A DNA stretch of 64,000 nt from an uncultured Staphylococcaceae bacterium. Its GTDB lineage: Bacteria; Bacillota_I; Bacilli_A; ML615J-28; CAG-313. The stretch lies in assembly GCA_964409955.1 (NCBI GenBank), contig CAYPEY010000001.1, positions 738 through 64,737 of the forward strand. Direction: 5' to 3'. Positions 1-64,000 of this stretch are shown here, one piece after another; position 1 is the first letter of the stretch; the number at the start of each line of letters is the position of its first letter. The notes beneath the pieces were generated by a model that had not been told where the DNA came from, searched no databases, and worked only from the letters and a program-made list of their open reading frames with translations. The position numbers and the translations under genes were made by a program.

Positions 1-537
1 AACATTACCTTGTTCATCATATTCAACTGATACTTGAGTTTTACCATCAGGTCTTAATTCCTTATGAGATCCATTCTTTCTGATTTCAGCAAGTCTTCTT
101 GCAAGTTTATGAGATAACATGATTGGAAGTGGCATTAATTCTTCTGTTTCAGTACAAGCATAACCAAACATCATACCTTGGTCTCCAGCACCATCAGTAT
201 CTACACCCATCGCGATATCTGGAGATTGTTCTTTTAAAGATACAAGAACTGCTAAATTTTCAGAATCAAAACCAAACTTACCACGATTATATCCAATTTC
301 ATCAACAACTTCTCTTGCTAATTTTTGAACATCGCAATAACCATTAGTTGTAATTTCTCCCATTACAAGTACAAGCCCTGTAGTAACACAAACTTCACAT
401 GCAACACGAGAATTAGGATCTTGTGCTAATATATCATCTAAAATCGCATCGCTAATTTGGTCACAAATTTTATCAGGATGACCCTCAGTAACAGACTCAG
501 ATGTAAAAATTCTTCTTTCTAAATTTAAATCTTTCAT
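1..537 (-). CDS. metK: S-adenosylmethionine synthetase, partial (C-terminal part lies outside the window)
   Basis: Manual translation of the minus strand from ATG at 537 gives [30 protein letters not shown]..., and further on [14 protein letters not shown]. These are hallmark MetK motifs. The frame stays open to position 1. Confidence 0.9.
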
Positions 538-597
538 ATAATCACCTTTTCTACTAAAATCTTATATATTATACACTATTTTTTCAAATAATGCAAA

Positions 598-1272
598 TTA
601 TTCAAAATATTTCTTCCAAATACCAAAATCTGGTTTAATCTCAAAAGATAACACTTCTTTTGAAACAGGATGAATAAATGTCAGCCCATAAGCATATAAA
701 CACATATCACACTTGGTATTATCACCATATAACTTATCACCAATTAACGGGTGGCCTATATATGAGAATTGTACTCTTATTTGATGATGTCGTCCCGTTT
801 TTAAAGCAACATCAACTAAAGTTGTGTTTTCAATTGTTTTAATGCTTTGATATTCAAGAATTGCAAGTTTTCCGTTATTTGCATTTCCAACAAAGGATTT
901 AACAAGTTCTTCATCTTTAAATAAATAGTTTTTAAGTGTGCCACTATTAGGAAGTTTTCCTTTAACTATAGCGTAGTATTTTTTCTTAAATTCACCGTTT
1001 TTGATTTGAACATTTAGTCTACTAGCGGCCTTAGATGTTCTTGCAAATACCATCACACCACCAGTCATTCTGTCAAGTCTATGAACAAGACCTAAATAAA
1101 CATTTCCTGGTTTTTGGTATTTATCTTTGATATAATGTTTTATTAATGTAAGCATATCCATATCTTTAGTAATATCTTCTTGTGATAAAATACCAACAGG
1201 TTTTTTAACTACTATAATATGGTTATCTTCATATAAAATCTCTAAACTCATAAATTTTAGTCGCGTAGACAA
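598..1272 (-). CDS. RluA-family pseudouridine synthase (no S4 domain)
   Basis: ORF contains HRLDRMTGGVMVFARTSKAASRL, the catalytic Asp motif of RluA/RsuA synthases. The track start at 1272 is a TTG. The ATG at 1251 (MSLEILYEDNHIIVV) is the more likely start. Confidence 0.85.
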   Translation of the reverse strand: MSTRLKFMSLEILYEDNHIIVVKKPVGILSQEDITKDMDMLTLIKHYIKDKYQKPGNVYLGLVHRLDRMTGGVMVFARTSKAASRLNVQIKNGEFKKKYYAIVKGKLPNSGTLKNYLFKDEELVKSFVGNANNGKLAILEYQSIKTIENTTLVDVALKTGRHHQIRVQFSYIGHPLIGDKLYGDNTKCDMCLYAYGLTFIHPVSKEVLSFEIKPDFGIWKKYFE

Positions 1273-1322
1273 CTTATTGTCTACGCTTCTCCTTTCATTT
1301 TATATTGTTCTAAAATATCATA

Positions 1323-1759
1323 ATGTGAGTAAGCGTCTACTGTTGCCCCTCACAGAACCGTACGTGCCCAATTAAGGCATACGGCTCTTCATTACACTCT
1401 TTAAACTATTCATTACTAAATAACTCTTATTTCTCATCGCACATTTTCCATCTATCTAATACCTCTAGTGTATTTAATGTTTAGTTCAGAGAAACGCTTG
1501 TTATGTTCTTCCCTTTCCTCCACTATCATTACTACCTTCATTGGTACTATGGAAGAAGTCGACTTCTTAATATCCTTTTCTATTCCTTAGTTTACAAGAC
1601 CTTGTAAATAGATTACTACTTTCGTAGAGATATTAAGACCTCCTAGGTATGTATATATTGTCAATGTAAAGCTCGCCAAGGACTCGATACCAGATGACTT
1701 GCTAGGTCTTTCTAGGTTGGATTCACACCAACTACATTATATGCACCGAACTGGCGCAC
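1323..1759 (-). ncRNA. ORF-less group II intron-like RNA (about 0.44 kb)
   Basis: The minus strand begins GTGCGCC at 1759. A domain V-like hairpin GAGCCGTATGCC/TTAATT/GGGCACGTACGGTTC lies at 1355-1387. A domain VI-like helix with one bulged A lies at 1325-1353 and ends ...CTCACAT at 1323. The stretch is GC-enriched relative to its flanks and has no ORF. The boundaries are less certain than the D5/D6 call. Confidence 0.7.
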
Positions 1760-1923
1760 CCTCAAGCAAATTATATCATATTTCATTTAATAAAAGACAT
1801 TATTTGCTATATTGTTTATTTTGATTACTTTATAATTATTTCCTATTTTTAAAATATCAAATTATTTGAATAAAATAGCGAATTATGATATAATTAAAAA
1901 AGAATAAGAAAGGGGTGCTACCT

Positions 1924-2583
1924 ATGGCAGAATCAAACAATAACAATATTCCTGCTACACAAGAAACACCAATAGTAGAAAACATTGAAGAAACAGAAAT
2001 TTTAGAAAATGAAGGTCAAGTTGATCCACTTACAATTTTCGAAAACAAACCAACTAAAAAACTTTCAAAATCTGAAAGAAAAAAAATGAGAGTACTTAAA
2101 AAATTATTTGCTGGAGAAATTAATGGAACTGAAGCAGCAAAAAAACTTGGTATTACAACTAGACAAGTTCGTAACTTAAAACGTCAAATTCTTAACGAAG
2201 GTCTTGATGGATTAGCTCATAAGAACAAGAATTATAAACCTTATAATACTTATGATGAAGAAATTAGTACTTTTGTTTGTAAACTTTATAGACGTGAATA
2301 TAGAGGTACTAACTTTAGTGAATTTGCTCGTATTTGTCAAGAACAATATGGTATCGAAGCATCTCGTAGTACAATTTATAATTTCTTAAGACGTGGAAGA
2401 ATTCGTTCACCACAAAGAAAAACTAAAAAGAAAAAGATTGTAGCTGTAGTAGAAACTCCTAGCACTACACCTACTAAAAAAACTACTACTAAGAAACCTG
2501 CAACAAAAAAATCTACAACAACGAAAACTACAACTAAAAAATCTACAACAACGAAAACTACAACTAAAAAAGAAACTAAATAA
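1924..2583 (+). CDS. HTH protein resembling a transposase N-terminal DNA-binding region, with a Thr/Lys-rich repetitive tail
   Basis: AGAAAGGGG lies upstream of the ATG at 1924. The segment GTEAAKKLGITTRQVRNLKRQ...SRSTIYNFLRRG looks like tandem HTH motifs of IS-type transposase N-termini, but no catalytic domain follows. The C-terminus is KKTTTKKPATKKSTTTKTTTKK... Confidence 0.6.
   Translation: MAESNNNNIPATQETPIVENIEETEILENEGQVDPLTIFENKPTKKLSKSERKKMRVLKKLFAGEINGTEAAKKLGITTRQVRNLKRQILNEGLDGLAHKNKNYKPYNTYDEEISTFVCKLYRREYRGTNFSEFARICQEQYGIEASRSTIYNFLRRGRIRSPQRKTKKKKIVAVVETPSTTPTKKTTTKKPATKKSTTTKTTTKKSTTTKTTTKKETK
2511..2570 (+). repeat. Perfect 30-nt tandem duplication inside the CDS (encodes KSTTTKTTTK twice)
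   Basis: 2511-2540 and 2541-2570 are identical: atctacaacaacgaaaactacaactaaaaa. Confidence 0.9.
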
Positions 2584-2612
2584 ACTCTAAAAGAAATTTT
2601 AGAGTTTTTTTT
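2583..2612 (+). terminator. Rho-independent terminator
   Basis: Stem aactctaaaa / ttttagagtt with a GAAA loop, followed by a T-run, directly after the stop codon. Confidence 0.8.
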
Positions 2613-2626
2613 GAAAAAGGAGTATT

Positions 2627-3685
2627 ATGAAAAATACAAAAGTTATAAAAGTTGGTAATGTATTAATGGGTGGTAACAATCCTGTTGTTATTCAATCTAT
2701 GACTAATACAAAAACTAAAGATACAGAATCAACAATTAATCAAATTAATGCCTTAGAAAAAGCGGGAGCACAAATTGTTAGAATGACAATTATGGACGAA
2801 GCTGATGCTTTTGCTATTAAAGCGATAAAAGCAAAAACTAATGTTCCTTTAGTTGCCGATATCCATTTTGATTACAAATTAGCTCTTCTTGCTATTGAAA
2901 ACGGAATTGATAAAATCAGAATCAATCCTGGAAATATTGGATCTTTCGATCATGTTAAAAAAGTTGTGGAAGCATGTAAAGTTAAAAATATTCCTATACG
3001 AATCGGTATTAATTCTGGTTCTTTAGAAAAAGAATTATATGAAAAATATGGCGGCGTAACACCTGAGGCTTTACTTGAAAGTATTACAAAACACATTAAA
3101 TTATTAGAGTCACTTAATTTCTACAACATCGTTCTAAGCATCAAAGCTACTGATATAAAAACAACTATTAAAACTAACCAGCTTCTTGCGTCTAACTTTG
3201 ATTATCCAATTCATATTGGCTTAACTGAATCTGGTACAGTCAATTCTGGTACTATTAGATCAAGTTATGTACTCGGAAGACTTTTAGAAGATGATATTGG
3301 AAACACTATTCGAGTTTCCCTTACAGGCGATCCTGTTAATGAAATACCAGTCGCAAAAGAAATATTAAATATGTTTAATCTCTACAAAAAACCTACACTT
3401 ATTAGCTGTCCTACATGTGGCAGAACTCAATACAACATGGAACCAATTGTTATGGAAATTGAAAAATTCTTAAACGAGTTTAACGCTAATATTAAAATAG
3501 CTATTATGGGATGCGTTGTAAATGGGCCAGGTGAAGCAAAAGATGCTGATTTAGGTATTGCAGGAGGAATTGGTGAAGCACTACTTTTTAAAAAAGGCAA
3601 AATCATTCGAAAAATCAAAGACGATATTCTTATTGATGAACTAAAGAAAGAAATAACAAACTTAATAAACGAAAAAAAGGATTAG
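2627..3685 (+). CDS. ispG: 4-hydroxy-3-methylbut-2-en-1-yl diphosphate synthase (MEP pathway)
   Basis: Full-length similarity to IspG/GcpE: VQSMTNTKTKDT, IVRMT, ADIHFDY, CPTCGRT and MGCVVNGPGEA motifs. GGAG lies upstream of the ATG. Confidence 0.93.
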   Translation: MKNTKVIKVGNVLMGGNNPVVIQSMTNTKTKDTESTINQINALEKAGAQIVRMTIMDEADAFAIKAIKAKTNVPLVADIHFDYKLALLAIENGIDKIRINPGNIGSFDHVKKVVEACKVKNIPIRIGINSGSLEKELYEKYGGVTPEALLESITKHIKLLESLNFYNIVLSIKATDIKTTIKTNQLLASNFDYPIHIGLTESGTVNSGTIRSSYVLGRLLEDDIGNTIRVSLTGDPVNEIPVAKEILNMFNLYKKPTLISCPTCGRTQYNMEPIVMEIEKFLNEFNANIKIAIMGCVVNGPGEAKDADLGIAGGIGEALLFKKGKIIRKIKDDILIDELKKEITNLINEKKD

Positions 3686-3696
3686 TTTACTAATCC
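3679..3696. terminator. Bidirectional hairpin between convergent genes
   Basis: ggattag-ttta-ctaatcc, flanked by an A-run and a T-run. It overlaps both stop codons. Confidence 0.6.
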
Positions 3697-3700
3697 TTTT

Positions 3701-4468
3701 TTATGCTATCTTTTCATCTTCTTTTATTTCTTCATTACTATTAGTTTCTTTTATTTCTTTAGTTGCAAAAGCAAGTGGATTATTACAAACCTTATTTAAC
3801 AAATAATTAGATCCAAATCCAAGAGCTAGCACACCAAATATACCTACAACATATGCAAGTAATGTTGCCCAATAATCTTCAAAGAAATTAAACATATAAA
3901 TACTATATCCGCCATACGGATTCATACCAAAATTATTAGTATGGAATAAATAGTTTAATATTACTACACAAGCTACTACAGAATACATAAATATAACTGA
4001 TTTTTTTAAGTTTTCAAATGTCAGTTTAGCTTGACCACTTGCTATCAAATAAATTCCAAAAATACTACAATTCAAATGACATAATGCATCAAACAAAAAA
4101 GTCATTGAAGCTGTATCATTAAAACTAAATAAGTATGCATACTGAGGAGTTACAAGCATCGCAACAAACATACCAACAGATAAGTACGCAACAGCTTTAA
4201 AATAGTAATCTCTTAATTTATCTTTCATCGCATAAGCAAACGGTAAAGTCGTAAAAGTAAATGGCGAAATATTATCTAGTGTTTGAAATCTAAAATTATC
4301 ACCGACATCATAACTCACTACATAAAAGCTTAAAAATAATATTACATTTGTAACTATAAATACAAAATTTCCGTACTTAGGAGGAATATGTGTGCCATAA
4401 AAAGCAATAAATAAGACTAGTGAGAAATATATGACTACAAGAATAGCAACCATCGCCATCATTGACAT
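3701..4468 (-). CDS. Multi-pass integral membrane protein, function unknown
   Basis: Several hydrophobic segments of about 20 aa and an acidic/Lys C-terminal tail. I recognise no family. Confidence 0.6.
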   Translation of the reverse strand: MSMMAMVAILVVIYFSLVLFIAFYGTHIPPKYGNFVFIVTNVILFLSFYVVSYDVGDNFRFQTLDNISPFTFTTLPFAYAMKDKLRDYYFKAVAYLSVGMFVAMLVTPQYAYLFSFNDTASMTFLFDALCHLNCSIFGIYLIASGQAKLTFENLKKSVIFMYSVVACVVILNYLFHTNNFGMNPYGGYSIYMFNFFEDYWATLLAYVVGIFGVLALGFGSNYLLNKVCNNPLAFATKEIKETNSNEEIKEDEKIA

Positions 4469-4482
4469 ATATAAATCACTCC

Positions 4483-6132
4483 TTATTCATTTTCTTGATT
4501 ATCTATAGCATCTTGATAATTAACTATAATATTTACATTTTCTTTATACCAGTTTGTACTCCATGTAAGCGGAACTTCTTCTTCTGCGAAAGGGCAATCA
4601 ATTTCAAGGCCTTCTGTTGTAAATACTTCTTCTCCCATTGCTTTAACAGTTGATGGAATGTCAACAACTGTTAAACTATCACAATTCATAAATGCACAAT
4701 CACCAATACTAACTACACTTGATGATATTATTAATTTTGTAACATTATTAAATCCAACAAATTGATAATCTTCAATTGTTTTTACTGTTTCAGGAATAAT
4801 AATTTCTTCTAATATCTCGAATTCATTTGTTGCACTTAAAGTATAGAAGTTTTGTCCATAATACATCGGGTTAGCAAATTGATCTTCAAATTTAATATCA
4901 CACCAATTTTCAATTATTCCATTGTAATTAACATTATCTAAATTTATACATCCACTAAAGGCATTTTCATTTACTAATTCTAATGTTGATGGCAAAGTCA
5001 AGTTAATAATATTTTGGCATCCAAAGAATGCTTCTTTTCCAATTTCAACACCACCTGTAATCTCAACAGTTGTTAAAGTTCTGGGAACATTCATTAAATT
5101 TGTAGTAGGTGTTGTTGCGCCAAAAACATAACCAAAATGAGTATTAGTTTTTCCGTTAATAGTTCTACCTACAAAAGGCAAGCTAATGTTTGCTAAATTA
5201 ATACATCCTTCGAATGCACCAAGACCAATACTTGTTACACTATTTGGTACAGTTATTGAAGTTAACCCTATACATCCACTAAATGCATATTGACAAATTG
5301 CTTTAGTATTTTCATTAATTTCACAACTTGTTATTCTATCACTAACAGTAGAAACTAACACAGAATATGGGTTTTCTTCAGTTCCAAGATAATAAGCATT
5401 ATCATATTGATTATATTTAAGATTTTTACATCCATCAAACGCATAATCACCAATTGTTAAAGAATCTGATGAAAATTCAATATTTTCAAGATTTGTACAT
5501 CCTGAAAAAGCTCCATTTCCTAAACTCTTAACACTAGGAGGAATTACGATAGTTTTTAAATTTTTACAATCCTTAAATGCATAAGCACCTATACTTTCTA
5601 CAGTTTCAGGAATCACAATTGTTTCAAGATTTGTACATCCCTCAAACGCATTATCACCAATAGATAAAATACCATCAAGTAAATAAATGCCTGTTAATTT
5701 ATTACAATTTTGAAAAGCTCTAGAAGATATACCAAGTACTTTATAACTTCCTTGATATGCTCCTATATAAACATCTCCAGACACTTCTTCATAAAAATCA
5801 GATATTAAACAATAGTTACCATTATACGAGAACACAACACCATATGAAGTTTCATATTCCCAGATAGCTTTAGTTGTTACATCACCTGTAATTTGACTAT
5901 ACGAATTAGACCATTTTAATAAATAACTACCCTCTTTAACAACAACAGGTGGAGTAGCAGTTTGGCCTCTTCTTACATTTTGAACAAGGTCACCACTTAC
6001 AAGCGTTCCACCATTAATATCAAAAGTTACAGCATAAGTTTTTCTTCCTGCAAACAGTATCAATAAAACAATTATTAATACTGCTAAAAACTCAATACCA
6101 ACAAATAAATATATTTTTAGTTTTTGTTTCAT
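4483..6132 (-). CDS. Surface protein: signal/anchor, one Listeria-Bacteroides (Flg_new) repeat, then BspA-type leucine-rich repeats
   Basis: Start taken at MKQKLKIYLFVGIEF (ATG 6132, preceded by AAGAAAGGA), which avoids overlap with nfo. YAVTFDINGG...KAIWE is the Flg_new module. Recurrent I..I.IP.SV..IG..AF..C..L units are BspA-like LRRs. Confidence 0.8.
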   Translation of the reverse strand: MKQKLKIYLFVGIEFLAVLIIVLLILFAGRKTYAVTFDINGGTLVSGDLVQNVRRGQTATPPVVVKEGSYLLKWSNSYSQITGDVTTKAIWEYETSYGVVFSYNGNYCLISDFYEEVSGDVYIGAYQGSYKVLGISSRAFQNCNKLTGIYLLDGILSIGDNAFEGCTNLETIVIPETVESIGAYAFKDCKNLKTIVIPPSVKSLGNGAFSGCTNLENIEFSSDSLTIGDYAFDGCKNLKYNQYDNAYYLGTEENPYSVLVSTVSDRITSCEINENTKAICQYAFSGCIGLTSITVPNSVTSIGLGAFEGCINLANISLPFVGRTINGKTNTHFGYVFGATTPTTNLMNVPRTLTTVEITGGVEIGKEAFFGCQNIINLTLPSTLELVNENAFSGCINLDNVNYNGIIENWCDIKFEDQFANPMYYGQNFYTLSATNEFEILEEIIIPETVKTIEDYQFVGFNNVTKLIISSSVVSIGDCAFMNCDSLTVVDIPSTVKAMGEEVFTTEGLEIDCPFAEEEVPLTWSTNWYKENVNIIVNYQDAIDNQENE

Positions 6133-6175
6133 ATTTTTTATCCTTTCTTTATACATAACACAATATATCTGTTTT

Positions 6176-7087
6176 TTATTCAAAAGATGACAAAGCTTTT
6201 ATTTTTTCTCTCATTAAAGGATCAAATTGTTTTGATTTAATCATTTCAATTTCATATTTATATGGTGCTACGCTTAATTGTTCATCTATTTTAACATATG
6301 GAGACTCTAAAATTTTCGGTATGTCTTCAAATCTCTTATCATAACAAAACTTTAAAATCGTATCAAAACCAATTGCTCCAAAACCAATATTCTCGTGTCT
6401 ATCTTTATGAGAAGCAAGAGGATTTTTCGAATCATTAATATGTATAACTTTTAAATATTCAAGTCCTATAATATCATCAAATTTCTTTATTACTTTCTCA
6501 TAATCATTCACAATATCATATCCAGCATCATTAATATGACAAGTATCTAAACATACAGCAATTCTTGTTTTATCATTAACTTGTTCGACAATTGCCGCAA
6601 TTTCTTCAAAACATCTTCCACATTCTGTCCCTTTTCCAGCCATTGTTTCAAGAGCAATTACGCTATCGCACCCTGAGGTTAAATCTAATATTTGATTTAT
6701 TCCCTCTGCAATTCTATTAATACCCTTCACACTTCCAGCACCAACATGGGCACCAGGATGAAGAACTAAATATTTTGCACCAACAAGAAATACATTTTTT
6801 AATTCTTGTGATAAAAATCTTACAGCAAACCCAAACTTTTCTTCATCTTGTTGAGCAAGATTTACAATATAAGGAGCATGTACAATAATATCATGCGGAT
6901 TAATATTATTTTTTTTAGCAAGACTTATTGCCTCTTCTACTCTTTGTTCAGTGATACTTTTTCTAAAAGTATTTTGTGGAGCACCAAGATATACCATTAA
7001 ACAATTAGCATTATATGATAAAGCCTCTTCAACGCTTCCTAATAGCATTTTAAATCCTGCATTACTTACATGTGAACCTATTTTCAT
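6176..7087 (-). CDS. nfo: Deoxyribonuclease IV (endonuclease IV)
   Basis: MKIGSHVS..., HAPYIVNLA, HPGAH and CLDTCH are Nfo metal-binding motifs. Confidence 0.92.
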   Translation of the reverse strand: MKIGSHVSNAGFKMLLGSVEEALSYNANCLMVYLGAPQNTFRKSITEQRVEEAISLAKKNNINPHDIIVHAPYIVNLAQQDEEKFGFAVRFLSQELKNVFLVGAKYLVLHPGAHVGAGSVKGINRIAEGINQILDLTSGCDSVIALETMAGKGTECGRCFEEIAAIVEQVNDKTRIAVCLDTCHINDAGYDIVNDYEKVIKKFDDIIGLEYLKVIHINDSKNPLASHKDRHENIGFGAIGFDTILKFCYDKRFEDIPKILESPYVKIDEQLSVAPYKYEIEMIKSKQFDPLMREKIKALSSFE

Positions 7088-8430
7088 CGTTTACCCCTTG
7101 TATCTTTTGCACGTTTACGATAAATTTCACTAATATGTTCTTTTTTAGCTTTTTTTATCTTCTTATTAATTTCTTCCATACGTTTTTTCTTATAACCAGG
7201 TTTTACCTTCTTTGGCATCTTAACACTTGCATGAACTTGATTTTCAATTTGTTTCGCGAAACCAGGTTCTTTTTTAACAAAGAACTTAGATTCCTTAAGT
7301 TCGCCATTAACAATCTTTACAAACTTAGATTTTAAACCCTTCTCTTGTAATAACTTTATGTAATTATCATCTTGATAAGCATATAAAGAATACGCATAAC
7401 CTGTATTTTTATGTCTTGCTGTACGGCCAGTTCTATGAATATAGAATTCAACGTCATTTGGTAAATCAAAATTAATTACATGGCTTACACCTTCAATATC
7501 TATACCTCTTGCAGCAATATCACTGGCAACAACATATTGGAATTCTAATGCGTCAATTCTTTTAATCATTTGCTTTCGAATTCTATCTTCCATTGCACCA
7601 TGAAGTTTACCTACTCGATATCCTTTTTGCGCAAGTGTCATCGCGAGGCTATCCACTTTTTCTTTATTATTAACAAAGATAATTGCAAGGAATGGATTAA
7701 TTATTTTTAGTAAGTCTAATAATACATCTTCTTTTTGTTTAGCCTTACATTGTAACATATAATGTTCAATATTTGCAGCCGTTAGATTTTCTTCCTTAAT
7801 TGTAATTGTGTTTACTTTTTCCAAGTATTTGTTTAAGAAAGCACGAAGTCCTTTAGGAATAGTTGCACTGAAGATTAAGAATTGAGGTTTCCCTTGAATC
7901 TTCCCCATAATCTTATCTACTTCTAACAATTCTTTTTCTTCAAAAATCATATCAGCTTCATCTATAACTACGGTTTTTGCTAAATGAATTTTTAAAACAT
8001 TTGAAGTAATTGCAAGGTCAGTAATTCTACCAATTGTTCCAATAACTATATGTGGTTGAGCTTTTTCATATTTCTTAATCTCAGCCTCCCGATCAGCACC
8101 ACCAATTGCTCTTGCGACAACAATTTCTTTTTCGGAATATTTTGTTAATTCTAAACAAACATTATAAAGTTGTGATGCAAGTTCTCTTGTCGGAGATATA
8201 ATTACTGCTTGAACTTCTTTTTTATCTTCTTCTAAATTTTCAAGTATTGGAATTAAAAATGAATGAGTTTTTCCACTACCTGTAGCACTTTCAACCATTA
8301 AACTTTCACAAGCTATCGCACGTGGAATAACATTTTTTTGAACTTTTGTTGTTTCACTAAAATTAATGGCCTTTAATGCTTCATATAAATACGGTTTTAA
8401 ATGATAGTCTTTAAATGAGCTCATTTTCAT
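7084..8430 (-). CDS. DEAD-box ATP-dependent RNA helicase with a basic C-terminal tail
   Basis: Motifs ATGSGKT, PTRELA, DEAD, SAT and HRTGRTAR are present. The Lys/Arg-rich tail resembles CshB-type helicases. Confidence 0.9.
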   Translation of the reverse strand: MKMSSFKDYHLKPYLYEALKAINFSETTKVQKNVIPRAIACESLMVESATGSGKTHSFLIPILENLEEDKKEVQAVIISPTRELASQLYNVCLELTKYSEKEIVVARAIGGADREAEIKKYEKAQPHIVIGTIGRITDLAITSNVLKIHLAKTVVIDEADMIFEEKELLEVDKIMGKIQGKPQFLIFSATIPKGLRAFLNKYLEKVNTITIKEENLTAANIEHYMLQCKAKQKEDVLLDLLKIINPFLAIIFVNNKEKVDSLAMTLAQKGYRVGKLHGAMEDRIRKQMIKRIDALEFQYVVASDIAARGIDIEGVSHVINFDLPNDVEFYIHRTGRTARHKNTGYAYSLYAYQDDNYIKLLQEKGLKSKFVKIVNGELKESKFFVKKEPGFAKQIENQVHASVKMPKKVKPGYKKKRMEEINKKIKKAKKEHISEIYRKRAKDTRGKR

Positions 8431-9719
8431 TACCTCCTAACTTTTGCGTATATTTTATTATTTCTAATTTCTATAATTTCACAATTATATACTTCATTTT
8501 CTATTAAAGTGTCATTTGTTGAAACTATTACCTCAAGATAATTTGTAGTATGCCCTACATAATAATTATTTTTTTGTTGTTCTATTAATACATCAAAATT
8601 TTTTTCAATAAACCTTTGTTGGTATTTATCTTTCATTACTTTAGCAACTTCTATCATCTTTTTAGCACGTTCTTTAATTAAACCTGGTTCAAGATGATTA
8701 TCCATTTTATCAGCTTCAGTATTCTTTCTTCTAGAATAAGGGAAAATATGCATATCAGAAAAACCTATAGTTTTAATGAATTCTATTGCTTCCTTAAATT
8801 CTTCTTCAGTTTCACCAACAAAACCTGCTAAGCAATCTGTAGTGATTGCAATATCAGGAAACATAGTTCTAATATTATCAATCTTTTCTTTATACTCAAT
8901 TGTAGTATATTTTCTTTTCATTCGTTTTAATACACCATCACTACCTGCTTGAAGAGGAATGTGTAAATGATTTGCAATACGATCTTGATATTTTTTGATT
9001 ACGCTTAATAACTCATCTGTTATTTCCATAAGTTCAATTGAAGAAAGTCTTAAACGCCAAAGAGAAGTTTCTTCCATAATTTTACTAATTAACTGAGCCA
9101 AATTAATATTACCTAGGTCTTGTCCATAAGTCCCTGTATTAATACCAGATATAATTATTTCTTTTGTACCTAAATTTACAAGTTTATTAATTTCATCAAT
9201 AACATTTTCTGGTTGTCTACTTTTTATTTTTCCTCTTGCATAAGGAATTAAACAATAACTACAAAAATTTTCACATCCATCTTGAATCTTAATAAATCCT
9301 CTTGTGTGAGTAGTTAATCTATCAAGTTTCATTTCTTCATATTCAGTAAAATCATTAATATCAAAAATTTGATTAATTTGATTTTTAGTATCAACAAATG
9401 AATTAACTAGATCATAAATTTGATTTCTTCCAGATGTTCCTATCACTATATCAGCAAGCATACCTGCACTATCTGGACTTGTTTGAACAAAACATCCCAT
9501 CGCAACAATAATAGCATTTGGATATTTTCTTCTTGCTTGTCTTATCATTTGGCGGCTTTTTTGATCTGATGTTTGTGTTACTGTACATGTATTAATAATA
9601 TACACATCTAAATTTTCATCGTTTAAAAGCGTCCAACCTCTATTTATTAAATCTATTGTGATTGCTTCAGTTTCATAAAGATTTACTTTACAACCAAGAG
9701 TTGTGGTATTAAATTTCAT
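8430..9719 (-). CDS. mtaB: tRNA methylthiotransferase, MtaB-like radical SAM enzyme
   Basis: Shows the N-terminal UPF0004 domain start MKFNTTTLGCKVN, the radical SAM motif CENFCSYCLIPYARG and a TRAM-like C-terminus. It sits downstream of rsmE, as in the Bacillus yqeU-yqeV pair. Start chosen at the ATG at 9719. Confidence 0.85.
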   Translation of the reverse strand: MKFNTTTLGCKVNLYETEAITIDLINRGWTLLNDENLDVYIINTCTVTQTSDQKSRQMIRQARRKYPNAIIVAMGCFVQTSPDSAGMLADIVIGTSGRNQIYDLVNSFVDTKNQINQIFDINDFTEYEEMKLDRLTTHTRGFIKIQDGCENFCSYCLIPYARGKIKSRQPENVIDEINKLVNLGTKEIIISGINTGTYGQDLGNINLAQLISKIMEETSLWRLRLSSIELMEITDELLSVIKKYQDRIANHLHIPLQAGSDGVLKRMKRKYTTIEYKEKIDNIRTMFPDIAITTDCLAGFVGETEEEFKEAIEFIKTIGFSDMHIFPYSRRKNTEADKMDNHLEPGLIKERAKKMIEVAKVMKDKYQQRFIEKNFDVLIEQQKNNYYVGHTTNYLEVIVSTNDTLIENEVYNCEIIEIRNNKIYAKVRR

Positions 9720-9720
9720 A

Positions 9721-10452
9721 CTACACCTCCAACTCATAAGAAATAGCTGCCATTATGTAACTTGGCGCAACTTCTGTTCTTAATATTCTTGGACCAAGCG
9801 CAACTGGAATAAATTTATTATCTAATAATGCCTTAAGTTCTTTTTCACTAATTCCACCTTCTGGCCCTACAAGTACTAAAATATTTTTGTATTTTTTTTC
9901 TTTTAATACTGTTTTTAAAGATTGATCTTCTGAAATATTTTCATATGCCACTAAGCATAAATCATATTTTGAACTTTCTTTAATAAATGATTTAAAATCA
10001 ATTGGAGCCTCAACTTTTAACTTGTAAGTTCTATGACTTTGTTCAGAAGCTTCTTTTGCAATTTTATTCATTCTTTCTAACTTTCGTTCTAGTTTTTCAT
10101 CATTAAATTTAACATTACATCTTTCCATCATTACAGGAAGATATGCCACTGCACCTAGTTGAGTGATTTTGTCAACTACTTCTTCCATCTTTTCACGTCT
10201 AACTACTCCTTGCGCAATAGTCACTGAAACAGGAATTTCTTTATTTTCAATTAATTTTTCTTCTATCATTAATTCAACTTGTTTATCTGTAATATCGGAA
10301 ATACTACATAAAAAAGAATCATTATTATCGCATACAATAACTTTATCGCCTAATCGCATACGCATTACTTTAGTAATATGATGATAATCGCTATCATTTA
10401 TTATTATTTGGTTTCCAAACACATTTTCTTTGTTGATAAAATATCTTTGCAT
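9721..10452 (-). CDS. rsmE: 16S rRNA (uracil1498-N3)-methyltransferase
   Basis: MQRYF start, PUA-like N-terminus, and C-terminal GPEGG...LGPRILR motif typical of RsmE. Confidence 0.9.
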   Translation of the reverse strand: MQRYFINKENVFGNQIIINDSDYHHITKVMRMRLGDKVIVCDNNDSFLCSISDITDKQVELMIEEKLIENKEIPVSVTIAQGVVRREKMEEVVDKITQLGAVAYLPVMMERCNVKFNDEKLERKLERMNKIAKEASEQSHRTYKLKVEAPIDFKSFIKESSKYDLCLVAYENISEDQSLKTVLKEKKYKNILVLVGPEGGISEKELKALLDNKFIPVALGPRILRTEVAPSYIMAAISYELEV

Positions 10453-10544
10453 GCAAGCACCTCTTTCTTATGTATTATACCAAATTTATCGGTTTTTTGC
10501 AAGAATATAAGACAATCTTAATCGACAATTTTTGGCAAAAAAAA

Positions 10545-10566
10545 GAAGAGTCATTTAAGACTCTTC
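10545..10566 (-). terminator. Rho-independent terminator after the lipoprotein gene
   Basis: gaagagtc-attta(a)-gactcttc. On the minus strand it is followed by a T-run (plus-strand A-run at 10533-10544). Confidence 0.75.
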
Positions 10567-10576
10567 TAAATGTCAA

Positions 10577-12262
10577 TTATTCAGATACAATTTCCTTATA
10601 ATTTGCATATAATGTGATAACACCATCAACTGCTTCTGCAAGAGTTGCTGTTTCAATAGATGTTAACATCTTAGTTGCATCAGTTTCTCCTTCTACTAAT
10701 GACCAACCATCAAATTCATAACCATCTTTGAATGGAGTTTCAAGAACATATGGAGTTTCATTAATTGTAATAGATGTCTTAGCATCTTTACCTTCCATAA
10801 CTGTTGGACAAGCTGCAATAAATGCTTCACTTGTTCCAGTTCCTGCAAAATTCATAGATGCAACTTCACCTTGGTATGTACCTTCAGTAAATAATGCCAT
10901 TAAATTTGGACGAACATATTTATTGAATTGAACCATTTCAGTATTCATAGTGAAGAAATGTTTAATTGCTGGAGATTCTGCAACAGCTTTAGCATAGATA
11001 TAATCTAATAACCATGCCCATTCAGTTTGATGATTTTGGAAGAATACTTTTACACCACGAGATGCAGAAACACCGTAGAATGTTTCAGGAGTAACACCTG
11101 TTAATGAATAGAATTCAGCGTAATCAGCAACGAATGCATTTGCAAGATCAGTTACAGTTTTATATTTAGGAACTTCACGTTGGAATTCACCATCAGCAAG
11201 TACATAATTAATTGTGAATGTAGCAACTTCCCATTGAGCAGTTAAAGTAACATCTTCTAAACGTTTAGCCTCAATTGAATCTACTTTAGTTTCACCTTCA
11301 TACCAACCTAAGAAATTATATCCTAGTTTAGTAGGAGTAGGAAGAGTAGGAATACCATCTTTTGCAATAAATGTTGCCTCTGGTGCAGTTTCAAATTCAC
11401 CACCATCAAGTTCATATGTTACATTTAATACAGTTTCTGGGTCATACCATTTTGCATATAATGTAATATCACCTACATTACTATAGATAGAATTCACACG
11501 ATTAACAAATTCAGGTTCTGTATACCATCCAAGGAATTCACAATTTTCACGTTCAGGAGCTTGTAATACTATTGGTAAATTTAATAAGCAATAAATTTCT
11601 GGGTTTCTTGCATCATTAACGCCACCATTTAATACATAAGTAATTGCAAATTCAGATTCTACTACTTCTAAATTAAATGTATATTCTTTAGAATCTTCGC
11701 CATCACTTACTGTAGCAGTGATTGTAGTTTCACCAACACCAACAGCAGTAACAAAACCAGAACCATTAACTGTTGCAACTTTTGCAACAGTTTCATCACT
11801 TGATGCAAAACTTACGTTTGCAACATGTCCTGGTACAAGATCTTTTAATTTACAAGTAATTTGTTGAGTACCTTTTTTTAGCATTGTTTGTTCCCAAGTA
11901 CCAAATGTAGCGATTGGTAATCTATTTTCTAATACTACAACTTTAGCAACATCATAAGCTATTGGTTTTTCAGCACATACAACTTTAATAGTTGTTTCAC
12001 CAGCTGCAACACCAGTTAAAACACCATCAGTATAAGTTGCAACAGCACCATTTGAAGATGAATAATTTAATGTAACAACTTCAACATTTGCACCTTTATC
12101 AATATTTGGTTCAACATTCCAAGTTTCACCAACTTTTACATAATATACTTCGCTATCAAAATCAAGTTGAACATAGTCTTTTGATTTCGCACAAGAAGCA
12201 AGAGTTAATACTAAGCCAAATACGGCTACTAATAAGAAAAATCGTCTTCTAATCTTTAACAT
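10577..12262 (-). CDS. Surface lipoprotein with Big_2-like Ig domains and Listeria-Bacteroides (Flg_new) repeats
   Basis: Signal peptide with lipobox LTLASC. GETTIKV/GETTITA are Ig-like (Big_2) motifs. Repeated Y.L.GG...GY.F.GWY....LYAKW modules are Flg_new repeats. Confidence 0.85.
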   Translation of the reverse strand: MLKIRRRFFLLVAVFGLVLTLASCAKSKDYVQLDFDSEVYYVKVGETWNVEPNIDKGANVEVVTLNYSSSNGAVATYTDGVLTGVAAGETTIKVVCAEKPIAYDVAKVVVLENRLPIATFGTWEQTMLKKGTQQITCKLKDLVPGHVANVSFASSDETVAKVATVNGSGFVTAVGVGETTITATVSDGEDSKEYTFNLEVVESEFAITYVLNGGVNDARNPEIYCLLNLPIVLQAPERENCEFLGWYTEPEFVNRVNSIYSNVGDITLYAKWYDPETVLNVTYELDGGEFETAPEATFIAKDGIPTLPTPTKLGYNFLGWYEGETKVDSIEAKRLEDVTLTAQWEVATFTINYVLADGEFQREVPKYKTVTDLANAFVADYAEFYSLTGVTPETFYGVSASRGVKVFFQNHQTEWAWLLDYIYAKAVAESPAIKHFFTMNTEMVQFNKYVRPNLMALFTEGTYQGEVASMNFAGTGTSEAFIAACPTVMEGKDAKTSITINETPYVLETPFKDGYEFDGWSLVEGETDATKMLTSIETATLAEAVDGVITLYANYKEIVSE

Positions 12263-12373
12263 GTTATTCTCCTTTTTATTAGAATTTTACTATTATATTA
12301 TAACATTTTTTAAAATAAATAGCAAGCGTTTTCATATTTTTTATTTTATATTTTTATTAAACAACAAAAATAA

Positions 12374-12397
12374 AAGCCTATCAGTAGTGATAGGCTT
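12374..12397 (-). terminator. Rho-independent terminator after dnaJ
   Basis: aagcctatca-gtag-tgataggctt, with a T-run on the minus strand. Confidence 0.8.
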
Positions 12398-12403
12398 ATT
12401 TTT

Positions 12404-13516
12404 TTACTTAATTTTAAAGAACTTTTTGATTTTTTCAAACACTGAATTATTCTTAGATTCATCAGTTTTTGAAAGCTCTGCAAAAATATCTTTTTGTTTT
12501 TGAGATAAAGATGTAGGTGTTACAACTACAATTGTAACAATTTGATCACCTTTTCTACCATTAATTTTATTATCGATTCCCTTACCAGAAAGCTTTAACT
12601 TAGTGCCAGATTGAATACCTGCAGGAATTTTTAAATTTACCATTCCATATAATGTTTGAATTTCCATTGAAGCTCCAAGCGCTGCTTGACTAAATGTGAT
12701 TGGTAATTCAAATACGATGTTGTTTCCATCACGTTCAAACAATTCATGACGTTTGACTCTTACATGAATTAATAAATCGCCGCTTGCGCCACCTTTAATA
12801 CCTGCTTCACCTTCACCTGATAATCTAATTGTTTGGTCATCAGCAATGCCAGCAGGGATTTTAACATTTATTGTTTTGTTCTTTCTAACGCGACCGTTTC
12901 CATTACACTCAGGACATGCTTTCTTAATCTTCTTACCATTACCATGACATTCCGGGCAACTTACTTCTGATCTCATCATACCAAGAATTGTATTTTGTTG
13001 AGTGATAATTGTTCCACGGCCACCACATCTTGTACATGTAACGATATCATCTTTAGACTCAGCACCACTTCCACCACATTTAGAACATTTATCAAGTCTT
13101 GTAACACTAACTTTCTTTTCTACACCAAATGCAGCTTCTTCAAATGTTACTGTAACTTCAGTTTGAATATCATTCCCACGTCTTGCACCATTTGAACGCG
13201 AGCTACTTCTTCCGCCCATTCCGCCAAAAATACTACTAAAGATATCTTCAAATCCAAATCCACCAGCACCGCCAGCACCACCTGCAAAGCCATTCATATC
13301 TTCGGTTCCAAATCTATCATAATTAGCACGTTTTTCAGGATCACTTAAACAGTCGTATGCACCTTGTATTTCTGCAAACTTTTCAGTCGCATCTTTTTCT
13401 TGTGATACGTCAGGGTGATATTTTTTAGCAAGAGAACGATATGCTTTTTTTATTTCATCACTAGAGGCATCTCGTGATACCCCTAGGACTTCATAATAAT
13501 CTCTTTTTGTTGCCAT
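12404..13516 (-). CDS. dnaJ: Molecular chaperone DnaJ
   Basis: J-domain with HPD, a G/F-rich region, and four CxxCxGxG zinc motifs. Confidence 0.97.
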
Positions 13517-13552
13517 AATAGGCCCCTTTCTACTTTTCCTCTATTGTCTTAC

Positions 13553-15382
<1,830 letters not shown>

Positions 15383-15401
15383 TTACCTCCGAATTTTTAA
15401 T

Positions 15402-16025
15402 TTATTTTGTGACCTTTACCATACTAGGTCTAAGGATACGATCTTTATAAATGTAGCCTTCCATAACTACTTCAACAATAATATTTGCCTCAACACCTTC
15501 AACTTCAACTGTTTCTAAAGCTTGATGGTATGTTGGATCAAACGGTTTGTTTAGAGCTTCGATTTTAGAAACCCCATAGCTTTCTAAAGTTTGTTTAAGT
15601 CTTGCGTTTATCATCGCAAAACCACTTAAAAATTTCTTCAATTTCTCATCATCTGTTTTAATACTAACTGCTTTATCAAAAACATCAACTAAATCAATTA
15701 TTTCACTAAAGAAATCTTGCATTGCATATTTTCTTTCTTTAATACGTTCTTCATAAGTTCGACGTTTAAAGTTTTCAAGTTCAGCTTGATTTCTTAAAAG
15801 TAAATCGCTTAATTCAATAATCTTTGCATTTAATGCTTGATTTTGTTCTTCTAAATTCTTGATTTGTTGTTTTAATTTATCATTTTTCTTATTTTTGGAA
15901 GTTTTTTCTTCAGCGATTTCTTCCACATCTTGAACAATGTCTTCTACCTCTTCAGCAACCTCTTCATTAGATTGAACTGTTTCTTCTAATTCTTTTTCTT
16001 CTTCACGATAACGATTGTTTTCCAT
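15402..16025 (-). CDS. grpE: Nucleotide exchange factor GrpE
   Basis: Acidic N-terminus, a coiled coil, and the conserved C-terminus KPFDPTYHQA...RPSMV. Confidence 0.95.
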   Translation of the reverse strand: MENNRYREEEKELEETVQSNEEVAEEVEDIVQDVEEIAEEKTSKNKKNDKLKQQIKNLEEQNQALNAKIIELSDLLLRNQAELENFKRRTYEERIKERKYAMQDFFSEIIDLVDVFDKAVSIKTDDEKLKKFLSGFAMINARLKQTLESYGVSKIEALNKPFDPTYHQALETVEVEGVEANIIVEVVMEGYIYKDRILRPSMVKVTK

Positions 16026-16033
16026 TTTTACAC

Positions 16034-17044
16034 CTATACTATTTTCTTCATATTTTTTGCAATATATTCAAGAAGAGGTATAACTTTACTATACTCCATT
16101 CTTGTCGGTCCAAATACTGTTATTGCTCCAACAGAACCACTATTCGTTTCATAAGGAACAGTAATAACCGCACAATCTTGCATTATTTTTAAATCATTTT
16201 CTTGACCAATCTTAATGTTAATTCCCATACTATCAGATTTAACAATTCTTAAAATATCACGTTTTTCAACAGCATTTATAAACTCTCTTACTTTGTTCAC
16301 ATCTTGGAATTCTGGTTGAGATAAAATATTATATTTACCACTTATATGATATTTATCCGTTGCCATTTCACTAAAAGCATTAACAAAAGCATCAACTAGT
16401 TCACTGTGATAATCAATATATTCTCTGATTTCTTCATTTGCAACATCATCAAATAATTGATTTTGAATATCACTAACTAAACAATTATGAAGTACTTCAT
16501 CAAGTACCGTAATGGTTTTTTGAACTTCTTTTATACTAATATGAGGCGGAACTATAATTCTCTTACTTTCAACATGGCCTTGATCCGTTACCATTAATAT
16601 CACCGCATAGTTTTCTTTTAAAGAAATAAACTCTAATTTTTTTATTCGAGAATTATAAGCCGTTTTCCCAAGTGCAATAGACGCATAATTAGTAAGTTCA
16701 GTAACAAGTTCCATCGATTCTGTTATTGCTTCTTCACGAGTTATATTAGGTCTATTAAAAATTTTATCTAACATTGGAAATTCAGATTCATCATTATTCT
16801 TTTTCATAATGATCTCTTCTACATATAAACGATATCCTCTTTCAGAAGGAATTCTTCCACTTGATGTATGAGTCTTTTCTAAGAATCCTAAATCTTCTAA
16901 AATTGCCATATCGTTTCTAAGTGTTGCTGTAGAAAAGTTTAACTCCGGTCTTCTAGATAAAGCAAGAGATCCTACAGGTTCATTTGTTTTTACATATTCT
17001 TCTACGATTGCTATTAATACTAATCGTTGTCTTTCGCTTAACAT
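16034..17044 (-). CDS. hrcA: Heat-inducible transcription repressor HrcA
   Basis: MLSERQRLVLIAIVEEYVKTNEPVGS is the typical HrcA N-terminal winged helix. The gene heads the grpE-dnaK-dnaJ operon. Confidence 0.95.
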   Translation of the reverse strand: MLSERQRLVLIAIVEEYVKTNEPVGSLALSRRPELNFSTATLRNDMAILEDLGFLEKTHTSSGRIPSERGYRLYVEEIIMKKNNDESEFPMLDKIFNRPNITREEAITESMELVTELTNYASIALGKTAYNSRIKKLEFISLKENYAVILMVTDQGHVESKRIIVPPHISIKEVQKTITVLDEVLHNCLVSDIQNQLFDDVANEEIREYIDYHSELVDAFVNAFSEMATDKYHISGKYNILSQPEFQDVNKVREFINAVEKRDILRIVKSDSMGINIKIGQENDLKIMQDCAVITVPYETNSGSVGAITVFGPTRMEYSKVIPLLEYIAKNMKKIV

Positions 17045-17056
17045 ATGTACCTCCTT

Positions 17057-17083
17057 TTAGCACTCTTTCTACTTATCTGCTAA
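17057..17083. promoter_or_regulatory. CIRCE operator, imperfect copy
   Basis: TTAGCACTC-N9-ATCTGCTAA, compared with the consensus TTAGCACTC-N9-GAGTGCTAA. It lies just upstream of hrcA. Confidence 0.7.
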
Positions 17084-17100
17084 CATTATATCATACAATT

Positions 17101-17127
17101 TTAGCACTGTCAAGAGAAAAGTGCTAA
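17101..17127. promoter_or_regulatory. CIRCE operator, second copy
   Basis: TTAGCACTG-N9-AAGTGCTAA. Confidence 0.8.
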
Positions 17128-17171
17128 TTTGTTAATATTTTATTCACTTTTTTTGTTTTTATACATAAAAA

Positions 17172-17205
17172 AGGAATTAACAAAAAAGGTTTTTTGTTAA
17201 TTCCT
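17172..17205 (-). terminator. Long hairpin terminator between the upstream operon and the hrcA promoter
   Basis: aggaattaacaaaaaa / ttttttgttaattcct inverted repeat. Confidence 0.7.
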
Positions 17206-17211
17206 AAATGT

Positions 17212-17826
17212 TTATTTTAAATATCTATTATGTTTAAGCTCATTGTATAATGTTGTAACCTCATCATGACCTGGATATATTTTATAATCTTTTTTAAGCT
17301 TCTTAAATTTTTCTAAACTTTGCATTAAAGTAACCATATTACCAGTTGGCAAATCACATCTTCCAACAGTTTTTTTAAATAGTGTATCACCAGTAAAAAT
17401 CATATCATCTATTATATAAGATACACAGCAATCGGTATGACCTGGTGTAAACATTACCTTTACTTTTATATCGCCAAGGTTTAAATTTTCACCATCACCA
17501 ATTATTTTTAATTTTGATTCATCAATTTTATCCAAAGTTCTTTTTCCAAAAAACATTGCACAACTTGTTGAAACATCTGTTAGTTTATTTTTTGCAAGTT
17601 TATGTAAATAACAAACCGAACCAGTTTTTTTCAAATATAAGCTTAAATTATTAAAATGATCATAGTGGCCATGGGTAAGTAAAATTGCGACTACTTCTTT
17701 TTCACCTATTGCTTTTTCAATAAATTGATATTGATTAGCAGGATCAATAATTATACAATGACTTTCTGTACTTACTAGATAAGTATTAGCGTTTTCGCTC
17801 TTATCTAAAAATACTTCTACTTTCAT
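17212..17826 (-). CDS. MBL-fold metallo-hydrolase (glyoxalase II-like)
   Basis: THGHYDH motif plus downstream His and Asp ligands. Confidence 0.85.
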   Translation of the reverse strand: MKVEVFLDKSENANTYLVSTESHCIIIDPANQYQFIEKAIGEKEVVAILLTHGHYDHFNNLSLYLKKTGSVCYLHKLAKNKLTDVSTSCAMFFGKRTLDKIDESKLKIIGDGENLNLGDIKVKVMFTPGHTDCCVSYIIDDMIFTGDTLFKKTVGRCDLPTGNMVTLMQSLEKFKKLKKDYKIYPGHDEVTTLYNELKHNRYLK

Positions 17827-19172
17827 TATTTATTATCTGGAAGACTTGCAGCAGCGATTGATTGACCTACACGACGAGTCCATTCATCAGGTGTAACGAT
17901 TTGAACATCTTTGTATTCAGGGAATTCGTTCTTTAATACTTCATTAGCTTTTTCGATAATGATATCTCCACCTTCACCACTTGTTACACGTCCAAGTAAT
18001 AATAAATATTTAATATCATAGAATTCAGAATAATAAGCAATACTATATCCTAAATATGTACCAATATTTTCATAGATTTCTCTAGCACGTGGATCTTGTT
18101 CTTTCATTAAACCTTGAACAACTTTTAATTTTTCAGCAGGTGATGCATTTTCATCTAGTTCAATTCCTGCAAATCCTGCAAGTTTAATTACACCATCTTG
18201 GCTGAAGTATTTAACACCACATCCATAGTCTCCACTCCATTCATCAACCATAGCACCTTGGTTATAGTCAACTGGAACGAATGCAAGTTCAGAAAGCCAT
18301 CCATTTAAGTTACCATCTTTATTAACGTAACCAGCAGCTTCACTTGTACCCATAGCGATACCTAATACTTGTCCTGATTTTAAGCTCATAGAACCAGCTA
18401 AAGCTGTAACGTCACCATCATTAGCAACTGTTAGAGGAACATCACCGAATTCTTTTGCAGCACGAATATACATATCGCGAACTTTAGCATCAAATTCATC
18501 TTGAGGAACTTTAATGAATAAAGAAGCAACACGAACTTCGTTATCAATGTAAATACCAGCACTAGATACACCGATTGCATCTACTCTAGGCATTTTTGCA
18601 GCAGCACGTTTGAAACTATCTAAAATTCCTGCATAATGATATTCTGGATCGCTATTGATTTTAGGGAACCATACAACTTCTTCAGAGTGAATAACTTCAC
18701 CATTAACAACAGCACTAACTTTTCTATCAGATCCTCCAGCATCAAAACCAATACGACATCCATCTAAATGTCCACCAGCTGGAAGTGAAGCTTCAACACT
18801 TGCAGGCACTTCTTCTAAAGTTCCTGTAATGACTTCAAATGGTTGGTTATATACATTTGACATAAAATTAACATCAAAATCTCTTTTTCCGCCTTTAGAG
18901 AAAACTTCTTTCATTTTTGCACAAACTAGGTCATGTCCACCTAAATAAATTTTATAACCACCTACTACCCAAAGGATACTTTTGATAACTCTTTCTACCA
19001 TTTCATAGTTATCAGCATTATCTCCAGGATATACGTTTAAATCATAACGATAACGATATCCGCTATTTCTTTCAACACAAATAGCAAATGGAACGCTTGC
19101 GTTTTCTTTAAACTTTCTTAATTCTAAAACCATTGGTCTAAATGATTTTTCAAGAGTTGGTACATACTTCAT
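17826..19172 (-). CDS. ASKHA-superfamily sugar kinase-like protein (ROK-like)
   Basis: GFDAGGSDRKV is a phosphate-1-type motif, followed by a Gly-rich stretch ANDGDVTALAG. The specific substrate cannot be assigned. Confidence 0.6.
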   Translation of the reverse strand: MKYVPTLEKSFRPMVLELRKFKENASVPFAICVERNSGYRYRYDLNVYPGDNADNYEMVERVIKSILWVVGGYKIYLGGHDLVCAKMKEVFSKGGKRDFDVNFMSNVYNQPFEVITGTLEEVPASVEASLPAGGHLDGCRIGFDAGGSDRKVSAVVNGEVIHSEEVVWFPKINSDPEYHYAGILDSFKRAAAKMPRVDAIGVSSAGIYIDNEVRVASLFIKVPQDEFDAKVRDMYIRAAKEFGDVPLTVANDGDVTALAGSMSLKSGQVLGIAMGTSEAAGYVNKDGNLNGWLSELAFVPVDYNQGAMVDEWSGDYGCGVKYFSQDGVIKLAGFAGIELDENASPAEKLKVVQGLMKEQDPRAREIYENIGTYLGYSIAYYSEFYDIKYLLLLGRVTSGEGGDIIIEKANEVLKNEFPEYKDVQIVTPDEWTRRVGQSIAAASLPDNK

Positions 19173-19189
19173 TTTAATTTCTCTCCTTC

Positions 19190-19438
19190 TTATGTATCTA
19201 TCTTCTTTTCTTTATTTTCAACGATAATGACATCATTTCCAATTTTAACTATTTTATTCCACGGAATAAGCATGATGTCCTTATTGCTAAACAAATTTAA
19301 AAACTTGAAACTACGGTAAATACTTATATTTAAAACTTTACCAGTAGCTACGTCAATATCTAAATCAGCTATTTTGCCAAGTTTAGAGCCATCTTCTTCA
19401 TCGATAATATCTTTTGTTGATAATTCCGATAATTTCAT
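19190..19438 (-). CDS. YlmC/YmxH-family sporulation protein (PRC barrel)
   Basis: 82 aa. MKLSELSTKDIIDEEDGSKLGKI.DLDID..TGKV is characteristic of the family. Confidence 0.8.
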   Translation of the reverse strand: MKLSELSTKDIIDEEDGSKLGKIADLDIDVATGKVLNISIYRSFKFLNLFSNKDIMLIPWNKIVKIGNDVIIVENKEKKIDT

Positions 19439-19490
19439 TATATCACCCTTTTCTATATATTATATAGAATAGGCGACAAAATATAACAAA

Positions 19491-19817
19491 TTATTCAATA
19501 TATTCGATCGGATTATCTCCATACATCCCATCTAAATTATATCTAAATCTTTCTTCACCAACAAATAGATGAACAACAACATCGTTTAAATCTACTAAAA
19601 ACCAACTTGTATCAGAAGTTGTTGTAAAACTTCTAACTACAAATCCATTAATTTCCGCTTCTTTTTTCAAATAGTTTACTGCAGCATTACCTTGACGAGC
19701 AGTATTAACGCTACATACAATACTATAATCATAAAAAGGTGTAATGTTTTTCATATCATAAACTTTAATAGATTTAACAACAGCCTTATTTAATATTTCT
19801 ATAACCTTATTATACAT
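19491..19817 (-). CDS. rsfS: Ribosome silencing factor
   Basis: Size, position after yqeK, and the W.L.D..DVVVHLF motif. Confidence 0.9.
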   Translation of the reverse strand: MYNKVIEILNKAVVKSIKVYDMKNITPFYDYSIVCSVNTARQGNAAVNYLKKEAEINGFVVRSFTTTSDTSWFLVDLNDVVVHLFVGEERFRYNLDGMYGDNPIEYIE

Positions 19818-20406
19818 TTTTCCTCACTTTTTTTAAATAGAATTGATAAGTTTTTTTCGTTAACTCATAAATTCCTTGATTTTTAGATTCTAAATAACTA
19901 ATTGTTGCTTCTAATATATACAAAACTGCCTCGTCTAAATTTCGTTTTGCAATATTTCTAGCAACTTGCATTGTCTCTTCTTTTCTTGTTATTTCCTCAA
20001 TATAATCGCTAATAAATATAATTTTTTCAAGATTAGTCATATTAGGACGTCCTGTTGTGTGATATTTAATAGCATCAAGAATTTCATTATCTTCTACATT
20101 ATATTTATCTTTAGCATAAATACTGCCAACAAAGCTATGCCAGACTGACGGATAATCTTTCAATTCACAAGACTCTTCTATAAAACTAGTTTTAATAATA
20201 TCCCACATTTTTTCTTTTGGTAAAAATTTTGCAATATCATGAAACGCTGCAGCACTTATAACTTTATTTTCATCAATATTTAAATTGTGAATTTTATTTA
20301 GTTCAAGCGCCATTTGAACTACCCCTAATGTATGGTAATATCTTTTTTGAAGAGTCGAATCAATTGTAAACTCAACTTTTACTTTTTCTAATATTTGATT
20401 AAGCAC
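19810..20406 (-). CDS. yqeK: HD-domain bis(5'-nucleosyl)-tetraphosphatase YqeK
   Basis: H...HDIAK HD motif and yqe-cluster synteny. Confidence 0.85.
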   Translation of the reverse strand: MLNQILEKVKVEFTIDSTLQKRYYHTLGVVQMALELNKIHNLNIDENKVISAAAFHDIAKFLPKEKMWDIIKTSFIEESCELKDYPSVWHSFVGSIYAKDKYNVEDNEILDAIKYHTTGRPNMTNLEKIIFISDYIEEITRKEETMQVARNIAKRNLDEAVLYILEATISYLESKNQGIYELTKKTYQFYLKKVRKNV

Positions 20407-21553
20407 TTTGTTCAGTCTCTTTCATAATTGATACTTTAATCATCTTTGGAACAACTACTTTAACAATCGATGCCTCAGATACAATTCTTACAAAACCAAT
20501 ACCAGAAATAAATAAATTAGCAGTTCCATTTATTTCAAACACTAATTCTTTTCTTTCTTTTAAACTTTCGATTTCTTCAAGAGTTGTTGGTGGAGTTAGT
20601 AGCTTTCCTAGTTGTGTTTCAAATAAAGCATCCGAATTAATAGTTTTAGTCCTATGAATATATAATTGATTAGCAACAAAGAAACTTACATTACTTTTTG
20701 CATCTCCACTAAATTCAAGCGACGCTAGTCCCCCTAAAAAAATAGTTTGATCAGGGTTAAGCTGGTAAGTTCTAGGTTTCAAGAAACTCTTCGGAGTTAG
20801 CATTGAGACAGAATCACTATTTAAATATGCATAGTAATTACTAGGATTAATAATACCTGGAGTATCAATAATATAGCTATTACTATCAAGTGGCCATTTA
20901 ATAAAATCAAGAGTAGTTTGGAATTGACTACTTGTTGTAATTACATCTTTGTCATGATTCAAATAAAGTTTACCAATTTGATTCATAAATGTTGACTTAC
21001 CAACGCTTGAATGTCCTACTACATAACAATTACCAAACCTGTCTTCCGGTTTTTTCTTACTATATTTATCTTTTTTAGGATATTTTAATTTTGTAATTTT
21101 AGCAACAACTTTTTTAATATCATCAGCTTTATTAGAACTAATAAACATTACACCTTCAACATTAATTAATTCTTCTTTTGCAACTCGTCTTACCCAAGCC
21201 TCTAAACTATGAAGTTTCATTTGTTTAGGCAGAATATCTGTTTTATTTACCAATATCAATGTTTTATTATTCCCAATATATTTTACAAGATTCGGAATAA
21301 AACCACCACAGATATCCATAACATCAATCATTAAGATAACTAGTGCATTCTCATCTTTTATTATTCTAATTTTATCATAATAACTTTTTAGATTGTTCTC
21401 AGGAGTATATTTAACATTATGATGTCTAATATCAAAACATCTTTTACAATATACATTTTCACCACGTTCAATTAATGCACTTTCTGGTAAATATCCAGGA
21501 AGATTCTTATCTGATGTTTGAATTTTAATTCCACAACCAATACATCTACTCAT
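20399..21553 (-). CDS. yqeH: Ribosome biogenesis GTPase YqeH
   Basis: N-terminal CIGCG...CKRCF zinc finger, followed by a circularly permuted GTPase (NKTD then GHSSVGKST). Start taken at MSRCIGCG. Confidence 0.9.
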   Translation of the reverse strand: MSRCIGCGIKIQTSDKNLPGYLPESALIERGENVYCKRCFDIRHHNVKYTPENNLKSYYDKIRIIKDENALVILMIDVMDICGGFIPNLVKYIGNNKTLILVNKTDILPKQMKLHSLEAWVRRVAKEELINVEGVMFISSNKADDIKKVVAKITKLKYPKKDKYSKKKPEDRFGNCYVVGHSSVGKSTFMNQIGKLYLNHDKDVITTSSQFQTTLDFIKWPLDSNSYIIDTPGIINPSNYYAYLNSDSVSMLTPKSFLKPRTYQLNPDQTIFLGGLASLEFSGDAKSNVSFFVANQLYIHRTKTINSDALFETQLGKLLTPPTTLEEIESLKERKELVFEINGTANLFISGIGFVRIVSEASIVKVVVPKMIKVSIMKETEQSA

Positions 21554-22115
21554 TATGATCACTCTTTCTTCCAATAATCGTTCTAATATTATTAGCTAGT
21601 ATTGGATCTTGTTTTTCTATTTTCTTAAGTACCATTTTTTCACGTTTACGATTAATTTTAGTGTACCATTTTTCAGTTTTTCTTGAAATTGAATGAACTA
21701 ATACTGAGTCAACTTTTAACTTATTAGCACAAGCAATATCAGTTAACAATTGATCTCCAACCATAATCATTTCTTCTTTATTAATATTATTCTTTTTTAA
21801 GAATGCCTTGATTTTTCTTGTAAATGGTTTACGAGCAAGTACTAGATAATCATCGACGATAAATTTTTCAGTATAAGTTTTGGTACGATATAATTTATTA
21901 TTTGAAGCAATATAAATTTTAAAACCAATAAGCCTTAATTTATCATTTAATTCAAGTTGCTTTTCCGTTGGCAATACTTCCGCATACGATGCCAAAGTAT
22001 TATCTAAATCAAATAGTATAACTTTTTTACCACTTGCATATAATTTATTAAAGTCAATATCATAGACAGTTTTAGCAAGATATGTAGGAATATATTTACT
22101 CAAGAAAAGCACCAC
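21546..22115 (-). CDS. yqeG: YqeG-family HAD-IIIA phosphatase
   Basis: FDLDNTL and GDQLLTD motifs. The exact start (GTG or TTG near 22106-22115) is uncertain. Confidence 0.85.
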   Translation of the reverse strand: MVLFLSKYIPTYLAKTVYDIDFNKLYASGKKVILFDLDNTLASYAEVLPTEKQLELNDKLRLIGFKIYIASNNKLYRTKTYTEKFIVDDYLVLARKPFTRKIKAFLKKNNINKEEMIMVGDQLLTDIACANKLKVDSVLVHSISRKTEKWYTKINRKREKMVLKKIEKQDPILANNIRTIIGRKSDHNE

Positions 22116-22185
22116 CTTTCATATATATATTATACTAAAAAATCTTCTTTTTGTCTATAGTTTTAATCTTACAAGGAGTGTTTAA

Positions 22186-22860
22186 ATGTTAAACTTATTA
22201 TCGTTTCTATTATTACCATTAATAGGAACTATCAACTCACAAAACTTTCCTGATGTCTTAAGTCCTGAAGATGAGAAGTATTATTTAGATTTGTGGAAAA
22301 ACAAAGATTTTGATGCTAGAAACAAACTAATAGAACATAATTTAAGACTAGTTGCCCATATTGTTAAAAAGTTTGAAACAACTAATATTGAAAAAGATGA
22401 CCTTATTTCAATCGGAACATTCGGCCTAATTAAAGCCATTGATACTTTTAATTTCGATGCCAAAAACAAACTTGCTACCTATGCATCTCGTTGCATTGAA
22501 AACGAAATATTAATGCATATTAGAAGCAACAAAAAAAGAAAAGATACTACTTCTTTATACATGAGTATCGGAGAAGATAAAGAAGGAAACGAAATTCACT
22601 TATGCGACATTATCGAAGACCCAAGCCCTCTCATTAGCGAACAATTAATTCAAGAAGAAAGATACAAAAAAATTCACGAAGCATTAGATACTCTTGATGA
22701 AAGAGAATATGAAATTATTTGTAGACGTTTTGGTCTTGACAACCATCAAGTCGAAACCCAAAGAGAGATTGCCAAAAACATGAATATCAGTAGAAGTTAT
22801 GTATCTAGAATTGAAAAAAGAGTACTTACTAAACTTTATCTGTTATTAAAAGATGATTAA
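22186..22860 (+). CDS. sigK: Sporulation sigma factor, SigK-like, with an N-terminal pro-sequence
   Basis: LIEHNLRLVAHIVKKF, ATYASRCIENEILMHIR and GEDKEGNEI match SigK more closely than SigE. A hydrophobic leader precedes ...NFPDVLSPEDE. The gene is uninterrupted. Confidence 0.85.
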   Translation: MLNLLSFLLLPLIGTINSQNFPDVLSPEDEKYYLDLWKNKDFDARNKLIEHNLRLVAHIVKKFETTNIEKDDLISIGTFGLIKAIDTFNFDAKNKLATYASRCIENEILMHIRSNKKRKDTTSLYMSIGEDKEGNEIHLCDIIEDPSPLISEQLIQEERYKKIHEALDTLDEREYEIICRRFGLDNHQVETQREIAKNMNISRSYVSRIEKRVLTKLYLLLKDD

Positions 22861-22926
22861 TTAAATTGCTTTTTTTAATTTTTTCTTATATAATAATCGT
22901 AAGATTATTATCACGAGGTAATTATT

Positions 22927-23631
22927 ATGGATGCTTTTATACGTTCAAAACCTTTATTAGGTGTTAATTTCATTGAACAATTAAAAAATAAAAAAATAGC
23001 CGTCTTCGGCCTTGGTGGTGTTGGCAGTTTCGTATGCGAAACTCTTGCAAGAAGCGGAATAGGCAACTTCATACTCGTTGATAACGATACAATTAATGAA
23101 ACAAATTTAAATCGTCAACTTTATGCGTTAACATCCACTATCGGATGCCTTAAAGTAGATGTTGCTGAAGAAAGAATTAAAGATATTAATCCTAGCGTTA
23201 ATATTGAAAAATATCCTCTTTTTGTTTTAAATGATACAATCGATAAAATTGACTTATCTAATGTCGATTATGTAGTTGATGCCATTGATACTGTTACAGC
23301 AAAACTTCTTCTTATTGAAAAAGCAAAAGAATTAAACATTCCCATAATTTCTTCAATGGGAACCGGAAACAAACTTAACCCAAGTGATTTTGTAATTACT
23401 GATATTTCTAAAACAAGTGTTTGCCCACTCGCAAAAGTTATGCGATACGAGTTAAGAAAAAGAAATATCAAGGGAGTTAAAGTACTATATTCTAAAGAGG
23501 AGCCAATTAAAGCATCAGTTGATGAAGAAAATTTAAGAACTCCATGTTCTGTAAGTTTTGTTCCTAGTGTTGCGGGGATAATGATAGCAAGAGAAATAAT
23601 TTTAGATTTAAAAAAAGTATATCAAGAGTAG
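22927..23631 (+). CDS. tcdA: tRNA threonylcarbamoyladenosine dehydratase (ThiF/E1-like)
   Basis: GLGGVGS Rossmann motif, D.D....N.NRQ motif, and a size of about 234 aa. Confidence 0.85.
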   Translation: MDAFIRSKPLLGVNFIEQLKNKKIAVFGLGGVGSFVCETLARSGIGNFILVDNDTINETNLNRQLYALTSTIGCLKVDVAEERIKDINPSVNIEKYPLFVLNDTIDKIDLSNVDYVVDAIDTVTAKLLLIEKAKELNIPIISSMGTGNKLNPSDFVITDISKTSVCPLAKVMRYELRKRNIKGVKVLYSKEEPIKASVDEENLRTPCSVSFVPSVAGIMIAREIILDLKKVYQE

Positions 23632-23654
23632 AACCTTGATATACTTTTTATTTT

Positions 23655-24344
23655 TTATAAATTACTTATTACTTTTTCAAGTACAATATCTGCAACTTTA
23701 TTTGATGCTTCTTTTGAGAACTTCGCATAATCAAATGGAGTAGTTGAACCAATAATATCAGAAATTGCTCTAATTATTAAGAAGGCAACATTGTTCTTAG
23801 CGCATACTTGAGAAATAGCACCAGATTCCATATCAAATGCCAAAACATCATATTCAGAGAATTTTTCTTGAACTAATTTTTCTTGTTTTGCGTAATCTAC
23901 AACAAATTGGTCACCAGTAAGAATTGTTCCAACAAAAACATTAGGAATATTATATGCAAGTTTTACTTCAGGTGTAAAATACACAGGGCATCCTTCAAGT
24001 TGTCCAAAAGGATAACTTCCAGCAGCAGGTGCGGTCATATCAACATCTGAATATAATACTTTATTAGCAACAACAATATCAAGTGGTAATAATTTCTTTT
24101 CAAAACCTCCAGCAATCCCTGTATTGATTATTAATTCAGGATTAAAGTGTTCAATCATTAATATTGTAGTTATCCCAGCATTAACTTTTCCAATTCCAGC
24201 TGTCGTAAAAACTATTTCATATTCTTTATAGTTTCCAAGATAAAAATTTATATTGCAAATATTTAATTTTTTAGTTATCGAAATTCGATTTTTTAATTGT
24301 TGGATTTCACAATCCATTGCAACTATTATACCAATTTTTTTCAT
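23655..24344 (-). CDS. mtnN: 5'-methylthioadenosine/S-adenosylhomocysteine nucleosidase
   Basis: MKKIGIIVAMD.E, GIGKVNA, and the C-terminal FDMESGAI...IRAISD. Confidence 0.92.
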   Translation of the reverse strand: MKKIGIIVAMDCEIQQLKNRISITKKLNICNINFYLGNYKEYEIVFTTAGIGKVNAGITTILMIEHFNPELIINTGIAGGFEKKLLPLDIVVANKVLYSDVDMTAPAAGSYPFGQLEGCPVYFTPEVKLAYNIPNVFVGTILTGDQFVVDYAKQEKLVQEKFSEYDVLAFDMESGAISQVCAKNNVAFLIIRAISDIIGSTTPFDYAKFSKEASNKVADIVLEKVISNL

Positions 24345-24346
24345 AA

Positions 24347-24853
24347 CTATTTTTTCTTAGTTTTTTTAGTTTCTTTTTCTACTACGCCATCTTGAATATC
24401 GATGATTTTAACTTCAAATTTTTCACCATCTTCAGTATTAACTAAAACTACATCACCAACTTTAGCGTTAATAATAACTTTACCAAGTGGAGATTCATCT
24501 GAAATTTTTTGTTCAAGAGGATTTGCTTGAATAGTACCAACTAGTAAATAAGTTTCTTCTTCAGCTCCTTCTTCATCTAAGAATTTAACTGTTACTCTTT
24601 TACCTAAGTTAGATTCTTCATCACTTGTAATTAATTGGTAATTATTTAAAATATTTTCAACTTCTTTAAGTTGAGCTGCGATTAAAGCTTGTTCATTTCT
24701 TGCTGCATCATAATCAGCATTTTCAGATAAGTCACCTTGTGCTCTTGCTTCTTGAATAGCAACTATATTTGCTTTCTCTGCTGTTTTTAACTCCTCATAT
24801 CTTTTTAATTGTTCTTCTAAACCTTCTTTTGTTAAAAGAATTTTTTGTGCCAT
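24347..24853 (-). CDS. greA: Transcription elongation factor GreA
   Basis: GDLSENADYDAA motif. A Lys-rich C-terminal extension is present. Confidence 0.93.
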   Translation of the reverse strand: MAQKILLTKEGLEEQLKRYEELKTAEKANIVAIQEARAQGDLSENADYDAARNEQALIAAQLKEVENILNNYQLITSDEESNLGKRVTVKFLDEEGAEEETYLLVGTIQANPLEQKISDESPLGKVIINAKVGDVVLVNTEDGEKFEVKIIDIQDGVVEKETKKTKKK

Positions 24854-24920
24854 AATGGAACCACCTTTCTAATTAATCAATGTATTATACCACTTTTTTT
24901 ATTTTTTGGCAAGAATTTAA

Positions 24921-26126
24921 TTACTTAACTTTTCTCATCATATCATGTGGCGATACTTTAAAATCTAACTTTATATATAATTTTTGTAATGGATGTCTTG
25001 CAACACTAATTTGTTCATTAGTTTCTGCATCCACAATTGATGAAATTTTTGTTTGAACATTATTAAGATTTGGTCCAAAAAATTCAACCAAATCACCTAC
25101 TTCAAAATAATTTCTTTGTTCTATTAAAGCTGTTTGTGTCGCTTCATTATAATCAAGAACATATCCGATATATTCTTTTGTTGGATGTTCACATCTTGTA
25201 TCATATAATTGTTCATTAATTGTAGTTTCGCCTTTTAAAAAACCAGTTGAAGTAAGTCGATTTTCTGCTTTATTAATTTCATCAATATAGTAATTAATTC
25301 TTTCTTTTGAAAGCATCTTCTTTTCTAAGTATTCATCAATTAACATACGATAGCATTTTACAACTGTTGCAAGATAATAAGTAGATTTCATTCTTCCTTC
25401 AATTTTAAGTGATGCTACTCCTAAATCTATTAACATAGGAATTTGTTCTACTGCCATTAAATCTTTTGAGCCCATATTAAAGAATTTATTTCTTGGACCA
25501 ATTTTTCTTTTTCCTTGATACAGATAATAATTCCAACGACAAGAATGTGCACATCCACCACGATTAGCATCACGTCTTGTTAAATGATTACTTAACACAC
25601 AACGTCCTGAATAACTCGAACACATTCCACCGTGAATAAATACTTCAAGTTCTAGATCAGTTTTATTTGCAATATCTTCAATTTGTAAAAGTCCAACTTC
25701 ACGAGCTAATACTACTCGTGTTGCATTAAAATTTTTATAAAAGTTAATAGTTCTACTATTCGTAATTGATTTTTGTGTAGATACATGAACTTCTACATTT
25801 TTCGCAACAACGCCTGCACGCTTCATTATTGAAATACTTGAAGTTATGATCGCATCTACTTTGGCATTATCTAAAGCCGCTAAATATTCATCAAGTCCTG
25901 TTAAATCTTCATCATGAGGAAGAATATTCATCGTTAAATAAACTTTTTTATTAAGGTTATGCGCAAACTCACATAACTCTTCAATATCTGAAACATTAAA
26001 ATTTGAGGCTCTTGCGCGAAGGCTAAATGATTTACCACCAACATATACTGCATCAGCACCATATAATAATGCTATTTTTGCTTTTTCTAAATTTCCAGCA
26101 GGGGCTAACAATTCTACTTTTTTCAT
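24921..26126 (-). CDS. Peptidase U32-family protein (YrrO/TrhP-type)
   Basis: MKKVELLAPAGN..., ADAVY.GG and the Cys-rich centre are typical of U32. The cluster matches Bacillus yrrM-yrrN-yrrO. Confidence 0.88.
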   Translation of the reverse strand: MKKVELLAPAGNLEKAKIALLYGADAVYVGGKSFSLRARASNFNVSDIEELCEFAHNLNKKVYLTMNILPHDEDLTGLDEYLAALDNAKVDAIITSSISIMKRAGVVAKNVEVHVSTQKSITNSRTINFYKNFNATRVVLAREVGLLQIEDIANKTDLELEVFIHGGMCSSYSGRCVLSNHLTRRDANRGGCAHSCRWNYYLYQGKRKIGPRNKFFNMGSKDLMAVEQIPMLIDLGVASLKIEGRMKSTYYLATVVKCYRMLIDEYLEKKMLSKERINYYIDEINKAENRLTSTGFLKGETTINEQLYDTRCEHPTKEYIGYVLDYNEATQTALIEQRNYFEVGDLVEFFGPNLNNVQTKISSIVDAETNEQISVARHPLQKLYIKLDFKVSPHDMMRKVK

Positions 26127-26977
26127 TAGTTAACCTCCTTTTTTAATAATACTGATTTATTTTCCATAATACCTTTAGATAAATCAATTGGAAGAGATTT
26201 TAATAATTCTAAATCGTTATTTAAATATGCTTCTACTACCACATCATAATCTGATTCTTTTAAGTCACTACTTTCAATTATTATAGTTTCTACTTTATCA
26301 ATATTATTTAGTTCGTTAAATAAATAATAATAACCTTTTTCATAGATATAAGTAGCGTTTTCATCTTCATAGATATGATATAGTTCACTTCTTAATTCTT
26401 CTTGTAAATAATAATTCTTTAAATTAGCTTTATATGAAACATCACGATAATTAAAATAATTTGTTATAAGTTTTCTTTTTGAATAAAATATGACAGATTT
26501 GCCAAAACCGTGTATCATAACCGGTTTAGTAATTTTACTTAATAATTCATCTATTTCTTCTTTAGATATTTGATTAGAAACTACAACACTTTTATTAAAA
26601 GAGTTATATTCTTCAACATCTAAATAATTTGTTAAATAGGTAAAAGCATCATAAACTAACTTATTTTCATATCCTAGTGATTTTACAATATCGTATACCG
26701 CAAGATCACTATAAAAAATGTTTGATACTTTTTCTAAGTTTATAGATTTTAAAGTGTTTTCTAATGCAATTAATTCGTATTCATGGAATAATCTTTTAAC
26801 ATTAATTGAAACATTTTTACTAGTTTTATTTAATATATTATTAATTGCGTCTACTGTTAAATTATAGGTAATACCAAAACTTAAATCTTGAATATTTAAA
26901 ACTATATCGGTAATTCTTTGATCTTTTAAAAATTTTTCTATTTGTTTTTTTGATACCGGTTCAAATAAGTATTTCAT
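26126..26977 (-). CDS. Divergent U32-like partner protein (YrrN-type)
   Basis: Called on position and size relative to the yrrM-yrrN-yrrO arrangement. The sequence itself is weakly diagnostic. Confidence 0.6.
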   Translation of the reverse strand: MKYLFEPVSKKQIEKFLKDQRITDIVLNIQDLSFGITYNLTVDAINNILNKTSKNVSINVKRLFHEYELIALENTLKSINLEKVSNIFYSDLAVYDIVKSLGYENKLVYDAFTYLTNYLDVEEYNSFNKSVVVSNQISKEEIDELLSKITKPVMIHGFGKSVIFYSKRKLITNYFNYRDVSYKANLKNYYLQEELRSELYHIYEDENATYIYEKGYYYLFNELNNIDKVETIIIESSDLKESDYDVVVEAYLNNDLELLKSLPIDLSKGIMENKSVLLKKEVN

Positions 26978-27603
26978 TATTTTTTCCTCATTGTCACCGC
27001 AAGTCCATCTCCTAGATCTAAATATGTTGTAACAAAGTCATCAAGTGTTGATAAATAATGATTATAGTTATCTATCTTCTTTGCCATATTACGAACATTT
27101 TTACTTAACCCCTCAAGAGACTCAACACATCCATGGAATAAAATATTATCTGTAACAATTATTCCATCTTCTTTAAGTAGTGGACTATAACGATCAAAGA
27201 ATTTTTGATATTGAGCTTTTGCGGCATCAATAAAAATTAAATCATAAGATGTTCTAAGTTCTTTAATATCAATTGTTAAAGCATCATCAAAATGAACTGT
27301 TATTTGATCTTTTGCATTTAGTTTTTCAATGTTACTAATTGCAATTTTATACATTTCTTCATTTCTTTCAATTGTATCTATTTTGATGTCTTTATCTAAA
27401 CTTGCCATTTGTAAACTAGAATAACCAATTGCTGTACCTATTTCTAAAACACTTTTTACATTCTTTAATTTAATAATTAATTGTAATACTTTTAAAGAAT
27501 CATAAGTGATAATTGGAACACCATTGTTTTTTCCATATTCTTCAATTTTTAATAATTCTTCTGATTCATTTAACTTATTTAGTTTTTCAAGATATTCATT
27601 CAT
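26977..27603 (-). CDS. trmR: Class I SAM-dependent O-methyltransferase (YrrM/TrmR-type)
   Basis: LEIGTAIGYS SAM-binding motif, DAAK, a size of about 208 aa, and synteny with the U32 pair. Confidence 0.8.
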   Translation of the reverse strand: MNEYLEKLNKLNESEELLKIEEYGKNNGVPIITYDSLKVLQLIIKLKNVKSVLEIGTAIGYSSLQMASLDKDIKIDTIERNEEMYKIAISNIEKLNAKDQITVHFDDALTIDIKELRTSYDLIFIDAAKAQYQKFFDRYSPLLKEDGIIVTDNILFHGCVESLEGLSKNVRNMAKKIDNYNHYLSTLDDFVTTYLDLGDGLAVTMRKK

Positions 27604-27667
27604 AAGGTTACCTCATTAATAATATATCTATTATACAATAAAGTTGATTTTTTTAAAAGTAAATTGT

Positions 27668-28909
27668 TTACTTACTTAAGAATTCTTTCTTTATTGATTT
27701 TAGCGATTTCAACAATAAGTTACAAGCTTCCTTGTATTTACTACATTTTAAACTTATACTACATAGTTCAACTATCACAAACTGATATAAATATTCATCA
27801 AAGGAATATTTTAATAAAGCAAAGACATAAAGTTTTAAAAAATTATGGAGTCTTGAAAGAGGAATGTTGTTCTTTTTGTAATCTAAATATTTCAATAAAT
27901 TCTTATTAATTTCATCATACTTACTAAAGCCATAACTATTAACTTTTTCAATTGTTTGCGCATTTTCATTATTACTTGTTTTTATTAACCCCATTATCAA
28001 AACTTGCATTATTCTTGATGATTCTGGTCCTTTTGTTAAGTTTTTTAACAATTCATTGTAGTTTTCATCTAGAAGGTAAATCAAACCTAAGTGATAATAG
28101 TAGTTTTCAACCACCTCATCGTTATTTTCACCATATTTTTTAAGAATATATTCAATATCACTTAACGATTTATCAATATCAAATTTACTATCTAACACTG
28201 CCATTTTAAATTCATGCTTATACATAATTTTATTAAAATATTGCATTGGCGCGTTTTTCTCAAAAAGCATTTTTTCTTCTACATATTTAGTGTTATACCC
28301 TACTTTAAACCAAATCGATAATTTTAGTTCTTTAATGGCCCAGTAGATAATGTCATGTTCCATAACATCTAAGTTAACCATCTTAATTTGTTTATGAGCT
28401 TGATTTATTTGGTTAGTATTAAAATAATACAATGAAATTACATAAATATAAAAATTCAATTGTTCTTCTGTTAAAATATTTATCATTAACTCTAACTCTT
28501 GAATCAAATTAAAGGCATCACCATAATTCTTTTTAATTACACTATCAAATAAATAAATTAATCTTCTTTCTACTTCTAGATAAATATTTAAAGAGATTAA
28601 TTCAATAGTCTTATTATAAAAATCAGTATATTCACCAAGAAAATACTTTTCTAATAGTTCTACAAAGACCTTTTGATTGCGATTTTCTAGTAGTTCATCA
28701 TATCTAATATCTAGTCTTTCAAATAGCATACTCAAATAAGGTTCTTGCAATCTTACTTGGTTATTTTCTATTCTACTCAAATAACTAACACTACAAATTC
28801 CTACACATACTTCTTCTAAATTTTTACCTTGTTCAATTCTTTTTGCTTTTAGCATTTCTACTAGATGTTTTTGTTTTAAAACATCATCAAAACTTTTTTT
28901 TCTTTTCAT
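27668..28909 (-). CDS. XRE-family HTH regulator with a long helical-repeat (TPR-like) domain, RNPP-like architecture
   Basis: The N-terminal segment GKNLEEVCVGICSVSYLSRIENNQ is a Cro/C1-type HTH. About 340 aa of helical repeats follow. Start taken at MKRKKSFDD (ATG 28909), preceded by a G-rich SD. Confidence 0.75.
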   Translation of the reverse strand: MKRKKSFDDVLKQKHLVEMLKAKRIEQGKNLEEVCVGICSVSYLSRIENNQVRLQEPYLSMLFERLDIRYDELLENRNQKVFVELLEKYFLGEYTDFYNKTIELISLNIYLEVERRLIYLFDSVIKKNYGDAFNLIQELELMINILTEEQLNFYIYVISLYYFNTNQINQAHKQIKMVNLDVMEHDIIYWAIKELKLSIWFKVGYNTKYVEEKMLFEKNAPMQYFNKIMYKHEFKMAVLDSKFDIDKSLSDIEYILKKYGENNDEVVENYYYHLGLIYLLDENYNELLKNLTKGPESSRIMQVLIMGLIKTSNNENAQTIEKVNSYGFSKYDEINKNLLKYLDYKKNNIPLSRLHNFLKLYVFALLKYSFDEYLYQFVIVELCSISLKCSKYKEACNLLLKSLKSIKKEFLSK

Positions 28910-29114
28910 GCGTCCCCCCCCTATTTTGATTTTACCGCATTCCATAAAATCAATTATACTTTATCAAATTATCTTTTTTTTGTAAAACATAATAATATCA
29001 CTTTTTTATTTTTTATTTTTCATTCGACAAAACTCGATATTTTTTGATAAATTATTTGAAATATTTTTACAAACATCGAGCATTTTTTTCAAAAATGTCG
29101 TTTTTTAAAAGAAA

Positions 29115-29140
29115 ATGTAGTAATTAATCAATTACTACAT
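29115..29140 (-). terminator. Hairpin terminator after the DUF45 gene
   Basis: atgtagtaatt-aatca-aattactacat. Confidence 0.65.
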
Positions 29141-29836
29141 TTAGATTCTGTTCGTATATGTTTTCAATTCTTTACTTAACTGTCTTTCATCAGGTACAAA
29201 TCTTTGTAAAGTTAAATGAAATATTTTAGAATGATCTTTTACAAGAAAATGAACTAGTTCGTGATATACTACATATTCTATTAAATTAAAAGGTACTTGT
29301 GTTAACGCTAAGTTTAACATTATCTTATTTTGATTAATATAACAACAACCCCATTTAGTCTTAGAAGTTTTGATAGTCAATTCTGGATATTTTTTTAAGT
29401 AATCTTGCATATTAGAAAAACATTTATACAATATTTCTTTAAAAACTAATTCTGCAGTATTCTTACGCCATTCTAAGAAAATTTCTCTTATCTTATTTTG
29501 ATTTGGAGTTGATATCATTACGATATTTCCAACTTTATCAACTCTTGTTGTTTTTGAATAGTTTATTTTTAATGTACATTTTTCCCCATATATAAAATGT
29601 ACACTGTCTTGAACATATGATACTTGTTTCAAAAGAATCTCAGCCCTTTTTTCTTCTATCCAACTTATGTGTTTTTCAACAAATGTAATTAAACTTGATT
29701 CTTTAGTTAAATAAGGAAAGACAATTTTTACATTACCTAAATCATTAATTTTTAACCGAAAATTTTTATTATTATTTCTTATTATCTCATAAGGAATATT
29801 TTTATCATCTAATGCTTTGATTTTTAATGGTTTCAT
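29141..29836 (-). CDS. YgjP/DUF45-type (M48-like) metal-dependent hydrolase
   Basis: HELVHFLVKDHS is an HExxH motif near the C-terminus. Size is about 230 aa. Confidence 0.8.
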   Translation of the reverse strand: MKPLKIKALDDKNIPYEIIRNNNKNFRLKINDLGNVKIVFPYLTKESSLITFVEKHISWIEEKRAEILLKQVSYVQDSVHFIYGEKCTLKINYSKTTRVDKVGNIVMISTPNQNKIREIFLEWRKNTAELVFKEILYKCFSNMQDYLKKYPELTIKTSKTKWGCCYINQNKIMLNLALTQVPFNLIEYVVYHELVHFLVKDHSKIFHLTLQRFVPDERQLSKELKTYTNRI

Positions 29837-29838
29837 AT

Positions 29839-30372
29839 TTATTTAATAAATGGCTTATAAAATTTATAAACCATTAAAGCTCCATCATAAACGTTAGTAT
29901 TAGAATTATCAAGAATGTAATCAGCAAGTTGTTCTACTTCTTCATTAAAAACTAAATCATCATTTACAAGACGTTTGTTAATACTTTCAATATCATCAAG
30001 TCTATTCATCATTCTAATTCTCCTAATTGGTTTAGAACATCTAATATAAACTATCTTTATTAACTCTCTTGCATGTTCAATATAGGCTTTTAATCCTTCT
30101 TTTTCAAGAATAACCACTTTATCAGATGTTATATCATTTTTTGCGGTACCATAATAATTTTGATTATATTCAACATACTCCAAAAAGAAGCCATTCTTGA
30201 TCTTTTCTTCAAATTCACTTTTAGAAATAAAATGATAATCTTTACCATCTACTTCGTTCACTCGCATAGGACGAGTTGTGTATGTAACCATCTTATTTAA
30301 ACCATAATTTTCTATTAACTTGTTAACAATTTGAGTTTTACCTGATGCGCTAGGGCCAATAACAATTAACAT
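29839..30372 (-). CDS. gmk: Guanylate kinase-like protein (short)
   Basis: GPSASGKT P-loop, TTRPMR..E.DG.DYHF and YYGT motifs. Confidence 0.8.
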   Translation of the reverse strand: MLIVIGPSASGKTQIVNKLIENYGLNKMVTYTTRPMRVNEVDGKDYHFISKSEFEEKIKNGFFLEYVEYNQNYYGTAKNDITSDKVVILEKEGLKAYIEHARELIKIVYIRCSKPIRRIRMMNRLDDIESINKRLVNDDLVFNEEVEQLADYILDNSNTNVYDGALMVYKFYKPFIK

Positions 30373-30385
30373 TTTACTTCTTCCT

Positions 30386-31240
30386 TTACTTAATTATATT
30401 TTTTAGATAGTCATAAATACTATCATCATTAAATACTTTCTTTATATTATTACTTACATTATTTAACAATTCATTAATTTTATCTTTCGCTTTATCAATT
30501 CCATAAATTTTATGATAAGTATTTTTATAAACATCTTGTGATGCATCTTTTCCAATAACATCAAGTGTTGATAATTCATCATTTAAATCATCTTTTATTT
30601 GGAAAGCAAGACCAAAATCATATCCTATTTGTTCAAGAATATCGATGCTAAAATCATCAAGTGATGCAATAATTCCTATACTCATAAAAGCTATTTCAAA
30701 TAGGGCACATGTTTTATGCTTAATAACTTCTTCAACCTCGCTCCATTTATCAAATGGCTTTGCTTCATTAATGATATCTAGTGATTGGCCGTAACAAACT
30801 CCGTTAGTTCCTGCTTTTTTAGAAAATAGTTCAATAAGTTTTAACTTTTGTTCACTTGATAAATTAGCATTAGCAAGAATTCTAAAGCTTTCTGTTAAAA
30901 GGGCATCACCTGAAAGTAATGCTTGTCCATGCCCATATATTAAATGATTAGCTAACTTTCCTCTTCTATATTTAGCATTATCCATTTCTGGCAAATCATC
31001 ATGTATTAAACTATATGATTGAATCATCTCAAGTGCTGTTGCAACATCAAGTCCTAGGCTATATTCAAAATTAAGATTATCTAATCCTAATAAGATAATT
31101 ACAGATCTTGCAAGTTTTCCAGAATTAAGCAGTGTATAATTCATACTATCTCTTAAAATTCCACTATGATTCCATATCATACTGTTTTCATTTAATTTTT
31201 GTAATATTAAGTTTTTATAATTTTCAATGCGTTCATTCAT
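30386..31240 (-). CDS. Polyprenyl diphosphate synthase (farnesyl/geranylgeranyl type)
   Basis: First DDxxD region HDDLPEMDNAKYRRG and second motif KDDLND. Confidence 0.85.
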   Translation of the reverse strand: MNERIENYKNLILQKLNENSMIWNHSGILRDSMNYTLLNSGKLARSVIILLGLDNLNFEYSLGLDVATALEMIQSYSLIHDDLPEMDNAKYRRGKLANHLIYGHGQALLSGDALLTESFRILANANLSSEQKLKLIELFSKKAGTNGVCYGQSLDIINEAKPFDKWSEVEEVIKHKTCALFEIAFMSIGIIASLDDFSIDILEQIGYDFGLAFQIKDDLNDELSTLDVIGKDASQDVYKNTYHKIYGIDKAKDKINELLNNVSNNIKKVFNDDSIYDYLKNIIK

Positions 31241-31331
31241 ATAAAAAACCTCTTAACTATTATACCAAGTTTTTCCTTTTATTTCAAGATAAAAACAAAA
31301 TAAGGTTGATTTTAAAATCAACCTTTTTTTG

Positions 31332-34130
31332 TTACTTTTTCTTATTTAACATAAATGCACCAAGAGATGCTAAAGTTATGAATGATGTAAATACAAGAAT
31401 TGTTGATGAGTCACAAGACATACAACTTTCTTTTTCAACAATCTGATCATATTTAGCATATAAATCAATATTTGAAGTTATTGGTGTTTCAAAATTAAAT
31501 TCTTCATCATTTAAATACCATCCACGTTCTGTATGATCTTTAACATATGGGATACTGATGCTTGTTGCACATTCTCCTTCAGTTACAGTTTGTGAAGTAA
31601 TTAATTGATTATCTTTATTATAAAAATTAACTGTAAATTTAGCTTTTGGCTCTTCCCATTTAGCATATAAAGTTGTATTTTCAAGTATATGGCAAGGAAA
31701 TTCTACTTTTTCAGTTAATAAACTATCTTTATACCATCCAGCAAACACATATCCTGTTTTTGTAGGAACACCAGGATTTTCAAAAAGGCTATCAGTTGAT
31801 TGATAAATATCATTATAAGTAGCTCCACCATTTGTTACAAACTTTACTATATATTGTTTAGGATAACAATTATAAACAGCAGTGATAGTCATATCACTTG
31901 TTACATTATTAAACTCTTTATCCCATTCTTTGAACCCATATGTATACATAGCATCTGAATCCATTTTTGGATTATCTGGAGCGATAGCATATTGACCATA
32001 AGCGACTTCTTGAGTTTTAAGTACTGTTCCATCCATATTTTTGAATATTACTGTAAACGAGTGAATAATTAAATCATAAACTGCTTGAACTGTTAAATCA
32101 CTTGTTACATTATAAAATAATGTATCCCATCCTGCAAAACTATAACTATATTTTAAAGACTCTTCACGAGATGGAGTAGTAGGTGGAGTAGCTGTTGTGC
32201 CATATTTTACACTTTCAGTTTTCAACACACTACCATCATAGTCAATAAATGTTACAGTATAGCTTGTTTGGTTAGTAGCTCCTGTATATGAATTAAGTGT
32301 TACTTCACAATATTTTGTAATATCTGTTTTTAATATTCCTTTAATAATTGTTGTCCCGTTTGTTTTTAAAGTTACTACACCGTTTGAAATAGTGCCAACA
32401 CTAGTATTTGAACTAGTCCATGTAAAATCAGTTACGTTATAACCATCGACAAAAAGGTAAGCGTTTGTGCCTTTTGTTAAATTTACTACATCTTGAAAAG
32501 GTTGTGCATCTGTAGATGATGAAGTTGTACTAACCTTTACTTCAAGTGGTGCCTTTTCATAGCTTACAGCATATTTACTAGGTTTACCGATTGTATTAGT
32601 ATAAGATACTGGAACAACATCATAAACAAAGTCTCCAGTTAAAGAATCAGTCCAAGACATAATTTCATCTGTACCACCAACAAAATCTACTATTTGACTA
32701 TTTGAATAATCGATTTCATCAGATGATCTATAAATTATATAATATTTAGCATCTTCTAAATTCTTCCAACTTATTGTGTTCTTATTAATAACTAAGTTTT
32801 CTACTGCGCCAATTTCAATAGATTCAAAGCCTGCTACCTCAGGAAGAGGGACAAGATGTGTCCATGATTTATTTTTAATCATATCCATATGAACTTTAGC
32901 ATCTGTGTCATTGTCATCATATGCTGCTTTCATATGTTTAAACGAGAATATACAAGTACCATCAACATTTTCTAAATTACTTGTAATACAAGTTTGTTCA
33001 TAAGCTTCTGCTTCATTAGAATATGTTTTCCACATGTAAATCCCCATACCGGAATATAGGTTAACATCTTTATATTTTACTGCCGCATTCCACCATTTCA
33101 TCAAACTTTCAAATGGACCTGAACTATGAGATTGTTGCCAATAAGTTTGAGGAAGAATATAGTTAATCAGTTCTTCGTTAATCCATTTTAAAGTATCGCA
33201 ATATAAATATGATTCATAATGTTCTTGACAACCTACAGTTCCACCTTTAGGATAAGTTAGGTCCCCATTTGCATTATATTGATAATTAGTAGAATTAGCT
33301 TCACTCCAACTACTTGCGTTTCTATAAACTCCAGTTGGTGAAATACCAAGCTGAACAGTTTTATTATTTTCTTCGTTATAAGCATCAAGTTCACTTTTTA
33401 AATCTCTAATAAATGTTGTAACTTGTTCTCTTCTAAAATCAGCAATAGATAAACCACTTGTGTTATAAATTGAGCGTGTTGTATAGTCATTAATTCCTTT
33501 TGCGTAAAAATAATCATCAAAGTGAATTGCATCAACATCATAGTTTTCAACAACTTCCATGCAAGTGTCAATAATAAATTCTCTTACCTCAGGTCGTCCT
33601 GGGTCTAGTATATGAATTGATTCCCCTAGTAAGATGTTATCTGGATTAGATGCAGGATTTGTTGGATAATCTTTATAAGCTTCTACGATTTCTTCTTTTG
33701 TTGAATATAAATCACTCTTACTAATACGATAAGGATTAAGCCATGCATGAAACTCGATACCTCTTTTATGAGATTCTTCAATAATATAAGCTAACGGATC
33801 AAATGTTTCAAAATCAAGACCTACAAGTTGTGGATTAAGTTTATTAATTTCTGAATTATACCATGCATCATGAGTTGCACGAATATGAAATACTATCGCA
33901 TTCATATTGTAATATTCTAATATATCTAAAATATTGTCTACTGATTCTTTATATTTATCAATAGATTGAAATTCTATTTCTCCTATATAACTACTTACCC
34001 AAGCAGCACGAAATTCAGTTTCCGGTTCATTGTATGTTGCGGCATCCACTTTAGGAGTGCTTACGTTTATACATAATATTAAAAATAACAAAATAGTTAA
34101 TGTTAAAATAATCTTTTTTAAATTTTTCAT
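31332..34130 (-). CDS. Large surface protein: GHL10 (DUF187) glycosyl-hydrolase-like domain, Ig-like domain, several Flg_new repeats and a C-terminal TM anchor
   Basis: Start taken at MKNLKKIILTLTILLF (signal). EFRAAWV...NAIVFHIRA...EFHAWLNPYR is typical of GHL10. Four Y.V.F...G....Q.V.YG..A..P modules end in LYAKW/AVY. The terminal hydrophobic stretch is followed by NKKK. Confidence 0.85.
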   Translation of the reverse strand: MKNLKKIILTLTILLFLILCINVSTPKVDAATYNEPETEFRAAWVSSYIGEIEFQSIDKYKESVDNILDILEYYNMNAIVFHIRATHDAWYNSEINKLNPQLVGLDFETFDPLAYIIEESHKRGIEFHAWLNPYRISKSDLYSTKEEIVEAYKDYPTNPASNPDNILLGESIHILDPGRPEVREFIIDTCMEVVENYDVDAIHFDDYFYAKGINDYTTRSIYNTSGLSIADFRREQVTTFIRDLKSELDAYNEENNKTVQLGISPTGVYRNASSWSEANSTNYQYNANGDLTYPKGGTVGCQEHYESYLYCDTLKWINEELINYILPQTYWQQSHSSGPFESLMKWWNAAVKYKDVNLYSGMGIYMWKTYSNEAEAYEQTCITSNLENVDGTCIFSFKHMKAAYDDNDTDAKVHMDMIKNKSWTHLVPLPEVAGFESIEIGAVENLVINKNTISWKNLEDAKYYIIYRSSDEIDYSNSQIVDFVGGTDEIMSWTDSLTGDFVYDVVPVSYTNTIGKPSKYAVSYEKAPLEVKVSTTSSSTDAQPFQDVVNLTKGTNAYLFVDGYNVTDFTWTSSNTSVGTISNGVVTLKTNGTTIIKGILKTDITKYCEVTLNSYTGATNQTSYTVTFIDYDGSVLKTESVKYGTTATPPTTPSREESLKYSYSFAGWDTLFYNVTSDLTVQAVYDLIIHSFTVIFKNMDGTVLKTQEVAYGQYAIAPDNPKMDSDAMYTYGFKEWDKEFNNVTSDMTITAVYNCYPKQYIVKFVTNGGATYNDIYQSTDSLFENPGVPTKTGYVFAGWYKDSLLTEKVEFPCHILENTTLYAKWEEPKAKFTVNFYNKDNQLITSQTVTEGECATSISIPYVKDHTERGWYLNDEEFNFETPITSNIDLYAKYDQIVEKESCMSCDSSTILVFTSFITLASLGAFMLNKKK

Positions 34131-34342
34131 ACGTCTTTCACCTTTCATCAACAATTATACCATTATTTAATAAAAATTGCTATAAATTAGAATTAATTTA
34201 CTATAGCAATATTAGGTAAATTGTATATATTTTACTTTTGAGTGTAGATTATGATTGCTGAATTAACATATTCAGCAGTACCTTCTATTTGTTTAATTTG
34301 AATTTTTTATCAATCTATGGTAAAATGCTTGTATAAAAATTG

Positions 34343-34368
34343 GTACTTAAAGGTGTACCTTTACAAAC
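34343..34368. other. Candidate serine-recombinase crossover site (12-2-12 imperfect palindrome)
   Basis: GTACTTAAAGGT-GT-ACCTTTACAAAC. 9 of 12 positions are symmetric around a central GT. It lies about 100 bp upstream of the recombinase gene. Confidence 0.3.
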
Positions 34369-34464
34369 CATACTACTTAAGTCATCCAGGAATGGGTGGC
34401 TTTTTTAAACAAAACAAATGAAGGGACATTTTGTTATAATGTTCTTATTCATAGGAGGTTAGTT

Positions 34465-35055
34465 ATGAAATATGATTATGTAAGAGTATCAACACAAACA
34501 CAAAATATCGCAAGACAAACGGAAGAAATGTATAAACTAGGATTAACTGATGATGTTATTTTTGTTGATAAGCAAAGTGGTAAGGACTTTGCTAGAACTA
34601 GTTATAAAATCTTAAAGTCTAAACTAAAACAAGGTGATCTACTTATCATCAAATCAATCGATAGGTTAGGTCGAAATTATGATATGATTATTAATGAGTG
34701 GCAAGATATTACAAAAATTATTGATGCCGATATATTTGTTATTGATTTTCCTTTACTTGACACAAGGGTTGAAGGTAAAAACCTAGTTGGTAAATTTATA
34801 TCTGACATTGTGTTACAAGTCTTAAGTTTTGTGGCACAAAATGAAAGAGAGAATATTAGGCAACGACAAGCTGAAGGAATAAAAATTGCTAAAGCTAATG
34901 GTGTACATATGGGTCGTCCTAAATACAAGCTTCCTGATAACTTTGAAGAAGTTGTACGAAAGTTTCATAATAAAGAAATAACAAATGTTAATGCTGCTAA
35001 AATGCTTAATATGACACGTGGAACATTTCTAAAATACTCTAAAATGTATAAATAA
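34465..35055 (+). CDS. Small serine recombinase (resolvase/invertase family)
   Basis: ATG at 34465 preceded by AGGAGG. MKYDYVRVSTQTQNIARQ carries the catalytic Ser, followed by the DRLGR motif and a C-terminal HTH. Confidence 0.9.
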   Translation: MKYDYVRVSTQTQNIARQTEEMYKLGLTDDVIFVDKQSGKDFARTSYKILKSKLKQGDLLIIKSIDRLGRNYDMIINEWQDITKIIDADIFVIDFPLLDTRVEGKNLVGKFISDIVLQVLSFVAQNERENIRQRQAEGIKIAKANGVHMGRPKYKLPDNFEEVVRKFHNKEITNVNAAKMLNMTRGTFLKYSKMYK

Positions 35056-35132
35056 CATCTAGTAAAATAAGTGTTATTTTTTTTTACGCAAAAAAAGCAC
35101 CAAAGCACTATGCCTTGATGCGTATATTTGTG

Positions 35133-36458
35133 TTATTTTTTAATTTCCCAATGACCTTTCTTACTTGTCCCTACATATATAATACACTGTGATTCTTTAA
35201 TAATTCTTTGTACTGTTTTTGTTGTTTTACCAATTGCTTTAGCCATTTCTTCTTTTGTCGCATTTGGATTATTACTAATGATCTCAATAATAATATCCAA
35301 ATCTGATTTTTGGGGGACATTTCGGGGGACATTTTGGGGGACATTTTGAATTTCTTCTCCAATATTATATGCAAATGGTATTTTTACCTTTATGAAATTA
35401 TCTAAAAATTCAAATACATCCTTATTATACTTATCAACTATTAATGATACACCATGTCCTGTTTGTTCAATTAAACCAAGTTGAATGAATATTCTTGCTA
35501 GAACATCATTAACTGGTCTACTGATTCCACTAAAGAAATCTTGTTTTGTTAAGCCACTTGCTAAACCACCTGTTGAAATAATTTCAAGATGGTCATCAAA
35601 AACATATACGGCAGGTGGAGTTCCATCCATCCAATCATTATGTAAACAAGCATTATACCAACTTTCTCTAAAAGCATCTGTATCAAACAATCTTATATCT
35701 TTTCTAATACCATTTTCAAAAATCGTTTTTGTTGTATTAATAACATCAACACAATAATCATATGCTTGTTTCATAGCTACAATTAAGCATTTGTATCCAT
35801 ATTCATTACGATATTTAATATTGCTGGCTTTTGTATGGCCATCAAATACAACTACTTTTATAGATGTATCATTCTCATCGGCTAATAAATTTGCTTGGAT
35901 ATTATACTTATTATCTTTAGTTAATAACTTCAAATTATTTTCAAAAGTTTCATCATTTACTGATAACCCTTTTTCAGTATATAACATTTTTAAATATTGA
36001 AATTTTAAATTTTGTTCTCTAGATTCAATATCAATAATTTTACTATTTCTAGTCATATATCTATTAAAGTAATTTGCAATTTGTTCTTCAGTCATTGATT
36101 TAGCTGTTGTTCCTATTCTCATATAACAACCTGTAGCACTTCTACCATATTTCTTAATGTAGTATAATGAATTACCTTTTAATACATCAATTTTTATGAT
36201 CCATTTTCCATCTTCCATAAACGCTGATGTAGTAACAAACTCTTGAGGATTAGGAAGAATTTTATCAGTAATTATATCAGATATCTTTTTCATTGATTCA
36301 TCTAATTTACTTGTTGGAATTCCTACAACATTACCATTATTTTCAACACCAATATAAATTGTACCATTATTAGTATTCAAAAAAGCAACAATTTCTTTCT
36401 CAACTTTCTCATTTAAAACACCCTTTAATTCAACATCATGTGTTTCAGAAAATTCCAT
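35133..36458 (-). CDS. COG2865-type protein: AlbA_2 (Schlafen-like) DNA-binding domain, HATPase_c_4-like domain and a C-terminal HTH
   Basis: ETHDVELKG...EIVAFLNTNNGTIYIGV is typical of AlbA_2. The central part has IEQTGHG. The C-terminal segment KEEMAKAIGKTTKTVQRIIKE is an HTH. Confidence 0.75.
   Translation of the reverse strand: MEFSETHDVELKGVLNEKVEKEIVAFLNTNNGTIYIGVENNGNVVGIPTSKLDESMKKISDIITDKILPNPQEFVTTSAFMEDGKWIIKIDVLKGNSLYYIKKYGRSATGCYMRIGTTAKSMTEEQIANYFNRYMTRNSKIIDIESREQNLKFQYLKMLYTEKGLSVNDETFENNLKLLTKDNKYNIQANLLADENDTSIKVVVFDGHTKASNIKYRNEYGYKCLIVAMKQAYDYCVDVINTTKTIFENGIRKDIRLFDTDAFRESWYNACLHNDWMDGTPPAVYVFDDHLEIISTGGLASGLTKQDFFSGISRPVNDVLARIFIQLGLIEQTGHGVSLIVDKYNKDVFEFLDNFIKVKIPFAYNIGEEIQNVPQNVPRNVPQKSDLDIIIEIISNNPNATKEEMAKAIGKTTKTVQRIIKESQCIIYVGTSKKGHWEIKK
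35312..35347. repeat. Three tandem 12-nt units inside the CDS
   Basis: gggggacatttc, gggggacatttt, gggggacatttt. They encode QNVPQNVPRNVPQ on the minus strand. Confidence 0.9.
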
Positions 36459-36742
36459 ATTAGTTCCTTCCTTTCTCATTTTATTATACCTATTATAATA
36501 TATTTCTATGCTAAAATTATACCATATTTTCTTTATTTATACCAGCAATTATGACTTTTTTAATATCTATATTTTCTACATTTTTTTATTAATTTCCTAA
36601 AATTTGGTCCACACCGTCTTAACCCTACTGCCCCTGCTCTTTACCCTTAAATGAAATAAAAGTCTGCTACAGCCATTAAAAATCGGTCCATTTTTGGTCA
36701 TGGTCTTATAATGCGGGTATTATTTCTTACAACATCTATATA

Positions 36743-36768
36743 AAGCAAAAGAGGACAATTAAGTCCTC
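36743..36768 (-). terminator. Rho-independent terminator after the GGCT-like gene
   Basis: gaggac-aattaa-gtcctc, followed on the minus strand by TTTTGCTTT. Confidence 0.7.
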
Positions 36769-36799
36769 CAAAGGTTTTAGAAACACACATTTTCTCTTA

Positions 36800-37225
36800 T
36801 TATAATCTATTTTTAGTGTCTTCTATAGCTTCAACCAGGTATGCAATATCTAATCCTACATCTTCATATCCTTGAATTATCGTGTTGATATAGTCCTTAT
36901 ATGGCATTGATGGTTTACCATAGTTCATTATGTATACCATTGCATTCACCTTAGTTCCATCATCCATTTCTACATCAATCATTTCTTTTCGGTATAAGCT
37001 TGGGTATCCTTCATATCTATCTAATGCTTTTTCATCACTATTTTCAATCTTCCATACTGCAACAGAAACTTCCTCTTTTAAGCAAGGTTCAATTGTTACT
37101 ACTCTTCTAAACGTTAACTTATAATCAATTATCTTTCCTGTTCCTACTACACTTGCAGTGGGGCATCTCCACCCCATCTGCATCATGTTTAGGTTACTTC
37201 CATATGCTACATATAATTTACTCAT
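36800..37225 (-). CDS. Gamma-glutamylcyclotransferase-like (AIG2/GGACT fold) protein
   Basis: The MSKLYVAYGSNLN start motif (YGSL/YGSN) and a downstream E..Y..Y..V pattern. Confidence 0.7.
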   Translation of the reverse strand: MSKLYVAYGSNLNMMQMGWRCPTASVVGTGKIIDYKLTFRRVVTIEPCLKEEVSVAVWKIENSDEKALDRYEGYPSLYRKEMIDVEMDDGTKVNAMVYIMNYGKPSMPYKDYINTIIQGYEDVGLDIAYLVEAIEDTKNRL

Positions 37226-37242
37226 TTTATCATTTTCCTTTC

Positions 37243-37761
37243 TTATGCCATTTGTGTTTCAGGTCGACCATTTCTGAATGCGATGTCTCCATCTAGGTTT
37301 TCTAGTAAGAAGTTTCTTGTAGTTTTGAATTCTTCTCCGATTAGTCCTAGTCTTAGTAACCAAGTTCTGAATGTGTACTTTTCATTTGTTGTCGCAATCT
37401 TTCTTGGTGATGATGCTTTTTGTGTTAATGGTTGGTGGCTTATTGCTAGGCATAGTTGAATGTATGTTTTAATAAGGCTAGCTAATATTTCATCAGTACA
37501 TAAATAATAATTTTTTGTAATAAAATCTTGTAATGTTTTTACAAGATTTTGAACCTTGACAGACTCAACACTTTCTTTATTTTTAAAACAAATTGAAAAC
37601 TCTTTAAAAATATCTGTCATCTCACAAGCTAAATCATTCCGTTTTTCTTTTGAATAGTTTTTTGTTTTTTCTTTGTATTCATTATATTCCTTTGTATTTG
37701 ACCACTTTTTTTCAACTTCACTATCGTATTTTCTTAACTTGCTATTATCAAATGTATTCAT
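37243..37761 (-). CDS. Hypothetical protein, probably chimeric (TipAS-like N-terminal part fused to an unrelated, more GC-rich C-terminal part)
   Basis: The N-terminal KKWSNTKEYNEYKEKTKNYSKE... resembles TipAS antibiotic-recognition domains. Composition changes visibly near 37450. The C-terminal RTWLLRLGLIGEEFKTTRNFLL segment has a different character. Confidence 0.4.
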   Translation of the reverse strand: MNTFDNSKLRKYDSEVEKKWSNTKEYNEYKEKTKNYSKEKRNDLACEMTDIFKEFSICFKNKESVESVKVQNLVKTLQDFITKNYYLCTDEILASLIKTYIQLCLAISHQPLTQKASSPRKIATTNEKYTFRTWLLRLGLIGEEFKTTRNFLLENLDGDIAFRNGRPETQMA

Positions 37762-37765
37762 AGTT

Positions 37766-38527
37766 TTATTCCTTCTTTATGTATTCATTATTATATTCTT
37801 TTAAAATTCTAAAAAAAGTAGAACGTGAAACATTTAATTTCTTACATACTTCTTCAACCGATATTTTATTATTTTTATATTCTTCTATCATAGAATATAA
37901 AAATAACGGATCTATATCTTTTTTCTTTCTTCCTACTTTTTGAGTGTTATCCTTAAAGAAAAAATACGAATTATAATATAATTTTTTTAATATTATGTAA
38001 ATTTCTTTTCGGTTTTTATCATTTATTTCGATATCTTCTATAAAAACATTATAACCTTGACAAATATAATTTAATAAATTTTTTAAGTTTAAATTAACAT
38101 TTTTTTTGAAATCTTCGTTCTGTAATTTAATTACTTTATTATCATTTTTTCTTTCAACAAAAAAATTATCTCCTGAGTATTTATAATCTGTATTAATTAA
38201 CCATTCTAAGGGATTATAATAATCTAGACCGGCTTCCATTAGTTCTTCATATAAATTTTCTCTATTTTTCATAGGGCATCTTTCTGATATAAATACTGGC
38301 ATAATATTTTCTCTAACATATTCTTCTTTTTTTAATTCCAAATTTAAGCCTGGAATGCCTTGAAAAAAATCATCATTTGTCAATTCTATAATATTATAAT
38401 TAGGTTTGAATATAAACTTATAACTTTCATCTTCTTTGATAATATATTCAATTTCACAAACTGAATATGTTAAATTCAATTTATCTTTAATTTTTATTTC
38501 CGCAATTGTTGAATAATAATTCATCAT
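37766..38527 (-). CDS. Hypothetical protein with a C-terminal resolvase-type HTH, downstream partner of the HipA-like kinase
   Basis: ISVEEVCKKLNVSRSTFFRILKEY near the C-terminus. It overlaps the kinase ORF by 41 nt. Confidence 0.6.
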   Translation of the reverse strand: MMNYYSTIAEIKIKDKLNLTYSVCEIEYIIKEDESYKFIFKPNYNIIELTNDDFFQGIPGLNLELKKEEYVRENIMPVFISERCPMKNRENLYEELMEAGLDYYNPLEWLINTDYKYSGDNFFVERKNDNKVIKLQNEDFKKNVNLNLKNLLNYICQGYNVFIEDIEINDKNRKEIYIILKKLYYNSYFFFKDNTQKVGRKKKDIDPLFLYSMIEEYKNNKISVEEVCKKLNVSRSTFFRILKEYNNEYIKKE

Positions 38528-39383
38528 TTTCCTCCTGTTTCAATTTTTCATAAGATGCTTTTAGGATTAACTCATATCTTTGTTTTATTATGTGTTTATA
38601 AAATTTTTTATGAGTTTCACTTATAAATTCAGTATTATCTATTATTTCATTTATTTCATCTATAGAAATTTTACCATATATCTTCTTTAATGCATCATTA
38701 CACTCTTTGAATTGCAAAGAATTTATAACTTCATAATAAGAACTTTTTTTATTATTTAATTTAATTTGAGATGTTGGAAAAGTAAAAACTCTTAAATCTG
38801 TTTCTTTTTTTGAAGTTATAACTTCTATCATTTTAGACTCATCTATCATTTGAGGAAATAAACAAGACCCATTATCAAAAACAGGTGCTAGTTTGTATTT
38901 ATTTTTTTCTTTCAAAAACCCCCAATTTCCTCCATGTCTATCAAAATTACCGAGTAAAGCATCTACTATATACATTTCCCAGAAAAAGTCAATTGTCTCA
39001 TCTACATTAGTAATTTTCTGGTTCTCACAAAGCATACTAATAATCTCTTCATATGAATATTGATACTTTTCCTTATCTTCTTCTATACTTGATTCTCCAA
39101 TATCATTAAATGGTATAAACTGAGTGTTACCATTTACAAAATCCTTGCACGCTACAACTTGTTCTTTGTTATATAATCCTAAATATACGAGTTGTGTTTC
39201 AAACCCTAAATAAGAAAAAATTTTACTACCCAAATATTCTGATATATGATTAAATCTTTTTCCAAATTGCGTATTTTTTTGAAATTTTATCATATAATTA
39301 TTTTTATTAATTATTATACCTATTTTCCTTTCAGAACCCCCATATCTAATTTTACTTAATTCATATTTACTAAAATCAAACAT
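38487..39383 (-). CDS. HipA-like Ser/Thr kinase (C-terminal kinase core only)
   Basis: GGSERK Gly-rich loop, LLGNFDRHGGNWGFL catalytic motif, and APVFDNGSCL. Confidence 0.75.
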   Translation of the reverse strand: MFDFSKYELSKIRYGGSERKIGIIINKNNYMIKFQKNTQFGKRFNHISEYLGSKIFSYLGFETQLVYLGLYNKEQVVACKDFVNGNTQFIPFNDIGESSIEEDKEKYQYSYEEIISMLCENQKITNVDETIDFFWEMYIVDALLGNFDRHGGNWGFLKEKNKYKLAPVFDNGSCLFPQMIDESKMIEVITSKKETDLRVFTFPTSQIKLNNKKSSYYEVINSLQFKECNDALKKIYGKISIDEINEIIDNTEFISETHKKFYKHIIKQRYELILKASYEKLKQEENDELLFNNCGNKN

Positions 39384-39467
39384 TTTTAACCCCCTATTAT
39401 TCTTTATTATACTACATTTGTTTTAAAGTGTCAAATTAAAACTTTTATTTTTGAGACTAAAATGCTT

Positions 39468-39499
39468 AAAAAAAATAACTCTACATAGTAGAGTTATTT
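39468..39499 (-). terminator. Rho-independent terminator after the GCKR-like gene
   Basis: aaataactcta(c)-ata-(g)tagagttattt, with a T-run on the minus strand. Confidence 0.8.
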
Positions 39500-39505
39500 T
39501 GACAA

Positions 39506-41359
39506 CTATTTAATGTCTTTATTTGGATCGAATCCTAAACGACGAAGTGTTTCAATTACATATGATTCACGATATTCATCTTCAGGTTTTCTATTGTAGT
39601 AAGAAATAAAGAATTCTTCTACTGCTTCTTCATAAGTCATATTTTCATGTCCTGGAACAGTTTTTCCTAAATTCCAGATAATTCTTGAAGAACGGTCGAT
39701 TAATTTTTTATTAGTTGGAAGTACTTGTACCATCCAGTTACCAAATACTCTACCCATCTTAGCCATTGTACCTGTAGATAAAGCATTGAATGCAACTTTA
39801 ATTAATAAGTGATATAAGATATCTGTACAAGTTCTTGGAAGTTCAACTGGAACTCTGATTTCATCTTCTTGGATAACATCAGCTGGAATTTGACCAAATC
39901 TAATTACTTTTCCACCAGTAAATTTAACTACTTCTTTTTTATACCAAGCGATTGCTTCTTTTGTAGCAGAACCATTAATATCAATTAATACTAAATATGC
40001 ATGATCACGAGAATATCTTGATGGATCATCTTCGTTACCAATACAATATTCAAGAAGTTCAGAACCACTTACTTTTGGAGGATTGTTAATGATATCTTGA
40101 GTAGCACCCATTGCACGATAATCATCAGCTGTCCATTCAAGACCTTTAATATCTCTTCTCATTAATTGTTGCCATGCAACTTCATTAGGAAATAGAGGGT
40201 CTTTTGTATAAGCCCAAGAAACTTCATGTTCAGTATCATTGAATTTTCTGAATGGAGGAAGTGTAAATGTAGGTTGACGTTCAGTAGTATCTGTCATGAT
40301 ATCAAGTAAGTATTCATGAGTAGCATAAGTTACTAAACCTTTTTTATTATATGTATCAACTTCGAAATCTACAGCTTTAGCAACACCTTGTAAAGCTTCA
40401 CCTTCCATTAATTGTTTATTTAATGAAGCAAATGCATCAGCATATTCATCAAGAGTTAAGAATTCTCCACCGATTACTGATAATTCTTGTTCAGTTAAGT
40501 TTTCTTTTAACCAACGGTTTGCAGCAACTTCTAGTGCAGCACCTGCAGCAAGCAATTCAACTGTTGTAGTTTGCATACGAGTTGAACCTGAAACTGCCAT
40601 GTTACCAATTACTAGAGGAATTTTAACAATGTATTTATCAGTAGGAACACCATTTTTAATGTTTTCATTGTATTCATCAACACATTCAAATACAGCACGT
40701 GCACGATCTAAGTGGTTTCTTAAAATGTCTTCTGGGTTACAGTGTAAGTAATATGTTCTAAGACCTAATTCATAACCTCTTACAGCTGATCCATTAATAC
40801 TTGCAGATAATCCACATTCAGATAAAGCAACAAGTACATCACCTTTAGTCATTTCAGCTTCGTCAACTTGTTTTGCACCAAATGTCATATAGTCTTCAAA
40901 GTTTTCAACTGAACGTACTACTGCACGGTCACCACCTGTGATGAAGCTTGTAACTACATCACCAAGTTGTAAGAATTCATAACGATGGTTAGGAAGTTTA
41001 TCAACTAATCCTTGCCAGAAGCATCTCCAAGCACCTTCCATTTGAACTGCCATTCTTCCTGATGCACCAACACTTGAGAAAACAACTTTTCTCTTTTCAT
41101 CCATACAACGTTTGATATCATCAACGAATGCTGTAAATTCTGGAGTATGGAATGCAGCTCTTGCAACTGGTTCTACATTTACGTCAGCAGCAAAAATTGT
41201 TTTAACCCCTTCTGCAGTATCTTTTGCGATAGTTGCACTTAAGTTTTTAGTAATAGGGTTAGATTGTTCTGTTGTAATAACTCCTAAGTGGAATTGTTTT
41301 TCATTTTCTAAGAAATCTTTTGTAGCTTCCTTATAGTTTGTAATAGTCTTGTAAATCAC
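39506..41359 (-). CDS. Glucokinase-regulatory-protein-like double-SIS protein (GCKR/MurQ family)
   Basis: GTG start preceded by AAAGGAG. ITTEQSNPITKNLS, SVGASGRMA, ITGGDRAVV, VSGSTRMQTTT and ALSTGTMAKMGRV...NKKL run parallel to GCKR/MurQ motifs along the full 617 aa. Confidence 0.75.
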   Translation of the reverse strand: MIYKTITNYKEATKDFLENEKQFHLGVITTEQSNPITKNLSATIAKDTAEGVKTIFAADVNVEPVARAAFHTPEFTAFVDDIKRCMDEKRKVVFSSVGASGRMAVQMEGAWRCFWQGLVDKLPNHRYEFLQLGDVVTSFITGGDRAVVRSVENFEDYMTFGAKQVDEAEMTKGDVLVALSECGLSASINGSAVRGYELGLRTYYLHCNPEDILRNHLDRARAVFECVDEYNENIKNGVPTDKYIVKIPLVIGNMAVSGSTRMQTTTVELLAAGAALEVAANRWLKENLTEQELSVIGGEFLTLDEYADAFASLNKQLMEGEALQGVAKAVDFEVDTYNKKGLVTYATHEYLLDIMTDTTERQPTFTLPPFRKFNDTEHEVSWAYTKDPLFPNEVAWQQLMRRDIKGLEWTADDYRAMGATQDIINNPPKVSGSELLEYCIGNEDDPSRYSRDHAYLVLIDINGSATKEAIAWYKKEVVKFTGGKVIRFGQIPADVIQEDEIRVPVELPRTCTDILYHLLIKVAFNALSTGTMAKMGRVFGNWMVQVLPTNKKLIDRSSRIIWNLGKTVPGHENMTYEEAVEEFFISYYNRKPEDEYRESYVIETLRRLGFDPNKDIK

Positions 41360-41529
41360 GATTATTTTCTCCTTTAATTTTCATTATATTTACAATTTTA
41401 TGCATACTTATTATAGCACAAACTGATTTTTCTTTCAAATCATATAACCTTCATATGCACTAAAAATGTAAATTTATTTTTTTATTTAATTATTATAATT
41501 TTTAAAAACTATTTAATTGAAAGAAAAAG

Positions 41530-41553
41530 GACTTGATTTTGCCATGTCAAGTC
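41530..41553 (-). terminator. Hairpin terminator after the DUF3990/DUF3791 operon
   Basis: gacttga-N10-tcaagtc, followed on the minus strand by CTTTTTCTTTC. Confidence 0.55.
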
Positions 41554-41700
41554 ACCTACATTTCAAATTTTAGATATGTACAATAATATTAATCTTTGAC
41601 TCATATATGTATACTTTATATTATGATATTCTTTTATCATAACTATAACAAATTTTAGTATTTTTCGGCTAGTTAACTGTTATTATATTCGATTTCTATT

Positions 41701-41907
41701 TTACGCCTTTGTACGAGCTTCGATATACAGATCAATATCATTGATAATATATTTATGTCCCGTGGTGTGCAACACTCCATAAAAAGCATCAAGATATTCA
41801 AACACTTTGTATTTTTCAAAAAGTTCTTGGGTCATAATACCAGTCATACCTTTTTCTGCTTTATACATTTCAAAGCAAAAGGTTTTAAATTGTAATGTTT
41901 TACTCAT
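41701..41907 (-). CDS. DUF3791-family protein
   Basis: 68 aa. FCFEMYK...LFEKYKVFEYLDAFYGVLHTTG..YIINDIDLYI matches my memory of the DUF3791 consensus. Confidence 0.7.
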   Translation of the reverse strand: MSKTLQFKTFCFEMYKAEKGMTGIMTQELFEKYKVFEYLDAFYGVLHTTGHKYIINDIDLYIEARTKA

Positions 41908-41908
41908 A

Positions 41909-42142
41909 CTATACCTCCGGAAATTCTAATTTTCCATTCATTTCCCTATCAAATAATTCAACAATCATTTCAGAACTATACTGCCATACTTTCGTATCTT
42001 CTTTTTCAAGCACCTTGTAAAGTTCAGATTTATGAAATAATGCCATAGCCTTATTTTCGTCAATTTCATATTTATCCATTATCTTAGTGATTATATCGGG
42101 AGTAATCATAGCCATTAAAACTGAAAATCTATCTTTGTTCAT
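41909..42142 (-). CDS. DUF3791-like small protein (second copy)
   Basis: 77 aa helical protein in the same operon. It resembles DUF3791 more weakly than the 68-aa protein does. Confidence 0.55.
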   Translation of the reverse strand: MNKDRFSVLMAMITPDIITKIMDKYEIDENKAMALFHKSELYKVLEKEDTKVWQYSSEMIVELFDREMNGKLEFPEV

Positions 42143-42622
42143 TTATTTTTCCTCCGCCCCAATAAACTTTAAATATGTTAAAGATTTTTCAGTATGAAAT
42201 AATACTTGGTTATAAAGTTTCTCAACCTTCAATCTCTTTAATGCTTCTTTTAAATCGTAAACGCCAATTTCATAAAATCTAACAACTTCATAAACTCCAT
42301 CATCGGCAACAGGACCTATAACAATATCGTATGTTTCTTGGCACTGTCCTTTGCGGTTAATAGAAACAAAATCTAACCATTCCTTATCCGCTTTATCAAA
42401 ATGAATAATCTTTAATTTGGATTTTGCTTTTTCAATATCAAATTCATACATTGAAACATATCCGATATTTGTTCCTTTCCTACTTTTTTGCTTTTCAGCC
42501 CATTTGATAGCTTGCTCTTCATTCATAGTAGTATAAAAACCATAACCAAAATCTAAATATCTGTCACTAACTCTTATTTCAGGCTTTTCCACAACAAAAA
42601 GACTCCCGTGATATACTTTCAT
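42143..42622 (-). CDS. DUF3990-family protein
   Basis: MKVYHGS...LDFGYGFYTT..EEQA.KWA is the characteristic DUF3990 N-terminal signature. Confidence 0.75.
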   Translation of the reverse strand: MKVYHGSLFVVEKPEIRVSDRYLDFGYGFYTTMNEEQAIKWAEKQKSRKGTNIGYVSMYEFDIEKAKSKLKIIHFDKADKEWLDFVSINRKGQCQETYDIVIGPVADDGVYEVVRFYEIGVYDLKEALKRLKVEKLYNQVLFHTEKSLTYLKFIGAEEK

Positions 42623-42930
42623 ATGATTGCCTCCATTTTTTTAATCTTCACTTGCACTGCTTTTAATTCCTTAACAAGTCCCTCAACAACCTTTCGTCTT
42701 TCAAGTTGTTCCATAACAAGAGCAATATCTTTTTCATTCATACCTATATATTTTGCACACACCTTTTGACCATCTCTATATTTCAAATAATAGTATGTGT
42801 TAGCTTTTGTAATTTTAGGCGTTATCTTTCCTTTTGGCAAGAGTGATAATTCCTTTTCGTATCTCTCTAACATGTATTCATTTCGTTTTCTTTCATCCTC
42901 TAAAACAGAATATATTAGCTGCATAATCAT
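42619..42930 (-). CDS. Hypothetical coiled-coil protein, first gene of the DUF3990 operon
   Basis: 103 aa. Its stop overlaps the next start (ATGA). I cannot name a family. Confidence 0.55.
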   Translation of the reverse strand: MIMQLIYSVLEDERKRNEYMLERYEKELSLLPKGKITPKITKANTYYYLKYRDGQKVCAKYIGMNEKDIALVMEQLERRKVVEGLVKELKAVQVKIKKMEAII

Positions 42931-43007
42931 TACCTCATTATTATTATACTCTACAAAAGTTGTTTTGTCAATTATTTTTGTAGAGTATTTTGAAAATACT
43001 AATTTTG

Positions 43008-43946
43008 CTATACTTGTTTAATACTTTTATTTTTTACATCATTTAAAAATTCTATTACCTCATCATATGTAGGAATAGCACCCATTACATAAGGTTTAGT
43101 AACACTAAGTGCAGATGCTGCAGTAGCAAATGTAACCGCATCTATTAAAGTTTTACCCTCAACAAGTCCTACTGTAAGTGCAGCAGTAAATACATCACCA
43201 GCTCCTGTTGTATCAACTGTATCTACTTTAAAAGCATCAAGTCGTTTACACCAATTTTGACAAGCAACAAGTACTCCATTACTTCCAAGAGTAACTATAA
43301 TTATCTTCTTTAATTTCTTGCATATCAAATATAGTATATCTTCTAATTCATCTAAACTAACATCTGGTAAATTAAATATTTTTTTACATTCTTCAAAATT
43401 AGGAGTAATAATATAAGCATCATTAATTAACTCAATATCATCATAAATAGCCGGAGCTGGATTTAATATAACTTTTGTATCACTTTCCTTAGCTATTTTG
43501 ATACTTTCTTTAATGACTCCTAACGGAAGTTCATATTGAATAATTAAATAATCAGCTTTTTTTATTTCTTCTTTAAATAATTCTACACTTTTTATATCTA
43601 AATATTGGCTTGCTCCTGGATATACAATTACAGTATTTTCACCAGTTTCATCAAATAAAATAGTCGCAAGTGCAGTATTATTTTTATCATCTATTTCAAA
43701 AATAGATTTTACACCAAGGCTTTCAATATAAGATTTACAAACTTCACCATAGTGATCATTTCCTATTCTTCCAAGATAGCTTGTTTCAACTCCAAGTTTC
43801 TTACAAGCAACCGCTTGGTTATATCCTTTTCCTCCAGCCTCTGTATGAATATTTGACGCATGATGAGTAACAGAAGGAAGAGGAAGAGTATCCATTTTCA
43901 TAAAAATTGATTCACCAACTAAACCAATTACTGCAATTTTAGACAT
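43008..43946 (-). CDS. rbsK: Ribokinase (PfkB family)
   Basis: GGKGYNQAVA, and DTTGAGDVF near the C-terminus. Confidence 0.88.
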   Translation of the reverse strand: MSKIAVIGLVGESIFMKMDTLPLPSVTHHASNIHTEAGGKGYNQAVACKKLGVETSYLGRIGNDHYGEVCKSYIESLGVKSIFEIDDKNNTALATILFDETGENTVIVYPGASQYLDIKSVELFKEEIKKADYLIIQYELPLGVIKESIKIAKESDTKVILNPAPAIYDDIELINDAYIITPNFEECKKIFNLPDVSLDELEDILYLICKKLKKIIIVTLGSNGVLVACQNWCKRLDAFKVDTVDTTGAGDVFTAALTVGLVEGKTLIDAVTFATAASALSVTKPYVMGAIPTYDEVIEFLNDVKNKSIKQV

Positions 43947-44018
43947 AAAATCACCACTTTACTTTTCGATTATTTCCTATTTTTTATACAAAGAGAAAAG
44001 GAATTTCCATTCCTTTTC

Positions 44019-45383
44019 TTATTTTTCTAAGAATGTTTTGTAAGCTAGATATGCTTCGTACACATCAGCTTTAGATACTATTTCCATTGGAGCATGCATA
44101 TTTAAAACAGCAACACCAGCATCTACTACATTCATATTATAATTACCAAGGATATAAGCAATTGTGCCTCCTCCACCTTGGTCAACTTTACCTAATTCAG
44201 CTGTTTGGAAGTGAACATTAGCATTATCCATTGCGTTTCTTACCCATGCAAAATATTCAGGATTTGCATCATTTGAACCGCTCTTACCACGTGATCCTGT
44301 GTATTTATTAAATACGATTCCACGTCCAAGATATGCTGCATTTTTAGGATCATTAACTCCAGCAAATAATGGATCAAATCCAGCACTTACATCACTTGAT
44401 AACATTTTAGTATTTTCTAAAGTTTTTCTAAGTGCTAAAAGTGATGCATCACCTTGTAAATTTAGAAGTTTTAAAATTACATTTTCGAAGAATACTGATT
44501 GAGCACCTGTTGCACCAACACTACCAATTTCTTCTTTATCAACTAATATACAACAGCTTGTATATTCACATGGTGCAGCATCTAATACAGCTTTTAATGA
44601 AGTATAAGCACAAACTCTATCATCATGTCCATATCCTGCAACCATTGATCTATCTAAGCCATAATCTCTTGCAGGTCCTGCTGGAACAATTTCAAGTTCT
44701 GCTGATAAGAAATCTTCTTCTTCAAAGTCATATTTTTCTTTTAAAATTCTTAATACATTTGCTTTAACCGCATCTTTTTCATCATCTTTAAGTGGCATAC
44801 TACCAAGAGTTAAATCAAGGTCTTCACCTTCAATAACTTTTGCAGCAGGTTTTTGCATTTGATCACCTGATAAATGAATTAATAAATCACTAATACCTAC
44901 AACTGGATCATTGGCATCTTCACCAATAGCAACTTTAACACTAGTTCCATCTTTTTTGCATACTACACCGTGAATTGCAAGAGGAATTGTTACCCATTGA
45001 TATTTTTTAACACCACCATAATAGTGTGTATCAAGCATTGCAAAATCATTTCTTTCGTATAATGGATTTTGCTTAACATCAAGTCTTGGTGAATCAATAT
45101 GAGCACCAAGAACTCTTAATCCTTCTACTACTGGTTTACTACCAATATTAAATAATACAACGTTTTTATTCATATTAGTAGCATAAACTTTATCACCAGC
45201 TTTTAAAAATTTAACATCTTTAATGTTTTTATAACCATGTGCTTCTGCAAGTTTTACACTTTCTTCAACACATAATCTTTCGGTTTTACCTTTACTAATA
45301 TAATCTTTATACCCTTCAGAAAAATCCATAATTGATTGAACTTTTGAGCTGTCAGCATCTTTCCAAATATTTTTTGAATACAT
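44019..45383 (-). CDS. M18-family aminopeptidase
   Basis: GAHIDSPRLD, DKEEIGS and HAPMEIVSK motifs. Size is about 454 aa. Confidence 0.85.
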   Translation of the reverse strand: MYSKNIWKDADSSKVQSIMDFSEGYKDYISKGKTERLCVEESVKLAEAHGYKNIKDVKFLKAGDKVYATNMNKNVVLFNIGSKPVVEGLRVLGAHIDSPRLDVKQNPLYERNDFAMLDTHYYGGVKKYQWVTIPLAIHGVVCKKDGTSVKVAIGEDANDPVVGISDLLIHLSGDQMQKPAAKVIEGEDLDLTLGSMPLKDDEKDAVKANVLRILKEKYDFEEEDFLSAELEIVPAGPARDYGLDRSMVAGYGHDDRVCAYTSLKAVLDAAPCEYTSCCILVDKEEIGSVGATGAQSVFFENVILKLLNLQGDASLLALRKTLENTKMLSSDVSAGFDPLFAGVNDPKNAAYLGRGIVFNKYTGSRGKSGSNDANPEYFAWVRNAMDNANVHFQTAELGKVDQGGGGTIAYILGNYNMNVVDAGVAVLNMHAPMEIVSKADVYEAYLAYKTFLEK

Positions 45384-45475
45384 AAAATCACTCCTTTATT
45401 TGTCATTATTTATTATTATACCATTTATTAAAATTATTTACAAACAATTAAATATTAAAGTATTTAATTGTTATT

Positions 45476-45568
45476 TTTTACACCTACAAAGGAAATATTG
45501 TAATCGATGGCTTCATTAGCATTAACAGTGCTATTGTTATCGCAATACCTACAAAGGAAATATTTTGT
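45476..45568 (-). CRISPR. Orphan, diverged two-repeat CRISPR remnant
   Basis: ACCTACAAAGGAAATATTGTAAT starts at 45482 and CGCAATACCTACAAAGGAAATATT at 45541. Both match the main repeat (GCTGCAATACCTATAAAGGAACTATTGTAAT) and share the same two substitutions. They are spaced 65 nt apart, the same period as the main array. Confidence 0.6.
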
Positions 45569-45579
45569 TTTTAAATTTT

Positions 45580-45618
45580 ATTCTATCATCTCTATATTTA
45601 ATATAGAGATGATAGAAT
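45580..45618 (-). terminator. Perfect 18-bp hairpin directly after the 2042-aa ORF
   Basis: attctatcatctctatat-tta-atatagagatgatagaat, with A/T runs on both sides. Confidence 0.65.
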
Positions 45619-45625
45619 TATGTTT

Positions 45626-48600
45626 TTAAATTAATTTACCATGAGATGTAGCCCATCTATATACATATTCTAAGCGTTCATAATTTTTCTTACTTAGAAC
45701 AGCTTGTCCATAATTAAATGCTTCTAAAGTACATCTAAATAAATCTTCTTGAGACAATCTTCCTTGCACTCTAATTATTTGATTCATTGCACATAGGATT
45801 TCTTCTTTTGGAATATCATTTAAATCACGATCACTATTAGTTCTAAATACAGACATATCTTTTGACTGATTTTGTGACCAATATACAGTTTGTGATTGAT
45901 CAAGTGTAGAATATTCATTAAATACCCTAAGTGCTGATTGTAATCTATTTTTAGCTTTAGCACTCATACTTTGAATATTAGAATGTTCTCTGACTCTCAT
46001 TTTAATAGTTTCAAATGATACCGGACTTTCTGTTAGAATTATTTCAGATAACAACTTTTGAATTTCACGATCAAATCCATAGTCATTATCATAATCCACG
46101 CAAATTCTAGTTTGTACCTTTATATAATTTGTGCTATTATAACTGAATACCGGAACTACAGCTTTTTCTATATGAGCATCAATTTGATATTCTTCTCTTA
46201 CATATGGTTCACTCATAGCATCAACAATCTTATCAATAGTAGCTTTTCTATCTTTAAAGTATTCAAGTGAATAAATATTAACTATTTTCCATTTTAAAGC
46301 ATTTAATACCGATTCTTGAACGTATATTTTATCTCTACAACTAATTTCTTCACCTAAAACTTGTGAGTCTATTAATATACCTAATTCATAGAAATCACCA
46401 GTTTTATTCTTAATAGCAAGGTCAACTCTAAAATCACTATTACCTACATTAGAAACCACTGTCAATCCTCTGGTTTCTAAATCTTTTTTAATAAAGGAAA
46501 TAATAGTGCCTTTTTCAGCACTTTCATCTTTGAAAGGTTTGAAAGTATTTTCTTCAGCAAATTTTAAGAATTGTTTTAATAACAATTTTCCTTTATTAGA
46601 TATTTTCGAATCTTCCTCAAAATCAGTATATTTAATTGTTGAAATGACAATCATTCTTTCTTTACTTCTACTTACAGCAACATTTAATCTTCTTTGACCA
46701 TTTTCTCTTGCTAGTGGTCCTACAACTACAGCTCTACCTGCTGCATTTTTTCTAAATCCTACTGAAAGTATAATTATGTCACGTTCGTCACCTTGAACAT
46801 TTTCAAGTGACTTAACAAACCAAGCCTCACCTGTTTTATCAAACGCTTCTTCTACTACTTTATTTAACTTTTTATTATTAGCTAATAATTCTGTAATCGC
46901 ATCAAATACTTTTTCTTGTTGTTTCATATTAAACACTATGATCCCTACAGATTTTTTCATTGTTTTTTCGTTTGTATAAATTTCTGTAAATTTATCACAA
47001 ATAGCTTTAATTTCTTCTTCAGTTATATTAGAATTTTTCTTATCTTCTTTTAATTCTACGTGATTATATTCAACAAAGCTATTTGCTGTATTAGGTGATG
47101 GGAAAGTATATAATGTATCATTATAGAAATTATGATTAGAAAAGCTAATTAATGATTCATGTTTACTTCTATAATGATATGCTAATCTTATTCGTGGAAG
47201 TTCTATTGCAATACATTCATCAAGTAATGAGATAGCATCATCAAATTGAACTTCATCTTCTGCTAGTTCAAGTCCTGCAGAAAAGTATGCAGAAGGGGGC
47301 ATTTGTTCGGGGTCACCTGCAACAATTAAAGATTTTCCTCTTGCGATTGGTCCAACTGCTTCATGAGTCGGAATTTGGGATGCTTCATCAAAAATTACTA
47401 AATCAAATTTAGAAACCGATTTACCTTTTTCTTCATCTACTGCAAGATATTGTGCAGCACTTAGTGGTGACATCAAGAAACAAGGGAAATATTTTTTAAT
47501 AATATCATCATAATTCAATAATGTATCTCTTATTGTAACACCACGTCCATTACTAGAAATTGATTTTTTAAGTCTTCCTATTGGAGATGAATTAGCATAA
47601 TTAATATTACTATGATTTAAATTCTTTGTTAATCTTGCGGATACACATTCAATTACTAAATTATTATATTCATTAATTAAATCTTTATATTTTCTTACTT
47701 CACTTTCAAATACAGTTGGATTGAAATAATTGATTTCATCATCTTTAAAATACATTCTTATGTATCCATTTACACAAGATAAATCATACACTTCTTTAAA
47801 GTCATTAAAATCAAATTTATCTTGTTCAATTGCATCAACAAGTTTATTTAAATTCAATTTAACAAGTTCTTTAGCAATTCTATTAACATTAGCTATATCA
47901 ATTAATTCATTAAAATTATTTTCATAAGATGTGTATTCTAACAAATCAATAAATTTATTTATATTATCAGATAATCCATTAAAATTACTATATTTTATTT
48001 TATATTTTTCAGTAAGTTTAATTTCTTCTTCTTTATAAGTTGTTAATTTATTAGCATTTATAGTATACATCATTTTAATAGCAGGATTTTTTGTAGCATA
48101 TAAATTAATAAATAAATTAGATACTTTTATAAAATCTTTATTTTCAGATAAAATATTTAAATTATTTAAGAAACTTCTTGTATTATAATAAGTCTTTTCA
48201 ATATTTTTTACATCTTCAATATTTTCAGAAAAACTGAAGTTTATCATCTTAGATAATGTAGTTGATTGTTCTTGTATTTCTTTAATTAAACTATTATACT
48301 CTTTAATTTGTTCAAAATATGAAGATAAATCTTTTTTATTAATTTTATGCGTTTCTAGAACATATTTCTTTAATAATTTCTTTAAGCGTCCTTTAACTAA
48401 GATTTTTTTAATAAAACCTGTTGCATTATTAATTTCATTTATCGCTGCTTCAGCATCTACTTCACTTAACAAATCAAAATTAAATACATCTTTGTTAGTA
48501 TTTTTGATAGTTACAATTTTGTGAGCTTTATCAAATACTTTTTGATTTTTATCATCATTTTGATTTGACATAAATTCAGTTAAAGTCTCAATATATAATT

Positions 48601-51600
48601 TATGATTTAAACATAAATCAATTGTTGACATAACTGTTGCTACTTCATTATGCTCAAAATCAAATTCTATATCAAAATTAGCAACCATTTCTTTATAAGA
48701 TTTTATGAAATCAAATAATAATGTTTTGACATTACTAAAAGATTCTATAACATTTGCACGATCATAAAAATTGATGTTTTCAATTTTTAATGTTTTAAGT
48801 GGGGTATTATTGAAATCTTGCATATTTGATGCAGAAGAAATATAAGTTTCTATTAAACTATATATTTCACGATTTTTTTCATCATTTAATGATAATAAAA
48901 ATTCTTCATCAAATTCACTATTATAATCTAAATAACTTAATTCAGCTTGTTTTACTATTGCATCGTACAATGAATAGTAATATTTGTTTTCATGCATTTT
49001 ATTAATTGTTTGTAAAACTTTATCTCTTTTTGCTTCTAATTCTTGACATTTTTGCTCAAACTCTTCTGGGTTTTTAGTTACACCAAGTTCCATTGAAGAT
49101 TTTAATTTTTCAAAGAATTCGACTTTATTTGCTTTATTAGAATGTAGTTCAAGACAAAATCTTCCTAAGTTATTATTTGAATTAGGATCTCCTAATTTCT
49201 TTAATCTATCTGCAACAACATCTAGGGCTGCTTTTTTTTCAGCAACAAACAATACTGTTTTACCTTGATAGAAGGCATTAACAATCATATTAACAATTGT
49301 TTGAGATTTTCCTGTTCCCGGAGGACCATCAAGAATAAATGATTTTCCTTCTCCACATTTTAAAATAGCTTTCAACTGAGTTGAATCATAATAAAGTGGT
49401 GCAGCAAAATCTTTATATTTTTCAAGTTTATCAATAGAATCATCAAATGTTGTAACATTGTCAGTTAATAAATTCTTGTTTTCCAATATACTTTGGATAA
49501 CTACGTTCTTCTTAAGTTCTTCTTTTCTTTTTCTAACATCAAGCCACATAATATAATGAGCAAAAGTTAAGTTAGCAATAAAGAAAGCTTCTTCATCTAA
49601 TTGAATATCTTCGATATTATTTGCTTTAAATGTGTGAACAATATCCATGTAATTATCATTTGAATTAATTTGATATAGTTCACTAAAATCAATGTCTGGA
49701 TGTTCTTGCTTATAATATTCAAAGAAAGTTTGGTTTATCATTATATCATCATAATCATAATGCATTGTATAATTATAATTCATCTTGTCTTTTGTTATTT
49801 TAATAGGTAATACCATAAATGGCGCATTTCCTTTTAAATGTCCTTTTTTACGATTATATGTTAATAACCCAAGACATAAATACAATGTTGGAGCACCGGT
49901 TTCATCCATTGCAGAATTTGATTTTTTAATCAAATTCTTTAATGTTTGGTCATAACCAATGGCAAGCATTTTATCACTACCAAATTCATCACCAAAAATT
50001 TCAAATGGTTTAGCACTACCAAGCATAAATTCATTTTCTAATGTTTTTGATGTAACATTGCTATTTTCTAGAGGAAAAGTAGCAAATTTTATAGCACCTT
50101 GATTATTTAATAGAAGTTCATAGATTTTACTATCACTAGTCATTTTTAAACAATTTGATGTTCTTAAATGAAAGTTAACTAGTGGATTTGCTTCTGTTAA
50201 ATCTAGTAATCTTCTTTCCCAAAAAGTAAATCGGTCTTTTTCGGTTTCTCTTAATACATCTTTATAAATTGTTTCAACAATACTATCTAAATTTTTATTT
50301 TCGATTTCCTTTGGTTTAATTAATAATTCTAATTCATCATCAACACCTATTGTTGGAATTGGTGTAAAAATGCCTTTATGAGCAAGTTTTACATCGATTG
50401 CGGAGAAGCTTCTTCCATTGTACATCTTGATATTTAATAATCCTTCATCCATTGCATCTTTAAAAGAGGCTTCTTTTGCTGCAGTAAACATTGTACATTC
50501 AACAAGAACTAATTTATCCATCCCACCAGTTGCTTGATTATATACTTTACCACATTGATATTCAACAGCGTTAGGGAAATTTAATTTATCATCTAAAAAG
50601 AATCCCGCAAATGCATGATTATCAATAAGCACTAAGATTGAATTATATCCTACTTCTTGCATACAAGCGCAATATAATATTGCTAAATCAAGACAAGTCC
50701 CCTTTTTATCATTTAAAACTTCACCAGGCATTCTTACTCTTTGTGTAACAAGTCCACCTGCAGGTGGATTTTGATAAACAATTCCCCAATCATGTAAAGC
50801 AAGATAAATCGCTTGTGCTTCTTCTAACATTTTATTATATCTATCTTTACCAACATGTTGGTAAGCTATGATTTCTTCATTATTATTAAATTTTGTAGCA
50901 TTTAAAGCAATTTGTTTTACTCTTGAATCTACAGGAGTAATATATTTAGCATATAATCTATAATCATTATGAATATTTATAGAAGGTTCACAAATAGGGT
51001 GGACAATAAATCTTTCTTCAGAAGATGCTATTGTTTTGCCATCCTCTTGATCTATTAATTGAATCTCTACTGTTGCAGTATCGTTTTCAGTAAGTTTTTC
51101 TAATAATGCTTTATTTACCTTTAGGAAAGGTATTCTAATTTCTAATATTTCACAAGTTCCAAGTTTTATAATATGAACATCGTTCATATTAAAAATTTCA
51201 CTTGAAAAAGAAAATTTTAAAAGTAAGTTTGAATATTCATAACTTGTAATATTAGCAATCACAATTTCTTGTATTAAGGAATAGTCTGTTGTATATAAAT
51301 CATCTTTAATTTTCATCAAGCAGTCAGCATGATGATCAACATATGAAAATTCTGGATTTACAAATGAAACGATTTCTAATCTTTCTTCTAATTCAATATT
51401 ATCTTGTTTTTTATATTTCAATTTCTTTTTCAAGTTTTCGATAATTTTTTCTTTTTTATTTGTATTATCATTATTTGTCTCTTCTTGAACCTCTGTTTTT
51501 TGTTCATTATCATTATTTTCTTTTATAGTAGGTTCTATAAATTTATTTGTTACTTTTTTTAATTCAGAAATAGGATAACGAGAACTTTCTTTTTCAACAT

Positions 51601-51754
51601 ATTGGATTTCTAATACTTTAATCTTTTCTGATTTTTCTTCAACATTAACAAAATCTCCAACATTTATGTCTTCAATATCACATAAATATACATACGTTTC
51701 ATAAGAGTCTTCTATTCTACCTATTATTATCTTATATTCCTTATTTTCTAGCAT
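45626..51754 (-). CDS. 2042-aa multidomain protein: transglutaminase-like Cys-protease fold, DUF4011, Upf1-like SF1 helicase (AAA_11/AAA_12) with a long helical insert, REase-like domain and DUF3320
   Basis: KKGTCLDLAILYCACMQ...DNHAFAG gives the TGase-like Cys/His pair (aa about 350-385). RRLLDLTEANPLVNF is the DUF4011 signature (aa about 515). Helicase motifs: Walker A GPPGTGKS (aa 809-816), FDEASQ (1455-1460), VAGDPEQMPP, YHYRS, QGDERD and RRLNVAVSRSK. DFRVDLAI...ELGILIDS (aa about 1774-1796) is Vsr/DUF559-like. The C-terminal part looks like DUF3320. Confidence 0.8.
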   Translation of the reverse strand: MLENKEYKIIIGRIEDSYETYVYLCDIEDINVGDFVNVEEKSEKIKVLEIQYVEKESSRYPISELKKVTNKFIEPTIKENNDNEQKTEVQEETNNDNTNKKEKIIENLKKKLKYKKQDNIELEERLEIVSFVNPEFSYVDHHADCLMKIKDDLYTTDYSLIQEIVIANITSYEYSNLLLKFSFSSEIFNMNDVHIIKLGTCEILEIRIPFLKVNKALLEKLTENDTATVEIQLIDQEDGKTIASSEERFIVHPICEPSINIHNDYRLYAKYITPVDSRVKQIALNATKFNNNEEIIAYQHVGKDRYNKMLEEAQAIYLALHDWGIVYQNPPAGGLVTQRVRMPGEVLNDKKGTCLDLAILYCACMQEVGYNSILVLIDNHAFAGFFLDDKLNFPNAVEYQCGKVYNQATGGMDKLVLVECTMFTAAKEASFKDAMDEGLLNIKMYNGRSFSAIDVKLAHKGIFTPIPTIGVDDELELLIKPKEIENKNLDSIVETIYKDVLRETEKDRFTFWERRLLDLTEANPLVNFHLRTSNCLKMTSDSKIYELLLNNQGAIKFATFPLENSNVTSKTLENEFMLGSAKPFEIFGDEFGSDKMLAIGYDQTLKNLIKKSNSAMDETGAPTLYLCLGLLTYNRKKGHLKGNAPFMVLPIKITKDKMNYNYTMHYDYDDIMINQTFFEYYKQEHPDIDFSELYQINSNDNYMDIVHTFKANNIEDIQLDEEAFFIANLTFAHYIMWLDVRKRKEELKKNVVIQSILENKNLLTDNVTTFDDSIDKLEKYKDFAAPLYYDSTQLKAILKCGEGKSFILDGPPGTGKSQTIVNMIVNAFYQGKTVLFVAEKKAALDVVADRLKKLGDPNSNNNLGRFCLELHSNKANKVEFFEKLKSSMELGVTKNPEEFEQKCQELEAKRDKVLQTINKMHENKYYYSLYDAIVKQAELSYLDYNSEFDEEFLLSLNDEKNREIYSLIETYISSASNMQDFNNTPLKTLKIENINFYDRANVIESFSNVKTLLFDFIKSYKEMVANFDIEFDFEHNEVATVMSTIDLCLNHKLYIETLTEFMSNQNDDKNQKVFDKAHKIVTIKNTNKDVFNFDLLSEVDAEAAINEINNATGFIKKILVKGRLKKLLKKYVLETHKINKKDLSSYFEQIKEYNSLIKEIQEQSTTLSKMINFSFSENIEDVKNIEKTYYNTRSFLNNLNILSENKDFIKVSNLFINLYATKNPAIKMMYTINANKLTTYKEEEIKLTEKYKIKYSNFNGLSDNINKFIDLLEYTSYENNFNELIDIANVNRIAKELVKLNLNKLVDAIEQDKFDFNDFKEVYDLSCVNGYIRMYFKDDEINYFNPTVFESEVRKYKDLINEYNNLVIECVSARLTKNLNHSNINYANSSPIGRLKKSISSNGRGVTIRDTLLNYDDIIKKYFPCFLMSPLSAAQYLAVDEEKGKSVSKFDLVIFDEASQIPTHEAVGPIARGKSLIVAGDPEQMPPSAYFSAGLELAEDEVQFDDAISLLDECIAIELPRIRLAYHYRSKHESLISFSNHNFYNDTLYTFPSPNTANSFVEYNHVELKEDKKNSNITEEEIKAICDKFTEIYTNEKTMKKSVGIIVFNMKQQEKVFDAITELLANNKKLNKVVEEAFDKTGEAWFVKSLENVQGDERDIIILSVGFRKNAAGRAVVVGPLARENGQRRLNVAVSRSKERMIVISTIKYTDFEEDSKISNKGKLLLKQFLKFAEENTFKPFKDESAEKGTIISFIKKDLETRGLTVVSNVGNSDFRVDLAIKNKTGDFYELGILIDSQVLGEEISCRDKIYVQESVLNALKWKIVNIYSLEYFKDRKATIDKIVDAMSEPYVREEYQIDAHIEKAVVPVFSYNSTNYIKVQTRICVDYDNDYGFDREIQKLLSEIILTESPVSFETIKMRVREHSNIQSMSAKAKNRLQSALRVFNEYSTLDQSQTVYWSQNQSKDMSVFRTNSDRDLNDIPKEEILCAMNQIIRVQGRLSQEDLFRCTLEAFNYGQAVLSKKNYERLEYVYRWATSHGKLI

Positions 51755-51953
51755 GTTATCCTCCCCTTTTTAATAAATTACTATTTTATATTATTATACA
51801 ATATATTTTGGCATTTTTCAATTTTAAAACTTGTTCTAAAAAACATGAGTTTTTCTTAAATATCAAAATTTAAAATACAAAAAACTTAATTATGACTAAA
51901 TTTAGCAGCTATTATAATTCTAAATATCATATACATTAATAATTATATTTTTC

Positions 51954-51989
51954 AAAAAGCGAAGAATCACGACGATTCTTCGCTTTTTT
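51954..51989. terminator. Bidirectional rho-independent terminator
   Basis: aaaaa-gcgaagaatc-acgac-gattcttcgc-tttttt. It separates the two-gene operon from the giant ORF. Confidence 0.8.
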
Positions 51990-52124
51990 ACACTATACTA
52001 AATAATTAAGCATATATCATTTCAAATTTTCGTAAATATTTGTAGAATATTCAATTTTTATGCCTGCATCAAAAATACATTTCTTTGACTGCCAAAATTA
52101 TTTTCCTCATCGTATACAATTTTT

Positions 52125-52481
52125 TTATAAAGTTGCCATACAAGTTATTATAGCTTTTTTAGTTTTGAATACACCTAACTTGTATGTAATTTCAACTCTT
52201 AATTTTAGTTGATTTCCATTTAAATCACTTGTAGAAATACTTTGTTCCATTGTACCTTCATTAATTTTAATAGCCACTAATTTACCAGATTTAGATGTAT
52301 AATACCCTTCTATTTTTGTAATTTTTATATCTGTTTTCTTTTTAATCCTTAAATCCGTAACAAACTCATATTTTTTTACTTTTTTTAATAGCCCTGTTTC
52401 CACCACGCCATTAGTCTTAATAACCTTTAATGTAGCTATTAAATTATTGTCTTGTTCCTTTTGTAAATAACTATTTCCCAT
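52125..52481 (-). CDS. Hypothetical 118-aa Lys-rich, beta-rich protein
   Basis: AGGAGG lies 6 nt upstream of the ATG. That SD overlaps the stop of the upstream gene. No family recognised. Confidence 0.7.
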   Translation of the reverse strand: MGNSYLQKEQDNNLIATLKVIKTNGVVETGLLKKVKKYEFVTDLRIKKKTDIKITKIEGYYTSKSGKLVAIKINEGTMEQSISTSDLNGNQLKLRVEITYKLGVFKTKKAIITCMATL

Positions 52482-52490
52482 TGTATCCTC

Positions 52491-53426
52491 CTATTTTAAT
52501 ATAGTTTGTAATTTTAATACAACTTCACCAATATCTTTTTTAATTTTTCTTTTTTTATCAGTTACTTCTATTGTAGTTTTTTGCTTATTAAAGAGTTTCC
52601 CTGTATTATAAACTACCTCTTTTGTTTCTTTATAAGTTTGCGTAATATTGCAAACGAGATTTAATTTTATTTCTAAATTAACCTTGTTATTAGTTTGTAA
52701 ATCAATTTCTGATAATGGAACCAATAAAGAAATATTTTTTGAATCATTAACTTTTAAAACTTTATTTAACACTTCTCTTTTAGTTTTATTTACAGCATAT
52801 ACAATGCATTTTACATCCAAATTACCACCATTAATATTTAAAAATTTAAGTCTTATATTAGAAATTAATGTTTTTCTAAAATGATCTACTTTGCATTTTG
52901 AATCTAATTCAGCTAATATTTCTATATTATTAACTTTAACAACATGTTTATTTTGATCTTTATTAAAAAAATTTTTTTGGTCTTCTAGCACTATTTTTGC
53001 CTTACTAAAAGCAGTAATTTTTAAAGTATCAATTAAGGAATCACAAATATCATTATAAACTACCACTATAGACAGAATATCTACTTTTGGTAAACTATCT
53101 AACGTATGTTTGTTTTTATTTCCCAAAGAATTTACTTCTAGTACTGATAATAACTCACCAAGTTTAGGTCTTTTTAATACTTTGTTAGTTAAAAAATCTA
53201 TTCCAGCTAAACACGTGTGATTTCGTACCTTTGGGCCTATAACAATTTGCTCCACTATTAAGGCTAGCTTTGTAATTAAATTTTGCATACTATTAATAAA
53301 GACTGTTTGATATTTATTTAGAACGCATTCTGATGCACTATATTTAAATGCTTGGAATTCTTTTTGAAGTATTAAATTTTCTGCAATTCTATCAGCATTA
53401 TCAACTTTTGCTATTGTTCGATTCAT
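52491..53426 (-). CDS. Hypothetical 311-aa protein: helical N-terminal half with a GNKNKH motif, beta-rich C-terminal half
   Basis: TTGGAGG SD upstream of the ATG. No TM segments. VNSLGNKNKHT faintly recalls the R..GN...H motif of DUF4145-type HEPN-like domains, but it lacks the Arg. Confidence 0.7.
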   Translation of the reverse strand: MNRTIAKVDNADRIAENLILQKEFQAFKYSASECVLNKYQTVFINSMQNLITKLALIVEQIVIGPKVRNHTCLAGIDFLTNKVLKRPKLGELLSVLEVNSLGNKNKHTLDSLPKVDILSIVVVYNDICDSLIDTLKITAFSKAKIVLEDQKNFFNKDQNKHVVKVNNIEILAELDSKCKVDHFRKTLISNIRLKFLNINGGNLDVKCIVYAVNKTKREVLNKVLKVNDSKNISLLVPLSEIDLQTNNKVNLEIKLNLVCNITQTYKETKEVVYNTGKLFNKQKTTIEVTDKKRKIKKDIGEVVLKLQTILK

Positions 53427-53459
53427 GTTTCCTCCAATCTTGATTTTAATCTTAATTTA

Positions 53460-53488
53460 ATTTTAACATAATTTGACATTTTTAGCAA
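53460..53488 (-). promoter_or_regulatory. Candidate sigma-A promoter for the two-gene operon
   Basis: The minus strand reads TTGCTA-17 nt-TAAAAT, about 35 nt upstream of the ATG. Confidence 0.35.
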
Positions 53489-53532
53489 CTACAATACTTA
53501 GTATCTTATAGTAGTAGTTAATGCATTTTTAA

Positions 53533-53597
53533 TTTCAATACCTATTATAAATTAAGTATTATAGTACAATAAAAATAGTTAAAGAAACTATTGTAAC
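53533..53597 (-). CRISPR. Decayed repeat fragments at the trailer end of the array
   Basis: caatacctat at 53536-53545 and taaagaaactattgtaac ending at 53597 are recognisable pieces of the repeat. The second fragment is in register with the array (68 nt from repeat 1). Confidence 0.45.
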
Positions 53598-53634
53598 AAA
53601 ACTATCCATTTAGTTGTAAAACCTTATCACAAAG

Positions 53635-55787
53635 GATGCAATACCTATAAAGGAACTATTGTAATTATTACACCAGAAATCAAAGAATATATCACTATCA
53701 CTGCAATACCTATAAAGGAACTATTGTAATCAGATTAAAAGAACTGGAGGTCGCTCAAGAAGATAGCTGCAATACCTATAAAGGAACTATTGTAATTAAC
53801 TGGTGCTTGTCAATATGGTACTAATCGTTGGGCTGCAATACCTATAAAGGAACTATTGTAATGTAAAATGTAAATGGGAGGAAAAAGATTTTTATTTCAG
53901 CTGCAATACCTATAAAGGAACTATTGTAATTATCAACTTGTTAATAAAGAGTTTGTTCCATTATTGCTGCAATACCTATAAAGGAACTATTGTAATTTTT
54001 TGGAATAACTAAAGAAAATAAAAAATATTATTGCTGCAATACCTATAAAGGAACTATTGTAATTGGTTCAATTAATGTTTTAAGTGGCAAAAATCTTGCT
54101 GCAATACCTATAAAGGAACTATTGTAATATGAATTTAATTATTTTTGATACTGAAACAATTGGGCTGCAATACCTATAAAGGAACTATTGTAATATGAAT
54201 TTAATTATTTTTGATACTGAAACAATTGGGCTGCAATACCTATAAAGGAACTATTGTAATATTTAAGAGTTTATTTCACTACTCATAAGCCTAAAGCTGC
54301 AATACCTATAAAGGAACTATTGTAATGCTAAAGTCGAAATTATCGCAAATGCACAACCTGAAGCTGCAATACCTATAAAGGAACTATTGTAATGGTAAAA
54401 GTTATACATACAACAAAGATCAAATTGGCTGCAATACCTATAAAGGAACTATTGTAATCAACAAGAAAACTTAATCTCAACTAAAGTGGCTGAAGAGCTG
54501 CAATACCTATAAAGGAACTATTGTAATAAGAAATTTTTGCTTATGAAGCTGTAGAAAATTTATAGCTGCAATACCTATAAAGGAACTATTGTAATTTTTA
54601 GATATTGGTAGACCAGGTATTAAGTATAAGCTGCAATACCTATAAAGGAACTATTGTAATTGTTAAAGGAAGGGGCAACAAGTTTTAAATATATAGCTGC
54701 AATACCTATAAAGGAACTATTGTAATTATTACACTTAATAGTCCTCTTTCTAAAGAACAAAGCTGCAATACCTATAAAGGAACTATTGTAATACGAACTT
54801 AAAAATTTTGCTGATGAGAATAATGATGAGCTGCAATACCTATAAAGGAACTATTGTAATTAAATAAAGATTTTGATAATGTATCAATAAATCTGCTGCA
54901 ATACCTATAAAGGAACTATTGTAATTTTAACTTATGATAGTGTAGAAGTTGCTGTAACAGAGCTGCAATACCTATAAAGGAACTATTGTAATTAGTTGGG
55001 ATGATATCGAAGAAATGATAATTTATGGCGCTGCAATACCTATAAAGGAACTATTGTAATAAAACAAGAGGGGCGTATTTAGTTAGTCCAAACGAGCTGC
55101 AATACCTATAAAGGAACTATTGTAATTTTTGGATACTACAAAATGAATTTAACTATTGAAAGCTGCAATACCTATAAAGGAACTATTGTAATATGGCAGA
55201 TATAAAACAACAAGGTGTTAATAATCAAGCTGCAATACCTATAAAGGAACTATTGTAATGATAATCCAGACGGAAAGCCGCAAGCAAGTAATTAGCTGCA
55301 ATACCTATAAAGGAACTATTGTAATTTTTATTTATTAAAAGATAATAGAATAATTGATAGCGCTGCAATACCTATAAAGGAACTATTGTAATTTTAATAT
55401 TCGGAAAAGGAGAAGAAGATCCAAAAGGCTGCAATACCTATAAAGGAACTATTGTAATTATTATTAGAGGTTATTATGATGGTCATGCAAAAGGCTGCAA
55501 TACCTATAAAGGAACTATTGTAATAAGATTCTGACGCTTGGTTATGTACTGGTGCTCGTGCTGCAATACCTATAAAGGAACTATTGTAATGGTGGTATAG
55601 GTTCACAAGCAAAAGCTCTTAAAAAGCTGCAATACCTATAAAGGAACTATTGTAATTATTTACAAGTGAAAAAGGAAAAGAGAAGTTAGAGCTGCAATAC
55701 CTATAAAGGAACTATTGTAATTAGACGAATACATTATCAAACATACAACAAAAGAGGCTGCAATACCTATAAAGGAACTATTGTAAT
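53635..55787 (-). CRISPR. CRISPR array: 33 repeats of 30-31 nt with 32 spacers of about 34-37 nt
   Basis: Repeat (plus strand): GCTGCAATACCTATAAAGGAACTATTGTAAT. I located all 33 copies (first at 53635, last 55757-55787). The mutated and decayed copies are at the low-coordinate end and the AT-rich leader and cas2 are at the high end, so transcription is on the minus strand. In that orientation the repeat ends in ATTGCAGC. Confidence 0.97.
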
Positions 55788-55928
55788 AGGGGTTTTTAAA
55801 TATATTTTTAAAGTTTTTTTATGTTTTAAATTGTTTTTTAATTATTTTAGTTATTTTTTTATCGACCACCTTATATTTTTTTAATACTTTTTTATTATTA
55901 ATAAGTAAATTTTTATTTGATGGTCGAA
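55788..55928 (-). promoter_or_regulatory. CRISPR leader
   Basis: AT-rich, non-coding stretch of about 140 bp between cas2 and the newest repeat. Confidence 0.7.
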
Positions 55929-56189
55929 TTAAATAATTATAATATTTTCTGATTTATAATTTATACCTTCTTTTGAAATTGCTTTAATTGATGATATTTT
56001 ATAATATATTATTGAATCAGTTTCTTTGTTTATTATTTTATTAATTTCTTCTGTTAATAGTTTAAATTCTTTATTAGTTAGTTCTCCTTCAAATACTGAG
56101 TTATGAGTATGAAATAAAAATTTTCTTAATATTTTCATTACTTTAGGGCATCTTTTTGAATCGATGTCATATGAAACAATATAATACAT
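55929..56189 (-). CDS. cas2: CRISPR-associated endoribonuclease Cas2
   Basis: 86 aa. MYYIVSYDI...VMKILRKF...SVFEGELT is typical of Cas2. Confidence 0.92.
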   Translation of the reverse strand: MYYIVSYDIDSKRCPKVMKILRKFLFHTHNSVFEGELTNKEFKLLTEEINKIINKETDSIIYYKISSIKAISKEGINYKSENIIII

Positions 56190-56190
56190 T

Positions 56191-57174
56191 TTACCACCTC
56201 ATTAAAAAACCATTGTATTTTTTATTTTCTTTTATTGATTTTTCTAATTTTTGTGCTTCTTGTTTAATAATACTTCGATATGACATTTTTTTATTATTTG
56301 TAACACTTATAACACTTTGTAGATTCTTTTCTATTTCTTCAAGTAGTATTTTAATTCCTTCCTTATTTAATAGAGTCTCATTTTCTTTTATAATAAAATG
56401 TTCTTTTGTTATTTGTCTTTTATTTATTAATCTAAATATTAATCTATCAATTAGTATAGGTTTAAATATATCCGCTATATCATATTGTAAACCTGTTGAA
56501 TTACGGGTTATGCCATGAATAAATGGAAGAGATATCACTAAATTTGATTGATAGATGTCATTTTCAATAATACCATATAATACCGCATATCCAAAACTCA
56601 TCAAAGCGTTTATTAAATCTGTTGATGGATGAGTAGTTCTTTTAATGAAATTAAAATCTTTATTTTTTATTATAATATTAAAAGCACTGTAATAAACTTG
56701 CTTTGCAAGTGCTTCACTAATAAGAAAGTTTTCTTCTTTATTAATTAGTTCTTCTTTTATATTTTGAAGTTTATCAATTTTATCTTCAAGAGGTAATCTT
56801 TTTTTATTATAATATTTTAGAACTGACATCATATTTGTAATAGCTGTAAGAATTATTTCTTTTACATATTCATTTTTTAATTTTTGATTAGTATTACACA
56901 AGACTTGGTTAATTAAACAACTACCCAGTTGATTATGATTAGCTCGATAAGATCCTAAATATTTTCCTGAAAAGGAAAATATTAATAATGATATTTGATG
57001 TAAAAACAAAAGCTGTATAACTTCTTTATTAAAAGAACAATGACCATAAATATTAATACTTTCTATTTGATAAATAGGAAGATAGGTTTTATATCCTTTA
57101 TTATTAATAAATACTAAACTATTATCAAGACGTTCTAATTTACCACTTTCAATTAGATATATTCTTTTTTTCAT
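56191..57174 (-). CDS. cas1: CRISPR-associated endonuclease Cas1
   Basis: Start taken at MKKRIYLIESGKL. It has the conserved helical C-terminal domain and sits directly upstream of cas2. Confidence 0.9.
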   Translation of the reverse strand: MKKRIYLIESGKLERLDNSLVFINNKGYKTYLPIYQIESINIYGHCSFNKEVIQLLFLHQISLLIFSFSGKYLGSYRANHNQLGSCLINQVLCNTNQKLKNEYVKEIILTAITNMMSVLKYYNKKRLPLEDKIDKLQNIKEELINKEENFLISEALAKQVYYSAFNIIIKNKDFNFIKRTTHPSTDLINALMSFGYAVLYGIIENDIYQSNLVISLPFIHGITRNSTGLQYDIADIFKPILIDRLIFRLINKRQITKEHFIIKENETLLNKEGIKILLEEIEKNLQSVISVTNNKKMSYRSIIKQEAQKLEKSIKENKKYNGFLMRW

Positions 57175-57895
57175 TTCTTTTTTTATTGACCATTCCAAGA
57201 CCACTTGAGTTCTTTGAACCTATTCCACAGGTTAATATTACTTTTTTTATTTGTGGGGTTAATCCAGATATTGTAAGTGTTAAATGATATGCAATAGTGA
57301 AATTTGATCTAAAGTATATCTTTTTCTTTTTTACTGAATTGATATCACTAATTTCAATTTCAGACATATTTTCTTTATAGATTAAATAATATTTTTTTGC
57401 TAAATTTTGAATAATAGCTTGTTTAAATTCTTCTGTAGTTGGTTCAAAATATTTAGTTTTTTTATTTTCATCTGTTATATAAGATGTAATAGGTGAAAGA
57501 GTAGTATAGGTTTCAATTTTTGTGTTATCACAAAAATCATCTAATAAATTATATGCTAAAACTTTTATTAACTGTTTACCAAATAATAATGTATTATTTT
57601 GAGTAATAAAATTTATAAAAGCTACTGTGATTTCATCATCATAAGATGTGAAATCAAAATATCCAGTATCAGAAAAATGAAGTTCTCTTGATTGTTCTAA
57701 GTATTGTGTATCTCCATAAATTTCTGAATATGTGAAAAGTTTAAATTTTCTTTTCCCAAGTGTAAACCCTTGGTCATGGATAGTTTGAATTTTATCATAA
57801 TTATATAAAGAATTATAAATTATTCCTTGTAACAAACTATGATATTGAACAGGAATTTTTTTATCTTTTAAATCTAATACTACTCTGATACGCAT
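57149..57895 (-). CDS. cas6: CRISPR endoribonuclease Cas6
   Basis: 248 aa. MRIRVVL...P.QYHSLLQG.IY start and the C-terminal Gly-rich loop GIGSKNSSGLGMV. Confidence 0.88.
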   Translation of the reverse strand: MRIRVVLDLKDKKIPVQYHSLLQGIIYNSLYNYDKIQTIHDQGFTLGKRKFKLFTYSEIYGDTQYLEQSRELHFSDTGYFDFTSYDDEITVAFINFITQNNTLLFGKQLIKVLAYNLLDDFCDNTKIETYTTLSPITSYITDENKKTKYFEPTTEEFKQAIIQNLAKKYYLIYKENMSEIEISDINSVKKKKIYFRSNFTIAYHLTLTISGLTPQIKKVILTCGIGSKNSSGLGMVNKKRNEKKNISN

Positions 57896-58578
57896 TTTAC
57901 GATACCTCCACCTATATATGCATATTTTCCAACACCTATATCTATTAATATAATAGGGTAATCTATAACTTCAGCTTGAAATATTTTACCTGATATTTTG
58001 ATTTTTTTATTATTAATTATATACTGCGTTTTATCTTTAAAGTCTAGTGAACTTCCAACATTTTTAAATGTTGGAAGTTTAAAAGATGTTTTATAAGTTT
58101 CATTAAAATATTTAATTGATGAGATTATATCTAAAGTATCAGTAACTACATTTTGGTATTTTATGATACCACTATAACATTTTTCTTCATCGATAATTGT
58201 ATTTTCTACTAATACTTTTTGATAGAAATTACCAGCTAAATATTCATCAGAATCCATAAACGTAGTTATGAATTCTGAATAATTCATCGCAACTCCGATT
58301 AAGTTAAAAGTAACCTGAAAGGTTTCTTTTGGACCATATGATCTTTTGTTAGCTAGATTTCTATTTATTGTAATACTTGGATATTGTTCAAAGTTTTCTC
58401 CTGATAATAAATAATAAATACATTTGAATTCTTTTGTACAATTTAAACAATCTTTATCACTAATACAACAACAAGAACATATTTCTTGGTAGATCTTTTT
58501 TAAAAGTATAATCTCTGGATCTTTTTGAAAATTAGCTCCAAGCGGAAATCTAATATTGTATTTAATTCTTCTAATCAT
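57880..58578 (-). CDS. Unclassified RAMP-like protein with a Cys cluster and a C-terminal Gly-rich loop
   Basis: 232 aa. Contains CSCCCISDKDCLNCTKEFKC, and GVGKYAYIGGGIV at the C-terminus. It sits between csm5 and cas6 and overlaps both neighbours. Confidence 0.55.
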   Translation of the reverse strand: MIRRIKYNIRFPLGANFQKDPEIILLKKIYQEICSCCCISDKDCLNCTKEFKCIYYLLSGENFEQYPSITINRNLANKRSYGPKETFQVTFNLIGVAMNYSEFITTFMDSDEYLAGNFYQKVLVENTIIDEEKCYSGIIKYQNVVTDTLDIISSIKYFNETYKTSFKLPTFKNVGSSLDFKDKTQYIINNKKIKISGKIFQAEVIDYPIILIDIGVGKYAYIGGGIVKCVSE

Positions 58579-59804
58579 TATAATTCTATTTCAATAAATC
58601 CAAGTGGATAAATTCCTTTTGATGATACTTTCGCAATTGGCATCATTGCAATTCCAGGTTTTGCTTTTATCATTTTTTCGTTTGCAGTGGCGGGAGAAAA
58701 AATGATACTGAAATATTTTTTATAAATATCTGTAAATGCTATTGAAACAGTTTTTACAATATAGTTAGTGCTTTTTCCAATTTGAATGATTGTTTTTGTT
58801 TCATTTAATTGTTGTAATTTTTGTAAAATATTTCTTAAGTTAATAGTATCTACCTTAGTGTTATAAGTTTTATTAACATATTCTAATTCTTCTTTTATAA
58901 CACAACTCATAAATTTTCTATTTGCTTCAACAAACCAAGATTTGAAGTTTTTCATTCTTTTTGCGATTTCTTCTACAATTTCTAGTTGAATTTCTTTTTC
59001 TTCAAAACCAGAATTTTTATCATCATTGATACTTTTTTTTGCTTCATTTAATAATTTGTTAAAATGATCAATTGATAAATCACTCTTTGTAAAATAGATT
59101 TCTCCACTATATTCCTTGTCTACTGGTATTGTTTCAAAGACATTTTGAGGTAAACTAGTTTTTTCATCATCATAACGTTCAACTTCGTAATATGAAATAT
59201 CACTATCAAACAAAATATCTCTAAAACCGATTATATGCATAATTTTTGTTGGTTCTTTAGTAACTTTATTCCAAACGCTGTTAACTTTTCTTGTTGCTTC
59301 TTTATGAATTTTTAAACGATCAGATTCATCTAATTGATTATATAAATCATTATAAATATTTCTAAATTTTTTCTCAAAATAATCAGATACTTTTTTGTTA
59401 TTTTGAATTATGTCAAAATAACAAACATTTAAAACATATCCTTTTAAAGATGAACCTGGTATTAACAAAGTATCATTATCCTTCATAGCTTCGCTTACAT
59501 TTCCTTTTAGATTCTTTTCTCTATCAGATGTAATTTTTCGAAGACTATATTTAGGTTGAAGGTATTCATATTTAACATTAAATAATCTAACAAATTCTTC
59601 ACGAGAAAGATTTAAAGAAACATTTGAATTTAATTGTTTTTTATTCATTAAAACATCATAAACATTATTCATATTTATTTTATTTTCTATTGCAATTTCT
59701 AAAATATTATCTAGTGTATAAATATAATTATCTTTTATAGTTGCAATATAGTATTCTTTTCCTGAACCAATATGTACAGGAGTTAAAATTTTTACTTTTC
59801 CCAT
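58578..59804 (-). CDS. csm5: Type III-A RAMP protein Csm5
   Basis: LTPVHIGSG and IPGSSLKG motifs, 408 aa, and position after csm4. Confidence 0.85.
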   Translation of the reverse strand: MGKVKILTPVHIGSGKEYYIATIKDNYIYTLDNILEIAIENKINMNNVYDVLMNKKQLNSNVSLNLSREEFVRLFNVKYEYLQPKYSLRKITSDREKNLKGNVSEAMKDNDTLLIPGSSLKGYVLNVCYFDIIQNNKKVSDYFEKKFRNIYNDLYNQLDESDRLKIHKEATRKVNSVWNKVTKEPTKIMHIIGFRDILFDSDISYYEVERYDDEKTSLPQNVFETIPVDKEYSGEIYFTKSDLSIDHFNKLLNEAKKSINDDKNSGFEEKEIQLEIVEEIAKRMKNFKSWFVEANRKFMSCVIKEELEYVNKTYNTKVDTINLRNILQKLQQLNETKTIIQIGKSTNYIVKTVSIAFTDIYKKYFSIIFSPATANEKMIKAKPGIAMMPIAKVSSKGIYPLGFIEIEL

Positions 59805-59812
59805 ACAACCTC

Positions 59813-60742
59813 CTAAATAATCATTCCTAAATAATATTGATATGTTACATTACCATTTTGTTCTTCTTTGATAAGTCCACCAACAACATCTTTAGATGTT
59901 GATATTACACTACCTTCATTTAATACAAGTAATTGTTTACGGTATAGTTTATTACTTTGAGTATTAAATTTATTACTGATAAATTGTGGTGTATAGTATG
60001 AATTTTCTAAATCAATATTTTTATCAATAATTGATTTAGATAATAACATATTATGTCTTTTAAGTGATATTTCTGTTTCTTCTTTTGTTGATACAAAAGA
60101 ATATAAATTATAACCTATTGATTTTAAACCACCAAAAAAGACACGTTGCATAGATTCAAAAGTTTTAATAACATTATCTTTAAAACTATCATCTAATATA
60201 TTTACATAAATATTAAATGTTAGTTTATCATTACAATACATTACTTCATCTCTAAATAATTTTTTATCTTCATCTAAAGAATATGCATTTCTTATTCTAA
60301 AATCATTTACAAGATATTTTTCATCTAAGAAATCTTCATTTTGAAATGCTAATATTTCTTTATTGATGATTTTATATTTTTTATCAATATTTTCTCTAAA
60401 TGTCGATTCAAATTCTTCTTTATTATTTATAAAATCTAAATAAACTTGTTTTGATACGAATTTGATTTTTTTAGTTCTTTTATTATTTATAGTTTCTTCC
60501 AAAGAAAGACCTACTTGATGCTTCAAAGTAAAATCATGTGGAAGGGGCAATACATTTTTATAAAACATTGAAGAAAATAAAACAACATGGTTGTCACTAT
60601 TTTCTTTTTCTAGAAATTCATTTAATTTATCATTGCCAAAAATTTCTTTATACTTGTAGCAGAATGCGCCAAAAATAGTTTGGGCATCAGGTATTTTGGT
60701 TAAAACTGATAAAGGTTTAAACTCTATTGAGTAAATTGACAT
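59813..60742 (-). CDS. csm4: Type III-A RAMP protein Csm4
   Basis: The N-terminal IPDAQTIFGAFCY pattern, 309 aa, and gene order. Confidence 0.85.
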   Translation of the reverse strand: MSIYSIEFKPLSVLTKIPDAQTIFGAFCYKYKEIFGNDKLNEFLEKENSDNHVVLFSSMFYKNVLPLPHDFTLKHQVGLSLEETINNKRTKKIKFVSKQVYLDFINNKEEFESTFRENIDKKYKIINKEILAFQNEDFLDEKYLVNDFRIRNAYSLDEDKKLFRDEVMYCNDKLTFNIYVNILDDSFKDNVIKTFESMQRVFFGGLKSIGYNLYSFVSTKEETEISLKRHNMLLSKSIIDKNIDLENSYYTPQFISNKFNTQSNKLYRKQLLVLNEGSVISTSKDVVGGLIKEEQNGNVTYQYYLGMII

Positions 60743-60754
60743 TTTTTAAATTCC

Positions 60755-61375
60755 TTATGATAAAAATTTAAATGTTACTTTTCCATATCCACGGCTTCCA
60801 CTTCCGCCTAAATAATTGTTTTCAAGTAATTTAAAACCTTGTTTTAAAGCATCTTCAATATCATAATCATCTTTATCTTGGTATTGAATTATACATTCAC
60901 CACTAAATACAGCCCCTGCTGGTACTCTTTCTGTAAAACGTGGGTTAGATTTGCATTTAATTTTATCAATACTATTTTCAGCTTTGATTTCAGTATAGAA
61001 ACCTTCTCCTAATTTAGATTCTAATTCTTTAACTGATTCTTCAGTTAATTCTAAATCTCTAAAAATTACTCTTGTTAGACTAGCATCAATTTTTTGTGAA
61101 TCTTTTTTTGGACCAAACATTTCAATAACTGTTTGGTAATTATCACTTGCGCTATAATCATTTGTTTCAACAACTTCCATTAACATACGAATTTTACCTT
61201 TTAATGAAGAACCAGGAATAATAGGTTGATTATTTAATGGATTTTTGATAACTGGTGAATCTACACCACCGATTCCGTAGTTATCTTTATTTCCACCAAT
61301 ATGTAAACCTGTTTCTAATTTTAATTCAAATTTTAATACTTTTACTTTGTTTATAACTAATTTATTATCTCCCAT
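60755..61375 (-). CDS. csm3: Type III-A backbone RAMP / target RNase Csm3
   Basis: GLHIGG...D.PVIK....QPIIPGSSLKGKIR and the C-terminal GGSGSRGYGKV. Confidence 0.92.
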   Translation of the reverse strand: MGDNKLVINKVKVLKFELKLETGLHIGGNKDNYGIGGVDSPVIKNPLNNQPIIPGSSLKGKIRMLMEVVETNDYSASDNYQTVIEMFGPKKDSQKIDASLTRVIFRDLELTEESVKELESKLGEGFYTEIKAENSIDKIKCKSNPRFTERVPAGAVFSGECIIQYQDKDDYDIEDALKQGFKLLENNYLGGSGSRGYGKVTFKFLS

Positions 61376-61384
61376 AAATTCCTC

Positions 61385-61939
61385 CTATTTAGTTTCTTTA
61401 AAATATTTTGCGTATGCAACTATTGAAGTTACGAAATTGATTAATCTTTCAATGTCTTCAACACTAGTTAGCCTTTTAGCGTTAATACAAGCTTGTATTA
61501 ATTCAAAGAATCCTTTTGGACAGTTACCTCTTCCAACCGCATATGCCATTAGAGGTAATGTTTTATATAATTCTTCTCTAGCTTTTGTTAAATCTGGTAA
61601 ATGTTTTTCACAATCTTTGATTTGTTCAAAGATTTTTCTTAATTGGTTTGTATTTAAATTATTGTATATTTCTTTCGCAACATTATAAGCTGCACATTCA
61701 GGTAAACTTACTTCTTCAACGGTTAATACATTACATAAACTTCCACTATTATTAATTTTACTAATTAATACACCAATACTACCTTTTTGATCATTGTAAG
61801 GTTTTGGGTTGTTATTAAATTTTTGTTCATTTTTATTACCAAAATTTTTTTGATTATTTTGTGGTTTATTTGAATTGTTTTCTTTTGGAGTATATCCCAT
61901 CTCTTTAAATTTTTCTTTAAAAGCATCTTCAAAACTCAT
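61385..61939 (-). CDS. csm2: Type III-A small subunit Csm2 with an Asn/Gln/Lys-rich N-terminal extension
   Basis: The C-terminal 125 aa or so (TNQLRKIFEQI...LPLMAYAVGRG...FVTSIVAYAKYF) is Csm2-like. The first 55 aa or so are low complexity. Confidence 0.85.
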   Translation of the reverse strand: MSFEDAFKEKFKEMGYTPKENNSNKPQNNQKNFGNKNEQKFNNNPKPYNDQKGSIGVLISKINNSGSLCNVLTVEEVSLPECAAYNVAKEIYNNLNTNQLRKIFEQIKDCEKHLPDLTKAREELYKTLPLMAYAVGRGNCPKGFFELIQACINAKRLTSVEDIERLINFVTSIVAYAKYFKETK

Positions 61940-61945
61940 AGTTTA

Positions 61946-64000
61946 TTATCCTCTCTTTCTTGTTTTCATTAATGCCATCGCAAAAACGATTTTATAAAAT
62001 TCTATTACTTCTTTTTTAACTTCTTTTACAACAAATATTTGTCTTAATTTTTCAAACCATTTTTCATTCATATTTCTCTTTATTGAATATGCAATTAATG
62101 GAATGAAACGCATAAAGGCATGTTCTGAATTATTTACTTCAAGACTTCTAATTATATATTCATAAATTTCATATAATCCGCTTCTTGATAAAGTTTCATC
62201 TAATAAACCTTTTTCAAATACTTCTATTTCTTCTAATAAATAATTCATTTTAGAATTATTTAAAGTTACTCCAAGGAGGTTAAATGAATTTTTATTATCT
62301 TGTAGTTTAGATTCTGATAAATTGTCTTCTGCTCTTTCAATTGAATATCTTACTGGTGATTTTGAAGAAAAGAATTCAATACCAGCACTAATATGTAATG
62401 ATTTATTATAACCTGTGAATTTACTAAATTCATAGTTGATATCTTTAACAAGTTCTAAAACCATAGATGCTGGAGAAATAATAACTAAGTCATCTCCTCC
62501 GGCATAATTTATATACATACTTTCTTTAAACTTAGGTTGATTGCATATATTCACAATTTCTTTTGAGAAGAAATAATCAACCATACGAGAAAGTGTTAAG
62601 TTTTTAGATATTGTTTCTTTACTTTGTTTAATACCATTTAAGAATATATAACCTAAATTATCAACGTCCATTTTAAGTACTGCTAATTTATCATCACCGG
62701 TACTGTTTTTCGCAATTTCTTCAAATGACTTAGATCCTATATTAGATTTAGCATAAAGTTTTGTTTCACCTATTTTGTAATTATTAACAGATACATAATA
62801 AGAATCAACATTTTCTAAAACAAATTTCTTAGCAGAATACATTCTAATTGTTCCAAGTCCATTTACTTTAACTATTGCTTCAGCTTTACTATCATTATTT
62901 AAATAATCATATTCAATAATAAACTCATCATATGAAGTAAGTACTCTATCGTTAATTTTTAATAGTGTATCGCAGAAACTACATACTTCTTCGTTATTAA
63001 CTTTATTAGAAAAACATATTGGACATAAACAGAAATCTTTGTTTTCTTCATTTAAATCAATATTATTTAATATTGATTTAAATTTTTTCTTTTTATCACT
63101 TATGAATGTAACGCCTTCACGAACTAAATCATCAATTTGTGATTTAATTAACCCTTCATCATCTACTTCTGTATAAGCTATTGAAAAACTAATATCACAG
63201 TTATGCATTTTAAACATTGCTTGTTCGATTTTAACTGCAATTTCTTTTAATTTTTCTTCAAAGTTAGGACCTTTAGTTACTAATATTCTTCCACGTCCAC
63301 CAGATGAATAAAGAACATTTTCATAAGTTACCCCAAATTCGTTAACAATATAATATGCAATAAAATCAGTTAAAACACTTAAATAAAATGATCTTGTTCT
63401 TAAGTGTTTAGCTACTTTGGGTTTAGATTCTCTTCCTTCAGCAACCTTGTAAATGAATTTTTGAATTCCTGAAATATCATAATCAATTAAAGCATAATTA
63501 GCATTTTCATCTTTCTCTAAGCAATTAGCTATTGCTGTAGTAAGTTTCAAGTGATCAAATAAACTAATAGTTGATACACCTTTTTTATCTACATATCCAG
63601 GTACAGTAACAGTATTTTCTTTAATAATTGGATATAAAAGATGATGTAGTTCTTTATAATCTTTATACCCTTTATCATTCATTTCTTTTAAAGCAAGTTC
63701 TAAATTATTATATAAATTTTTATATTCAATTTTACTTGCATCAAGTAATTTCTTTTCAACATATTTTTGATTTAATAATGCTTTTGCTGAAGTTAATTTA
63801 AGTTCATAACGTTCATTAACTTGATTTTTATCAATGTTAATTTCATTAAAAATTGTATCTAAACGAGTTATACTATTATTATCTTTTTCATTATCTATTT
63901 TTTCATATTCACTTAATATTTGTTCACTAAGATCTTTTCGGTCGTGACCAGTCGCAATATAATCAGCTTTCTTAATAATAGAATTTGAATATTGATGATA
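61946..64000 (-). CDS. cas10: Cas10/Csm1, partial (N-terminus lies beyond the window edge)
   Basis: GGDD lies at 62489-62500 (YAGGDDLVI), and a CxxC...CxxC zinc finger is present. The track starts this ORF at the Met at 63682. My manual translation shows the frame stays open from 63683 to 64000 (YHQYSNSIIKKADYIATGHDRKDLSEQ...), which fits the end of an HD domain. Confidence 0.9.
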   Translation of the reverse strand, partial: YHQYSNSIIKKADYIATGHDRKDLSEQILSEYEKIDNEKDNNSITRLDTIFNEINIDKNQVNERYELKLTSAKALLNQKYVEKKLLDASKIEYKNLYNNLELALKEMNDKGYKDYKELHHLLYPIIKENTVTVPGYVDKKGVSTISLFDHLKLTTAIANCLEKDENANYALIDYDISGIQKFIYKVAEGRESKPKVAKHLRTRSFYLSVLTDFIAYYIVNEFGVTYENVLYSSGGRGRILVTKGPNFEEKLKEIAVKIEQAMFKMHNCDISFSIAYTEVDDEGLIKSQIDDLVREGVTFISDKKKKFKSILNNIDLNEENKDFCLCPICFSNKVNNEEVCSFCDTLLKINDRVLTSYDEFIIEYDYLNNDSKAEAIVKVNGLGTIRMYSAKKFVLENVDSYYVSVNNYKIGETKLYAKSNIGSKSFEEIAKNSTGDDKLAVLKMDVDNLGYIFLNGIKQSKETISKNLTLSRMVDYFFSKEIVNICNQPKFKESMYINYAGGDDLVIISPASMVLELVKDINYEFSKFTGYNKSLHISAGIEFFSSKSPVRYSIERAEDNLSESKLQDNKNSFNLLGVTLNNSKMNYLLEEIEVFEKGLLDETLSRSGLYEIYEYIIRSLEVNNSEHAFMRFIPLIAYSIKRNMNEKWFEKLRQIFVVKEVKKEVIEFYKIVFAMALMKTRKRG

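Follow-up and report, generated by a model that had tools for sequence, protein, structure and literature searches.

Upstream of the gene for an RluA-family pseudouridine synthase in an uncultured Staphylococcaceae bacterium lies an element (minus strand, 1759–1323) that an initial annotation took for a compact, ORF-less class C group II intron of 437 nt, dependent on a maturase supplied in trans, with the hedge that it could be a decayed copy. The locus raises the question of whether it holds a minimal, working ribozyme or what is left of a larger one. We analysed the whole 64,000-nt stretch of contig that contains it (the window), the source genome (a 1.81-Mb MAG of 69 contigs, 95.8% complete) and related genomes. 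We consider it probable that 1759–1260 is what remains of a mobile group II intron, now immobile and almost certainly unable to splice; the hedge was the correct branch.

Identity and extent of the element

The Rfam domain V/VI model RF00029 matches positions 1389–1323 of the minus strand with 43.1 bits (gathering score 40; E = 3.9e-5 across the whole 64-kb window, 5.2e-7 locally) and is the sole Rfam family above threshold within the window. The covariance-model search proposed with the initial annotation thus upholds the group II identity. The GTGCGCC at 1759 is present as described, and its GUGCG (1759–1755) agrees with the 5′ consensus GUGYG; nor is there a minus-strand ORF of at least 40 amino acids inside 1323–1759. 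The reported GC enrichment stands against the intergenic flanks, where 0.235–0.265 rises modestly to 0.32–0.365, but the stretch is no richer in GC than the adjacent coding DNA. The fold of the whole element is not exceptionally stable (z = −1.6; 6 of 100 shuffles fold equally well). The hairpin at 1387–1355 is an intact, canonical domain V with the AGC triad and the 2-nt bulge; it conforms to the 34-nt domain V hairpin of group II introns, and its columns in the RF00029 alignment have posterior probabilities near 1. It is identical to domain V of the copies in genome G037, and the copies in G096 differ from it solely in the terminal loop. The element is collinear with full-length relatives that encode a protein with RVT_1 and GIIM domains.

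The 3′ end is not where it had been placed. Helix 1353–1325, with the bulged A1330 and the ...CAT end at 1323, is what RF00029 aligns, but similarity among independent copies continues 63 nt beyond 1323, to C1260, and then stops abruptly. All 23 independent 3′ junctions that we collected from relatives outside the window end ...GTCTACTCGAC (longer views: ...CUACUCGAC, ...GUCUACUCGAC and ...GTTGTCTACTCGAC), after which the sequences diverge; the exceptions are one that ends CGAT and the divergent full-length copy of G038, which has CTTG for GTTG. The window copy reads ...CTACGCGAC, its final base being C1260. In nine genomes of the same genus the orthologous site is empty, with the layout TGnTATAAT-N8-12-AGG/N5-8-ATG (the slash marks the junction), for example aaaatgatataat-aaaaaagg/tgataat-ATG, and the 500 nt are missing from it, domain VI arm included. 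When the window flanks are joined they give tgatataat-ttgcttgagg/taaaattt-ATG, which matches the layout of the empty sites. Since the homology of the copies ends at 1260 and the empty sites lack the 500 nt, the true inserted unit is 1759–1260 (minus strand), 500 nt long and not 437. It is a genuine, ORF-less group II intron RNA.

The 94 nt from 1353 to 1260 appear to form an expanded domain VI, as judged from the 23 junctions, the basal helix of the relatives, compensatory changes and folds. In its basal helix, GUGAGGGGCAAC (1353–1342) pairs with GUUGUCU[A]CGCGAC (1273–1260). The strand aligned by RF00029, GCUUACUCACAU at 1333–1323 with the bulged A1330, is probably a pseudo 3′ strand: in folds of the intact copies GCUUACUC pairs with the purine-rich GGAGAAGC as an inner domain VI helix. 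AAAGGAG (1295–1289), which is conserved in all copies, is the purine-rich 3′ strand of this inner helix in the minimum-energy structures and a Shine–Dalgarno look-alike. Alignments and folds place a local hairpin, GCGUAGACAAUAAGUUGUCUACGC (1286–1263), as the alternative to the basal helix. AAAGGAG and the perfect hairpin had been correctly positioned, as had the ATG at 1251, but had been assigned to the host leader; because the unit ends at 1260, both belong to domain VI of the intron. The leader annotation changes accordingly, with an apparent ribosome-binding site and hairpin turning out to be intron RNA.

Comparison with other introns points to the distal strand as the authentic 3′ strand of domain VI. 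Introns of Peribacillus and S. meliloti and a neighbouring IIC element all end ...[A]CUCGAC, and in these the CUCGAC strand pairs with GUGAGGG... through 4 bp, a bulged A and 3–6 bp. In the family of the window copy the same 3′ strand sits distally and pairs with the same 5′ strand through 4 bp, a bulged A and 7 bp. The distal pairing has compensatory support, its top pair, otherwise C-G, being G-C in G038:C8 and U·G in G076:C16; at least one pair of the inner helix switches from G-C to A-U between sublineages, and the upper part of the proximal helix is not kept in G038:C8 or G076:C16. The long domain VI hairpin is the minimum-energy structure in the intact copies G096:C98, G037:C42 and G038:C8. 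For copy L060, in which the look-alike strand is mutated, the Rfam model itself places domain VI at the distal end (381–510, 46 bits). Two bulged adenosines are therefore candidates for the branch site, the proximal A1330 of the Rfam alignment and the distal A1266, which is common to the relatives and lies 7 nt from C1260, in keeping with the 7–8 nt between branch adenosine and 3′ end in group II introns; the distal helix of the window copy has one A·G mismatch. On these alignments A1266 is the likelier branch adenosine, so that the helix at 1353–1325 survives as an alignment but not as the intron end and probably not as the branch site. More generally, an enlarged domain VI that includes a look-alike strand can lead standard domain V/VI models to put both the 3′ end and the branch site in the wrong place.

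A real 3′ splice site far downstream of the predicted one, with ∼ 60–70 nt past the model domain VI, is also known from the B.c.I4-type ‘domain VII’ introns of the Bacillus cereus group (PMC1865049; PMC2691827; PMC3261151). Those are class B introns with RT-X-En proteins of ∼ 620 aa, and their extension consists of stem-loops S1 and S2 plus an 11-nt tetraloop receptor (PMC2691827; PMC3261151). No CCUAAG...UAUGG (CCTAAG or TATGG) was found in 1353–1260, and the protein of the present lineage has no En domain. Homology to the B.c.I4 domain VII was rejected on the absence of the receptor motif and of En. The extra 3′ RNA fits an insertion within domain VI better than a ‘domain VII’, because its distal strand appears homologous to the domain VI 3′ strand of the relatives.

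Class of the parent lineage

Genomes of the same order carry this intron family, often in many copies that break the assemblies. The full-length intron G038:C8 has a GTGCG 5′ end, a ribozyme of ∼ 510 nt, a 423-aa protein with RVT_1 and GIIM, and domains V and VI. G037:C9 and G037:C42 resemble it, and domain I of these introns matches the Rfam model RF02005 at 109–127 bits. The reverse transcriptases (RTs) of the relatives (395–423 aa) consist of RVT_1 and GIIM only, with no endonuclease domain, and are 48–49% identical to RTs of plasmid introns from Peribacillus, Mesobacillus and Cytobacillus and 40% identical to rhizobial ones. An RF02005-type domain I is likewise common to the intron of S. 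meliloti plasmid pHRC017 (145 bits) and the Peribacillus plasmid introns (149–151 bits), the introns L191/L192 (Peribacillus) and L193 (S. meliloti) spanning 145–151 bits. These share with the window's family the ...[A]CUCGAC 3′ end and an RT of ∼ 420 aa without D/En, and differ in domain VI, which is 79–95 nt long in the window's family against 34 nt in S. meliloti and 55–56 nt in Peribacillus, and in the insertion niche. The same order also has true IIC introns (L044, L045), which lie behind terminators and fit RF02001. Since domain I of the relatives is of RF02005 type and that of the IIC introns of RF02001 type, the element is not class C, as had been proposed.

Endonuclease-less, IIB-like introns (class D RmInt1, class E and related varieties) form the comparison group (Toro & Martinez-Abarca 2013, PMC3552965; PMC4615759). 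The relatives combine, as class D does, the lack of D/En with an IIB-type RNA, and their RF02005-type domain I is that of the rhizobial plasmid intron; the class D C-terminal motif LX3AX3PXLF[V/A]HW (PMC4615759) gave no regex match in the RTs of L021 and L191–L193. Solved IIA, IIB and IIC intron proteins score alike against the RT of the lineage. By sequence comparison, then, the lineage is endonuclease-less, IIB-like, of RF02005 type and not class C, and lacks the class D motif. DNA searches gave only two 45-nt domain V matches, on Clostridium plasmids, in the plasmid collection, and no match in the phage collection.

Among known systems, the RmInt1-related remnant FRE652 of Sinorhizobium (PMC4181065) resembles the window copy in being an endonuclease-less, IIB-type intron that has decayed intergenically beside a gene that still works; a cognate protein is neither present nor required. 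RmInt1-type decay is described as removing the 3′ terminus (PMC4181065), whereas in the window copy both ends and domains V and VI survive and the interior is missing, namely the RT gene and the core of domain I. The specialized IIB1 lineage of Michel et al. 2007, as reviewed in PMC12584367, takes up a stereotyped position relative to translation signals, as does the window's family; its sites are the start and stop codons of housekeeping genes or positions adjoining them. Its introns have an insertion of 300–700 nt near the 5′ end of domain I and an En domain; the window's family has neither and is tied to a −10 box and a start codon.

HYERs are ORF-less, DNA-cutting ribozymes derived from IIC introns, reportedly described by Liu et al. 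(2024, Science). Class C introns and HYERs are likewise small ORF-less group II RNAs of Firmicutes-type genomes, some of them multi-copy with no visible protein gene. They differ in having an RF02001 domain I in place of RF02005, and the window's family does not lie behind terminators. Unlike a HYER, the window copy is single, is not IIC and has had its recognition loop deleted. ORF-less group II RNAs that are multi-copy with no visible protein gene also occur in G026 and G024.

Internal deletions and the probable loss of splicing

The 5′ part of the element (1759–1678) comprises GUGCG and the beginning of domain I, i.e. the IA and IB hairpins and the first IC1 bases; it is 79–94% identical to the 5′ ends of the relatives and covers about positions 1–47 of the RF02005 model. 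Positions 1677–1642 align with the closing strands I(ii) and I(i) at the 3′ side of domain I, helices that we assign by analogy with other group II introns. The window copy has CCUAGG at 1647–1642 where the relatives have CCUGGG, so that a G of the presumed domain I closing helix has become A. Domains II and III, with J2/3 as CAUAGUA at 1551–1545, and the 5′ part of domain IV follow at 1641–1452, named by the same analogy; the region is collinear with, and 71–84% identical to, the intact relatives.

Between positions 1678 and 1677 the alignment with G037:C9, G026:C64 and G038:C8 reveals the junction of a clean deletion of ∼ 194 nt, from IC to ID and including the EBS1 loop, at a GG..GAG microhomology. 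RF02005 is the only domain I model that responds in the window under permissive settings, and it scores 16.4 bits (threshold 49) against 109–127 bits in the intact relatives. The gap takes away nearly all of the RF02005 region; the foldable domain I by which the initial annotation was to be judged is therefore incomplete. The element is short because these 194 nt are missing, and the argument from the ∼ 0.4-kb size of an ORF-deleted class C intron falls with that. The deleted block holds the hairpin loop CUCCUCAA (G037) or GUCCUCAA (G038). In L021 and L023, both intact relatives, the first ID hairpin has a CCUCAA loop, an exact complement of the UUGAGG that ends the upstream exon at two independent sites, the window and G038; 4–5 bp can form with the flank of G037 itself. 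The loop has the position and the behaviour of EBS1, an identification based on complementarity and not on covariation. The EBS/IBS pairing that had been called for can thus be recognized in the relatives, but the loop is deleted in the window copy. A metagenome scan with an 18-mer across the deletion junction returned 115 matches, all due to chance (18–24 nt, on high-GC contigs).

The RT gene, 1.2 kb in the relatives, is cut to a 28-nt stub at 1451–1424: aligned with the ORF starts of G037:C9 and G038:C8 (MENERKDIR), the window reads ATG GAA AAT GTG CGA TGA..., with the ATG at 1451 and a stop at codon 6, followed by the ORF-deletion junction. The ORF-less copy G026:C64 has the same junction and lies before a different gene, which argues that the ORF-less form arose once and then moved. 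G026:C64 is itself decayed, begins GUGCA instead of GUGCG and is without part of domain VI; copy L060 is reduced to 264 nt. Decay through internal deletion seems common in this intron family, as far as its sequences tell.

Apart from the stub, no RT/maturase is encoded in domain IV or elsewhere. The source genome (95.8% complete) gave no RVT_1 and no GIIM match, and tblastn with the cognate RT found nothing below E = 1, which leaves the suggested rescue by a maturase in trans without a candidate; a maturase could in any case not replace the lost EBS1 core. The further copies that had been anticipated were not found in this MAG either. The genome has only one domain V, the element is single-copy and lies 2 kb inside a 96-kb contig, and when the complete L021 and L023 ribozymes were compared with the whole genome by blastn, this locus alone matched and the deleted block had no counterpart elsewhere. 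A 44-nt match on contig C18 lies inside a coding sequence and was set aside as a chance match. MAGs often lose repeats, a caveat to which the absence of a second copy is subject; had a second copy shared more than about 140 nt with this one, the contig would probably have broken, as contigs of the relatives do.

Domain V docks on domain I, which serves as scaffold and also holds the 5′ exon (PMC2691827; PMC12584367). Identity, boundaries and deletions, as well as the absence of an RT and of a second copy, are direct observations. With neither a domain I core nor a maturase the RNA would be unable to splice, and the element is, judged by its anatomy, almost certainly an immobile relic.

Three other accounts of the same sequence would leave a ribozyme in place. 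A functional, compact ORF-less class C intron of 437 nt (1759–1323), served by a maturase in trans and controlling the downstream gene, would explain the RF00029 alignment of domains V and VI with its end at 1323 and the GUGCG at 1759, and ORF-less bacterial introns that depend on trans-acting proteins are known (PMC4424553). We regard this account as very improbable: domain I is not of IIC type, the insertion extends to 1260, EBS1 has gone together with the core of domain I, the genome contains no detectable RT/maturase and no terminator hairpin stands in front of the element. An artefact of assembly would be a different matter, with the real element ORF-less but otherwise a complete ribozyme. 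The MAG does consist of 69 contigs, and contigs of related genomes break at this very repeat family; yet the element is single-copy and well inside its contig, the junction falls at a short microhomology as in real deletions, other relatives carry different internal deletions (L060, G026:C64), and restoring the block would still leave no maturase. An artefact of this kind is accordingly most unlikely. The missing piece of domain I could, finally, be transcribed elsewhere and assemble in trans, as in the trans-spliced introns of organelles; such assembly of group II fragments is known from organelles and, by engineering, from bacteria (PMC3410883). With the blastn of both ribozymes matching this locus alone, we give a split ribozyme next to no credence.

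The attractive ‘minimal ribozyme’ turns out to be an ordinary dead retroelement in this genome. The element itself is of an ordinary kind, a decayed retroelement, and its parent lineage is an unusual variant.

The rluA-family leader and the insertion niche

Upstream of the relic, TATG-A-TATAAT (1780–1770) reads as a −16 TRTG motif with an extended −10 box (TATAAT, 1775–1770); the TGnTATAAT of the empty sites suggests that it is the host promoter. The box ends 10 nt upstream of the intron. The last six nucleotides of the upstream exon, TTGAGG (1765–1760), are complementary to the CCUCAA of L021 and L023 and correspond to ...AGG/TGAnnnnATG at empty sites, so that they appear to be both IBS1 and the native Shine–Dalgarno core of the gene. 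The downstream exon (1259–601) starts with the 8-nt spacer TAAAATTT, followed by the RluA-family gene, which is intact (ATG 1251–1249, 217 aa, PF00849 at 112 bits); the element's location in the leader of such a gene had been correctly recognized. Nine of the 10 other genomes in the genus have an orthologue (64–74% identity) whose N-terminus is the same. The insertion has left the native AGG/GAGG 500 nt upstream. Inside the relic no terminator was found on the minus strand, so that transcripts from the TGATATAAT promoter may plausibly read through.

Structure prediction for the window RNA leaves AAAGGAG unpaired, flanked by two hairpins; the 24-nt hairpin and then 11 nt separate it from the AUG. 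For intact copies the motif is predicted to be paired and thereby sequestered. The window fold suggests that AAAGGAG could act as a makeshift ribosome-binding site. Given an intact domain V, J2/3 and GUGCG next to an intact host gene, the arrangement could be tolerated or even used, and not inert.

Recruitment would be the further step: the ribozyme is dead, but its domain VI arm has become the working leader of the rluA-family gene. The substitution at 1264 (U to G) is central to this idea. Seen in no copy but that of the window, it perfects the local hairpin at the cost of an A-U pair in the basal helix of domain VI; the window RNA has a calculated energy of −26.0 kcal/mol with the local hairpin and of −18.3 kcal/mol with domain VI forced. 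G1264 would thereby lock the hairpin, free AAAGGAG, which is paired in domain VI of the intact copies, and bring it within ∼ 13 nt of the AUG. There is no other Shine–Dalgarno site within 20 nt of the AUG at 1251, and the gene, which is intact, is conserved in the genus. Against this, an effective spacing of ∼ 13 nt is long for a Shine–Dalgarno sequence, one substitution in one genome is indistinguishable from drift, and weak expression of the rluA-family gene, which is not essential in model bacteria, may simply be tolerated. We regard recruitment as rather unlikely; it would refine and not contradict the main explanation, that of a dead relic.

The history of that relic is probably as follows. 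The parent was an IIB-like mobile intron with an RF02005 domain I, an RT/maturase of ∼ 420 aa without endonuclease and a 94-nt domain VI. A copy derived from a form that was already without the RT gene retro-inserted into the short rluA-family leader, between TGATATAAT-N4-TTGAGG and TAAAATTT-ATG, and so separated the native ribosome-binding site from the start codon. Later it lost the 194 nt of domain I that include EBS1 and acquired the point change that weakens domain VI. Without EBS1, the domain I scaffold and a maturase, the RNA could neither define the 5′ splice site nor dock domain V. The relic would now be transcribed, presumably from the host promoter, as a plain 500-nt leader, and translation would start from the unspliced RNA, possibly aided by AAAGGAG and the hairpin.

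The position of the window copy recurs throughout the family. A search for the end motif that tolerated three mismatches found 19 independent 5′ junctions, all of which read GUGCG. In 18 of them a −10 box (TATAAT or TATACT) ends 9–16 nt (mostly 10–12) upstream of the intron; the TGn extension is present in 15 of these 18 boxes, often as TRTG. The upstream exon ends in RGG at every 5′ junction and the start codon ATG lies 7–13 nt downstream of the intron at nearly all junctions. IIC introns, by contrast, stand directly after a rho-independent terminator or attC hairpin, and the IIC controls of the same order do sit behind terminators. As background, only 12% of the genes with an SD-like RGG in the genome of the window have a box at that distance (6.7% in the TGn form). 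TATAAT was ruled out as IBS2, since it stands anywhere from 9 to 16 nt from the junction, a variability that argues against base pairing with the box.

Bacterial introns are known to limit the damage they do by inserting behind terminators, into other mobile DNA, or at start or stop codons. The full-text literature that we searched describes lineages specialized for terminators, attC sites and start/stop codons, and none behind −10 boxes was found there. A lineage that inserts 9–16 nt behind −10 boxes and 7–13 nt before start codons would add a new niche, and with it a way to test whether retroelement targeting is tied to the initiation of transcription. The pattern may reflect targeting of melted promoter DNA, or the survival only of insertions that are harmless and well transcribed. 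We speculate, with considerable reserve, that the relic is the fossil of an undescribed, specialized intron lineage from gut Bacilli whose targets are the regions where transcription starts. In open promoter complexes, or in those that have begun to transcribe, the non-template strand is exposed, and the RNP of this lineage would reverse-splice into it at about +3 to +6, directly downstream of an AGG that pairs with an anti-Shine–Dalgarno-like EBS1 (CCUC). The enlarged domain VI would be a two-state element whose purine-rich strand stands in as ribosome-binding site, fixed ‘on’ in the window by the 1264 change after the death of the ribozyme. An in-frame UUG start in the hairpin, or an intron-borne start fused to the host ORF, was considered as a general feature and dropped, since the frame agrees only sporadically. 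A standalone domain VI arm in front of genes was likewise considered and dropped, since most of the matches were contig ends and the sole internal one, G007:C7, precedes an ORF of 19 codons.

A fixed insertion niche upstream of start codons

The insertion position of the intron family is a fixed niche. At the 5′ junctions (L194–L210, L004 and L006), a TATAAT/TATACT box lies 9–16 nt upstream of the intron in 18 of the 19 copies and carries a TGn extension in 15; in the window's genome, the corresponding background rates are 12% for the box and 6.7% for its TGn form. RGG immediately precedes the insertions at these junctions, and at the 3′ junctions (L032–L060) an ATG follows 7–13 nt downstream of the intron in nearly all copies. 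The leader of the rluA-family gene, in which the relic resides, is very short across the genus: at the orthologous intron-free sites (L062–L070), only 15–23 nt separate the −10 box from the ATG. Given this spacing, the 'Shine-Dalgarno' AGG of the gene would be at, or a few bases from, the predicted 5′ end of the transcript.

Reduced and ORF-less copies in related genomes

A 264 nt mini-derivative of the same intron (L060, 246–510; JAZLLM010000090.1, G096:C90) has its 5′ 130 nt fused straight onto domains V and VI. Its genome contains at least 11 copies of the intron 5′ end, a count that may include further mini forms, because contigs stop ∼ 135 nt inside the repeat. Two genomes of the same family as the window's genome (G026 and G024) have several copies of the intron ends spread over different contigs (at least six copies in G026), and no cognate RT was found in either assembly. 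Either the ORF-less copies are maintained there unaided, or the interior portion that carries the RT dropped out of these metagenome-assembled genomes.

At L036 (G007:C7, contig ∼ 3843–3886), in the genus of the window, the isolated domain VI arm is the only remnant. It comprises AAAGGAG, the hairpin, whose base is a compensating GAG/CTC version, and CTACTCGAT, and is followed by a 19-codon ORF. Class C introns (RF02001 match) are also present in a relative, G079, at L044 (contig C65) and L045 (contig C25), both immediately preceded by rho-independent terminators. The L044 copy is ORF-less (∼ 675 nt). A further CTCTACTCGAT motif occurs 45 nt beyond the 3′ end of this copy and hints that here, too, a domain VI strand is duplicated.

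Surroundings of the relic

The downstream neighbour of the pseudouridine synthase gene encodes S-adenosylmethionine synthetase (N-terminal and central domains; 1–537, minus strand) and continues past the window edge. On the other side lies a divergent gene (1924–2583, plus strand) for a 219-residue protein that matches HTH_28, HTH_23 and HTH_29, with no catalytic domain among the matches. Its promoter-like site, TTGAAT-17-TGnTATAAT (1866–1894, plus strand), is ∼ 90 nt from the 5′ flank of the relic. Read on the plus strand, the relic's hairpin (1263–1286) followed by TTCTCCTTTC (1287–1296) scores as terminator-like, and could halt antisense transcription entering via the rluA-family gene.

Follow-up and report, generated by a model that had tools for sequence, protein, structure and literature searches.

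A 2042-amino-acid protein encoded between a CRISPR array and a decayed CRISPR remnant could serve the adjacent CRISPR-Cas system, act as an anti-phage protein in its own right or have some other role in the cell. The open reading frame (ORF) is present as originally predicted and occupies positions 45626-51754 on the minus strand of a 64,000-nucleotide stretch of DNA (the whole stretch analyzed is referred to below as the window), with an ATG start and 2042 codons followed by a stop codon. Our analysis as a whole is best explained by a ProA/PDC-S37-type anti-phage protein that constitutes a stand-alone unit in a defense island, with CRISPR flanks that represent non-functional co-location, a reading that we consider probable.

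Placement within the ProA and PDC-S37 family

The ORF matches the NCBIfam equivalog NF058533, "anti-phage protein ProA", in a single stretch in which aa 155-2015 correspond to positions 6-1901 of the 1903-position model. The alignment is thus full length, but the score of 1198 bits lies below the curated equivalog cutoff of 1500 bits, so function is transferred from ProA by homology only. The PADLOC model PDC-S37 is matched with E = 6.5e-238, with aa 507-2018 covering model positions 8-1518 of 1550 (97% of the model). The Hhe model (NCBIfam NF042953) scores 520 bits versus a cutoff of 2000 and aligns only with aa 1059-1849, which places the ORF outside of Hhe. ProA proteins that pass the cutoff, such as those from Myroides (1983 bits), Pedobacter (2237), Paenibacillus (2216) and Lachnospiraceae (2131), are colinear with the ORF and share 28-29% identity with it. 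Members of the ORF's own clade, which comprises low-GC gut/rumen Bacilli or Acholeplasmatales-type organisms with an N-terminal extension, score 1045-1463 bits on NF058533 and so reach just below the cutoff. Judged by its sequence, the ORF is a divergent, low-GC-lineage member of the ProA/PDC-S37 family of large single-polypeptide anti-phage proteins, which is sister to Hhe. The anti-phage role of this family is defined by its NCBIfam name and its listing as a PADLOC candidate, with PDC-S37 being what we take to be a candidate entry of the 2023 PADLOC database and not a validated system. The original prediction of a defense role is likely to be right, while its description of the protein as not characterized does not hold for a family that both resources have already catalogued.

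Domain architecture

A Pfam scan of the ORF, in which domains were graded by gathering score and the transglutaminase-like segment was also scanned alone, bears out the predicted domain order together with the ProA model alignment (all domain coordinates are on the minus strand). The protein begins with a clade-specific extension at 51383-51754, composed of a small domain (aa 1-70) and a Lys/Glu/Asn-rich linker (aa 71-124), that has no significant Pfam match, is missing from the ProA model and is present in only about half of close relatives. This is followed by an Ig-like beta-sandwich at 50990-51382 (aa about 125-255), which is recognized from an AF2 model with a mean pLDDT of 87 and strands at model residues 7-132, and from Foldseek matches to CARDB, MG and PapD-like domains.

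The next segment is a transglutaminase-like (papain-fold) core at 50345-50887 (aa about 290-470). The predicted Cys/His pair is present and conserved, with GTCLDLAILYCACMQ at aa 352-366 placing the Cys at 354 (codon 50693-50695) and DNHAFAG at aa 378-384 placing the His at 380 (50615-50617), while Glu419 (50498-50500) completes a putative triad. Several individually weak matches all point towards transglutaminase-like proteins. Transglut_core itself is below its gathering score (20.2 bits versus 23 for the segment on its own, E = 7.6e-4), as is DUF553 (18.1 bits versus 20.5, E = 0.002). Foldseek returns weak matches that include TG2/TG3, PNGase, 3isr and 3kd4 (best E about 1e-3), and a PDB profile search gives six matches at E = 0.1-0.3, five of which lie over the Cys motif and two of which are named transglutaminase-like. 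Additionally, a distant homologue (P0202) scores above the Transglut_core gathering threshold. In the structure model a helix starts at the Cys, a strand starts at the His and Glu419 comes after the next strand, a predicted placement that fits the papain/transglutaminase fold. Both Cys354 and His380 are invariant in a 22-sequence alignment of close relatives; among 54 family members the two residues are retained together in 43 and missing together in 9, and position 419 is acidic in 52 (Glu in 42, Asp in 10). This joint retention or joint loss of Cys and His argues for a working dyad and suggests that the module is enzymatically active in most family members. In total, 2460 cluster representatives have the N-terminal module, which in nearly all cases opens a protein of about 1900-2200 aa.

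The DUF4011-type segment is supported by Pfam at 49718-50212 (aa 515-679; E = 9.3e-19, above gathering score) and contains invariant motifs in alignment A1. The Upf1-like SF1B helicase core extends over 46637-49390 (aa 789-1706), with both AAA_11 and AAA_12 above the Pfam gathering score. Helicase motifs I, Ia, II, III, IV, V and VI are all intact, as had been proposed, and GPPGTGKS, DEAS, GDPEQMPP, YHYRS, QGDERD and RRLNVAVSR are invariant in the 22-sequence alignment. The Walker A motif was correctly recognized but misplaced, as GPPGTGKS spans aa 810-817 with its Lys at K816, not aa 809-816 with K815; FDEASQ is at aa 1455-1460 (DEAS at aa 1456-1459). Sequence matches in the PDB are to IGHMBP2, Sen1 and Upf1, and Foldseek matches are to IGHMBP2, Dna2, Upf1, Sen1, Aquarius and ZNFX1 (E = 1e-10 to 1e-8). 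An insert of roughly 580 aa (47435-49174, aa 861-1440), close to the 600 aa first estimated, runs from the end of the motif I/Ia region to motif II and splits Walker A from DEAS. It is presumed to be helical, with a Pro plus Gly content of 2.8% versus 5.5% for the entire protein and no Pfam domain detected, and is contained within ProA model coverage and in part (from about aa 1059) within that of the Hhe model.

Beyond the helicase is a restriction-endonuclease (REase) fold of the MTES_1575 / Vsr-DUF559 type at 46217-46492 (aa 1755-1846), which scores 49.4 bits on Pfam MTES_1575 versus a gathering score of 38.2 (E = 5e-13) and is modeled with alpha-beta-beta-beta-alpha-beta topology. Although D1778, D1796, R1807 and D1808 are conserved, alignment confirms that Leu1794, located in ELGILIDS (aa 1790-1797), stands where the (I/V)E(C/V)DG motif has its canonical Glu. 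This change is not peculiar to the ORF. All 22 clade members and many Hhe-like DUF4011 proteins have a hydrophobic residue here, with ECDG kept by distant relatives. Among DUF4011 relatives outside the ProA-like clade, many similarly have no canonical Glu, and these too contain the N-terminal module. With the canonical Glu missing throughout the clade, the REase-fold domain, which would be the obvious effector, may be dead. The protein ends with a DUF3320-like segment (aa 1896-1930; 23.7 bits versus a Pfam gathering score of 25) and a C-terminal helical domain, together at 45629-46069, that are delimited by Pfam, by the ProA model, which reaches aa 2015, and by helices in the structure model. 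The Pfam scan of the ORF detected no PLD domain, in agreement with the original prediction.

With ProA the ORF shares a beta-sandwich, a transglutaminase-like Cys/His/acidic module, DUF4011, an SF1B helicase with a long insert, the MTES_1575 fold and a DUF3320 tail in identical order, as well as a hydrophobic residue in place of the nuclease Glu and a single-gene organization with variable neighbors. It differs by its low identity to cutoff-passing proteins and by an extra N-terminal domain plus linker of roughly 125 aa. The PDC-S37 model, in contrast, begins at DUF4011 and leaves the N-terminal transglutaminase-like module outside. Hhe, reportedly described by Gao et al. in 2020 as a DUF4011 helicase plus a Vsr-like endonuclease, resembles the ORF in having DUF4011, a fold of the MTES_1575/Vsr type and an Upf1-like helicase interrupted by a long insert. 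The RecA2 half is also related to the COG1112/Upf1-like helicase of Mokosh, but matches to MkoA (E = 4e-26) and MkoC (E = 3e-18) are partial and limited to the helicase, and the ORF has neither a PLD nuclease nor an MkoB-type partner and carries other N- and C-terminal domains; membership in Mokosh was therefore rejected. Lastly, Upf1, IGHMBP2, Sen1/SETX, Dna2, Aquarius and ZNFX1 share the SF1B motor fold and an insertion between motifs I and II, whereas the ORF has a far longer insert, fused transglutaminase-like, DUF4011 and REase-fold domains and a prokaryotic defense context.

Local setting and CRISPR flanks

The signals around the ORF suggest a stand-alone transcription unit. A putative promoter, TTGAAA-17-TATAAT (51793-51821, minus strand), matches at 11 of 12 positions, and a strong presumptive Shine-Dalgarno sequence, AGGGGAGGA, lies at about 51759-51767 on the same strand. 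Further upstream, a bidirectional intrinsic terminator at 51954-51989 (-20.1 kcal/mol, z = -6.0) has a U-run on the gene's strand and separates the gene from two upstream orphan ORFs. Terminators had been predicted on both sides, and only this one stands. The downstream structure at 45580-45618 is a real hairpin with an 18-bp stem directly past the stop codon (-22.9 kcal/mol, z = -9.2), but the T-run is confined to the plus strand, with no U-tract on the gene's strand, and it is consequently not a canonical intrinsic terminator for the ORF.

The CRISPR bracketing of the gene is also real. On the upstream side there is a type III-A array (53635-55787, plus strand) with 33 repeats versus 0 expected by chance, a probable leader (55788-55928) beside cas2, and cas genes from 55929 to beyond 63682; 1.9 kb containing the two orphan ORFs separates this array from the ORF start codon. 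On the downstream side is a remnant mini-array (45474-45569, plus strand) of one 34-nt spacer between two decayed repeats (45474-45504 and 45539-45569) that begin 57 nt past the stop codon, each match at 23 of 31 positions and carry the identical two substitutions. The type III-A locus, a PDC-M13-like trio and a HipA-like PDC-M03A gene form a loose defense island around the ORF, which is located in a low-GC block (24-27% GC) that extends over the cas genes. The flanks look like island co-location, or cassette insertion at the trailer end of the array, with no functional coupling, and are most simply accounted for by a cassette of roughly 8 kb, carrying the ORF and no recognizable mobility gene, that inserted near the trailer end.

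Alternative explanations and candidate effectors

A link to CRISPR was among the original suggestions, and one alternative is therefore that the ORF works as an accessory to the type III-A system next to it, either as an ancillary effector or as a factor that shares the array's transcript or is processed from it. Such a role would explain the repeats on both flanks, yet a CRISPR-like repeat pattern occurs at only 2 of 84 related loci, and neighbors of the closest relatives are quite different even though a few neighbors of relatives match Cas1/Cas4 models. The ORF does have the orientation of presumed array transcription, but a strong terminator and the separate promoter-like site lie between it and the array side. 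Also in its favor, no csm6-like effector was recognized in the cas operon, but Pfam, PADLOC and NCBIfam profile searches detected no CARF, SAVED or other cyclic-oligoadenylate sensor in the ORF. We thus consider this explanation highly improbable, with the ancillary effector role largely refuted by comparative context.

Upf1-like helicases such as Upf1, Sen1, Dna2 and IGHMBP2 have roles in RNA surveillance and DNA maintenance, and the fold matches to these proteins raise the alternative that the ORF is a housekeeping or genome-maintenance helicase-nuclease (involved in DNA repair, R-loop removal or RNA quality control) that is merely near defense genes. Several relatives do have housekeeping neighbors (L082, L087, L088 and L089), and P. 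aeruginosa has a DUF4011 gene among its conserved core genes (PMC10250203). Such a role is nevertheless improbable given that the neighbors of relatives vary across seven annotated contexts, that the relatives are scattered over distant phyla, that flanking ORFs frequently match defense models (the survey found Wadjet, MTase_II, PDC-S01/S06, HEC-01A, Cas1/Cas4, RT and AriA) and that both NCBIfam and PADLOC class the family as anti-phage; the ORF also shares its low-GC block with the cas genes. For example, one relative occurs in a context with a serine recombinase, MutH/Dcm and GmrSD (L081), another with RE_LlaJI (L090) and a third with mobile-element genes (L084). A relative is present on 462 plasmid records, with many relatives on conjugative plasmids, and the closest relatives reside in elements with recombinase, ParB, DpnD-PcfM, RhuM and DUF2130 genes, the last of which recurs upstream of four close relatives and has no counterpart in the window. 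These locations also argue against a housekeeping function, and bring up the possibility that the ORF serves its carrier element in competition between elements, for instance by acting against plasmids or conjugation or by helping to maintain the element, and is not directed against phage as such. However, elements of this type routinely carry defense systems, the NCBIfam label is anti-phage and the ORF's own cassette has no recognizable mobility gene, which makes service to a mobile element even less probable than housekeeping.

As a ProA/PDC-S37-type anti-phage protein, the ORF would use DUF4011 and the helicase to load on invading or replicating phage nucleic acid with ATP-driven 5' to 3' translocation. 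Sensing would take place at this stage, and engagement of nucleic acid by the motor would license an effector that halts phage replication. The effector could be residual nicking by the REase-fold domain or, about as likely, action of the cysteine hydrolase/transglutaminase-like module on a protein target.

A more specific version, which we regard as possible but unlikely, is that the Vsr-fold domain is dead, the transglutaminase-like Cys-His-Glu enzyme is the effector and the cassette entered the array by repeat recombination. The Vsr-fold domain would then be a catalytically dead nucleic-acid-recognition module, and the target of the helicase-coupled enzyme would be a phage or host protein, to be cleaved, deamidated or cross-linked once foreign nucleic acid is engaged by the motor. 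Lineages missing both Cys and His would have switched to another output. Independently of this, recombination at CRISPR repeats may have brought the cassette into the type III-A array, with the two-repeat remnant left behind and, if true, arrays would be landing pads for other defense genes.

The position of the ORF in a CRISPR array gives no pointer to a new CRISPR-associated function and is a curiosity, albeit one that may record how defense islands grow. With the ORF, the ProA/Hhe group of giant defense helicases gains a divergent branch, and for annotation the result indicates that the curated ProA cutoff overlooks a colinear clade.

Relationship of the giant protein to the ProA family

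The giant gene (45626..51754, minus strand) is a single open reading frame of 2042 aa, and all of the sequence strings quoted in the original prediction are found in its product. These are GTCLDLAILYCACMQ (aa 352-366, containing Cys354), DNHAFAG (aa 378-384, containing His380), the Walker A string GPPGTGKS (aa 810-817), FDEASQ (aa 1455-1460) and ELGILIDS (aa 1790-1797). The Walker A lysine is K816, one residue off from the K815 that had been given. Four Pfam domains score above their gathering thresholds, namely DUF4011 (aa 515-679), AAA_11, AAA_12 and MTES_1575 (aa 1755-1846), with Transglut_core and DUF3320 slightly below theirs. The same scan detects no PLD domain, as had been stated, and the original observation as a whole is confirmed.

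The NCBIfam model NF058533, “anti-phage protein ProA”, aligns with aa 155-2015 in one stretch that spans model positions 6-1901 of 1903, with a score of 1198 bits versus a curated cutoff of 1500. The PADLOC candidate PDC-S37 also matches, with E = 6.5e-238 and 97% of the model covered. The first ~125 aa are a clade-specific extension that is not in the ProA model. In contrast, the Hhe model (NF042953) is more distant, aligning only with aa 1059-1849 (520 bits, cutoff 2000), and matches to the Mokosh models are confined to part of the helicase. Membership in either Mokosh or Hhe was rejected, as the defining features of each are absent.

A scan of species-representative genomes, which gives a lower bound, recovered at least 592 loci coding for relatives in Bacillota, Bacteroidota, Proteobacteria, Verrucomicrobiota and other phyla. 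Four relatives exceed the ProA cutoff, at 28-29% identity to the window protein; they come from Myroides (1983 bits), Pedobacter (2237), Paenibacillus (2216) and a Lachnospiraceae MAG (2131). The window protein's own clade comprises ~45 full-length relatives with 33-67% identity, chiefly from MAGs of gut and rumen origin that are labelled Bacilli or Acholeplasmatales. Because the ProA scores of this clade (1045-1463 bits) form a continuum up to just below the cutoff, we read the protein, from sequence comparison, as a divergent branch of the known ProA family rather than a new kind of protein.

Searching PDB sequences with the whole protein returned helicase matches only; no family member with a solved structure was found. 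A literature search on ProA, PDC-S37, DUF4011, DUF3320 and transglutaminase plus helicase found no paper describing ProA or PDC-S37. Since the publication behind the ProA name was not found, the anti-phage label rests on the NCBIfam and PADLOC catalogues. In the literature found, DUF4011 is mentioned in three settings only: a flanking core gene in P. aeruginosa (PMC10250203), a site of ICE insertion in M. hominis, and an Hhe annotation.

Predicted architecture of the N-terminal, helicase and nuclease-fold regions

An AlphaFold2 model of aa 120-720 (mean pLDDT 87, pTM 0.81) predicts three parts, consisting of an all-beta sandwich at ~aa 126-251, an alpha/beta core and the DUF4011 alpha/beta domain. 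Within the modeled core a helix starts at Cys354, a strand starts at His380 and Glu419 follows the next strand. Judged from these predicted secondary-structure positions, the placement is the arrangement expected of a papain/transglutaminase fold. Foldseek matches are weak (best E ~1e-3) and include transglutaminases 2 and 3, PNGase, the putative cysteine proteases 3isr and 3kd4 and, for the sandwich, Ig-like domains. A family profile compared with PDB sequences also gives weak matches (E = 0.1-0.3), five of the six aligning across the Cys motif; two of these five are named transglutaminase-like and three are DRC7 or lobo-like ciliary proteins.

The strongest evidence for a putative transglutaminase-like module comes from comparing family members. 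Of 54 full-length proteins, 43 keep both Cys and His, 9 have lost both and 2 have just one of the pair, and the residue at position 419 is acidic (Glu or Asp) in 52. The sandwich and transglutaminase-like module are present in 2460 cluster representatives, nearly always at the N-terminus of proteins of ~1900-2200 aa. Some members (P0161, P0143, P0172, P0225 and P0236) carry extra DUF4145 (HEPN-like), SWIM or DUF4428 domains N-terminal of this module, and P0225 and P0236 are apparently without a helicase.

Helicase motifs I/Ia and II are separated by a Pro/Gly-poor stretch of ~580 residues (aa 861-1440). A second model covering aa 1440-2042 (pLDDT 84) matches IGHMBP2, Dna2, Upf1, Sen1, Aquarius and ZNFX1 in Foldseek with E = 1e-10 to 1e-8, the helicase masking the REase domain in this multi-domain search. 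The model predicts an alpha-beta-beta-beta-alpha-beta nuclease fold at aa 1751-1848, in which D1778 is kept in at least 90% of 22 clade members, D1796 is invariant and Leu1794 occupies the Glu position of the canonical (I/V)ECDG motif. The earlier remark that ELGILIDS stands in place of IECDG was correct, but this is a family trait: a hydrophobic residue fills the Glu position in 22/22 clade members, and likewise in many Hhe-like DUF4011 proteins, with ECDG kept in more distant relatives.

Transcription signals and the CRISPR surroundings

The giant gene is preceded by a promoter-like site (TTGAAA-17-TATAAT, 51821-51793) and by a strong Shine-Dalgarno sequence ahead of its ATG. At 51954-51989 a bidirectional terminator (-20.1 kcal/mol, z = -6.0) cuts it off from two upstream orphan ORFs of 311 aa and 118 aa (52125-53426, minus strand), which separate the giant gene from the CRISPR trailer. 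A highly stable hairpin after the stop codon (45580-45618, z = -9.2) has its T-run on the strand opposite to the gene. Neither of the two orphan ORFs has a Pfam, NCBIfam or PADLOC match or a homologue among the related loci searched, and each clusters as a singleton. They were rejected as partners of the giant gene, given these results and the intervening terminator. A GNKNKH string at the N-terminus of the 311-aa ORF may resemble a DUF4145/HEPN-type motif, and Logan contigs with this ORF end at the CRISPR array.

The main array (53635-55787, 33 repeats) lies downstream of a type III-A cas operon containing cas10, a 184-aa ORF in the csm2 position, csm3, csm4, csm5, a 232-aa ORF, cas6, cas1 and cas2. 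The 232-aa ORF (57880-58578, minus strand) has no NCBIfam match and a faint match to Cas6 (E = 1.5e-4). In the part of the operon within the window, neither csm6 nor another CARF effector was recognized. Since the cas10 frame is open to the window edge (63683-64000, minus strand), the listed 578-aa ORF is only the C-terminal part of Cas10, with the N-terminal region beyond the window. Two adjacent spacers are identical (35/35 nt, 54129-54163 and 54195-54229), and no self-targeting spacer was found, none of the array spacers matching elsewhere in the window.

Two decayed repeats (45474-45504 and 45539-45569), each matching at 23/31 positions, share the substitutions T14C and C22A, flank a 34-nt spacer and start 57 nt past the stop codon of the giant gene. 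The gene is therefore bracketed by CRISPR repeats as originally proposed, but the array is 1.9 kb from its start codon with the two orphan ORFs between. Further decayed repeat pieces at 53533-53546 and 53580-53597, on the other side of the cassette described next, correspond to a 5' half and a 3' half ~34 nt apart. The simplest account would have a ~8-kb cassette, running from the 311-aa and 118-aa ORFs through the terminator and the giant gene to the hairpin, enter the trailer end of the array and strand its two oldest repeats. The pieces at 53533-53597 could be the other scar of this event, and together with the remnant mini-array may represent insertion scars in the array trailer. No direct or inverted repeats bound the cassette besides the CRISPR repeats, and scanning metagenomes with the repeat variant of the remnant, to find a relative whose array is uninterrupted, gave 60 single chance matches on unrelated environmental contigs.

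Neighbours of related genes and possible roles

Neighbours of the relatives are not conserved between loci. For example, locus L081 is a mobile element with a serine recombinase, a MutH/Dcm pair and GmrSD, L090 has RE_LlaJI upstream, L084 has DpnD-PcfM, RhuM, ParB and SNF2 genes, and the neighbours at L082, L087, L088 and L089 are largely housekeeping. PADLOC matches in 124 flanking ORFs from 16 loci include Wadjet JetA/JetB, MTase_II, PDC-S01/S06, HEC-01A, Cas1/Cas4, RT, AriA and MADS, and 462 plasmid records carry a relative.

A DUF2130 gene is found upstream of the giant gene in the four closest-clade relatives examined (L081 3356-4846, L084 7892-9346, L087 6390-7994 and L090 3105-4481), the copies being 36-46% identical to each other. 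L084 and L090 additionally share a homologous ~173-aa ORF between the two genes. The DUF2130 gene is absent from the window and from 80 genome loci, and may be a subclade-specific partner or a co-passenger on the same mobile element. The window also holds further candidate defence genes, a PDC-M13-like trio with DUF3791/DUF3990 (41701-42930, PADLOC E as low as 1e-61) and a HipA-like kinase gene matching PDC-M03A (38487-39383, E = 2e-32), which places the giant gene in a loose defence island. Housekeeping genes (M18 aminopeptidase and PfkB kinase) are found between these candidates.

The original interpretation, that of an uncharacterized stand-alone or CRISPR-linked defence or RNA-surveillance protein, is supported in part. 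An accessory role in the adjacent CRISPR system is very unlikely, as a cyclic-oligoadenylate sensor is absent from the protein, the gene is equipped with transcription signals of its own and the linkage is not recurrent, with a CRISPR-like repeat pattern present at only 2 of 84 related loci. A housekeeping role is an improbable, minor rival, and involvement in competition among mobile elements is a minor rival that we consider somewhat less probable still.

What is established for this protein is that it is homologous to a family listed in the catalogues as anti-phage, that its SF1B motor is intact, that its Cys-His-acidic module is conserved and that its nuclease fold lacks the canonical Glu. 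In an anti-phage role, the DUF4011 and helicase part would recognize phage nucleic acid and translocate on it, and this translocation would license an effector. Candidate effectors are residual nicking by the REase fold or a cysteine enzyme acting on a protein target. The significance of these findings is modest and lies mainly in the pattern of Cys/His co-loss, in the loss of the nuclease Glu throughout the clade and in the location of the gene inside a CRISPR array.
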